From Salpingoeca rosetta (taxonomy: Eukaryota > Protista > Choanoflagellata), in the NCBI GenBank assembly GCA_033442325.1, contig JAWQFM010000003.1:2025479-2089478 (forward strand): 64,000 nucleotides of DNA, written 5' to 3'. Both the position numbers and the translations under genes were made by a program. The notes beneath the pieces were generated by a model. It searched no databases, had not been told where the DNA came from, and saw nothing but the letters and a program-made list of their open reading frames with translations. Positions 1 through 64,000 of this stretch are shown here, one piece after another. Every line of letters begins with the position of its first letter. The first letter of the stretch is position 1.

Positions 1-47
1 GAGAGAGAGACAGAGAGAGACAGAGAGAGACAGAGAGAGAGAGAGAA
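1..47. repeat. (GA)n/(GACAGAGAGA)n microsatellite
   Basis: Direct: GAGAGAGAGACAGAGAGAGACA... at the window start. Confidence 0.9.
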
Positions 48-213
48 CATCGATTGAACCTTATCAGGGTGTCTGAAGAAGAGTGATGGTGCAGTGACAA
101 GACCCGACAGCGTAACGCACGCTGGTCTCCACAAGACACATAACAACACCGGTACACCGCAGCGAGCACTGTCTGCACAAAGAGCGCGCCAACATCAACC
201 ACACTGCATCGCA

Positions 214-490
214 TCATTTGTGCTGGGGCTTGCCGCCACCCACAGCCTCGTCGTAGCCAGGTGGCGCCTCAGCAGGGTACCCTTGCTGTTGCTGCTGTGG
301 CGGTGCATATGGCTGTTGCTGCGGCTGTGCATATGGCTGCTGCGGCTGTGCATATGGCTGTTGCTGCTGTTGTGGCTGTGGTGGGTATCCATGGTGTGGC
401 TGTGGTGGGTACGGTTGTTGCTGTGGTGGATATCCTTGCTGCTGTTGATGTGGCGGCTGTGGATAGGGCTGCTGCTGTGGCGGGTATGCT

Positions 491-522
<32 letters not shown>

Positions 523-1748
523 CTGTGGCGGGTATGCTTGCTGCTGGAGGTATGGGTTTGGCGGCGTCTCTGAGTACATGGGCGGGAGGTTGGCGCGTGC
601 GCGGCCGAGCGCTGCCAGATCAGCAGGCGTGTGGATGACTGCAACATGAGACGCAAGCAGGGAAGAGGAAGGAGGAGGAGGGTTTGAACAGCACGGTGAG
701 GAGATGAAACAAATCAACTTGGCCGACGAAGGAGGTGTGAGTTCATAGATAGTGATGGTGGTGGTTGCGTGGCGTAAGGCTAACGCGATATGATGGCGAT
801 GCGATGGCTAGGCGGCGGTGGTGAACCAACCAATGGCGTACAAGCATTTGGACTGGTGCGCACGGAAGAACAAGACAAGACAAAACCACAAACAAACCAC
901 ACACACACACTCACATTCACTCACACTCACACATAAACACATTCACACAATCACACACTCACACATACACACACTCACACATACACACACTCACACACAC
1001 ACACACAAATATGCACAACTGACTCTTCTTCTCGACGACACCGGCGCCACAGCTGATGCGGGTGTCGGCTGTGCAGTGCAGAATCTTGACCCTGCCCATA
1101 CCAACGTCAACGCGCTCAAACACAATTGCTTCCTCGCACTGCAAAAAAGAATTGCAGGTGGCAGTGGGGCTGGGTGAGAAAAATACAGCTGAACACACGT
1201 CACCACAATCCAAAACACCAAGCTTTACGAGGTTGGCGCATGCATACCCACCATCGACTGTTCACCTCCTCAGCGACACATTGAAACACCCCCCCCCCAA
1301 CAGCAACATGGCATAGCCACAACATCGCCCCCACATGTGCGTGATTGACCATGAGCAGTGTGTGTGTGTCTGTCTGTCTGTCTGTCTGTATGTATGTACT
1401 TTTGCTTGTTTGTTTGTTGTTTGTTTGTTTGTGTTTGTGTGTGTCGTACCGATCCCATGCCGACGCTCAAGCGCTTGCAGATTGCCAACTTGCAGCTGCC
1501 CATCCCTGTGAATTGTAACAGATGAATCATGAAGACACCCCGTGTTTGCATGTAATGAGCGTCAGCATCCAGCACTCGGCGTGTGCGCGCAGACATGTAC
1601 GCACGTGCGTAGACTGGAACATCCTCGCATCGTACCAATGTCGACCTTCCTGGCGATGGCCGAGTGCACGGACGACATGCTCACACTCTGAGACTTGCTG
1701 TCCATGTCAAGGCGTGTGTTTGTATGTGTGTGTGTGTGTATGTGTGTG

Positions 1749-1805
<57 letters not shown>

Positions 1806-2228
1806 GTGTGTGTGTGTGTTTGTATGTATGTGTGTGTGTTTGTATGTGTGTGTGTGTTTGTTTGTATGTGTGTGTTTGTATGTTTGCGGTGGTTGGGTGT
1901 GAATGAGTGCTCGTACTTCTGAATACTGGGTCCCGAGACAATGAGTGCTAGCATCATGTGAACAAACGGGTGAACAAACACAAGCGCGCATTCACACGCA
2001 CGCACGTACGCAAACATACACACACGAGCGCAAGTGCGCAAGTCGTGTGAACAGAGCACAAACGAACACCAAAAGGTGAACAAAAGAAACCGATGCAAGT
2101 GTAATGTAACCCCCGCCCCCGCCCCCGCACACACACACACACCTCAGCGCGTTCCAGTTGAAGTCTACTCGAGTGCCCACGTCGCCCGGCGGCGGGCCCG
2201 CCATCGTCGTCGATTGCACCGCGCCCAT
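214..2228 (-). CDS. Hypothetical protein (6 exons): N-myristoylation motif, ~15-aa VGMG repeats, Q/P/Y-rich tail with PPxY motifs
   Basis: Phase-consistent GT-AG exons at ~2228-2143, ~1948-1918, ~1687-1636, ~1506-1451, ~1138-1024 and ~639-214. They give MGAVQSTTMAGPPPGDVGTRVDFNWNALSTHCLGTQYSE-SVSMSSVHSAIARKVDIGMG-SCKLAICKRLSVGMGS-CEEAIVFERVDVGMG-RVKILHC...LPPMY...(YPPQQQ)n...APPGYDEAVGGGKPQHK*. Confidence 0.65.
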
Positions 2229-2485
2229 GATGCCACAAGTGGTTGCCTGCAGCGATGATGATGATGACAAGCAGAGTCGTCGTTGTTGGTTCGTGCTTCG
2301 CTCCTTGCTTGGCTGAAGTTTGGAACTTTGGTGGAAATCTTCAAACCATTTTCCAGCCGCTATTTTCGTTTCCGCCAACAACGCAAACCAACACCACCAA
2401 CACAACCCGAAGCACCTCGTCATCTCTCCTCTCCTCTCCCTCGACTTCCCTCCTCTCCTCTGTGGAAACTGCAGCAAGACCCAGT

Positions 2486-3841
<1,356 letters not shown>

Positions 3842-4230
3842 CCATTGCACATCAGCACAGACCATCACCCACCACCATTAATACCATTCACCCCTCTGCT
3901 GGTCCCATTCGCCATCTCACCTGTACCACCACCATCATACTTGCACCATCACTCCCCAATTTGGGAAGATGCTGGTATCTCGCGTCATGGCACTTCAAGT
4001 TCTTCATTGGCGCCTATGTACACACGCGCACGTTGTAAAAGAGACAGAAAGCAACGACAACCAAGCAAGGTGCAAAGGAATCATAACAATAACAAATGCG
4101 TCTAAGATGCCCCCCCCCCAAAAAAAAAAACAAGCACAGAGACAGAGAGATGAAGCCAGAGGAGTGCACAGTTACATTGCATATTCACGCACGCACGCAC
4201 ACACGCACACACACACGCACACGTGTGGTG

Positions 4231-4318
4231 TCAGAGGTGGGTCGAAGCAAGAATCTGCAGTGCCAGCAATAGTACGTGACGGTGGATGAGTTTGAGGTGC
4301 TGTGAGGGTACGACTGAG

Positions 4319-4409
<91 letters not shown>

Positions 4410-4593
4410 AGAGTGCAAGCGTGAGGACAGGTGGGGCGATGGGTGGTAACTTACGTTGTCTTCGCGGTCTGTGAGGGGAAGAGAGGGCGGTACCCAGGGG
4501 TCAAACGAGAACTTGGGCGTCTCTGTCACCAGCTGAATCAGAGACAACAAGGAGCAGGGGAACAAGTGAGGTTGCGGACCGTCAACAGTCGAG

Positions 4594-4646
<53 letters not shown>

Positions 4647-4663
4647 CCGAACGCATACACAGA

Positions 4664-4695
<32 letters not shown>

Positions 4696-6943
4696 CCCTT
4701 CATCTCACACAAACACAACCACCACCACCCGAGCAGCCAAACAAAGGCCTGACCAGTGTGAGGGCGGTGCTGGCGTCATGCCTCCATGCCTGGGCGACCA
4801 TGGCCACGGCCTCCTCGTGTCGAAGCCCGCGCGTGCTGTGATTCTCCACACGCAGCAGCAGCATCCCCGCACGCACACCGGCCGCACGCGCACACCTGGG
4901 AAACGGGCAGAGGGGAATGACGGGAGGCATGAAGCGACACGATTCACGTACACGTGAGCACATGTACGTGCACACACACACACACACACACAAGTTTCCA
5001 CGCACATCCGCATGCAGGCACACACATTGACACGCACACAGATACACACACGCACACGCCATCGCCAGCAAGACTCACCCGTCAGCCCTGACGTCCCTGA
5101 TAACAATTCCGCCAAACTGTAACGCCTTCTGCGCGGATGCACCACGCGCGTGTGCGTCCACATGTGTGATTGGCTCGCCGCCCTGCACAACAAGCCCAAG
5201 ACGACGGCTGCTGTCGCTCTTGCTGATGTCGATGCGCAGAGTCCCCGTGTCTCCGTAGTCCGGCCACGCTGATGGGAGGAAGGGGGAAGGGGTTATGGTG
5301 TGTGAGTTGAGGTGATGGGTTGGGGTATTGAGTTGGGCATGAGGTGTTGTGCAGTGAGGGAAGAAGCGATGACGCTCATGGTGATGGTGCCGTGGTTCAC
5401 GTTCCGTGAGAGGAAGCCGCACGCGAACACATGCCAACACATGCTAATACATGCTAATACGTGATAGAACATGCTCAGGGCCATCAGTCAACGCCATGCA
5501 GCACACTCAGCACCGCCACCATCGCCACGACCACGGTCAACACCTTGGTCGCCGCGCTGCGCCTTCTTCTGCTCCTCCTCCTCCTTTGCATGCTGTGCAA
5601 TCAGGTGCTGCTTTGCCTGCAGCTCTTGTGTCGACACCAACGCGTTGAACACGGAAACATCAAACGGCTGGTATAACAGGGGCGGTGGCGGGGAGGAGTG
5701 AGTGATGGGGGAGAGTGTGGACCGCAGAGGAAAGACAATGGTATGAGTTCAAGGTATGAAGCAGAGGGAGAAGGATGGGAGTGCAAGTTGCCGCACAGCA
5801 GCCATCGCCCCCACAATCGGCAACCATTGTGTCACTTCACCATCGCCACCTAAAACACCATCAGCATCCCCACCACCACCACCACCACCACCACCACCAC
5901 CACCACGGACCGCGACGGAAGCGAGCATGTGCAGACCTTGAGGAGCGGGCGAATGGTGGCGAGGACGCGGAAGTGGTGCGGGTCCGAGAGCTGTGCAAGG
6001 AGATATCGCGCCATGTCCTTCAACGGCAGTCGCCCATGCAGATACGAGCGCACCGCATTGGCAACCGGCTGCCCAACGTCTGCAAATGTGTGTGTGTGTT
6101 GGGGGGAGGGGGTTGTGTGGGTTGTTGGAGGGGTGTTGGGAGCGGTGTTTGGGTGTTTGCTGAGACACGCACACGCACACGCACGCACTAGCACTAGCAC
6201 TAGCACACGCACACGCACACACAGTGTGAGTGCGTGCACACCTGCTCCGAGCACGTCGACAACAGCGGCTTCCATTGCCATCTTGGATGCGGCCCCGACG
6301 ACAGGCGGCTGCGGCCGACCAGCAGCAGCGGTGGTGGTGGTGGTGGTGGTCGTGGTGGTAGTGGTGGTCGTGGTGAGGAGGAGCAGGAGGAGGAGGAGAA
6401 TGAGGAGAATGAGGAGGAGGAGAATGAGAAGCAGAAGAAACAGGAATGCGCGCGGAAGCTCGTGTTGGACGAGGGGTGTGTGAATGAACGGGCACATCGC
6501 ACCTCTGCGACGCGGTGTTTGTGCTTTGTTGCCTCCTGCTGTTCCCTCTCCACCTCTTCCGCCGGCACAAACTTGACGTCGTCCACACTGCAGAGAAGAG
6601 GCGAAGATGTGTGAGGCTGGTGGTGATGGTGGTGCTGTTCAAGCATGACCGACACTGTCATTCATGCGTCCATTGCCCTTCACGACATCACACTCCATGA
6701 CACAACCACCTAACACGACCCCACGACACTAAAACACCACGGCACGGTACACCCACCGCTACACAATACACCCACCACGCTCTTCCCTCTCCTCTCTCCG
6801 TCACTGACTCGATGCGGTGTGTTGGGACGCGGCCACGATACTTGACGACCATTAACAGATCATCAGATCGCCGAATCAGATCAATGACTTCCTCGTGCCG
6901 AAACGCAGTCACGTCCTCGTCGTTGATGCTCAGGATCTGCAAT

Positions 6944-6976
<33 letters not shown>

Positions 6977-8434
6977 GTGGTGGTGGTGATGGTGATGGTG
7001 GTGGTGGTGGTGAGGGGGGGCGGAGGGACGGGAGTAGAAGGAGCAGCATTGATGAGGTGTGGGCAGGGTTGCGTCACAAATTGAACACCAGCCACCAGCA
7101 CAAACATTAGAACGTGACTGCGACAATGTGTGACCACGTTCATGTGATGCAACGCACCTGGTGCCCCGGCATCAAGCCAGCGCTCTCCGCCTGGCCGTGG
7201 CGATCAACACCTGACACGCACGAGAAGGTGGTGATGATGAGAGGAAGAAGTACGAAGCCTGAAAAGGTGCACGCACACACACGCACACTCACACACACGC
7301 ACACACACACACTCACACTCACACGCCCACGCACACGCACACTCACTCACTCACACTTACACACACACACACACGCTGTGGCTGGTCTTACTTGAGATGA
7401 AGACGGGCAGGTCAAAGTCGCTTCCGCCACGGATGCTGAATCCCAGCGGTCCTGTGCTTTTCTGCAGCAGAACGCGCCGCTCGCCCTCGTCCGTCGGCAG
7501 CGATGGCGAGGATCGACCACCCATCGGGGCGCCCAGGGACGTCGCGAGCGCCTGACCCTGTTGTGGTGGGAGGCGGACGTGGTCGTGGTCGTGGGTGGCG
7601 TGTGGGTGGAAGATGATGAGACAAACAATGTGTGTCTGTGTCTGTGTCTATATCTGTGAGTCTGTGTGTGTGCGTGTCTGTCTGTCTGTCTGTGTGTGTG
7701 TGTGTGTGTCTGTCTGTCTGTCTGTCTGTCTGTGTCTGTCTGTGTCTGTGTGTATCTAAGGTGGTACATATTGCACAGGACCACGGTCACACCACATTAC
7801 TCAGCCAATCACCATGCAACCAGCATGTCCACAACAGCAACTGCGAGCCGCACCTTTCCGTCCACCCAATTGAATGTTGAGCGCGCCACGTATTTCGCTG
7901 GCACGTGGCCCGTGTACTGCGACCGTTATGACGTGACGTGACAAGCAACGATGATGATGGTCATCAGACATGCAGATGCGTAGCGGTGTTGTTGAAGACG
8001 TACGTCTACATGCATATGCTCGGGTGGCGTCATCACGACGATAGCGTCCCCACGCACACACGCACGTGCACACATACGCACGCACGCACACACACGCACA
8101 CACGCACGCACACCCGCACGCACGCACACACATACGCACACACACACATACACACATACACACACCCAAACACACAAAGGGTCGCCTGTCTCACCCGCAC
8201 GACGAGGCGAAGGATCGTTGTGGTCTTGATAATCTCCACTGCGCGCGCATGGGTAATGCCCTGGAACGAAATGCCGTTTGCAGAGAGGATTTCATCACCA
8301 ATGCGAAGACCCGCGCGACCGGAAGGGGAATCCGCATCCACCGACGACACAAACACGCCCGTACCTGAAAAAAAAAAGGAGTTTGTGTGGCGCGAAAATG
8401 CACATGTGAACGTGAATGGGTGAATGTGGGTGCG

Positions 8435-8506
<72 letters not shown>

Positions 8507-9803
8507 GAAATGTGTTTCAACGTATGCGCATCCGGGGAGTGTATCTGCCAGGTATTCCAAGGCAGTCCTCATGTACGCACGCTTGTTGCACGATACATGA
8601 AACGCAACCGCACAAACGCCGACCACACTGTCCACCCCACCCCCATTTCACTTCCTTACCCATATCGTATCCACCACGGATGTTCATGCCGAAACTCTCG
8701 TGTTGGTGGCGCTGGATGCTGAGCGGGCGGCTCACACCAAGCGACTGCACAGCAACGAAGACAGGTCAAAGTAACATGAGTTTACTGAGTGTACGTGCTG
8801 TGCTGCCTTGAAGGCACGGCGATGGAAGGATGTGCGCAACGGCCTCTCTTCTCTCACAACCCAAACCCAAGTTGCCCCCGCACCCCCCTCTTCCTCTGCA
8901 AAGCAAAGAGTGCATTAACTACCACCTCCACGCAGACACACGTACCTCCAGTTCTTGCTTTGAGATGGGGTGTGCCATGTGCTCGTAAGGTGCCATCTTG
9001 TCAAACGCCGAACGAAGCTGCAAGGTGTTCAACATAGCAGATCAGGGTAAATGTGTGTGAGAACGAAGAAAGAGGCGAGGGAACGGGGTGCGCTGAGGGG
9101 CCACATGTCAAGCGCACGGTATCGCACCGCAAAGTCATCTGGAATCAAGAAGCGCAGCGGCCGGAGCAAGTCGCGCTTCTGTGGTGTGTCGAGAACAATC
9201 TATCAAATTATACACACAGAGGCAATCGTGCAGCGGTGAGGGCGAAGCTGTGCACAATGGGAGAAGAGAACGGAACACGCGAGCAGCCCATGCACTGGTA
9301 AAGAAGCTGCTTGACGAACAAGCTACATGCACAAGCAAGCTAGCAAGCAAGCTAGCAAGCAAGCAGCTGTGCAGTCATGAACCCTACATTGAGCGTGGCC
9401 ACGAGCCTAGGCACGGATTTTGAATGCTTAAACTCTGTCAGCGCATGCTGCAACTGGACCTTCTCATGGTCATTGAGATAGTGCTGGGCCTGTGCACGTG
9501 TGTGTGTGTGTGATGTGTGATGTGTGTGTGGTGTGTGTGATGTGTGTGTGAGGCAATCATGCGCTCGCAAGCAGGACAGTAACATCCAATGCCACTCAGA
9601 GAGAACAAGGAACCCCCACTTCCCTCAACACCGCACAACGCACACCACACACATCACACACCACACACACATCACACATCACACACCACACCACACACAC
9701 ACCACACACCACACACACACACCACACACCACACACCACGCACACGCACCATTTCCTGGAACTCAGCCACATGCTGTGACCGTGTTGGTGGGGACGCTTG
9801 CAT
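4231..9803 (-). CDS. WHRN: Whirlin/harmonin-family multi-PDZ scaffold (HHD-PDZ1-PDZ2-HHD-coiled coil-PDZ3, C-terminal PDZ-binding motif)
   Basis: N-terminal HHD: [57 protein letters not shown]1: [42 protein letters not shown]2: [34 protein letters not shown]. Second HHD: [27 protein letters not shown]3: [28 protein letters not shown]. The last exon reads ILASTHL*. The symbol indicates family similarity only. Confidence 0.82.
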
Positions 9804-9927
9804 CGTTGCAGTGTGCGTGAATGTGATGTGGCAAAGCAAGCAAGCAAGCACAACCAAGAAGAACAACAAGCAGCTGAAGCAGGCGTTGTTGGCGTTGTGC
9901 TGTTTGTATTGTTGGCTGGTGGTGTGT

Positions 9928-9941
9928 GACTGAATTCAGTC
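9928..9941. promoter_or_regulatory. 14-bp palindrome GACTGAATTCAGTC in the bidirectional promoter between the whirlin-like gene and PGM3
   Basis: Perfect palindrome lying roughly midway between divergent ATGs at 9803 and 10054. Related cores occur at 18286 and 53794. Confidence 0.4.
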
Positions 9942-10053
9942 GGTGGGTGTTTGTGGAAGGTTTGTGAATACCGGTGCAAATTTTCTTGGGCGCTGACCAC
10001 TGGATACGACGGAAGAAGAACAAGAGGAAGACTTCAAGCAAGCAAACAAAACC

Positions 10054-10860
10054 ATGGACGCTGCTGCTGTTGTTGAAGCTGCTGGTGCGCACAAGCGCCC
10101 TGAGGATGCCAAGCACGTTGGTTATGGCACTGCCGGGTTCCGCACCAAGGCAGACATCCTGGACCACGTGCTGATGCGCGTTGGCGTCTTGGCGGCGCTT
10201 CGGTCCCGCTGCAAGGGCGGAGGTAAGGCTGACGTGTTCGTTTTGTTGTGTCTGTGTCTGTCTGTGTCTGTGTATCTGTGTGTGTCTGTGTCTGTGTCTG
10301 TGTCTGTGTGTGTGTCTGTCTGTGTCTGTCTGTCTGTCTGTGTCTGTCTGTGTCTGTCTGTCTGTGTGCCTGTGCCTGTGCAATTTAATTGCTTGTGATG
10401 TGCTTCTGCAAGACGCCAAGTCAACGACTTGCACATGGGCACTGACGTGCTGGTACGTTCGCTCCACCCTCTGCTTTCCCGTTCCCCACGCCTTAGCTGC
10501 CATCGGCCTGATGGTCACGGCATCCCACAACCCGGAGCCAGACAACGGCGCCAAGCTGGTGAGTGCACGCTCACTGTCACTCAATGCAAGAATTGGCGCA
10601 TGAAGATCGCGCTTGGCCGCTGCACACGCTGATAAAACATGCAACCCTATTGTTTTATTTTGTGTCACGTATGGGTCTGGTGCAGGTGGATCCCATGGGT
10701 GAGATGCTGGAGGCGAGCTGGGAGGCATACGCGACCCGCCTCGCAAACTGCAAGGACGACGAGCTTGTCGGCGAGATCAACGTGCGGCCTGCGTTTATGT
10801 GTGTGTGTGTGCGTGTGTGTGTGTGGGTGTGGGTGTGTGTGTGGGTGTGGGTGTGGGTGT

Positions 10861-10945
<85 letters not shown>

Positions 10946-11083
10946 TGTGTGGGTGTGTGTGTGTGTGTGTGTTTGTGTGTGGGTGTGGGTGTGGGTGGGT
11001 GTGTGTATCTGTGCGTGTGTGTTTGTGTTTGTGTTTGTGTGTCTGTGCGTGTGTGTGTCTGTCTGTCCATCTGTCTGTCTGTC

Positions 11084-11114
<31 letters not shown>

Positions 11115-11983
11115 CTCTCTCTCTATGTCTCCCTCTATGTCTCCATGGTACACAAGTTTCTTTTGCGACAGCTCACGTGCTTTACGCGCTTCCACAACCA
11201 CCAAAACACGCGCGCGCTTGTGCATGAGCAGACCATCATCTCGGAGTGCGGCATTGACATGCAGACCAAGGCCAAGGTTGTTCTCGGTCGCGACACGCGC
11301 GGCAGCGGCCTCAAGCTCTGCCAGGCCGCCCGTGACGGCTGCACGTAAGACCATGCCCGCATGCGCACATGTGCTTGTCCGTGTGTTGTGTGTGTGTGTG
11401 TGCATTTGTGTCTGTCTGTCTGTCCGTCTGTCTGTCAGTCTGTTGTGTGTCTGTCTGTGTCTGTGTGTACATCTGTGTGTTACCCTGTGTGCTTCTGTGA
11501 GAGCTGAACGCAAGCTGTGTTGGTTGGCTCGTTCCACCTCACGTCACCATTGCTTCTTGCAGCGCACTCGGTGCTGAGGTGGTGGATCTGGGCATCGTCA
11601 CCACGCCACAAGTCCACTACGTCGTGCGGTGAGTGACCCGTGCCTGCAAGCACGCACGCCAATCACAACTCAGCTTCAGTCGCTGCTCATGCGTCAAGTG
11701 CACGCTTGTGTTGTCGCAAGCACATCTACACATCCGCACACCTACGCGCGCATTACATGCGTGTCTACACATCCGCACACACCCAAGCATCACCCACCTC
11801 ACCCTTCACCACCTCCACCACCTCCACATGTCTGCTGCCTGCTGTCTGCTGTTCAGGTGCCTGAACGACGCCACATACGGCACGCCCACGGTTGCCGGGT
11901 ATCAGGAGAAGCTCGCAGCAGCATTCAAGGCAATCTGGACCCTCGCAGGCCGCACCGACCTAATCAGCCTCAAGGTACAGATG

Positions 11984-12015
<32 letters not shown>

Positions 12016-13030
12016 CTATCTGTCTGTCTGTCTGTATGTATGTATGTCTGTGTGTGTGTGTATGTGTCTATCTGTCTGTCTGTCTGTCTGTCTGTCTGTG
12101 TGTGTGTGTATGTCTGTGTGTGTGTGTGTGTCTGTCTGTCTGCCTGCCTGCCTGTGTCTGTGTGTATCTGCGTGTGTATTTGTCCATTTACCCATTGAGC
12201 TTGATTCTTTGGTTGCTGCTCGAGCCATGCCCACTGGTGTGGGTGCTGTGACATGTCCACCTCACACCTGACCTCACCATTCACATGCATGTGTGTGCAT
12301 GCATGCATGCAACAGCTTGACTGCGCCAACGGCGTTGGTGCTGTGCAGATGAAGGAGCTTCTGAAGCACCTCGACTCCATGCTCAAGGTGTGGCAAGGCA
12401 GCGGGGCGCACCACGCTGCCTCCATGCTCAAGGTGTGGCAAGGCAGCGGAGCGCACCACGCCGCATCAACCACCACATGACGCTCGTCACACCACAACAC
12501 GTCAGCACCAACCACAGCCCACACCACACCACACACCACAGCACGTCACAGCACGTCATTTCCATCCCTCATGTCTCCTCGTTCCCACTGCTGCATATGG
12601 CCCCCTTTGTCTGTCAGGTTGAGATGTACAACGACGGCAGCGGGCAGCTCAACCACGAGGTGGGCTTGACGCGTGCATGCATTACTTGCGCTATGGACGT
12701 TGCATGCATCCGTGTGTTTATGTACATGTGTTGTTGTGTGGCCGCGTCGTGAATACATGTGTTCTGGTCATACACACATACACATCGCCTCAGCTCACCC
12801 CTCATCCCCCCACCCCCCCTTTCGTCGCAACGCTGCAGTGCGGTGCGGACTACGTGAAGGTGCAGCAGCATGCACCGGCCAATATGACGGCTGGCGCGGG
12901 CGACCGCTGCGTCACGTTTGATGGCGATGCCGACCGCGTGCTCTATTTCTTCACCAGGGATGGCACATTCTTCATGCTGGTGCGCACGTTCATGGAGGTG
13001 GCATGTGTGTTTTGTGTGTGTGTGTGTGTG

Positions 13031-13098
<68 letters not shown>

Positions 13099-14135
13099 AT
13101 GTGGGCGCTGGTGCAACAGATGTGACTTCCTGTATTGGTGTGTCTGTCCATCTCTCCAAGTGTGCGCCCACTCATGCGTTCCCCGCCTCTTTTCTCTCCA
13201 CCAGGACGGCGACCGCATCTCGTCGCTCGCTGCGCAGTTCATCCAGCAGTGCGCAACCGCCGCCGCCCTCGACCTCAACATCGGCGTCGTCCAGGTCGCA
13301 CACATGCACACACGCGCGCGCGCACATGCACACACACATGCGCATCCACGTACACGTGTACATGCGCGCATAGACAATGTGGCTCAGCTCGAATTCGTAT
13401 GCACACGCACACGCACACATTCACATTCACATTCACATTCACATTCACATTCACATTCACATTCACACGTGTATGTACTCTCCGCTCCACGTTGCAGACT
13501 GCGTATGCGAATGGCAACTCGACCAAGTTCCTGCAGACAAAGGCCGGTGTCCCCGTCGCATGCACAAAGACAGGTGCATGATGCAATGATGTCGTGATGC
13601 CTTCGTGATGGATAGTGTGTGTGTGTGGTGCATAACTCCTTTTCTCATCCACAACTGTGCTGTTATTACTCGACACACCATGGCATCCCATGCTACTGCG
13701 CACCAGGTGTGAAGCACCTGCACCACAAGGCCCTCGACTACGATGTCGGCGTCTACTTCGAGGCAAACGGACACGGAACCGTAAGCTGGCCATGGCAGCT
13801 TGTTTGTTCGTCTGTGTTCTGATGCTCTCTCGCATGCAGATCGTGTGTCTGTGTGTGTCGAAGTATCCATATGCCTGTGCGTGCGTACTTATCCGTATGC
13901 CTCTGTGTGTGCGTGTGCGTGTGTGTTTGCCAGGTTGTGTTCAGCGATGCTGCTCTGAAGAAGATCAACGAGCACGAAAGTGGAAGGTGCGCAGTTGGCC
14001 TTCCACGCGAGTGCAGACAACAGCTGACTGACTTTGCATTTGGCATGCGACCATGCTGCTTGATGAAAGGCGAATACGCAATCACGACCTCGCACTCACT
14101 CTGAAATGCGTGCGCTTGCATGTGCGTTTGTCTGC

Positions 14136-14174
<39 letters not shown>

Positions 14175-14702
14175 TTCGTGTGTGCGGATGCGTGCAGTGA
14201 GGAGGGCAAGCGCGCGATTGCAATGCTCCGTGCAATGACGGAGCTCATCAACCAGGTGCAGTCGCCAACACGGGATCATGCAATGCTGCTGGTGATGGTG
14301 TTTATGTGGTGCTCAACACTCGCACATACAGGCACACATTCACATTGTGCTCGCGCGCATGCGCGTTCACACCCACGCACACATTCTCACGCATACACAT
14401 TCATGTGCATTCGCACATATACGCTGACCGTTGGTCTGTCAATCCACTACTTGCATTCGCTTGAAGACTGTTGGCGATGCCATCTCAGACATGCTGATGG
14501 TGGAGGCCATTCTTCTGCTCCAGAACATGACTGTCGAAGACGTGAGTGCCGTCGTGGTGGAGGGTGTCGTGGCGCTGCTGTGTGCTTGCTCACGTGTGTG
14601 CATGTGTGTATGTGTACGTGTGTGTGTGTGTTATTGCTCGTTCGATGGCAATCGTACCAGACTGCTAATCTTTCACTCACTCAACACAACTGTGATGTGA
14701 TG

Positions 14703-14775
<73 letters not shown>

Positions 14776-15897
14776 GGGCCGCCATGTACGACGATCTTCC
14801 CAACCGCCAGCTGAAGGTCAAGGTGAGGTACACACGCGTGTATTTCCACACGCACAATATATCCTATGTGCGCCTGCAACAAGCACCTGCACACAACAAC
14901 GTGCTGACACCTAAACTACTGTTGCTGTTGTTATCCTTGAAGATTGCTGACCGCTCCGTTGTCAAGACAACCAACGCAGGTGTGTACGTGTATGTGAGAG
15001 TGTGTGAGAGAGAGTATAAGTGCTTGTGTGTGAGTGTGTGTGTGTGTGTTTGTGCGTGAAAGTATGATTGCTTGTGTGTCATCTGCAATCCGAAACGCTT
15101 GCATGCGTTGCCACTCACAATGTCACCCGTTGTGCTTCACATGTGTGTGTGTGCAGAGCGGGAGTGCACGGCGCCGGCCGGTCTCCAATCCGCCATTGAC
15201 GAACTCGTCAAGAAGTTCACGAGCGCGCGCAGCTTCGTCCGGTGTGTCTCTGTGTCTGTGTCTGCGTCTGTGTCTGTATCCATGTCTGTGTGTATGGAAG
15301 GCATCAAGAAATGCGTTGCCGAGTGACATTTGCTTGTGAATCAACGACCTTCCCTTCTCGCTTTGTATGTTCTTCTTCCACTCATCTTTGCTCACCCTCC
15401 ACCATCTTCGGCACGCTCCCATGCCTCCTAACCGCCTTCTCCAACGCAGCCCGTCCGGCACAGAGGATGTTGTGCGCGTGTACGCCGAGGCAGAGACGCG
15501 CGTATGTTGTCGTCGCCACATGGCTTGTGCACGTGTCCACGAATCATCAACATCAACGCCACGGAACTCTTCATGCTCTTGACACTCCTGTCTCGCCTCA
15601 CCCACCTCATTTCCCGCTCACCCATCTCGCCCATCTCACTCATCTCATCCTCACAATTGCCCTCCGACCCCCGCCTTCAACACGTTGTTCAGGAGCAAGC
15701 TGACACGCTGGCCTGGGCTGTTGCTGGCAAGGTGAGCCCTTTCCAGCATGCTGATACGGATGGTGCTTGTTGCAGTTGTGATTGCTGTCGTGTCTGCTCG
15801 CTCGCTCACTTTCATGTCCGCTGTCTGCTGTTTGCACCGTTATTCTCAGGTGTGGGACCTTGCAGGCGGCATTGGTGATCGCCCACATGCCCCATAA
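10054..15897 (+). CDS. PGM3: Phosphoacetylglucosamine mutase (PGM3/AGM1), multi-exon
   Basis: YGTAGFR; catalytic [24 protein letters not shown]; GRDTRGSG; DCANGVGA; metal loop FDGDADR; DGDRI; QTAYANG; [11 protein letters not shown]; VGDAISDML; [11 protein letters not shown]; [19 protein letters not shown]. Ends [15 protein letters not shown] (TAA 15895-15897). Confidence 0.97.
12375..12464 (+). repeat. 45-bp tandem duplication spanning a PGM3 exon/intron boundary
   Basis: CTCCATGCTCAAG|GTGTGGCAAGGCAGCGGRGCGCACCACGCYGC is present twice, starting at 12375 and 12420. Confidence 0.9.
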
Positions 15898-16430
15898 GCA
15901 CACACGCACACGCACGCGCACACGCACACGCACACGCACACACACGCGCGCGCACACACGCACATGCACGCACACTCTTTCCCTTTTGTGTGGTGTCACT
16001 GATGTTACGTTCTCTTCAAGGCACGCACTGCTTGGGCGAGTGCACGTGATGTTGTGTCTGGTATTGAGTGTGGTGGTGAACATGCCGACAACGATGAACA
16101 GACACGACGGAACTGCAATGAATCCACCGAGGTCCATATGAGCAACACCAGACGTCGCGGAACGAGAAAGGGACAGGGAGGAGCGAATCCGATAACAGCG
16201 GATGAAACGAAAGCGACAGAAAAGGGAACAAACAAACCAACACTTGCAAGCACGACAACAACATCCTTCAAGCTATTCGCTCATTACCGCGCACACGCAC
16301 AGAGAACACTCACTCTCTCACTCACACACAACTCACTCACTCATACACACACAACGCGCAACACACACACACACCATGCAACACACTCATTCACTCACTC
16401 GCCTACGCCCACGCGTCCTTCCGCCGGGAG

Positions 16431-17807
16431 TTAGGCGTCTGTCTCTGGGCGCACATCTGCCACCTCCGCGTACCCGCCACTGTCAGCAGACCGCATGTCC
16501 CCCGCCTGCATGTAGCCCTCCTCCCGCACATTCGCCACCTCCGCGTACCCGCCATCGCCCGGTGCCCCGTGTCTCACCTCTCCCACGTCCATGTACCCCG
16601 TGTCTCCACTCGTGGCGTTGCCTGCACGCACGTCACTGATCTCCGCATAGCCGCCATCCGCTGGGCCCGTGCTCCTTGCATCAGCAACGTCCATGTACCC
16701 GGTGTCCACTGTGCTCTCGCTCCGCACCTCTCCCACATCCATGTACCCCGTATCCACTGTACCACCGCTGGTGGTGTGGGATGCTGTTGCAGCTGTGTCT
16801 GCCACGTCCATGTACCCCGTGTCCACGCTGCCTGACGCCTTCCTGCTGCCTGGCGCCGTCTCGGGCGCATCGTCCATCTGCCGCATCGCCTTGATGTCCG
16901 CCAGCGAGATGTACGGGTCCTCCGGGTCGTCCAACGCAAGGTCCATGTTGTCGTAGTCTTCCCTGTCGTACCCGTCATCGTCGTCGTCGTCGTCGTCGCC
17001 GCCCTCAAATATGGTGTCGAGAGCGGTGCCGTCCTCCAATCGGCTCTTGAGCCCCGACGCCTCGTGCTCGAGCTCCTGCAGCATCGTCTCCAGATTCGCC
17101 TCTGCGTCCTGCTCGTCGTCGGCCTCGTCGCTCGACTCCACGCCCTCCAGCCCCTCCAGGCCCTCTGCTGCAGCGCCGATGAGGCGTGGCTGCCACACCG
17201 CATCTGGCGGGCACCTGAACGGCTCCCCCGACGACACAACCAGCACGTCGTCGTCGTTGACAAAGCCAATGTCCTTGATCTGGGTCCCATCTGGTGCGAA
17301 GACGGCGCCGACTGGGAAGCCCATAGCGTCCGAGGCAACGATGCGCAGCTTGTCAAAGCTGGTGGGCAGCTCGAGCACTTTCCCGCCGGCGCGCTTGCCG
17401 TTGGGGAACACGGTCACGCGATACATGATGTCCTCGTCTTGTGTTTTGGGGACTGCTGACCAGCGCCGCCGACCTTCCCACGACAGCGCAATCTCCTCCG
17501 CGGTGGTGACGGGCACACCCTTGGGCACAACGGAGCGGAGCGCCTGCAGCCATGCCTCCAGGTCCTCTTTGGTTTGTGCAAACACGTAGAGGGATTTGTT
17601 GGACGTGAAGACGCCGAAACACAGGTGCGGGTTTGCGCCAGAGTACCATGAGATCTTGCATCGGCCGCCTGGCGCCACCTGCGTGCACCGTGTCAGATCA
17701 AGGCGACCAGCCTAGTGGGTGGAAGTGGAGGTGGAGGTGGAGGTGGAGGAGAAGGTGGAGGGGAAGGTGGAGGAGAAGGTGGAGGAGAAGTGGGTGCGTG
17801 GGTGTGG

Positions 17808-17848
<41 letters not shown>

Positions 17849-18201
17849 TGAGTGTTTGTGCGTGTGTGTGTTTGTGTGTGAGAGTATGTGATTAATGAAT
17901 AGGCACAAGGCATGATCAAAGGAAGAAACAAGTCTCCACCACGCAAACACGCAAGCACAAATGCGCACATCAAACACGCACATAGAACACTTACCAACCC
18001 ACAAACACGAACACACACACGAACACAAACACACACACACAGCACACAACAAACAACTCTTACCTCGTGTCTGTGTGAAGAGACGACAAAGTATCTTAAT
18101 TGCTTGTCATCTGTAAGTTCAAAGTGTCTGCGCTTCCAGTTCTTCCGGATGTGCCCACGCTTGGTCAGAAACCCGCTGAACAGCAGCCTCGGCTCAGACA
18201 T
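16431..18201 (-). CDS. PH domain + KHA(KCTD9-type)/DCX-like domain + tyrosine-motif repeat tail (putative docking/adaptor protein), 2 exons
   Basis: Exon 18201-18064 and exon 17711-16431. PH: FSGFLTKRGHIRKNWKRRHFEL..LRYF..AGRLDL..CFGVFT..YVFAQTKEDLEAWLQALR. KHA-like: YRVTVFPNG..GGKVLELPTSFDKL..ASDAMG..VFAPDGTQIKDIGFVNDDDVLVVSSGEPF. Tail: DTGYMDV x4, GGYAE[IV] x3, GYMQA. Confidence 0.8.
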
Positions 18202-18599
18202 GGTGCTATGGTGTGGTGTAGGGTGTGGGGTGGAGTTCAGCGAGTGGTGTTTGCTTTGCGCTCTGCCAGCCAAAATGGACTGCGCCTGAATTCAGTGGTT
18301 ATTGTGCTCGTGGAATCTTCGCCTCTGCCTGTGAGTGCCGCAAACTTTTTGAAATTGTGGCATTCACTTGTTCGGTTGTTCATCATCAGGCCTTCTTTCT
18401 AGGGCGCTGGCTGGTTGACTGACTGCATCCTTGCACCCGCACCCTCTCCTGCTGCACAGCAGATGGGAGCAAGGTGCAGCAGCGCACAGCACGCTCACGC
18501 TCTTCCAGCTCTTTGTGGTTGATCTCGCAGTCGCCATTTGTTGGCAAGCCCCTTTCCTTTCTTGCTTTGTTTTGGCGAGACGCTTCGAGTGGATGGAAG

Positions 18600-18681
18600 G
18601 GATGAATGAATACATAGATGAAGAGAATGAATGAAGGAATGAATGAAAGGATGAATGAATGAATGAATGAATGAATGAATG
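18600..18681. repeat. (ATGA)n tetranucleotide microsatellite
   Basis: Direct: GAATGAATGAATGAATG... Confidence 0.85.
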
Positions 18682-19012
18682 AGCGATCCACTCATCACAA
18701 TCAAAGGTGTAACACGCGACTGTCTGTCTTCTGTGCTGTTGCCGCTGGTGTACTGTCGTGGCACGTTGACGCAACGTTGACGCAACGTTGATCGTGGATG
18801 GAAAAAAATGTCTCTTACTGTTTTATTGAACTGCAAAACCGCGAAAGCGATACCGTGCGTGTCTGCTCTGGCTTGCAACACACCCCTCTCCCTCGCCGCC
18901 GAGAAGGCATGGACACTGGTCACACCTGTGATTGCAAGAAGCAAAGTTGGCAAAAGGCTTGATCGCTTTGAATTCGGTTCGTGTCTTTATTCTGTACAAG
19001 AGTGTGTGTGTA

Positions 19013-19116
<104 letters not shown>

Positions 19117-19297
19117 CGCGCACGCGCGTGTGTTTACATGAGTGCGTACAAGGCGCAGCCAAATATTAATTACTGTCAACAGCAGATCAAAGGAATGAAC
19201 AATCGTTGGCATGCATCGAGGGTGTCAGCGCCGCTGCTAGCGAATCGTGACCTCACGACAAGACGACCAAGGATACACCTGCCCGCCAGCCCACATC

Positions 19298-22200
19298 TCA
19301 CGGCAGCAGAGAGCCAGTGCTGGACGCCTTGGCGTGCATGGCAGCCTGGATGTGTGCCCGCAGTCGCTGTGCAAGCGTGTCCACACGGTCCACCCTCTCC
19401 AGGTACTTGTCGATTGCGGCGCTCGCCTCCTCCAAGTTGTCTGCAGGGCGACAGATGTGTGCACACGCATGTGGTTGGGTTGGTGTGAATGGAAGCCGCA
19501 AGATCAAGCATGTGGGGAGAAATATAGGCTGTGACATGAACACATATGACCGTTGACGGACGCACACACACACACGCACACACATGCACAGACAAACAGA
19601 CACCCCGCCCCCCCACACGCACACAGACAGACAAACGCGGCGTGCGCACCAAGCTTCTCGTGGGCAAGTGCGAGGTTGAAAAGCACATCCTCGTGGCAGT
19701 GTGGGGTTGCGGCTGCCCGCTTAAAGTCATCAAGCGCATCCGCCATCTCCCCAAGGCTCGCCTGCAGTATGCATACGTGGTTGCGTGGTTGCGCGTGTTT
19801 GTGTGCGCGCGTTGTGTAAATGGACAGTGTGACGTGCATCGAGGATGCGCATGTACTTCGCATTACACCCTCACCCACGGTAGACGAACACGCCCACACA
19901 TACACAGCATGCAGGTGTATACAGGCACACACACACACACACACACAAGCACGCACACACACACCTTGCAGATGCCACGGTTGTTGAACAAGTCATCATC
20001 GTCCTCCTCGCTCAGCTCGCACGCCTTGTCGTAGAGTGAAAGTGCCTGCCGCAGCTGTCGCTTGGCCAGCAGCACGTTTGCCAGGTTGTAGTATGCGAGC
20101 ACATATGTTGCGTCTGCGGCAATGGCGGCCCGGAAGTCCTCCACAGCCGGGCGACCCTGCTTTGAGTAAAGCAGCACAACACCGCGCGCGTTGTACAGTT
20201 TCGCTGCCGGGATGTGTGCAGGTTGTGAATGATAGAGAGGCGAAGTACAAGCGAGAACATGCGCGCGCGTATGTGTGCGTGTGTGAGGAGTTGGGAGGCA
20301 CACAAGGAGGAAACACGCAGACTCGGGCACAGGCACAAGCGCCCAGCGGCAGCCAGGCACACAGGCACACAGGCACACGCACAGAGCCACAGACAGACAG
20401 ACAGACAGACATACATACATACATACATACATACATACATACATACATTCATACATACATACAGACATACACACACACACACACAGACACACAGGCGTGA
20501 CACATGGTGGCACCTGTTGGGTGGACGGAGATGGCGTGAGACAGGTCTCGAAACGCATCGCCAAGCTGCTGCACCTGCAGAGAAACAACAGCGCGGGCCT
20601 CGAGCAGCACGCTGTTATGCGGCGCCCACGTGATGGCGTGCGAAAGCACCACATACGCCTGCTTCAGGTGGCCAGAGGTTTGCATGCTGCAGTACAAGAC
20701 CAAGGGCAGCAAGCAACGAGGGGGGAGGGAGAGAAAGGCATGGTTGAGCGTGGTGTCATTCAAGTGCTGATGCAACCAAAGGCCATGGAAGGAAGCACCA
20801 GCAACCAAAGTACAAAATGTAACAAAGCAGCAGACCACAACACCATACAACGCAGCAACACAGCACACCACGCAACGCAATGCACGAAGCACACCACACA
20901 AAGCCCCGCCCCCCCCACCTGACTGCGAGGTTGTGGTATGCGGGGGTGAAGCGTGGATCGATGTGGATGGCGCGGAGGAAGTCGCGTTTGGACAGGCGAC
21001 GTGACCGCTCCGTGTTCATGTCCAGCAACGCATTGCCGCGCCCAAGATACGCTTGCACAAACTGACCATGTGCGTGCGGGTGCGTTGATATGCGCGTATG
21101 TTCACGTGAGCGATAGAGAGTGAGAAGTGGGTGTGAACAACGAGACACCAAGCAAACAGGTAACGGAATGATGGTGATTGGTTGATTGATTAGTTGGTTG
21201 GTTGGTTGGTTGGTTGATTGATTGATTGGTTGATAATGATGATGAAAGGTCCTGTGAACTCACGTGATGGTCGAGGTCGATGGCGCGGCTGTAGTACTCG
21301 ATTGAGTTGAGATAGTCCCGGCTGGTGCATGCGCGTCGTTTGAATACGGGCAAGGGAAACAAGATGAGAGGCTGCAGCCTGCATACAGTGAAACATACAC
21401 ACACACAGACACACACAGGCACAGACAGACAGACACTCACACATACACACACACACACAGACGGACACACACATACAACACACATACACACACACACACA
21501 GAGCTCTCACTTTCTGTAGAAGCACAGGGCGGTTGTGTGCAACAGGAGCGGGTTTGACGCGTTCTCTGGCGAGCGCTCCAACAACTCGAGCAAATCGCAC
21601 AGCGCAGCGAGATTTGACCCCATACTCATGTACGCAAGCGCCCTGTTCAGCAGCACTTGCTCCCGGTAGCCTGTCATGATGGCACGGAGGAGAAACGGTT
21701 GGGGGGGGGGGGTGGGTTGGACGAGAAAGCCATTGAGCTTATCGTGTGCAAGGTGGTGTTCCTTCACCAACGCTAGTCCAACCAGCACACATACACAACT
21801 CACAACGCACAGCCCACGCACCCACCCACACCTACACACCCACCCACACCTACACCCACACCCACCCCCACAGACAGCACACCCCCACTCGCACGCACAC
21901 ACAGACAGCGCACCTTCTCCCTTGTCGTAGAGGAGGACGGTACTGTAGTCGCTGACGGCGTTGTTGTACTGCCCGAGCATGTGGTGCCCAACACCGCGGT
22001 TGAAGAATGCGAGCGGGTTCCCTGGGTCCCTCTCTGTGGCGTCCGTCAGATCGCGTACACCAAGCTCAAGCGTCTTGTTGAGGAGTTTCAGGCACCCGCG
22101 CATGATGAGCGCACGTGTGCTGCTGGGCTCAATGCGGAGGGCCTGGAGAGGGGAAGAGGGGTAAGGGGGGGGGCAGGTCGAAAGGAAGAGCGGGTATTGC

Positions 22201-22303
22201 GAGCATGGGTGACTTGGTGAGGGAATGGCAATAGCCACAGCAACAACAATAACAACTGAAGCACAGCAACAGCAACTTCAAGGGCACTGGCCGCAATGCC
22301 ACG

Positions 22304-22384
<81 letters not shown>

Positions 22385-23512
22385 ACGTTGTTGCAATCGA
22401 GGATGGCCTTTGGGAACCTGGACTGTCCTGCAAAGTAGGCAGCGCGCGTCAGGAACCCTTGCCACAGGGACGGGTCTTTCTCCAGTGCTCGATTCACGTC
22501 AGGCAGCACGCGCGGCAGGCCGAGCTTCAGTTTGCACTTGGCCCGCTGTCAAGTGCATGTGTGTGCGTGATTAGTTCGTGGGTGGGCAACGAAGCAAACG
22601 CCAACGAAGGACAAAGCATGGAAAGGGAAGTACAGTATGCACACACAGATGCACAGACACAGAGACATACACACATACGCAAACGCACACACAGACACAG
22701 ACACAAACACACACACACACACACCTCAAACAGGGCGAGCGAGTGTGTGTTATCCATCGACACGGCTTGGTTAAACACGTTGAGCGCGAGTTTGTCGTCG
22801 CCAAGCTTGAGGCAGCACAGGCCGAGGTTGTAGTACACATCCGCACTGCAGGTGACAGCACAGCACATGCGCGTGAGATGCAGGCGTGTATGAGAGTGTG
22901 CACGTGCACACGTGCGTGTGGACGCAAACAGATATAGACACAAGGCAACGTGTACACAGACACATACGCTCAAATCGCACTCTCACGCCGATACAGCCAA
23001 GGAGCACTGTACCAGCAACACCCATCACTCCCATGCTCACTATGATGCGCGCACCTTTCAGCACCGACTTCAACCATGTGCTGGAAGACGCTGACGGCCT
23101 CTTGCACGCGATTTGATTTGAGCAGCGCCCGACCCAGCGCAGGAAAGTACGTCTCGACAATCTAATCATTGGGGGAGGGGATGGTGATGGTGACGGTGAT
23201 GAGGGTGTGTCAGTTACACGTAGGGTTTGGCGTAGAGGACAAGGGCGCAAGCGTGTGCATGCACAGACAAATACTACAGTAGCACCACCACCACCAGCAC
23301 ACTCATCATCACCACGGCCGCTGCGTGCCTCACCCCTCCTTCGACGCGGTTGTCAGCCAAGTGCTCGGTGACGTTGGTGATGGCTGCAGTATTGCCGCTG
23401 CTCGGCCACACCGTCCTGCACAGCACCGCAATTGCCTCGTCCCGGTGGCCCAGGAAAATCTGCACATGTGTGCGTGTGCGCGTGCGCGTGCGTGTGTGTG
23501 TGTGCGTGGTGC

Positions 23513-23554
<42 letters not shown>

Positions 23555-23950
23555 TGTATGTGTTTGTGAGCGAATGGGTGTAGGCGTGTTTGCGCGCACG
23601 CGCGAAAATGTGAGTGAGAGAACATGTGTGTGTCTGTGCAAGCGTGCCCTTGTGCATGCGTGTGCATATCGCCCATGCCAGCCAACGTTGTCTGCGGAAC
23701 GCGAGGTAATAGTGCAAACAGCGTGCACGATAGACTCAAGAAGGGCAAACGCACATCGACGTCGGTCTGCAGCGAGGGCGTCTGGCCAAGATGGTCGCAC
23801 AGGCGCCGCGCACCGCTCAGCATCGCCTCTGCCTGGCGCGCAAGGCCCAGGCGAAGGGCAAGGCGGCCACACAACAGCCTTGAAGGAAGTAGGGGAGAGG
23901 GGGAGATGATGGCGGTGATGTTGTGAGAGCAAAGAGACGGAAGCAGAGGA

Positions 23951-23989
<39 letters not shown>

Positions 23990-24159
23990 GGGCATGCGCG
24001 CGTGTGCTCTTGCAGCGGTTGTCGTAACACACCACTCTCACCTGTATTTGATGTTGGTGGGGGCAATGTGGATCAACCGTGCATAGTCGTGCAACGCTCG
24101 AAAGAGGGTCTGGTCAGAATAGTCTGGCAGGGCCAGTCAACAATTCAGCAGAACAGCAA

Positions 24160-24247
<88 letters not shown>

Positions 24248-24353
24248 GTGAGCGAAGCTGGCGCTCATGTACGCAAACAGTAATCAGAAACCACACACGA
24301 AGGCTCACTTGCCACAACATACGACATCCCAGAACATCTCAGTTGCACCACAG

Positions 24354-24385
<32 letters not shown>

Positions 24386-27300
24386 AGACACAGACAGACA
24401 CACACACAAACACACACACATGTGGGAGCTGACCTGTCTCGAATGCCCTGCTCTGCTTGTCGAGTTCAAGGTAGCACTCTGCACGGGCGAGGATGGCATC
24501 TTCACAGCTCGGGTCAGCGCCCAGCGCTTTGGTAAAGTACTTGATGGCAGTCGCATACTTGCCCAGCTGCCGCAGATTCAGCAGCCCGAGTTGGCACAGC
24601 ACTGCCGGAGAGCGGAAGAGGGGGGGCAGGGTGGAGTGTGGTGTGAGAGGAGAAGAAAAGAAGGGATACGTTTTGGAGCGAGCCCGAAAATTGGAGATAC
24701 ACACACGCAAACATCACCAAGAAACACGCACAGACACACAGACAAACACGCACGACACAGACACACACAGACACACACACACGCACATACACACACACAC
24801 CTGCGACGAGAGTCTTTGTGGGATGGCCAAGTTTGAGGCATTGCAACTCTTCACTGGCGAGACAGGCGAGCAGATCAGGCAGGGCCTCCTTGTGCTGGAA
24901 CAGCATCGCGTACAGCATACCGCGACGCAGGTACGCCTCGGTGGAGAGCTCGTGACTCGCATCAATGAGCAGCGCAATGCTCAGGTCCTTGATGGCGCGG
25001 CGCGGGTGTGCCCTGGAGAGCATGAGCGCGCGGTTGAAGTACGCGCGCTTGTTGTTCGGTTCGAGATGGATGCATTGCGTGATGTCACGCAGCGCTGACA
25101 CGTGGTCGCCGCTGTGTGAGTTTGCCATTGCGCGCTGGAAGTAGAGGTGGGAGTCGTAAGGCATGGCCACAATGAGAGCGGTGAGGTGCTTGATGCTCTG
25201 GCGGTAGCTGCCCCTGTTAAACAGCACCTCCGCATACTTGCGGCGGGCCATGAGGTGGTCTGGATCAATCTCAAGCACCATCAGAAGATCAGATGCCGCC
25301 TGCTGCATGTCTCCATGCTCCTCCTGCTCGCGCGTGCGTGTGTGTGCAGCATGCGTGGATGTTTCGTGGGTGCATGGGTGGGACCTCGTGAGCGCAAGCA
25401 GGTCTTGCTTGACATCCACTCCACGCTACACAGGCAAAACGACGAAGTCGTAGATGGAGCCACAGATAAACAGACGCATACACAGGCAGACAGACGCACA
25501 CACGCGAGGGCTGCGACCTACTTCAAGCATGGCCTTCATGTAGTACGCGTCGGCGTCCTGCCCATTGTAGATGATGGCCATCTGGAACAACAACAAGACC
25601 AACAACGATAACAGAAGCAGCAGGAGGAGGAGGAAGAGGAGGAGGAGGGGGTGGAGGAGGAGGAGGGGGTGGTGGTGGTGGTGGTGGTGGTGCAGGGATG
25701 AACACGATGGGATGGGATGAGTCGAGTGAGTCACAACATCATGAGTCCTCAACACTGTTAATCATGCATGGTTAATTGCCGGCCAAAGTGCGAAAACAGT
25801 GCGTGCACCTGCAGTGCGGAGATGGTGTCTGTCTCCTTGCCCGTCGTGTCCTTCAACAGATGTGCGCGTGCGCGGTAAAAGCGATACTCGGGCTGCAGGC
25901 GAATGCACTGGTCAATCACCTCAAGTCCAGAGTGGGTGTTGCCCACAATTGCGTATGCCATAAACAGCTGCACCGTGCGTAAGCGTGTTGTGAGTCAAGC
26001 GGAGAAGGTGAGAGCAACGCGCAGGAGAAACACTCAGATGTGCCTGTGCATGCAAACACCCTTGCACGCACAGCTGGTCGGCCCAAGGACAACAGTGTCA
26101 CCGGTAAGAACAGCAACAAGTACAAGAACAAGAACAAGAACAAGAACAAGAGCAAGAGCAAGAGCAAGAACAAGAACAAGAACAAAAAAAAGAACAAGTA
26201 CAAGAACAAGAACATCACCCCTACAGCCATGACGCACCAGCCAGCGCGCGTGGACATTTCTTGGGCTCTGGCTGACGGCGCCCTGCAGGAAACCGAGAGC
26301 CGCATCCGGTCGCGCAAGGTGAAGCGACGTCTCTCCTGTGATGGCGACGTTGGTGATGTTGGTGGTGATAAGGATGAGGGTAAAGAAATGGGGGGGAGGG
26401 ATGGAAACGGGTGAGCCTGGCATCACCTCAGAGCAAGAATACACAGATTCAAACGAGCTACAAACCATGTGTATGGGTATGAGTTTGTGTATGTGTATGA
26501 GAGAGAGTGTGTGTGATACGAACCGAGCTTGATGAGTAGGGTTGTCTGCTCCTCCTCTGACGGACTGTTCTCAGACTGCGCCTGCATGTATTTTGCCATT
26601 AAAGCTTCGTGCTCTTTCCGCAGTGTAGCTTCCTCCTCCGTCTCCTCTGTTGAATACATGTGCGTGCGTGTGTGTGTTTGGTTGTGTGTGTGTGTTTGGT
26701 TGTGTGAGTGAGTGAGTGAGTGAGTGAGTGAGTGAGTGAGTGAGTGAGTGAGTGAGTGAGTGAGTGTGTGAGTGAGTGAGTGAGTGAGTGAGTGAGTGTG
26801 TGTGTGTGTGTCAGGTGCAGCGGCGACGGCGCCGTTAACGAGCGTGCGATGTGCATGTATCAAAGCGCACCCCCTCCCCCAACTCACGCCCAAAAGCAAA
26901 CTGGTGAGCACTGCACCTGGATCAGCGCCGGACTGGAGGAGGTCGCGTTGCTTCGACGTCTTCTCGATAAAGGCGAGCGTGGCATAAAACTCCTTTGTCT
27001 GCACGTGCACGCACAAGGTCAACCAAAACAAACAATTGAGTCGTTGTTGATGTGAGGGAAGGCCGTATGCATGTGAGCAATTGCGTGTCTTCCTTCCACT
27101 GTGTGGGAAGAAACAAAATCCCACTCGCGTGACCAAGTAGGAGCAACAGCGCACGCGTCTGCGTCACATGTGTTCAGGGTGCTCACCTGCCGAACACTGG
27201 CAGCAATCTTGTCTGCATTCACGTCTGTGTTTGATTCCCGCTTTGTCGCTGTAGGGACATGTTCACGTGGTATGGGTGAGTGCTTGTGTTGAAGAATGTC

Positions 27301-27929
27301 ACATGCAAAACCTGAAAACAAAACAATCCGATGCCTTCATGTGCACACGACATTGTCTGCGCTGCACACACACACACGCACACGCACACACACACACGCA
27401 CACACACATGCACGTACGTGTTGGCGTTGTGACGCGGGCGGAACGCTCGTCCTCCAATGACTCATCAGCATCACCGCCGGTGGTCGTGTCCGGGTTTTTC
27501 GCTGCGCTGCTGCTGCTGTGCTGCGGCGGCGAAGTGGATGTCTGGTCCGATGCTGCCGTTGTCCGCGATCGGCTCCTCTCCAGCATGGAGCGAACCGCCT
27601 CCAGACGCGACTTGGACTCGCGGTCCACAACTGCATCGGGTGTGGTGTGTGTGGTGTGTGTGTGTGTTCGAACAAACGAGAAGTGAGACACAGTGCATGC
27701 AGTTTGGAAGCGCGCAGCACCGCTCAGGTCCTGTGCCTTTTTCAGCGTTCACCCAGGTCTGCTCCAGCACCGATACCATCGCCCCTGTGTGACTCACCCC
27801 GCGTGTGTTTGTCGCTGAGAGCATCCGATGACGAGCGCGCCACCGACAGCAGCGACGAACCAGACGAACGGCCAAGCTGCGGTTGTGGGCACGGGTGTAT
27901 GTGCATGTGTGTGTGTATGTGCATGTGTG

Positions 27930-27977
<48 letters not shown>

Positions 27978-29342
27978 CACGTGCATGCAAAGCGTGCGGG
28001 GGGGGGTACATGTGTGCACATGTGTCAGCGAGAACCAAGTTTGCTGACAGCGCGCATCAACGACGAAGATAGCCATGAGAACGAACGAACACACGCCCAC
28101 ACACACCCTCACACAACGCCCACACACATACATACACACACACATGCACGCACAAACCAACCGTCTGTGTGGCTGTGAGGAGCGAGGATCCCGGGAGCTG
28201 TCCCGCCCACGTGCTGTCGTCGATTTCGGGCTCGAGGGCGCCCATCCTGCCCATGAAGACCGGAGCAACGGTCCGCACCACCTCCGCAGGCAAGTGCTGG
28301 TCCTTCGAGCGCGCAACACCTCTCGTCTTCAGCTGGCGATGGATGTGGATGTGGCGGTGGTGGAAGGAGATGCAAATTTACGACAGTAACGAGCAAATTG
28401 CAGTGCAGCGTTGTGAGCACACATGTGTGTGTACATGCGTGAGTGTACATGTGTGTGTGTGGATGTCTACTCTCCCTTTTCTGTGTGCCCTCTTCTCTGC
28501 ACGTCCTCGTTGACTCTCCCTTGTTCCCTTCCTTGGCACATGTACGCATGTGAACACCCACCCCTCGTTGGCGGAACGTTGAGTTGAATCCCTTCCTTCC
28601 TGTTGTGTCTGCGGGTTTCTGTGGCGCAAACGGCGGCTGGCTCTTCAGTGTGTGCGTATGGGTGTGTGTATGTGTGTGTTTGGATGCGTGCGTGTGTGTA
28701 TGTATGTGTGTGCATGCGTGCGTGTGTATGTGTGGTGTGTGAGGTGCAGCAAATCGTTTGGGCAGGGGCAAAGTGGGTTGGACTCACAAGCACACTTAAA
28801 CCAACCCACGACGGGCAAGCCCATGCACACACAAACACACACACACTCACGCTCACACCCACGACCACTCAAACTCACACCCACACCCCCACCCATCTGC
28901 ATCGACCAATCCCACGCATCCCATACACGAACACCAAGCACACCTGTTTCACGGGGCGGAGAGCGCCATCACCAATGTTGAGGTCGAGGTTGGTGACGGG
29001 CAGCGTGATGGTCTTCAGGACGGGCGCATGCGACGACGCAACATCGTCCCTGCCGAGATGCAATGACGCAAACGACGGCGACACGCCCATGCCCACAGCC
29101 TCCTTCATGCAGAACACGTGCATTGTCTGTGGGGACTTGGGCGGACTGCTGGTGCTGGTGTTGCGTGCCCTGGTGGCGTGGGGGACGGAGATGGCAACAT
29201 ACAATCGGCGTTACACATACAGCAGCAATAGAACAAAACTGCACGCATTCACGGAGTTGGTTCAAGCAAAGGCATGACAGACACGCAAAGACACAAAGAC
29301 AGACAGACAGACAGACAGGCAGAAAGGCAGATGGACGGACAC

Positions 29343-29380
<38 letters not shown>

Positions 29381-30683
29381 GAGAGACAGACGGAGACAGA
29401 ATACGTACGGTGGGGCGAGGACAGCGCTGAGGCCAGACCGTGTCAACTCCCTGGATAAGAAGTGCAGGTACATGAGAGGGGGTGAGTTGCTTCGCGCGTC
29501 GTCGTGACACGAAGACACACAGACACACAGACACACAGACACACACACAGACACAGACACACACACACACACACGCACACAGACACAGACACAGACACAC
29601 ACACACACAAAAGCAGACAGACAGACAGACACATACACACACACACACACACAGACAGACAGACAGACAGACAGACACACCTCTGCAGAGCAAATGGCTG
29701 TGGAGTGGAGGGGGTGCGTGGCGGGCGTTCACGCGGAGTGGGATCGCCGCCTTCGCCATCGCTGTCTTCACTATCGCTCCCATCAACCCTGATGGCTGGC
29801 GGTGCCGCACTCCTCTTGACAGCGGTCCCTGTCAGTGAAAACCCGTCACGCATTCCCGTCGGTGGCGTGGACATGCCCGTGTGTGGACGCCCCGCTGGCG
29901 TGCCCACCACGCTGACAATATGGGGCAGTGTGGTGGTGGTATCAGCGTCCGCCGATGTGGGTTGCCGTAGCAGCGGCTGCTGATGATTCCCTGCTGGGGA
30001 TGATGCGTCTGGCAGGGAGGCGGGTTGAAGCATGGCGCCACCACCAGTCGCTCGAGCTGTGCTCGTGTATGTCGGCACTGCATCATCGCTCAGTGGTAGT
30101 GGTGATATGACGTCTGTTGCATCCGGAGATGAGCTCTGGTCGCCAGTTCCGTCGCCACCACTCGTTGCCTCTGCTGTTGCTGCTTGTTCGCCTTGCTGCA
30201 TGCCAAGGCTGGGCTCAGGGCTGGTTGCAAGGGCAGGGGCACCGCTACCGACTGCCGTTGCCGAGTCCACGTTGTCGTCCTCTTCCTCCTCATCTCCGCT
30301 TGGCTGCAGCTCTTCAGCGGTGAATGCAAACTCCGGGAGGTCAAACGGGTTGGTAACCTCAGGCGGCGTCCCCACGTTTCGTGACAGCAGATTGTCATCT
30401 CCGTTTCTTGCGCCGCCCTGGCCTGTGCCTTCAGTGTCATCCAACAGCGCGCGCATGCGAGCGTCGTATGATCTGTGCAGCTCCCTCATGGACCCTGGCC
30501 GTGTGCTTACCGTCGCTGGCCTGGACACCACGTCACCTGCATTGGTGCATTCGCGCAGCATGCAGCAAGCCAACCACGCCATCTCATGATGAGCACATCT
30601 CAGGCAACTCAAGCATGAAACTCCTTTCCCCCAACACACAACGACCAGTCCACACACACACACAGACACACACACACACCAGT

Positions 30684-30769
<86 letters not shown>

Positions 30770-30996
30770 TGACCTTCGATGGCTGGCAGTGGCCCAGGCA
30801 CGTCTGCCGCCTCTTGTTGCTGAGGATCAACAGCCGTGATGATGTGGCCGCTCTCACCACCACTACCATGCTTTTGCTGCTGCTGTTGTTGCTGTGGTTG
30901 TTGTGGTGGTCTGGAGGCTGCTGTCTTACTTCCATCGCCGCTGCCGCCTCCACCTTTCGACCCTCCAGCGCTCCCCACAACGCGCAACCCATCCAT
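19298..30996 (-). CDS. TTC6: TTC6-like large tetratricopeptide-repeat protein with a long low-complexity N-terminus (many exons)
   Basis: Many TPR exons, e.g. AYFNRALML, RALIMRGCLK, PLAFFNRGVGHHMLGQYNNAVSDY, AYLGRGNALLDMNTERSRRLSKRDFLRAIHIDPRF, LEARAVVSLQ, LYNARGVV..AVEDFRAAI..AYYNLANV. The GRGN...DFL.A.H..P segment resembles animal TTC6. The 5' exons (26.5-31 kb) are assumed to belong to the same gene; the start codon at 30996 is inferred. Confidence 0.75.
26110..26213. repeat. (AACAAG)n hexanucleotide microsatellite in a TTC6 intron
   Basis: Direct: AACAAGAACAAGAACAAG... Confidence 0.85.
26705..26798. repeat. (GTGA)n microsatellite, read as (CTCA)n on the TTC6 sense strand
   Basis: Direct: about 23 GTGA units in an intron, near its 3' end on the sense strand. 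Confidence 0.9.
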
Positions 30997-31019
30997 TCCC
31001 GTCGTCTGCTGCTGCTGCG

Positions 31020-31084
31020 GCTGCTTGGAAACCGTTACTACTGTTTATGGTGTCGAATACTGGTTGTTGTGGTTGTGGTTGCTA
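31020..31084. promoter_or_regulatory. Possible RFX X-box-like sites in the TTC6 / transposase-gene bidirectional promoter
   Basis: GCTGCTTGGAAAC (31020-31032) resembles an X-box, and GTTGCTA (31078-31084) resembles an RFX half-site. TTC6 is flagellum-associated in animals. Both are short, degenerate matches. Confidence 0.3.
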
Positions 31085-31111
31085 ATTGCACGCAACAGGC
31101 AAAGCCGCGCC

Positions 31112-32857
31112 ATGTCAACCGCCAAGAAGCGAGTGGCTCTGACCACGGCGGAGAAGGCAGCAGTGGTGCATGAGAAGGGCAGAGATGCGTCGCTGACTCG
31201 AGAGCAACTCATCGAGTACTGCAGTGCAAAGTTTGGCAAGCGTCCGTCGCCAGCATGCATCACAAACATCCTCAAGGATCCAAAGCGCTGGGAGGAAGCA
31301 GCAAGCGATCCTTACACAGCAAAGCGTGCCAAGCTTCGACCGAGCCCAGTTGCAGGTCTCGAAGCAGCTTTGGCCGCCTGGGTTGAGCAGCAGAAGGCCC
31401 AAAACTTCCCGCTGACAGACGAAACACTGTTGGCAAAAGCACATGCCATTGGGCAGCACACATCTCTGCCAGACCATTTCAACTTCAGCCACTCATGGCT
31501 GCTGCGATTCAAACATCGTCATGACATGTGTCAGCGCAAGCTTCACACACAGGCGGCAAGCGCGGACATGGATGGTGTTGCGCTTGCGCGTGAGGCGCTG
31601 CCCAGACTCCTCGAGCACGTTTCCCGTGATGACCTGTACAACTTGCGCGAGGCAGCTGTGTACTATACGCAGCTCCCAACTCGCACTCGTGCATCTCACC
31701 AACGTGCGGGAGCGGTCACGAACAAGCAGCGACTGACCGTTGCTCTGTGCTGCAATGCTTCTGGTACCGACAAGCTGCCGTTGTACGTGATTGGCAAGGC
31801 AGCGAACCCTGGCTGTTTTGCAAAAGGTTGGCGGTCACTTCATGATTCCGGTGCTCATTACGATTCCAACAGCAGCGCCTGGATGACCTCCACAATCTTC
31901 AACAACTTCCTCAAAGACTTCACCCGGCATGTCCAGCGGCCTGTGTGGCTGATTGTCAACAACGCACGCTCCCACATCGTCGCAGATGGCACACCAGGCA
32001 CATGGTTTGGCTTGAAGGGTGTCAGTATCGGAACGGTGAACGTGGTCTTCCTTCCGCCCAACACGACGTCCCATGTGCAGCCCTTGGATGCTGGCATCAT
32101 TCGCTCCTTCAAAGCGAAATACCGAGTGCGCCACCTTACCTGGCTGTCCAAGGAGCTCGAGGACACAAGCGTCACAGCTGCACGGCTGCATGTGCCCCTC
32201 GACGTTGCATTTCACTGGTGCCAGAATGCTTGGAAGGACATCAGTGTTGACACCATCCGCCATTGCTGGGATCACGCCGACATTCTCCCTGGAGACGACC
32301 ACATCGACGAGCTGAACGCACTGCTAAAACCGCTCGCCTCCGACCCGCGCTTCGGCAAGGAGACCCCAACTGCCGACGCTTTGCTGAGCTCACCGATGGA
32401 AAATGTTACGGAGGTACCACACGAGCCTCGTGATCTGGAAGCGATGGTTGACCACCTTGAGGGTTCTGACGGACGGGAGGCTGGGCATGTCGGCACGTGT
32501 GATGTGGGTGATGACGGGGACCACAACAGTGGTATGGGTGGTGTGGGTGGAATCGATGACAACGACGAAGGGGACGATGGGGAGGGTGATGTGATTTGTC
32601 TTGACGACGTGCCATCATCGTCACAGCGCCCGGCAGTCCCGAAAGTGAACGCACCCCCACCAACGCTTAGGCAAGCAAGAGAGGCGGCCACTCTTCTTCG
32701 CCGCTTCATTACATTCCACCCGCACAAGCTCGCCAACTACCGTGACTATTTGGTTTCCCTTCGTTCGGCCCTTGACTTTATTGTGATGCCTCAAACACAG
32801 CCTACTCTGGATGTCTTTCTCACTGATGACGCTTCTGTCGACGAGTCTGCACAGTAA
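31112..32857 (+). CDS. pogo/Tigger/CENP-B-like transposase-derived protein (CENP-B N-type HTH, HTH_Tnp_Tc5, DDE_1), intronless, probably domesticated
   Basis: 581-aa uninterrupted ORF. HTH: KRVALTTAEK..ACITNILK. Second HTH: LEAALAAWV..LTDETLLAKA..FNFSHSWLLRFKHRH. DDE_1: KQRLTVALCCNASGTDKLPLYVIGK..SNSSAWMTSTIF..VVFLPPNTTSHVQPLDAGIIRSFKAKYR..AWKDISVDTIRHCW. No terminal inverted repeats were found in the flanks. Confidence 0.9.
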   Translation: MSTAKKRVALTTAEKAAVVHEKGRDASLTREQLIEYCSAKFGKRPSPACITNILKDPKRWEEAASDPYTAKRAKLRPSPVAGLEAALAAWVEQQKAQNFPLTDETLLAKAHAIGQHTSLPDHFNFSHSWLLRFKHRHDMCQRKLHTQAASADMDGVALAREALPRLLEHVSRDDLYNLREAAVYYTQLPTRTRASHQRAGAVTNKQRLTVALCCNASGTDKLPLYVIGKAANPGCFAKGWRSLHDSGAHYDSNSSAWMTSTIFNNFLKDFTRHVQRPVWLIVNNARSHIVADGTPGTWFGLKGVSIGTVNVVFLPPNTTSHVQPLDAGIIRSFKAKYRVRHLTWLSKELEDTSVTAARLHVPLDVAFHWCQNAWKDISVDTIRHCWDHADILPGDDHIDELNALLKPLASDPRFGKETPTADALLSSPMENVTEVPHEPRDLEAMVDHLEGSDGREAGHVGTCDVGDDGDHNSGMGGVGGIDDNDEGDDGEGDVICLDDVPSSSQRPAVPKVNAPPPTLRQAREAATLLRRFITFHPHKLANYRDYLVSLRSALDFIVMPQTQPTLDVFLTDDASVDESAQ

Positions 32858-32876
32858 ACCGTCTTCCTGGCCGTAT

Positions 32877-32921
<45 letters not shown>

Positions 32922-33220
32922 CCTGCACTCTGTCAGAGTGCACTGCTGTCGCTTGTGATTTGGTTGTCTGTACTTTGCTCTGCCTTACTCTCCATGTCAC
33001 ACCCCACTCCCTTTTTCGCTCTCCCCGTCATGCCATCATTCACATCAAGGTCACAGCATCCCCGCCTTTCCACCCTGCCCCTGTTGTTGCTGATAGTTGT
33101 TTATGGTGCTGGCACGCGCATCACAGGGAAAAGCAGGCAATGGTGAACAGGGTCGAGCAGGCCAAAAAGCGAAAGCGAATAGCATGAAGTTGTGTTGGTA
33201 GACACGTGGTGTTACACAGA

Positions 33221-33288
<68 letters not shown>

Positions 33289-33292
33289 TGTG

Positions 33293-38574
<5,282 letters not shown>

Positions 38575-38793
38575 GGCAGGAAATCGCTGTCCTTGGCTGG
38601 CGAAGAAGCAACCCCACTAACAACCACAACGGTACTTCCAACCACGCTCAAACCCGGTTCTCCTTTGTCTCCAACCAGAACCAAGGCGCTTGCTTGCCTG
38701 CCTGCTCCACCCAACACAACAAAGAAGAACAAGGATGCGCGTTGCTTGCTTGCTTTGTTTGACCGCGGGCGACACGCAGAACGAGGTTTGAAC

Positions 38794-38816
38794 TGCGCAC
38801 GACCGCGGTCTGCGCA
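38794..38816. promoter_or_regulatory. Near-perfect 23-bp dyad TGCGCA-C-GACCGCGGTC-TGCGCA in the PFKFB/OSCA bidirectional promoter
   Basis: Direct: inverted symmetry with a 1-nt bulge, between divergent start codons. Confidence 0.3.
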
Positions 38817-38874
38817 ACATTTTCAAGCAATTATCTACAAGTGTTTGCTGACTCACACTCAGCAGACGAAGAAG

Positions 38875-41800
38875 ATGCAGAGGACGAAGATGGAGATGAA
38901 GTTGGGGAGACAAGCAGCAGGGATGAGATGGGTTGTGTTGTTTGTGGCGGTGCGGTGGCGGTGTGTGGTAGTAGTGTTGGGGTGAATGGGGAGGACGTCT
39001 ATTTCGCAGACTGCGTCAACCTCTTCTCAGATGCATCCTGCAGCATGCCGCGTGGATCTGCCACGGTGAGCAGTTTGTGTGCGGACGTGTGTGTTGTGCT
39101 CGCAGCGTGTGCTCACACATGTAGTGATTGGTGCTTGCAGCGTGGGTGTGCAGCTTCGTTTGGTTGTCTCATGTCAGGTGTTTGTGTGACACAACGTGTA
39201 CTTGTGTGACGATCATGTGCTTGCACTGTGGCTGCGTGCATACATGTTGTTGGTGTCGTCGTCACTGTTGCAGCTTGGAAGACTGCCGCAAACCCGCTAT
39301 TGTCTGCGATCCACCCAAACCTGCGCAGCAGCCCCCGATTTCCAGGTGCGCGTGGGTAAATTGCGCTCGTACCTGTGCCTGTGCTTGTGCTTGCCCTCTT
39401 TCTGCTTGACATTGGCATTCTTGTGGTTGCCAGTCGTATGTGATGTGGCAACGAACGGGTGGATGTGCAAGAAGACACTGCACAGGTTCTAATGCAACAC
39501 TTGGATCTCTGCGTGCAACAGGAAGCGTATTCCTTTGACTGCCAGAAAGACAACAGCTCCAGCATCAAGATATGGACACGCACCACACACTGTTCCCCAG
39601 ATACGCCAAACTTTAACGTGACAGGTGCGCTTCGAGGCGTGCATCTTGGGGATGGGTGTGCGAGTGAGTGAGTGAGTGAGTGAGTGAGTGAGTGAGTGAG
39701 TGAGTGAGTGAGTGAGTGAGTGAGTGAGTGAGTGAGTGAGTGAGTGAGTGAGTGAGTGAGTGAGTGAGTGAGTGAGTGAGTGAGTGAGTGAGTGAGCCCG
39801 TGTGCGTCATCTGTACGATCTCTCTGTGTCTGTTTGTGTGCATGTGTTCCAAACGTTTTGCTCTCATCAAGTCCTATATGTTGTCACCCCACCCCACCCA
39901 ATCCTTTGTGCGATCGCTGTCATTGACATGCTTGCGGCATTCCAACGCCTGCAGTGCGCGCGGGCGAGTGCGTGTTCGCCTTTACCGACACGCGGCCGCC
40001 AACGGGCCCCGTGTATGTGCGCCTGGAGTGCGACGTCGAAGTGCGCGAGAGTGAGACGCGGTCGTTCCTGGTGTCCTTTGGCATCAACGCCGTGCTCGCC
40101 GTGCTGCTGCTCACCCTCTTCTGCTGCCTTCGCCACCGCCTGCCGCACTTGTACGAGACGCGCGTCGAGGAAATAGATGACATCGGAAACCTCGCCCCCG
40201 TGAGTACTGGATCTTGCCGCGGTGTGTCGTGTGTCGTGTGTCGTGTGTGTCGTGTATCGTGTGTCGTGTGTGTGTGTGTCGTGTGTGCGTGTGTTGTGTG
40301 TCGTGTGTACTTATGCGTGTGCGCGTGTGCGTATACTTATGTGTGTGCGTGTGCGTATACTTATGTGTGTGCATGTGCTTGCGTCCATGTCCTGCACTGT
40401 CGTTGCCTGCTTTATGTGTGTTGTGTGTTTTTTCTACTGGAGTTGGTGCCCTTTGCCTTTCTCACTTGGCCCACTTCTCGTCTCGCTGTCATGATCAGAA
40501 CAACCCACCACAGCCGGGCTACTTTGGCTGGCTCACCACCTCCTTCCGTCTCACGGATCAGCAGGTGAGCACGATCAACATGGGGTAGCCATTCGCATGT
40601 GTTCATGTGTGTACGTGTATGTGTTTGTGTGAGAGCATGTGTGCTTGTTGCTTCAATCGATTACATGTTACATTACACACACACACACACACACATACGC
40701 ACATACGCATACACACATACACACACATACGCACGCACTCTCACTCCCACTCTCACGCGTGTGCACATGCCTGTGCAGATGTTTGAGCAGTGCGGGCTGG
40801 ACGGGCTGATGTACACACTTCTCTTCCGCACGCTCCTCAAGGCGTTTGCCGCGTGCTTCGTGCTCACTGCCATCATCATATTGCCCGTCAACGCGCACGG
40901 CGGACTTGGCCTCACTGGTGTTGATGGCCTGTCCATCGCCAACGTGTCAGACGGCAACCAGAGCCTCAATGCGCACCTCATCCTCACGGTCGTGTACAGC
41001 GTCATCATCATGTATGCGCTCCGACACTCGTACAGGAAGGTATCGTGCAACCGTTCAGTTGCTGCTGGCGGGTGACTCTGTGAGTGAGTGAGAGCATGTG
41101 TGTTTGTGGTTGTGTGCGTATGTGTGTGTTTGTGGTTGAGTGTATGTGTTGATATGTGCGCGCGTGTGTCGGTATGCGCGCGTAAGTGTGCGTGTGGTAG
41201 AGTTGGCTTGTGCACACGCACCCTCTTGTGGCCTCCCTCACGCCACCATCACGCCACGACGACCAGTACACCAAGTTCCGCTACCGCTACCTCGCCACAG
41301 CGCACGCCAACAACTACGCTGTTCTCGTGCGCGACATTCCGCCCGATGTTCCCACAGATGCAGCCGTTCTCGACTACTTCAGGTGATGACCCACAGCTGC
41401 ATGGGGATGCTGTGGCCGTGGTGGTGGTGGTGGTAGTGGTGGTGTTGGTGGTGTTGGTGGTCGTGGTGTGTGTGTGTGCGTGCGTGTGTGTGTGCGTGTG
41501 TGTGCGTGTGCGTACGTGTGTATGTGTGTATCGTAGTACTAGCGTTTGGCGTGCGCTTGCTCTCGTTCACACCACGGTGGCTTGTGCTTGTGTTTGTGCA
41601 TTCTGTGGTGCGCCTCTGCTTTGGTGCTGGGCAGATCAATGCACGAGGGAGCCGAGCAGGTGACGCGGTTTGTGGACGTGAAGGACCTCCCAGCCATCAC
41701 AAAGAAGCGAAAGCAGGTGCGCTACGCGTGCATGTCTGCAACGCGCCATTGTACACATGAGACAGGTGTACTAGTTTTGTGCACACGTGGAGACATGCAC

Positions 41801-43299
41801 ATGCATGATGTAACACTCCCGAAACACTCACCCACTTACACCCGCTCACTCACACATGTGCACACACACGCACACTCACCCACTTACACCCACTCACTCA
41901 CACATATGCACACACACGCACACTCACCCACACACCTACTTGCACTCATGCAGGCGCGAAAGCAGCTTGAGCGGGCGCTGCATAAGCAGGAGCAGGGCGG
42001 GGAGGCGACGATGCGGCGTGGCGGGTGTCTCGGCTGCGGTGGTGACGTTGTCGATGCAGTTCACCACTGGCAGACGGAACTCAACACGCTCAACGACACG
42101 GTAAGTGACTGCTGCTCGCAAACACCTCCCTGATCCACCCGGTTCAACGTCACCACCGCCTCCTATCTCACCATCCCATATGCCATCATCACCATCACCA
42201 CCACCACCACCACCACCACCACCACCACGTGGCAGTATGCGCGGCGGCTGCGCGAGGTAACGGAATCTCCGTCCTATCTTCCGAGCGCAATCGTCACGTT
42301 CAAGACTGTCAAGGACGCCACGATTGCATCACAGGTGCGCCACTCGCGCGTGCCGTTTACCTGGACGATTGATCTGGCGGCAGAGGCCCGCGACCTGCTG
42401 TGGTCGAACCTGGCACTGCCCCACACGGCCCGTCTCTCCCGCTCCGTCGCAGTCACCATCGTCACCATCATTCTCGTGCGTCTATTGGAAGAGGAGGGGA
42501 AGAGGGGAGGGGCGTTATGTGTATGTGTGCGTGTGTATGTGTGCGTGTGTATGTGTGCGTGTGTGTTTGTGTGTGCGTGTGTGGGTGTTTGCGTCTGGCT
42601 ATGTGTGTTTGTTGTGTTGTGCTTTGTTTTGCGTTTGCATGTTGTGTTGGCGGGTGCGTGCATGTATGTCGACTTCATGCGAAAACGAGCTCACTGCCAA
42701 GGTGGTGGGTGCTGCTGCTGTGCGGATTGCGAATGCTCACTTGTGCTGCACGTACCCTGCGGCTTGGACATGCACACCAGATGATTGTGTGGACCATCCC
42801 AGTGTCGTTTGTCATTTCTCTCTTCTCGCTGCAGTCGCTGTCGCGTGTCATTCCCCAGCTGAAAACGTGTGTCCAGTTGTCACACACGAAGGGTGTTTTG
42901 CAATTGCACCCGGCTTGCAATCAATTTGCACCCGCTCAAACGCAAACACATTTTTACCGCACAAGCACACACAAGCACACACACACACAGACATATGTAC
43001 ACAGCAGCTATTTCAACACCCTCATGTTCACTGCTTGCTTGCGCTGCCGTGGTCCTTCCCACCTCCCGTTGCTTCTGCTCGTGTCAACACAGCTACGTTG
43101 CCAACAGCTCTGTCATTGGCGGGTTTGTCGAGGGCTTCCTTGCCTCTATCATCCTGCTCATCATCATGGCGCTGATCCCGTCCGTTATGCGCTGGCTGTC
43201 GCATCTGGAGGGCCACCCGACAGAGAGCTGCGTTGGCCGCGCCAGCACCGTCAAGCTCTTCTGGTTCCAGGTGTGCTTGCGGTAGTGGCAGTAGTCGTA

Positions 43300-43381
<82 letters not shown>

Positions 43382-43808
43382 TGTGTGGGTGTGTGTGTGG
43401 GTGTGTGTGTGTGTGTGTGGGTGTGTGTGTGGGTGTGTGTGTGTGTGGACATGTGTGCGGACGTGTGTGCGTGGATGTGTGTGTACGGTTGTGAGTTGTG
43501 TGGTGTCAGCGTTTGTACAAGCGTCAGTTTTGCTTGTGCTGCATTGAACCTGCCAGCAACGCCAACGGCTCTTCTGTCTGTCTCTCTTTGTTTCTGCACC
43601 TCTTGTTTCACATTCACCTCTACCCGTGCACACGATGCTCTGTCCTTTCAGGTCGTGAACATCTTCCTTGTGTCTCTCGTCTTCGGCAGGTGCGCGCGCG
43701 CGTGTGTGTGCGATTTATTGTGTGCAAGCTGGTCGATCGTCATCCTCCCACTTCAATTGCTGTTGCGTTGTATTCAGCGCAGCTGACCAGTGGCACACAC
43801 ACACACAC

Positions 43809-43844
<36 letters not shown>

Positions 43845-44009
43845 GCACACGCACGCACACATGCAGCGTGCTGCCGATTCTTGATGACCTTCGGGACAAC
43901 CCTGGGCAGCTGATTGATCTGCTTGGCGGCAGCGTGCCACGCACGGGCCTCTTCTTCACCTCGTTCGTCATGGTCAGGGGTGAGTCACGCCTCGAGTGTT
44001 GGCGCTTCC

Positions 44010-44047
<38 letters not shown>

Positions 44048-46312
44048 GGACACGAGTGTGCGGAACGTTGTTTGCAGCAACGCAGTCACGGCCACATGGT
44101 TTGTGCGTGGAGCACACCCATACCTCCATATCCACACACATACACACGCAAACACGCATCAAGTACACTTCTTTGCTTTATACGCATATATACCCCCTTC
44201 TTCTTCTCAAGTACACGCACGCACGCTCACGCACGACGCACGCACGCTTACGCACGACCCACCACTGGCACCCTCTCGTGCACCTCCACCCAGCGTGTGT
44301 TGGGTATCCTGTGCAGCTGCTGCGGGTGGCGGAAGCGCTCGTGTCGTTTTTCTCGTATGTCTTCTTCTCCGCAACGCCCGCAGAACGCAACGAGGCGTTC
44401 AAGGCGATCCACTTTGACATCCCAGCGTACATCTCAGGTGTGGCTGTGTGCATGTATGATCCACGTGCACATGTTGGTGGAAGCGTGCACCTGTTCTCAC
44501 CACCACTCATCATACAGGCCACGTGCACACATGTCACTCAAGCACACGCTCATTCACACATTTACACGATGCCTGTGTATCTCTTCACACTCACTTCTCC
44601 ACACACACACACACACTGCAGCGGATATGCTTGTGATTTTGGTTGGCATGACGTTCAGCAACGTCAACCCCATTATCGTGCCGTTCTTCCTGCTGTATCT
44701 TGCACTCGGTTACATCACCAACCGCTACCTCCTCTTCTTCGTGTACAAGCAGGTAACAGCTCATTGCTCGCGTAATGTAGAGGAGGGGGGGGAGGGATGG
44801 GGTTAGGTGGTATGGGCTTTGGCCACGTACGTGTATGCGTGCGTGATGCTGTCACGTAGGCAGTGCAACTCCTCATCATTTATATGACTCGCTTTCACAC
44901 TCACATTCCTTTCTTCACTCTGTTACACACACACACACACACACGCACACACACACACACACACACACGCACACTTGTAGCGATATGACAGTGGCGGGCA
45001 GCTGTGGCCGCTGATCTTCAACCAGCTGATGATGTGTTTGATCATCTCCCAAATCGCTGTTGCAGCCGTGCTCGCCGTCAAGACAATGATCGTCCAAGTG
45101 CGTGTGTGCCTGTTTGATTGATGTAATTGTTCATATGTGTGTGTACATGTATGTGTGTGTACATGTATGTGTGTGTACATGTATGTGTGTATACTTGTAT
45201 GTGTACATGTGTGTGTGTGTTCTTTCGTCCAGAGACAGGGCACTGGCCACCATATCACCCAAACGTTGTTTCTGATTTCTTTGCCTTTGCTCACATCTGG
45301 TTGCGTTGCGTGTTTGGTTGTGGGCCTCCCTTGTGCAGGCGTGCTTGCTGCTGGTGCTCGTTATGGCCACTGGTGTGTTCTGGTACTACATGCACACTGT
45401 AAGTTGAGCATGCGCACGCATTTGTGCATGTGTTGTGCATGTGTGTATTTGAGCATGCGTGTAGTTGAGCATGTATTTGTGCGTGCTTGTGTTTGAGCGC
45501 GTGTTATTGTGCGTGTGCACCTTAAGCGCCTCTGCGTGCTTGTGTATTTCAGTTGCAATTCTTTCCTCCCTCCTCTTCTTCTAATCTACACACGCACGCT
45601 TGTTGTTGTTGCTCTTGACTTGCTTCCGCACTGCGGTGTTCAACAGGGGCGCGGCCAGGTTGGCAATGACCTTGCGCTGGAAGTGGCCGTGAGCGTGGAC
45701 TCTCCAATGCCTTCAGACTTGGCCCGCACATACAAGCAGGTACGAGGTGTCTTGCTTGGTGGCTTGGTGCGCTCACATGTTACGCACGTGAGACGTGCGT
45801 GTTCGCTGCGTTTTGTGTACCGCTTCTTTTGAGCGCTTTCTCTTGTCTATCCGCTTGTTGTGCCTCCCTCTGCCTCCCTCCTCGTTCTTCTCCTTCTCCT
45901 CCTTTTGTCTCCGCTTCGCCTCTTCCTCCTCACGTGCGCTTCTGTGCATGGTTGTGTCTCTCTGTTGCCTGTTGTGCTGCAGCCTGAGCTGAAGGAGGAA
46001 GTGGCCATGAAGCCTCGGCACGGGCCAGCGCGAGCCGCCAAAGTGCACCCGACAACCACGGCGCACGCGAGACCGAAGGTAAGGCCTTGCAAGCGTGTGT
46101 GCGTGTCTGGTTGCACGCGTGCTGCGTTTTGTTTTGTTTTGGGTGTGGGCAGGCAGGCATGCTTGCTTGTTTGGTCTCAACATCTCCTCATTTCATCATG
46201 AACAACACACACACAATTTACACACACAATGTACACACACACACACACACACAATGTTCACACACAATGTTCACACACAATGTACACACCCAACGTCGAC
46301 ACACACAATGTA

Positions 46313-46378
<66 letters not shown>

Positions 46379-46389
46379 GCACACACAAT

Positions 46390-46455
<66 letters not shown>

Positions 46456-46474
46456 ACACACACACCCACCCATC

Positions 46475-46550
<76 letters not shown>

Positions 46551-46715
46551 ATGTACGCGCTTCAGAAGCAAGCAACGGGTCGGAAAGGTGGAGAGGCATC
46601 CCCGTTGCTGCCAACAAGAGCGACACCCGATTCTCGGCACCGCACGGGCTCAGACTACCTCCTGTACACCACAAACAACTCGGACAACGCAGCATCCGAG
46701 GCGCAGGAAGCCTGA
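38875..46715 (+). CDS. TMEM63: OSCA/TMEM63 (CSC1/ERD4-like) mechanosensitive Ca2+-permeable channel with an N-terminal Cys-rich extension
   Basis: TM0 SFLVSFGINAVLAVLLLTLFCCLRHRLPHLY; GYFGWL; CGLDGLMY..F; IILPVN; LSIANV; NNYAVLVRDIP; VDAVHHW; SAIVTF; AAEARDLLWSNL; IVWTIPVSFV; KLFWFQVVNIFLV; LGGSVPRTGLFFTSFV; YPVQLLR; MTFSNVNPII; RYLLFFVY..YDSGGQLWP. Stop at 46713-46715. The 5' exon needs a 1-nt correction near 38951. The symbol indicates family only. Confidence 0.9.
39662..39796. repeat. (GTGA)n microsatellite (~33 units) in OSCA intron 3
   Basis: Direct: GAGTGAGTGAGT... Confidence 0.92.
41826..41930. repeat. ~48-bp tandem minisatellite (about 2 copies) in an OSCA intron
   Basis: ACTCACCCACTTACACCCRCTCACTCACACATRTGCACACACACGCAC is repeated. 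Confidence 0.7.
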
Positions 46716-48299
46716 CACCAACACCTCTGCTTGCTTTTTCGTTAATGGCACACATAAATTTCCTCTTCAGTGTGCACTTCATGCACGTGGAAGCAGATTC
46801 AAGCAAGCAAAGCAAGTCAGCAAGGAGAACAACAAGCTGACGATCATGTTGACCTAAGCAACCGCCACCCATGCCACCCTTCACCCCCTGTGCCGGCTCC
46901 CACCAAGCCTTGACGTACTGAGCTTCTGTTCGCGACAATGTGACGAACTACGTGTGCAACCAGCGAGCACAACCACGACCATTGGCGAGTCAAGATCAAA
47001 AGGAACAAGGTCAGTGTGCATCAGAAATGATAATCTTGTCTTCTCCCTCGTTCTGCTTCACCCCCTCCCCCTGCTGCATTCTGCATGTTCTCTTTCTTGT
47101 TTTCCTCTGCGTCTCTTTCCACGCCTACGCGGTGCCCCCCATCCTATTCGTCCTTTTCTCCCCCTTCCCCACTTTCCCCTCGTTGCCCCTCGTTGCCACT
47201 CTACCTTCGCTCTGTCGTTTTCAATCCCCTCCACCACCGTCGCCACCACCTCGTTTCGTCGCTTGTGTGTTTCGTGTTTCTTTGTGTTCTCCTCCACTCT
47301 TCTGCTCAATCCACGCCAGGCCTGCTTCCTTGCTTTTCGGTATCACCACGAACTGTGGGGCAGTGTGCTTGGCAACATCGAGAAGCTGCGCTTTGCCAAT
47401 TTTGCTTGCGCAGCTTCGTGTGGGTTTGCGTCACGGCAACCGTTGCTTCCTGCCCAGTTTGGCGGGAGCGGCGTGTGGCTGAGGGGGTGAAGTGAATGCG
47501 TGTGCCTTTCCTTCGAAGGAGGCATGACACATTGCATCTCGCTTTCTCTGTCCCCTTTCCACATCTTTAATCGTGTCGCAGATTCACGCACACGCGCCAG
47601 TTTACATTCTGACTTCTCTTGTTCATCATCCACACGTTTCTTTCTCTTGAGTGCGTCACCCACTGTTCCCTTGTCTCCATTTGTCGCACACACACACACA
47701 CTCACACGCACACACACTCACACTCGCACACACACGCACACACTCACGCACACAATCTTGCAGACTCGGCAAGGCATCGAACAGGCCTGCTAGTGCTTTG
47801 CTTTCCTTGCTTGCTTTGCTTGCTCTGTGCTTGTTGCTTGTTTCGTTTGCTCCACCAACCAACTTCCTTGTTGCCTTGTTCATTGCGTTACGGGCACGAG
47901 CACCACGGTTTACCTTGTGCGGCTCCTATGCCAACTCGGCAACCCTGACCCAACGCTGCACCCGCACAACGCCACCGTACGCGATGCGCGCACGCCTTCG
48001 CGTCGTGATTGCGTCCTAGCCGCTAGTCGAATGTTCATTAAACATTTCCACGCATTTTCGCACGTGAACCCTTTCGCACAGCCAACCAAAACCAAACACC
48101 AAAAGGCACAAAGCCCGCACACGAACAAAAAGCAGCGCAGCAGTCCTTGTTTGGCTTTGTTGTGCTCTTTGGCGTGGATGAGTTGAATGACGACGCGAGC
48201 GAGCCAACCAACCACACAAGAGCCTGCGTCTGCTTATCGCCCACCCTCTGCTGCTGGCAATCTAGGGCTTGCTGGCCAGAGACGGTGAAGAGCATCACC

Positions 48300-51200
48300 A
48301 TGGCCAAGTCAACAACAGCTACTACAACAGCTACTACAACAGCTACAACAACAGCTACAACACGACGGGCGACAACAGCCGTTGTTGCGCTGTGGATGTG
48401 GGTGTTGTTGCTCCTCGCAACTTTTCCCACCAGAACAACGCCGCTTGTGCGCGCAGATGACGATGACCACCAAGGTGGAAGCGGAAACGTCCCATGGTCG
48501 GAGACAAGGAAAACCCGCTTCATCGTCATCTCATCTTGCCCACAGGCAGAGAACCGCGTCATCCCAGCAGGCTTCTTCGACACGAGCAAGGACCTGCGCG
48601 TCACCATCATAGCTTCGTGCTCAGTCGTTTTGAATGGCACGGGCGGGTGGTCAGACTTGGAGATTGAAGTCGAGGCCGGGGCAGTTGTGCCTTTGCTTAG
48701 CTTCCCAGACCTGCAGCGTGTTGATGACATCTATGTGTCTGTGGATGGCGTGCTTGACAAACTCTCCATGCCTTCCATCCACACCATTGATGAGTTCAAG
48801 ATTGAAACGACCAAAGGCAGCAACGTCTCTGTCGTTCTTGGTCACCCATCCACACACAGGTCTGTGCGCATGTTTGTGTGTGTGTGTGCGTGTGTGTGTT
48901 TGTGTATGTGTGTTTGTGTTTGTGTATGTGTGTATGTGTGTTTGCACCCGTATTTGTGCGCATGAGTTTGTGTTTGTGTTTGCACACGTATTTGTGCGCA
49001 TGAGTTTGTGTTTGTGCTTGCACCCGTATTTGTGTTTGCACACGTATTTGTGTGCGTGCGTGTGCGTGCGGCTCTGCCAAGTTCCATCTGTCCTGTGCCC
49101 CTGTGTTTCCTTGCATGAGTCCTTGTGCTGACCCTGTAACCCACGCATCCCCTTCCCTCGGGCCCCACCCAACCGCTTTCTGCGTCTTCCTCGCCTGCAT
49201 CATTTCACCACGCAGCGTGCACGCACTGGATCAAGTGGACGTGCAAACCCGAGGGTTTGTGGGCGTGTCCATCTATGGGCGGTGCCTCACCGTGCGTGAG
49301 GTGGACGTCTCGCGGGATTGGGCAGATGCCACAGGCCGCATCAGACTCTTCAACGTGGTGCGTGCGTGCGGGTGCGTGCAGGTGTGCGTGCATGTATGCG
49401 CATGTGTGCGCGCGCGCGTGTGTGCGTGCTTTGTGCACGCGCGTGTGTGTGTGTGTGTTGGACCGTGTTCACATGTTCGGTGTGAGATTGTGTCCTGCTG
49501 CCACCCCACGCCCACAAAACTATCTTGTGCCCACTTTTGGTTGATCGTCTGCTGCTCCTTGTCACATGTTCTTGTTTCTGTGTGTTCTTACGTCTGCGTG
49601 TTCTGCATTGGTTTGCGCACATTAGTCGGGCGTCACAACGTTTAGTGCCGTGCCACCGTTCCTTGATTGGCTCTCTCTCTTCTGGAACAACGTCAACGTC
49701 GCCACCCTCCCTGTTGCCAACAGCACATGCCACATGCATACAACACCCATGATGAGCACAACCAACATGACAACCACCCCCTCCACCGCAACTACGAGTA
49801 CAACTGCATCTGCAACGCCGACGACTCCATCAGCCTCTGCTCTCCCTGCCATCAACACCACCACCACAAGTGAGAAAACCCCGCGTGCTCCCTGTGGTGT
49901 CAGTGCGCTTGCGTATCTATCTTGTATCCTGTGATCTATCTTCTGTCCTGTGACTGATCTATCCTGTGTCTTGATGCACCGAGACATATGCGCGTTGAAG
50001 TGCATCGGCATGTCTCCTTGTACACCCCGGTCCCCATGAGCTGCCCTCAAGCATCATAGCTTTGTTGACCTTGCTTCGAATCTCACCTCCCCATACACAA
50101 CGCCACACCTGCTTGCTCTGTGCTAGTGAACACGACGACAACAACGACAACGACAGCAGCACCACATCCAAACGGCCCGCCGTTGAACAGCCAGCAGATT
50201 GCGGCCGTTGCGGCCACATCAGCCATCTTCATCGTGGTTCTTGTTGCCGTGATTGTGTTTACGCTGCTCGCCAAACGCGCCAAGCTGGACCCGTCTCTCG
50301 TTCTTCGCGAGGACCTCGACCCATTTGACGAGCCTGCATTCGTGAGTGTTTGAGACGTGGTTGTGGATGTGGTTGTGGTTGTGGTTGTGGTTGTGGTTAT
50401 GTGATTGGTGCGTACCTGCGCGTGTTGCTGGTCTGTCGCACCTCCCTGCTTTGTTGCACCTTAGCCATGCAGTCTAACTCTGTGCGTGTTACTGCGTACG
50501 TGCTCGCAGCCACAGCGCCACGCAGAGGAGAGTCTCATCCACAACCCAGTGTATGACGACGAGCCCATGCCCGCGCACGGCAGCGCCGACGACGAAGGAG
50601 AAATGACCATCCAGAAGTTTATTCACCGAGCAGCCATCCTCGTAAGATTGAATGTGGCCATTGTGAATGTCATGATTGTTTCCGCAGCTGCAACGAAGCA
50701 GCCTGGCCTCGTACACGTACCGCGCGTTTGCACATTGCGCAACTTGGTTGCATGCACACACGTACACACAAACACACACGCACACACGCACACACATACA
50801 CACGCACACACACACACACACACACACACGTGTACACACACGTACACACACACGTACACATGTACACACTCTGTCACTTACTCACTCACTCACACTCACT
50901 CATTCCCCCTCCCCACTCCCCCCTTACACACACACCCCGCAACCAACACCATGGCAGGGGGATGTTGACGCGCTTGACAAGTTCCGTGCGGAGTTGGTGC
51001 AGCACCAGCTGTCGTCGGGGTCTGGTTCGTCGCTGTCGCCCGGGTCGTCGTCGTCAGCGCAGGCCACGCCGTCCCCACCTGCTCACGACGCCTCCTCGCC
51101 GTTCTTCGCATCCACGCAGCAGCAGCACCAGCAGCACGATCATGAACAACAGCAACGTGAACAACAGCAAGGACAGCAGTCATTGCAGCAGCAGCTGTTG

Positions 51201-53121
51201 GGTGAGACTGCACCATCGCCTGCCCCGCTTGCGCACGGCGACAGTGGTGTTGACGGCGTTCTCGCTGGCGAGGACTACACGGCGATTGGAGAGTGGATGC
51301 ATATGAGCGAGCTCCCGTTTGAGGACGACGACGTGCACGCCTCTGGCCCATCAAGCGCATCCACACCAGATGCACAACAGCCTCAGCAACAACCACAGCA
51401 GCAGCAACAGCAGCAGCAACAACAACACGAGCAAGAGCAAAGTCAACAGCAACAGCAGCAACAGCAGCCTCATCCGAAACTCGACTTGAGGTGAGTCCGG
51501 AGCCACCCAATGTTCGCGAACACACGCGCACGAAGGAAGGACACATGCTCTCATCCAACACACACACACACATTCACAAACACACACACATTCACAAACA
51601 CACACATTCACACACACATTCACACACACATATTCACACACATATTCACACACACACACCCATTCACACGCCCATTCACAAACACAACAACCAACCACAT
51701 CTTAATCGTGCTCCTCGCGTGTGCAGGATACTGAATTCGACAGATGACACGGGCAACACAGCGCTGTCGTGGGCAGTGGTGAGCAACCAGTCCCGCAGCG
51801 TGCAGTGGCTGATTGACTCTGGCGGCGCCGACTGCAACGTCCAGAACAAGGCCGGCCATACCCCGCTCGCCCTCGCGTGTCTCCACGACACCAGCATCAC
51901 AAGTGCGTGGCGATGTGTGTGTGTGTGTGTTGTGTTGTGTGTTGTGTGTTGTGTGTTTGAAGAGAGTGGCTGTGACGTTTCGCAGAACTATTGCTATGTG
52001 CTGCTATGCTTTTCATTTCGACCTCACCACTTTGCACACACACACGCTCTCTCTCTCTCTCACACACACACACAACAGTCATTGAGTTGCTGTTGAAGGC
52101 CGGTGCATCACCAAACCTGGCTGACAACGAGGTGCGTCACGCGCGAATCACCTGCGCTTTTGTGACTTGTGTACATGCGTGCATGGTTTCCCGTTACTGT
52201 ACACGTGTACATGTGCTGCCGTTCTCTCAGCCTGTCATCATTGCGCTCTGCAACACACAAATTCTGGGCATTGTGTCAGCACCGTTCCCCCTCCCCCCTC
52301 ACCAATTTGCCTGCGTGTCCTTGTTCACGGCCACAACGTCACGCCAGGGCTGCACACCGCTGCACTTTGCGTCGCGGCACGATGATGCTGCTGCCGCCAT
52401 CACGCTCCTTGCCAACGGCGCCCACGTCAATGCCGCCGACAACGAAGGCCTCTGCCCGCTCATGGTCGCCTGCTCGCTGGTGCGTCCCTGCCTGCAATTC
52501 ATTGCAATGCCGTGTTGGCTGCACATGCTCGCCGTGTTACACGTGCAGTGTCTTGATCGAGATGGCGGCTCGCACACCCCAAGCATGTGTTCCCGTATTT
52601 TTGCCAACTGTCGCTCACACCATGTGTTCGCCAAACACCACCACCATCACCACCACCACCACCACCACCACCACCACCACCACCACCACTGCCGCTGCCT
52701 TTGTTGCTGTTCAGGGCCGGGCGGCGACGGTGAGCGTTCTACTCGCCAATCGCTCCATCAACATCGAGAGCAAAGACAACAGAGGTCACACAGCTCTCCA
52801 CTGGGCGGTCAGTTGTGCGCACACATCGTGCGCTCGCGCGCGCTGCTGTGGTTGTGATTGCAGTTGTATGCACGTGTGTTTGCGTGTGTGTGTGCGTGTG
52901 CGTGTGCTTGGACAGCTCTTCTGCGCCCATGGCATATCTCGGATCCAAACGAGCAACTCACCAAGCGGCGCAATCTTGATTCCTGCCAATGTCCCCATCA
53001 CCACAACCACCACCACCACACCAGGCGCGGATGAATGAGGTTGAGGCGCTTCGGCTGCTGACGATGAAGGACGCGGATTTGCTCGCCGTCAACAACAAGA
53101 ACGAGACGGCGCTCCACCTCG
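48300..53121 (+). CDS. Single-pass type I membrane receptor: signal peptide, LRR/receptor-L-like ectodomain, Ser/Thr stalk, TM, NPxY, polyQ, Notch-like ankyrin repeats; 3' end missing
   Basis: Signal ..[21 protein letters not shown]; [18 protein letters not shown] repeats; T-rich stalk; [31 protein letters not shown]; LIHNPVY (50543-50554). Ankyrins: [71 protein letters not shown]. The coding sequence then runs into a CA tract with no donor site or nearby stop. Confidence 0.78.
48940..49052. repeat. ~38-bp minisatellite (about 3 copies) in intron 1 of the receptor gene
   Basis: TTGCACMCGTATTTGTGCGCATGAGTTTGTGTTTGTG is repeated. Confidence 0.7.
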
Positions 53122-53185
53122 CTATCACATATACAGACACACAGACACCCGCACACACACACACATATACAGACACACAGACACC

Positions 53186-53273
<88 letters not shown>

Positions 53274-53288
53274 CACACCCTACCCTAC

Positions 53289-53651
53289 CAGCGCCTTGAT
53301 GCCGTAGATGGAGACGGTAAGGACGGCCTTTACATCCTTCAATCCTTCATCCAAGTGAGCAGAAAAGTCCTCTTCCTCTGGGTCCGTGCTTGTGGCTTGG
53401 TTGTGACCTGCTTCGGGCCCCATTTCATCATCATCATCATCATCGTCGCCACCGTGCCCGTTCTCATCGCCGTTGCCTTGTGTCTGCCTGCTTCGTTCTT
53501 GGTTCAACGTCGTCACAACATGGTAGCAGGCGTCCACACCCGCATAAGCGGTTGCAGGCAACGACATCGTTCCAACATACACCACAGGAAACGACTCAAT
53601 GCTCTTCACCCCCTTGCCTTGTTTCCCACCACCGCCACACGTGTTGCCCAT
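53289..53651 (-). CDS. PTB/PID-domain protein, first exon only (downstream exons missing)
   Basis: N-terminus MGNTCG (acylation-like). SFPVVYVGTMSL..GVDACYHVVTTL..[acidic insert]..KAVLTVSIYGIKAL follows the PTB pattern F.V.YLG...L.VS..GI.V. The exon ends at a GTAGGG donor (53288). Confidence 0.65.
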
Positions 53652-53862
53652 GGCTGTTGTGTGTTGATGTTGGTGTTGGTGCTGTTGTGGTCGCTGTTGT
53701 GTTGTTGTTGGTGTTGTTGTTGTGGTTGTTGGTTGGCTGCCGTCACGAAAGAATATTAACGGTCAGGCCAACAAATCTTCATAACATGGAACGACTGACT
53801 TCAGTATTACCGTGTCCGCGCCAAACAGCAAACCGCACAACACAACACCACACGCACACGCT

Positions 53863-54630
53863 ATGAGCAGCGGCAGCAGTAGCGACGATGAACGTGACCT
53901 CACAGTGTCGCTGAACAAGCACAAGGCTGCTCATGACGACAGCAGCAGCGACGAAGACGAGGTTGACGATGACATTGCTGCCTTGTTGAGAGACGACGAC
54001 GATGACGGCCGCGCTGACAAGGAAAACAGTGATGATGATGGTGATGACGATGACCTTCTGCCCACGGGGCTCCTTCCAAGGTACAATCAGTGGTCGGCCT
54101 AAACGTGTGCGTGTGGTTGTGCATGTGCGTGTGGTTGTGGGTGTGCGTGTGGGTGTACGTGCGTGTGGTTGTGCGTGTGCGTGCGTGTGGTTGTACGTGC
54201 ATGTGGTTGTGCATGTGCGTGCGTGTGTGTGTGTGCGCGCGTGTGTGTATGCGTGTACGTGTGTGTGCGTGTGTGCTTTGTGTGTGCCTCGGTGTTTGAC
54301 TTACTTGGTACAGCCGACTGACTCCATTTTATCCACCTTTTGGTCATCAGCACTGAAACGGCCCAGCAGGGGGCAAGTGGCAAGGAGGATGTTGAAGATG
54401 CGGCGAATGAGGACGAAGAGGAACAGGGTACGAACGACGATGACCAGCAGCAGCAGCCGACACAAGACACGTCAGACTCCGACATCAGCAGCACCCACTC
54501 ATCACCGAGGTAACGAACCGTGTGTGTGATTGTGCGTTTGGCTGTATGGGTGTATGCTCCAGCAGAGAGCAACCACCCTCTGCTGGGAATCAGGTCATTG
54601 CTCCTGTCCTGTCTGTACTCTCAAATACCC

Positions 54631-54703
<73 letters not shown>

Positions 54704-55704
54704 AGGAAGCGGCCGTCGGCGCGGCGTCGGGCGGTCCACCGGCAGCAAATGGCGAAACTGCGGCGGCAAATCGAGGCAGCACGGCGGTCATCGTCGCGCC
54801 CGAGTCGCAACAGCAGTTCATCTTCGCTGCTGTCACTGCTCAAGAATCACACGTACTCAGAACAGCTTAGGGCTGAGCGCGAACAGTTCGACAAGCGCTT
54901 CGAGGTGCATGCGTGTGTGTGTGTGTGTTTGTGAGCGATGCCTGATCGACACGTGAGGCAATGCGACCGAGGGGAAAGTGGGTGGTGTTTTATTGCTTCC
55001 TGCACTGCCGTCTTTGTGCCCTCTTTCTCTGTTTGCTCCCCCCGTTGATGCCTTCATCGTCCACTGTAACATCCCCTCCCGCTTGTGTGTGCACAACAGG
55101 AGCTGCTCAAGCAAGATGCAGACAAACAATCACGAGAAGCAGCAACGGGAACGAACACGTACGCTGACAGCGAAGCCAGCGAGCTCATCAGCACTGACCT
55201 CCTCAAAGCGGTACGCGCGCATGTGCGCTGCGATGTCACGTGTGTGTGTGTGCGTGTGTGTGTGATGCATGTGTGTGTGTGATGCATGTGTGAGTGTGAT
55301 GCATGTGATGTGTTGTTGTGTATTTTCGACCATTTTGGGGTTGATTGGTTCTTGCGACACGCTGGCTGCTCTTTCCCCCTTTACCCCACCACTTCACACC
55401 ACTTCACACCCCTTCACACCGCCGACTAGCTGGATTGCATCGACACTCCCAACGACCATCCCGGCTTCCCCGTGTTCTTCACCGCGCAACCGCCACACAC
55501 GCGCAGCCACCACGCAACCCCGCCAACGCCAGACAACCACGACTGGTGTGTATGGCTGTGTATGAGAGAGAGAGAGAGTGTGTGTGTGCGTGCGTGTGTG
55601 TGCATGCGTGTGTGTGTGCATGCGTGTGTGAGCATGCGTGTACACGTGAACTGAAAACCTTTCTCAGAGGAAAATTTGCGATTGCCGCCCTCGAAACAAC
55701 AGAG

Positions 55705-55785
<81 letters not shown>

Positions 55786-56343
55786 CTCTCGGCTGTGCAG
55801 GATCTGCGAGGCAGTTCGAGGAGAGACGGTGAAGGTGGAGTGGCAGGCGACAATCAGCGATGACACGACTGCGCCACATTATGGCAGCCACCACGCGCAC
55901 ACGTACGACAGCACATACCCGGGCGCAACATCCCAGGATGACGATGATGACGATGATGATGATGGTAGTGGTGGTGGCCGTGTCAGCGGGAACATGGACG
56001 AGGGCCTGCAAGGCGACGGCGATTTGAGTGGACAGACGAGTGAGCAGAAGAATGGTGGCGACAGGAGGAGAACAAGTACAGCGATGGCCGAGGGGGCGTG
56101 GCCAGACATCCGATACAGCCTGTCACCATTGGTGACGTCGCTGGTGACAGAGCACGTCATGACTGCGCACTACTTGCATCATGTCATGCCCAAGGATTTG
56201 GCGGCGTGGCTCTTTGCTGTGTTGCCTCGTGCATGTGACAGCGTTTCCACAGGCATTGCACGCACTCTCACTACCCTCATGCACCAGCACTCTGAGGAGG
56301 TGTGTGTGTGTGTGTTGGGCGGAGGCATCTGTGTGTGCGTGTA

Positions 56344-56410
<67 letters not shown>

Positions 56411-59238
56411 GTATGTGTATGTGTATGTGTATGTGCATGTGTATGTGTATGTGTATGTGTATGTGCATGTGTATGTGTGCACGCGTGTATGTGTATGTGT
56501 ATGATCAATGGGAGTTGCGCGAATCATCGAATGTATGCACTGTTGCCCTCACATCCAAGATACCACCACCACCACCGCCACCACCGCCAGTCGTCGCTCG
56601 GGTGCATCTGGCGGCCGGGTCCGCTCGACATTGCGCAGGCGCTGGCGAGCGTCGGCGTTGATGTCGATGATGTATCTGCCGTTGTCACACCGTCACCGTC
56701 GCAGCGCTCACAGCGAACAACGCTGTCGTCCCTGTCACCGCCATCACCACCACCATCCGCACCGTCCTCGTCATCATCGACGTTGTCGCCGTCAGCGAAA
56801 GGGAAGGGCGCAAGAGAACAGCCCTCATGTCTTGCGCTCGCACCACCTCCAACACGCACGCGTTCGCTTCCATTCCAGCGCATGCACAACGTAAGTGCAG
56901 CTTTGATTGTGCTGCGAACTCGTGTGTGTATGTGTGTGTGTTTGTGTATGTGTGTGTGTTTGTGCGTGTGTGTGTGTGTGTATGTGTGTGTGTGTGTGCG
57001 TGTGTGTGATCGTGATCGCACGCAACCGTGTCTGAACCACCGTCCAACACGTGACATGCAGCACTCACACCCAACGTGTCATTGCCAATGTGTTTTGGCA
57101 AAACAGCACACTCACAAGCGCACGTTGTTGCCACAGCTGTTCTCCTTCAACTCTCACCCAATGCATGCGTCCTCATGGTTCACGTTGTGTCGCTCACCTC
57201 CACTTGATGGTGATGGCATGTTTCTGTCACACGTGCAGGTGCTCTCTGTGTTGTCCTCATCCTTCACTGCTGGTCTGCATTCCGCGTTCGCCACGCAATA
57301 TACGCAAGCAAAGGTGGTTGCGCTTGTGTGCATGTGCGTGTGCGCGTGTGCGCGCGTGTGTGTGCGTGCGTGCGTATGTGTGTGTGTGTGTGCGTGAATA
57401 ACTATAACTATGCATGTACACGTGTGCTCAACAATTGCAATTGCCCACCTCCCTTGCGCATTTGTGTGCGTGCATGCGCGCATGCTTGCTTGTAACTGCA
57501 TACCCTCTCCGGTCTCACGAGCCGCGTGTGTGTTATTTCTGGCATCATCACAGCGGCTTGCGTATGTGCTGTGCTTGATGACACTGGACAAGCGTGTCCT
57601 GGCACTCCTTCCACCTCTCTCAACATGCATTTCATCATTCCTCGAAGCCCTGCCCAAACCTTTTGCCGAACGCATTGTGAGTGTGAGCGTTGTGATCTGT
57701 GTGTATGCGTGTGTGTATATTTATGTGTATGTGTATGTGTATGTGTATGTGTGTGTGTGTATATTTGCTCTCTCTCTGTGAATGTGCATTGTGTGTGTGC
57801 GTGTGTGTGCATGTGCTCTCTCTCTCCCTGTGAATGCGTTGTGTGTGTGCGTGTGTGTGCATGTGCTCTCTCTCTCCCTGTGAATGCGTTGTGTGTGTGT
57901 ATGAACTGGCAGCACCGCTGCGCCTCTCCCGTCGCTCCATCCTCGCCCCTCATCCTCGCCCCTCATCCTCGCCCCTCATCCTCGCCCCTCATCCTCATCC
58001 ATCACCATTGTCACCATGACCTTGATCCAATGTCTGCAGGTTGGTGACCTCGCTCGCCGTATCGCCACAACGTGGAACCACCACAACATCCGCTTCTTCC
58101 TCACTCTTCTTCCTCCAACACCCGTCTGCAGGTTGGCTCGTTGTCCGTGCTTCGTGTGTGCTTGTAATGTGTGCGTGTGTGTGTTCGTGTGTGTGTTCGT
58201 GTGTGTGTGTGTCGTGTGTGTAGCATGCGTAGTGTATGCTGCGTGTTGTGTGACCTTGTGTATAGAATGTTCTTCTGTTGTTTGTTCGCTCTTTGTGGCC
58301 CTTGCAGGTGCAATTGCTCATGTACTTGTTGCGGTACCAACCCCACATGTGCGTGTGTGTTTTGCAGGAGCTTGAAACTTACGCTGGCGAGCAATACAAC
58401 CACACATGTTGTCAACTGCGTGAGCAAAACTGCACCAGCGGAACTGTTGCATGCAGCGCCCATCCCCGACTTTGAGGCAATTGTGCGTTGCAACACGCAC
58501 AAGAAGGCGCTGGTTGTATGTGCGTGCGTGTATGTGCGTGATTTGTGTGTGCTTATGTGTGCGTGTATGTGCGTGTATGTGTATGTGTATGCGTGTGTGT
58601 GTATGTGTGTATTTTAGTGTGTATGCGTGTGCGCACGTGTATTAGTGTATGCGTCAAGTCTGTGAGCGTGTTGAGCCGTCGCCCTCTGTGTCTGGCTTTC
58701 TGCACCCCTCCTCTTGCCCCTTCGCTTTCTCCCCGAGCGCGCATCTGTCTCGATGCATATGCAAGCCCAACCTCCAAACACGAAAGCAGCAGCAGCAGCA
58801 GCAGCGCCAGCTCACCTGTCCACACCGCTCCATCCCCCTTGTGTTTGTTTTCCGTCCACAGTTACAGCAGGCCAGTGCAGACGTACAGCGTGTGGTCATT
58901 AGCGACAAGTCAAACTTCAACCTTCTCATCACCGTCATGGCGTGTGTGGACGTGTGCATCTCAAACATGAAGGCCGTAGCACAACAGCGCCAGCACCTGC
59001 ACAGCATACGCCGCCGCCTCAATGCCGCCGGGCGCGTGAATGAGCATCAAGGGCGGTACCTGGACAGGGCCAAGTTCAAGTGGGCCGCGCTGTGGCTCGG
59101 GCGCAAGATTGAGACGATGACGCGTGTCAGATCAAATCTCACCCAGATCAGGGTGGACGAGTTTGTGCAGCGAGGTGGAGGCAGCGATGACGACGATGAT
59201 GATGATAGTGGTGGTGATGGTGGTGATGGTGGTGATGG

Positions 59239-59300
<62 letters not shown>

Positions 59301-59577
59301 GTGATGGTGGTGGTGGTGGTGGACAAGGAGGCGAGCGCCATGATCACGCCAGTCGCTGCGGGGATGGGAGCGATGGAAGCAAAGACATGCCAGAGGGTAA
59401 GCCGACAGAGAACAACTCGGAAGCAGCCGCGGAACAAAAGGGGTCGCATGGGGAGGAGGGGCGGGAAGCGTGTGCCGAGATGGGCGGAGGAGGCGAACAG
59501 ATGACGGTACGGCCACACATCGCGGACAAAACAGCGGATGGCGAACAACCCGCCAAGGAACCAGTCGCACCACATCG

Positions 59578-59635
<58 letters not shown>

Positions 59636-59869
59636 GTGGGGAACAGCCTCCAAGCAAATACACGGTCTGCCAAGCGCTCGCCTTCAAAAACATCCCCGAG
59701 CCAGGCCGGCAAGCGGAAACAGCAAAAGCGGAAGCAAGGAGCGAAAGACAGCCAACGCCCGCTCACACACTACCTGTCCAACAACAGCCACAGCAGCGGT
59801 CAGCCCAGCGCCAAAGCTGCCAAGCTTAATGCTGGGGGTGAGGACGAGAAAAAGTGTTCTCTGTCGTAG
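53863..59869 (+). CDS. SLF2: SLF2/FAM178A-like protein (SMC5/6 localisation factor, CANIN domain)
   Basis: Segments resemble recalled human SLF2 in the same order: [11 protein letters not shown] (~IPDHHPGEEIF), [18 protein letters not shown] (~TSAY..CPVPVLKWLF), [18 protein letters not shown] (~WIPSLSDVAAVFFNMGID), [20 protein letters not shown] (~HPHNLLWLVQLVP), YLDRAKFK (~FYRTKVK). Acidic N-terminus; polyD and polyQ tail. Confidence 0.65.
57776..57900. repeat. ~50-bp intronic minisatellite (about 2.5 copies)
   Basis: CTGTGAATGCGTTGTGTGTGTGCGTGTGTGTGCATGTGCTCTCTCTCTCC is repeated. Confidence 0.65.
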
Positions 59870-60559
59870 ATGACAGATGTTGCCTTCTGGTTTCGTGTTG
59901 TAGGTGGGTTGGTTGGATGACCTGACATGACATTGCATTGTTACACGAGCACTGAGTGAGTGAGTGAGTGTGTGTGTGTGTGTGAGTGCGCGCGCGTGTG
60001 TGTGTGTTTGTGGTTGCCCCTCGTGTTCTTCTTGGTGTTGCATCCAACTCTTGTTGCATTCAATTTTGTTGATGCGTTTGGGCCATTGTGTATTGGTAGT
60101 TGGTGTGTACATGCGAGCACAAGCGACACTCACACGCGCGTGCGTGTGTGCGCGAATGAATACAGCATGTTCTTGTCCATCCATCACGTACAAGCATTGG
60201 GAAATACTTGCACACGAAACGAGACTACAGCCGCCGCCCAACCCACGTAGACCAAAGACACGGACACAATCAACAAGGACAAGGTGACACGTTGCGAAGG
60301 GGTACTCGCTCAAAACCTCTCCTTTCCCCATCACCAGCACACCAAACCATTCATCGTGAGGCAACCAATGAGTGGATGGATGGATGGGTGGATGGATGGG
60401 TGAGAGAGAGGAGGGCGGGTGCCGACGCGTGCTGGCGAACATCGCCATTACAACACAAAACACACACACACATGGATAGGGGCACAGAGTTGAAAAGTAT
60501 CAAAATGCGGGAACGAGCAAGGATGCGACCGTTCACAAGCAAGAGACCAGGAACAATGT

Positions 60560-60627
<68 letters not shown>

Positions 60628-60761
60628 GCAAGACGCAGACGCGGACACACACACACACACACACACACAGACACACACACACACACAGACACAGACACAG
60701 ACACAGACACAGACACACAGACACAGACACAAAGACACACAGCATCACCACCACCACGCGA

Positions 60762-61943
60762 CTACTCGAGGGAGAGGGCGTGGAACCTGTCGAGCTCCTT
60801 GAGGGATGCGGCTAGATCTGGTCTGCTCATGATTCGACGCTCAACGGTGTGCTGCGACCGGCGCTTGATCTCATCTGATCGCTCCCGCAGAAACAACCAC
60901 AGCTGCTCAAGCCCGTAGCTGTCCTCGTGTGGCTCGTTGCCAACAAGGTAGATGAAGTCGCGAAAGACGCGTTCACGATAGGTCGTGGACAGGCTGCCAC
61001 GGAGAAACCTGTACAAACACTCAATTCCTTCGCGCTCGCCAGCGGTGTTGTCTTCCAGCGCAAGGTCCTTGAACATCTGATACATGTTGCGGTTGAACTT
61101 GTGCTGCAAGCGCGCCACCCAGAACTGGTACAGGCTGCTGACGAGTGGCGACCGACCGTACCCAAGCGCCTGTCGCTGCGCCAGCGCTCTGTCAAGAAAC
61201 TTGAGGTACTTGTGGTAGAGGTAGTTCTGCAAGAGATCGTGCCCGTCCGTCACCTCGTCCGTGTCTTTGCTGCTGCGGAGTGCATATGACTGTGGTGCTG
61301 ATGGCACACCCTGTGAGGATGCTGATGATACCGATGACGAGGGCGTCACGGTCGAGGTTGGTGGTGCTGTCGACTGCGATGCTGTCGAGGTGGTTGGCGT
61401 CGCGGTAGGGCGGCTGGAACGGCTGTCCTTCCGACGAGTGGTCCGAGCTTCCGTCACACCAACCCTTGTTGTTGTTGTTGTTGTTGCTGTTGTCGTCGTC
61501 GTTGCTCCTGATGTTGTTGCTGCTGTCGTAGTCGCTGTTGTGGTCGCTACTACTGCTGCTGCTGCTGCTGTGGTTGAGCCAGTACCATCCACGGTGAGCG
61601 AGCGCACACCATCGACAACCGCCTCCCCGGCATCGTCGTTGTGGTTCTCTTTGTGTGGCGGTGATGGTGATGGTGCCGGCTGGGGCTGGAGACACGATGG
61701 CACAAACGGCTCTGCATTGGCGTTGAGCGTGGATTGCTCCAGCCGCTGCTGAAGTTTCGTCATCTTCCGCGTCTGCGGTTTTGATTTGCGAGGCCGCGAC
61801 CTGAGAGAGAGAGAGAGTGTGTGTGTGTGTGTGATTATGTGTGTGTGTGATTGTGCGTGCATTGTGTGATGGGACGTGAATACCAAAATTGCTGGAAACT
61901 ACAAGCATCTTGCACCCTTTGCTCCACGCTGACATCACGCACA

Positions 61944-61974
<31 letters not shown>

Positions 61975-63707
61975 GCATTCACACACACGCATACACACAC
62001 ACGTACACACGCATGCACACACGCACATGTACAACGCATTACAAACGCTCACCTGTGGTGAGTCCTGTGGGTGTGAACGTAGTGGGTATAAGGATGGTGG
62101 TGCTGGTGTTGCGAGTGGCGACTGCCACTCTGGTTGTGGTGGCGGCGATTGTGGTTGTGGTTGTGCGTGCCTCCGCGCGGGGCTGAGCTTGCCTTGTTGC
62201 TGCGGTGCTGGTGACGAGGCTGGTTGAGGCTGTGGTGCGGGTGGTGTTGATGGCGGCTGTTTCCGTTTGGACGAAAGTGGCGTGCGTTTGCTCCCGGAGC
62301 CCCGCGAGGTCGATGCACGTGTGGTGCTCGCACAGTACCGCTACCTGCGTGTGCGTGTGGTGGCCGCATTCCAGCTGAAGCTGCAGTGGGCATGCGCACA
62401 GGCATCGGCAGGCCTGGGCCCAGCAGCCCTTGTGGTGCCGTTGGGTGGAAGGCAAGCGCATGTGCCTGCAGCACGCGCGGGTTCATGTGCTGCTCGACTG
62501 CAACCAGCGAGGGCATTGCCTGGTGTGTGTGTGGTGGTGGGCCCGGAATGGTTGAGCCAGGATGCTGCAACACAGGTGCTGGACACGAGCTCATCGTCTC
62601 AACTGCCACGGGTGCGTGCATATATGGCGGTGGCAGCGGCATGGGCAGAAAGGCACCTGGCACAAGCTGCATATGGCCTGGGTGCTGCTGCTGTTGCTGG
62701 TGGGGTTGGTGGGGTTGGTGGGGTTGATTACGGTGGCCTGCCCACGCTTCTGCTGGCTTTGGCGGCTGCTGTTGAGCCGGTGGAAGTTGACGTAGGCTAG
62801 CCGTCGATTCCACACCAGGCTGTTGCTGTTTGGGTTCAGGGGTAGCTACGGTGGCGACTGTTTGTTCTGAGACAGCTGCAATCGGCGCGAGGGTGGCGGG
62901 TGTTGTTGTTGTTGGTGTTGTTGTTGGTGTTGGTGTTGGTGTTGTTGGTGGTGTTGCTGACGACAAAGTGGTTGGAGCAGACCCGGTCATGCCGCTGCTC
63001 GAGGGAGCGACAGGCACTGACGAGGACGACGGTGCAGCATCGCTGCTGAGCAAATTTGATGGCATTTCCAGCGCATGGGTGCTGCTGCTGACGGGAGAGG
63101 GTGCAATGTGGTAGGTGGTGGATGACGTGCTGTGCATGTCCAGCGATTGGGATGTCGCGGGCGACGACAGTGATGCCATAGGAGATGGAGACGTTGTTGC
63201 AGCGCTTGATGTGGACGGGGTGAGGGTGCTGGTGGTCCAAGGGATCAGCGACGCTGAGATGTCTGTGGCGTCACTGAGCAGGGTGGCAGCAGATGCGCCT
63301 GGCTGCGGGCTAAACGACTTGCGGAGGCCGGGGCGCTGCTGTGGTGTTTGATTTCCACGCGCCTCCGTTATGGCATGCAGTGCTTGTACGGTGTCAGCGT
63401 ACGTGTCACTGGCAGAACGTTGATGTCTCGACATCTGACTCGCTGTGGTTGCCAAAGAAGCCGAAGAAGATGACAGTGGCGGTGTTGACCATCGCGCATC
63501 TTGTAGGCGCTGCTGCTGCTGTTGTTGTGGCAGTGGTGGAAGCTGTTCCTGAGATTGATGTTGTTGCAGTAGTGAAGGGCCTAATGTGCTGGACGCGTCA
63601 CTGGCATTCGTGTTGCTGTTCCCGCTGCTGCTACTCTCATCGTTGTCAGTGTTGCTGCTCGTCAGTGCAGTGCTCGTTGGCGCAGCAGAGGGTGGATTGC
63701 CAAACAT
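60762..63707 (-). CDS. DM15-repeat (LARP1-like) protein with a PAM2 motif; no La motif visible in the window
   Basis: Exons 63707-62053 and 61800-60762. PAM2: STLNANAEPFVPS. DM15: HDLL..YHKYLKFLDRALAQRQALGYGRS..SLYQFW..KFNRNMYQMFKDLALED..GIECLYRF..FRDF..YGLEQLWLFL. An upstream exon outside the window cannot be excluded. Confidence 0.8.
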
Positions 63708-63918
63708 GGCGATTGGCTCGTTCGTGCGGCCGCACCACGAGCAGCAATCAACACGAACACACGTGTGGTCACGCAAGGCACATGGAACCAACCACCCAAA
63801 CAAGGCAGTGAAAGAGAGTGTGCTGTGTGTATGAGGGGTTGTGCACACACACGTGTGCGTGCAAAGCTTTTCCCTTCCTCCGTCGTGCTTGTAGAATATT
63901 TGCAATGTGGACAGACGA

Positions 63919-63987
<69 letters not shown>

Positions 63988-64000
63988 CGCGTGTGTGTGT

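What the first reader, a model, noticed from the sequence alone, without database searches (positions are those of the whole stretch)
38875..40140. OSCA/TMEM63 channel with a signal peptide and a ~110-aa, 8-cysteine extracellular domain before TM0
Seen: four phase-compatible exons (to ~39065, ~39274-39345, ~39522-39624, from ~39955) encode EDVYFADCVNLFSDASCSMPRGSAT-LGRLPQTRYCLRSTQTCAAAPDFQ-EAYSFDCQKDNSSSIKIWTRTTHCSPDTPNFNVT-VRAGECVFAFTDTRPPTGPVYVRLECDVEVRESETRS. This has 8 Cys and N-glycosylation sequons (NSS, NVT) and runs straight into TM0. Known: OSCA/TMEM63 N-termini face the outside/lumen and are normally short; these channels are considered force-from-lipid sensors. Inference: a disulfide-bonded ectodomain could tether the channel to extracellular matrix or gate it by ligand, a variant I do not know to be described.
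Basis: partly seen in the sequence, partly recalled or inferred. Interest (0 to 1): 0.75.

Follow-up and report, generated by a model that had tools for sequence, protein, structure and literature searches.

The report
Choanoflagellate OSCA channel with cysteine-rich ectodomain
In the choanoflagellate Salpingoeca rosetta, one spliced mRNA really does encode a stretch-activated-type OSCA/TMEM63 channel that carries a signal peptide and a conserved outside-facing domain of about 105-110 residues with eight cysteines joined directly to its first membrane helix, a layout I found described nowhere and whose function is still unknown.

Summary
A 2,915-nt contig runs on from them by the length of the whole channel message. 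The gene is already annotated as hypothetical protein PTSG_09322 of Salpingoeca rosetta (891 aa, 21 exons, 38928-46715). That model starts too late. The RNA carries an extra G behind 38951, which puts ATG 38875 in frame and gives a classical signal peptide.

A second choanoflagellate with 36% GC DNA has an ortholog that keeps:
- the signal peptide;
- all eight cysteines;
- both N-glycosylation sequons;
- the three intron positions;
- a short conserved linker to TM0.

The ectodomain is constrained about as strongly as the membrane part (pN 0.32 against 0.27; pS saturated). Solved plant OSCAs have 2-4 residues before TM0.

The fold is unresolved: AlphaFold pLDDT is below 50. The only sequence lead is a below-threshold match to PF11912/DUF3430, the Dictyostelium bacteriolytic "Bad" family (secreted, at least 8 cysteines).

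Gating by a tether or ligand is plausible because TM0 couples to TM6, but it is untested. I rate it a new variant of a known kind. The scan had not noted it before.

The parts
38847..38874 (+). 5' UTR. Transcript contigs begin at about 38847-38850, and 38875 is the first ATG after that.
   Evidence: X6 record 9 starts at 38847, X4 record 6 at 38850
38875..38981 (+). Signal-peptide coding part of exon 1. In the RNA form (extra G behind 38951) it reads as a basic n-region, a 13-residue hydrophobic core (WVVLFVAVAVAVC) and a small-residue c-region ending about 3-6 residues before YFADC. As assembled, this frame is broken; the annotated model starts at ATG 38928.
   Evidence: (Kyte-Doolittle peak 3.4 at residues 20-30); the ortholog P0001 has an equivalent signal peptide
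38982..39065 (+). Exon 1, mature part of the ectodomain (Cys 1 and 2; the FxxxxC motif FSDASC)
39274..39345 (+). Exon 2 of the ectodomain (Cys 3 and 4)
   Evidence: RNA joints
39522..39624 (+). Exon 3 of the ectodomain (Cys 5 and 6; sequons NSS and NVT)
   Evidence: RNA joints and the loose end into exon 4
39955..40064 (+). Exon 4, last part of the ectodomain (Cys 7 and 8; the YxxxxC motif YVRLEC) and the conserved 11-residue linker DVEVRESETRS
40065..40130 (+). TM0 (F142-L163 of PTSG_09322), followed by the basic cytosolic flank RHRLPHLYETR up to the exon end at 40199
   Evidence: Pfam RSN1_TM starts here; AlphaFold helix 138-166; aligns to TM0 of OSCA3.1 and OSCA2.2
40499..46715 (+). Exons 5-21: the rest of the channel (remainder of RSN1_TM, PHM7_cyt cytosolic domain, RSN1_7TM pore region, C-terminal tail, stop codon)
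   Evidence: all introns GT-AG; 2,676 nt = 891 codons + stop

Best explanation
Shown.
- The gene (PTSG_09322 of Salpingoeca rosetta) makes one mRNA for an OSCA/TMEM63-family channel.
- Its N-terminus has a cleavable-type signal peptide and then a domain of about 105-110 residues.
- That domain has eight conserved cysteines and two conserved N-glycosylation sequons. It is predicted to be mostly beta.
- A short conserved linker joins it directly to TM0.
- A second choanoflagellate keeps the same build under purifying selection.

Follows from established topology.
- OSCA/TMEM63 N-termini are extracellular or lumenal.
- A large N-terminal domain needs a signal peptide to be translocated.
- The domain therefore sits on the outer (or vacuole-lumen) face, disulfide-bonded and glycosylated, on top of the peripheral helix TM0.

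Inferred.
- The domain is a binding module. It possibly descends from the secreted DUF3430/Bad-type cysteine-rich domains.
- It adds an external input (matrix, theca, glycan or bacterial surface) to a core that is otherwise gated by membrane tension.
- It would act through TM0, whose coupling to TM6 is known to set the open probability of TMEM63 channels.
For: One transcript:
- Splice joints and the loose end into exon 4 appear in two raw stranded RNA-seq runs and two contig sets. A 2,915-nt contig continues through the message.

Channel identity:
- PF13967 scores 3.4e-34, PF14703 1.7e-28 and PF02714 1.5e-68, in the family order.
- The match to solved OSCA1.2 is 2.7e-80. OSCA3.1 aligns from its residue 3.

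Signal peptide:
- It is seen in the RNA-form N-terminus and in the ortholog.

Conservation:
- Over the first 175 residues, identity is 54%.
- All 8 Cys, N81, N102 and the ESET linker are invariant.
- Introns fall after SAT, DFQ and NV(T/S) in both species, although GC is 36% against about 55%.
- pN is 0.315 in the ectodomain and 0.271 in the TM0-to-cytosolic part. pS is about 0.81-0.84, i.e. saturated.

Binding-module lead:
- PF11912 is the only Pfam hit for both orthologs.
- The register is the same in both, with or without the signal peptide. Scores are 22.8, 17.5, 19.6 and 17.9 bits.
- That family has a signal peptide, at least 8 Cys and Y/FxxxxC motifs. Phytophthora look-alikes serve as ectodomains of TM-kinase proteins (PMC7886984).

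Route to the gate:
- TM0-TM6 coupling controls TMEM63C/B activity (PMC10636204).
Against: - No functional data exist.
- The fold is unresolved. AlphaFold gives pLDDT 41.8 for the domain alone and below 50 for residues 1-138 in the full-length model. The best structural match is Z 4.1.
- The PF11912 match is below Pfam's cut-off of 28.6 bits and covers only profile positions about 11-129 of 206. Cysteine-rich composition can inflate such scores.
- The domain was found in only two related species. It may be a lineage-specific accessory without a gating role.
- The assembly lacks the G that makes the long signal peptide. I could not lay DNA reads to decide whether that is an assembly error.
Confidence: 0.55

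Rival explanations
1. The ectodomain is a biogenesis or protection accessory and not a sensor. It would be a glycosylated, disulfide-locked cap that helps folding, sorting or protease resistance. One setting would be a food-vacuole or lysosomal membrane, where some animal TMEM63 proteins reside. Gating would remain purely force-from-lipid.
For: The core is a complete OSCA channel with no unusual changes detected. The title of a 2026 review places TMEM63/OSCA channels in lysosomes as well as at the plasma membrane. The two conserved sequons fit a lumenal glycan shield. The narrow taxonomic spread fits a lineage-specific accessory.
Against: A mere shield would not need eight invariant cysteines, a conserved short linker to TM0, or constraint equal to that on the membrane part. 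Other family members fold and traffic without such a domain.
Confidence: 0.27
2. The domain is a true DUF3430/Bad-type antibacterial domain displayed on the membrane. It would face ingested or captured bacteria and act as an effector or a prey-contact sensor, with the channel serving as anchor or reporter.
For: PF11912 is the only Pfam hit for both orthologs, in a consistent register. BadA of that family contributes to lysis and killing of Klebsiella in Dictyostelium (PMC7886984). S. rosetta eats bacteria (own knowledge).
Against: The scores are below the curated cut-off and only about 60% of the profile is covered. PF11912 was not detected anywhere in the six-frame S. rosetta genome, but that search was uninformative because nothing rang in the controls either. 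Purified BadA alone did not lyse bacteria. No structural support exists.
Confidence: 0.12
3. The upstream exons are a separate gene, a UTR or an annotation artefact, and the channel protein starts at or after TM0.
For: In the assembly, the ATG 38875 frame is interrupted. Read laying could not be run across exon 4 because of the microsatellite at 39662-39796.
Against: Spliced reads link exons 1-2-3. Loose ends in all four runs continue into the first 30 letters of exon 4. A 2,915-nt contig spans the rest. The reading frame is open from the ectodomain through the whole channel. The ortholog has the same fusion on genomic DNA of another species.
Confidence: 0.03

Closest known systems
Plant OSCA channels (OSCA1.1, OSCA1.2, OSCA3.1/ERD4, OSCA2.2/HYP1) and animal TMEM63A/B/C
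   Same: Same three Pfam domains in the same order. Full-length sequence matches to solved structures range from E 2.7e-80 (OSCA1.2) to about 1e-27 (TMEM63A). TM0 has an outside N-terminus (PMC6235563, PMC10636204).
   Different: Plant OSCAs have 2-4 residues before TM0. The OSCA1.2 structure paper saw no structured extracellular domains. Here 138 residues (about 155 in the RNA form) precede TM0 and include a signal peptide and an 8-Cys domain. Other protist homologs sampled have 35-65 residues without cysteine patterns.
DUF3430 / CfaA_B_C (PF11912), the Dictyostelium Bad (bacteriolytic) family
   Same: A signal peptide followed by a domain with at least eight cysteines, many aromatics and Y/FxxxxC motifs (here FSDASC and YVRLEC, both kept in the ortholog). 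It is the only Pfam family hit by both orthologs, E 1e-4 to 5e-3 (description from PMC7886984).
   Different: Scores are below the curated cut-off. Only the first 60% or so of the 206-position profile is matched. Bad proteins are soluble and secreted or lysosomal, not fused to a channel. I do not file the domain as a member.
Phytophthora proteins with a DUF3430-like Cys/aromatic domain + TM + cytosolic kinase (cited in PMC7886984)
   Same: The same logic of use: signal peptide, a Cys-rich aromatic domain outside, then a membrane span feeding a signalling module.
   Different: The output module is a kinase on a single-pass protein, not an 11-TM channel. I had no sequences to compare; this is known to me only from the paper's text.
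MiAMP1 (Macadamia antimicrobial peptide; Greek-key beta-barrel of the beta-gamma-crystallin type)
   Same: A small disulfide-rich all-beta domain with Y/W/FxxxxC motifs. The DUF3430 paper proposes it as a structural model for half of that domain. Both of my low-confidence models are mostly beta.
   Different: No sequence match to any PDB chain, even at E 10. No internal duplication was detected. The fold search gave no specific hit.

Membership tests
OSCA/TMEM63 (CSC1-like) channels | RSN1_TM (PF13967), PHM7_cyt (PF14703) and RSN1_7TM (PF02714) in this order, above Pfam cut-offs | tested here: met
   118.2, 100.5 and 231.6 bits at residues 141-289, 312-468 and 479-750 of P0005.
OSCA/TMEM63 (CSC1-like) channels | End-to-end homology with solved members, including the extra N-terminal helix TM0 | tested here: met
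   OSCA3.1 residues 3-678 align to 139-795 (about 1e-65); OSCA1.2 scores 2.7e-80.: the AlphaFold model has helix 138-166 and the membrane core at pLDDT 70-90.
OSCA/TMEM63 (CSC1-like) channels | N-terminus outside and C-terminus inside | not testable with these tools
   Inferred from the solved relatives (PMC6235563, PMC10636204), the signal peptide, the conserved sequons and the basic residues after TM0.
OSCA/TMEM63 (CSC1-like) channels | Mechanically or osmotically activated cation conductance | not testable with these tools
   Needs electrophysiology.
DUF3430 / CfaA_B_C (PF11912) | Score at or above Pfam's gathering cut-off (28.6 bits) over the domain | tested here: not met
   22.8 and 19.6 bits (P0001), 17.5 and 17.9 bits (P0005). 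Profile positions about 11-129 of 206 only.
DUF3430 / CfaA_B_C (PF11912) | Preceded by a signal peptide | tested here: met
   the family description is in PMC7886984.
DUF3430 / CfaA_B_C (PF11912) | At least eight conserved cysteines and several Y/FxxxxC motifs | tested here: inconclusive
   Eight invariant Cys. Two exact motifs are conserved in both species, plus YxxxC and WxxxxxC variants. I could not align them to the family's own columns.
DUF3430 / CfaA_B_C (PF11912) | Bacteriolytic or bacteria-directed activity | not testable with these tools
   Needs an assay.
MiAMP1 / beta-gamma-crystallin-type Greek-key barrel | [quoted passage not shown] | tested here: inconclusive
   The models are too poor (pLDDT 41.8). 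Best Z is 4.1, to generic small barrels. No internal repeat was found.

The most novel reading that the evidence does not exclude
The ectodomain is a Bad/DUF3430-related module that binds a bacterial or matrix surface. Pulling or ligand binding on it would move TM0 and open the pore. This OSCA channel would then be a tethered, contact-gated sensor of prey, theca or colony matrix in the closest relatives of animals. It would be the first natural OSCA/TMEM63 gated from outside and not only by lipid tension.
Probability: 0.12. Interest if true: 0.85.

Novelty: new variant of a known kind. Interest (0 to 1): 0.5.

Why it matters
OSCA/TMEM63 channels are treated as pure force-from-lipid sensors, and the solved members show no structured outside domain. 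Here evolution has placed a folded, disulfide-rich domain directly on TM0, the peripheral helix whose coupling to TM6 tunes opening. That makes a ready-made test of whether this family can take an external (tether or ligand) input.

The organism is genetically tractable, eats bacteria, responds to bacterial cues and is a close relative of animals. Localisation and knockout phenotypes could therefore link the channel to prey capture, theca attachment or colony mechanics.

There is also a practical point. The public model PTSG_09322 probably lacks its true first 18 or so residues because of a 1-nt discrepancy at 38951. Signal-peptide predictions based on that model are unreliable.

Tried and rejected
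1. Separate upstream gene or wrong model: rejected by the RNA joints.
2. Paralogous copies of the domain in the same genome: only the gene's own four exons matched. Two weak hits on contig 14 lie in an off-frame, low-complexity reading of kinesin-like exons and are spurious.
3. Other OSCA genes in the genome: PF02714 found only this gene's exons. The six-frame search is insensitive to small exons.
4. Wider relatives of the domain:
   - The exhaustive HMMER search with exon 4 found only the ortholog and a fragment of it.
   - The word-index searches with residues 1-150 and with the two-species profile found nothing more. even missed PTSG_09322, so these blanks are weak.
   - The metagenome scan found none.
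   - ESM Atlas feature searches gave no usable hit. The Atlas structure neighbours were unrelated bacterial alpha/beta domains at TM about 0.5.
5. PDB profile search at E 10: nothing.
6. Structure: AlphaFold on the two-sequence alignment gave pLDDT 41.8. The full-length model gave pLDDT below 50 for residues 1-138. VIA-align over 48,161 chains gave best Z 4.1. The fold is left open.
7. Internal duplication of two 4-Cys halves (both start Y-x-x-D-C): hhalign probability 0.2%, rejected.
8. The heavily covered 52-57-nt stretch upstream as a spliced leader, tRNA or small RNA: no Rfam or tRNA hit. It is the sharp end of a dispersed repeat.
I laid the part beside it.
10. I sent no self-joined spliced model to any search or fold tool. 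Joined-sequence work used the database protein P0005, which equals the spliced model from 38928. The longer RNA-form N-terminus was only translated locally and was neither searched nor folded.

Full report
**What is in the sequence**

The window is intron-rich eukaryotic DNA of about 55% GC with microsatellite-filled introns.

They are phase-compatible, and the quoted peptides are exact.

At exon level, Pfam's RSN1_TM model begins at residue 36 of exon 4, and the next large exon continues it at E 1.6e-17. The cysteine-rich stretch therefore abuts TM0 directly.

I confirmed this. The database protein P0005, "hypothetical protein PTSG_09322 [Salpingoeca rosetta]" (891 aa), maps residue for residue onto 21 GT-AG exons from 38928 to 46715.

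**Is it one transcript?**

I laid 38480-39661, the part beside it.
- Two raw stranded RNA-seq runs and two sets of transcript contigs, from three studies, show both joints with many independent starts.
- All four show a loose end behind 39624 whose 30 letters are the first letters of exon 4 at 39955.
- One contig of 2,915 nt starts inside exon 1, crosses exons 2 and 3 and continues 2,655 nt. That matches the remaining coding sequence plus a 3' UTR.
- Introns have zero depth.
- Reads of this gene have the first mate on the - strand. Reads left of 38816 have it on the + strand. The upstream transcription therefore belongs to a divergent gene on the - strand, not to this one.

The "separate gene" rival is refuted at the RNA level.

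**The start of the protein**

As assembled, the ATG at 38875 opens a frame that stops at 38983-38985. The ectodomain frame has its first ATG at 38928, which is where the public model starts.

The RNA has one more G behind 38951, inside a (GTGGCG) repeat: 7 of 9 reads in X21, plus the contigs of X4 and X6.

With that G, the first ATG of the transcript (38875; contigs begin at 38847-38850) is in frame. It gives a basic n-region, a 13-residue hydrophobic core and a small-residue c-region just before YFADC. This mirrors the ortholog's N-terminus.

The hydrophobic core is too short for a membrane span. A cleavable signal peptide is what a folded domain of more than 100 residues needs to cross the membrane ahead of an N-out helix (established topogenesis, own knowledge).

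Whether the missing G is an assembly error remains open.

**Conservation**

An exhaustive HMMER search of 1.84 billion representatives with exon 4 found one full-length relative, P0001 (852 aa, from EukProt), and a fragment of it, P0002.

P0001 is 55% identical to PTSG_09322 over 860 residues. Over the first 175 residues identity is 54%. The invariant positions there include all eight cysteines, N81 and N102 of the two sequons, and the ESET linker before TM0.

A genomic contig from that species (L007, sample SRR14727191, 36% GC) shows introns at the same three places in the ectodomain, plus one extra intron before TM0.

Codon comparison gives pN 0.315 for the ectodomain and 0.271 for the TM0-to-cytosolic part, with synonymous sites saturated at pS 0.81-0.84. 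The domain is under constraint similar to that on the channel's own membrane part.

The second species may be Barroeca monosierra. The accession date and the existence of a genome project fit, but I did not verify this.

**How unusual it is in the family**

The protein has the three OSCA domains in order and matches solved OSCA1.2 at 2.7e-80.

OSCA3.1 aligns from its residue 3 and OSCA2.2 from residue 5 to residues 139 and 141 here. Those channels therefore have 2-4 residues where this one has 138, or about 155 in the RNA form.

The OSCA1.2 structure paper states that the N-terminus faces outside and that no structured extracellular domains were seen (PMC6235563). Five other homologs in hand have 0-65 residues before TM0 and no cysteine pattern. 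Literature searches found no description of an OSCA/TMEM63 ectodomain or of choanoflagellate OSCAs.

I could not survey the whole family, and the word-index searches are leaky. "Rare" is supported only by a small sample.

**What the domain is**

Pfam gives a single lead, PF11912 (CfaA_B_C, formerly DUF3430).
- P0001 scores 22.8 bits (E 1e-4) and PTSG_09322 scores 17.5 bits.
- Without the signal peptides the scores are 19.6 and 17.9 bits, in the same register.
- All scores are below the 28.6-bit cut-off, and they cover only profile positions about 11-129 of 206.

According to PMC7886984:
- The family has about 160 dictyostelid proteins, including BadA, which contributes to lysis and killing of Klebsiella.
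- Every DUF3430 domain is preceded by a signal peptide.
- The domain has at least eight conserved cysteines and Y/FxxxxC motifs.
- The authors compare it to the MiAMP1 Greek-key barrel.
- Phytophthora look-alikes are often linked to a TM segment and a cytosolic kinase.

The domain here has two such motifs conserved in both species.

Everything else was blank or uninformative:
- The PDB profile search found nothing.
- The Atlas searches gave no usable relative.
- The metagenome scan found none.
- No paralog was found in the genome.
- No internal repeat was detected.

AlphaFold gave pLDDT 41.8 for the domain alone and below 50 for residues 1-138 in the full-length model; both models are mostly beta. 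The fold search peaked at Z 4.1 on generic small barrels.

I treat DUF3430 as a lead and not as membership.

**How it most likely works**

Shown: the architecture and its conservation.

From known topology: the domain is extracellular or lumenal, glycosylated and disulfide-bonded, and sits on TM0.

Inferred: it is a binding module that feeds into gating through TM0. Cross-linking TM0 to TM6 raises TMEM63C activity, and mutations in TM0 change TMEM63B/C responses (PMC10636204). The linker here is only about 11 residues and is conserved.

The main rival is a folding, sorting or protease-shield accessory with no gating role. A displayed antibacterial Bad-type domain is a less likely variant. None of these can be separated without experiments.

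**Verdict**

The gene model is public but apparently undescribed, and its annotated start is probably wrong. I rate it a new variant of a known kind, with moderate interest (0.5).

No self-joined spliced model was sent to any search or fold tool; database protein P0005 was used instead.

Noticed in passing
window 38951 (also 38585, 38736, 39312): All RNA data carry an extra G behind 38951, inside a (GTGGCG) repeat, which the window and the public model PTSG_09322 lack. This shifts the true start codon from 38928 to 38875. Three fixed single-base differences from the assembly (C>T, T>C, and a synonymous C>G at 39312) are seen in every run.
   Followed up: partly
window 38760-38816: A 57-nt stretch between the two divergent transcript starts is 98-100% identical to at least six other places in the genome. 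In those copies it is the sharply bounded end of a longer dispersed repeat that continues rightwards into an A-rich tract. RNA depth over it is 10-30 times that of its surroundings, and the reads run off into other loci. There is no Rfam or tRNA match. One copy (G000:C6 near 377.6 kb) runs into withheld N.
   Followed up: partly
window 38480-38748, - strand: A divergently transcribed gene on the - strand has its 5' end near 38748, only about 100 nt from the channel's transcript start. A 2-kb contig continues leftwards. Its contigs end in 12 unmatched letters followed by adapter sequence. The gene was not identified.
   Followed up: no
L007:1660-1705 (second species): The ortholog has one extra intron exactly between the ectodomain (ending ..QVFE) and the SETLTF linker/TM0 exon. 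In that species the ectodomain and TM0 are on separate exons.
   Followed up: no
window 39660-39796 and most introns of the gene: The introns are packed with long microsatellites, such as (GTGA)n of about 135 nt and (GT)n/(CA)n. These blocked read laying across exon 3-4 and create many spurious long ORFs.
   Followed up: no
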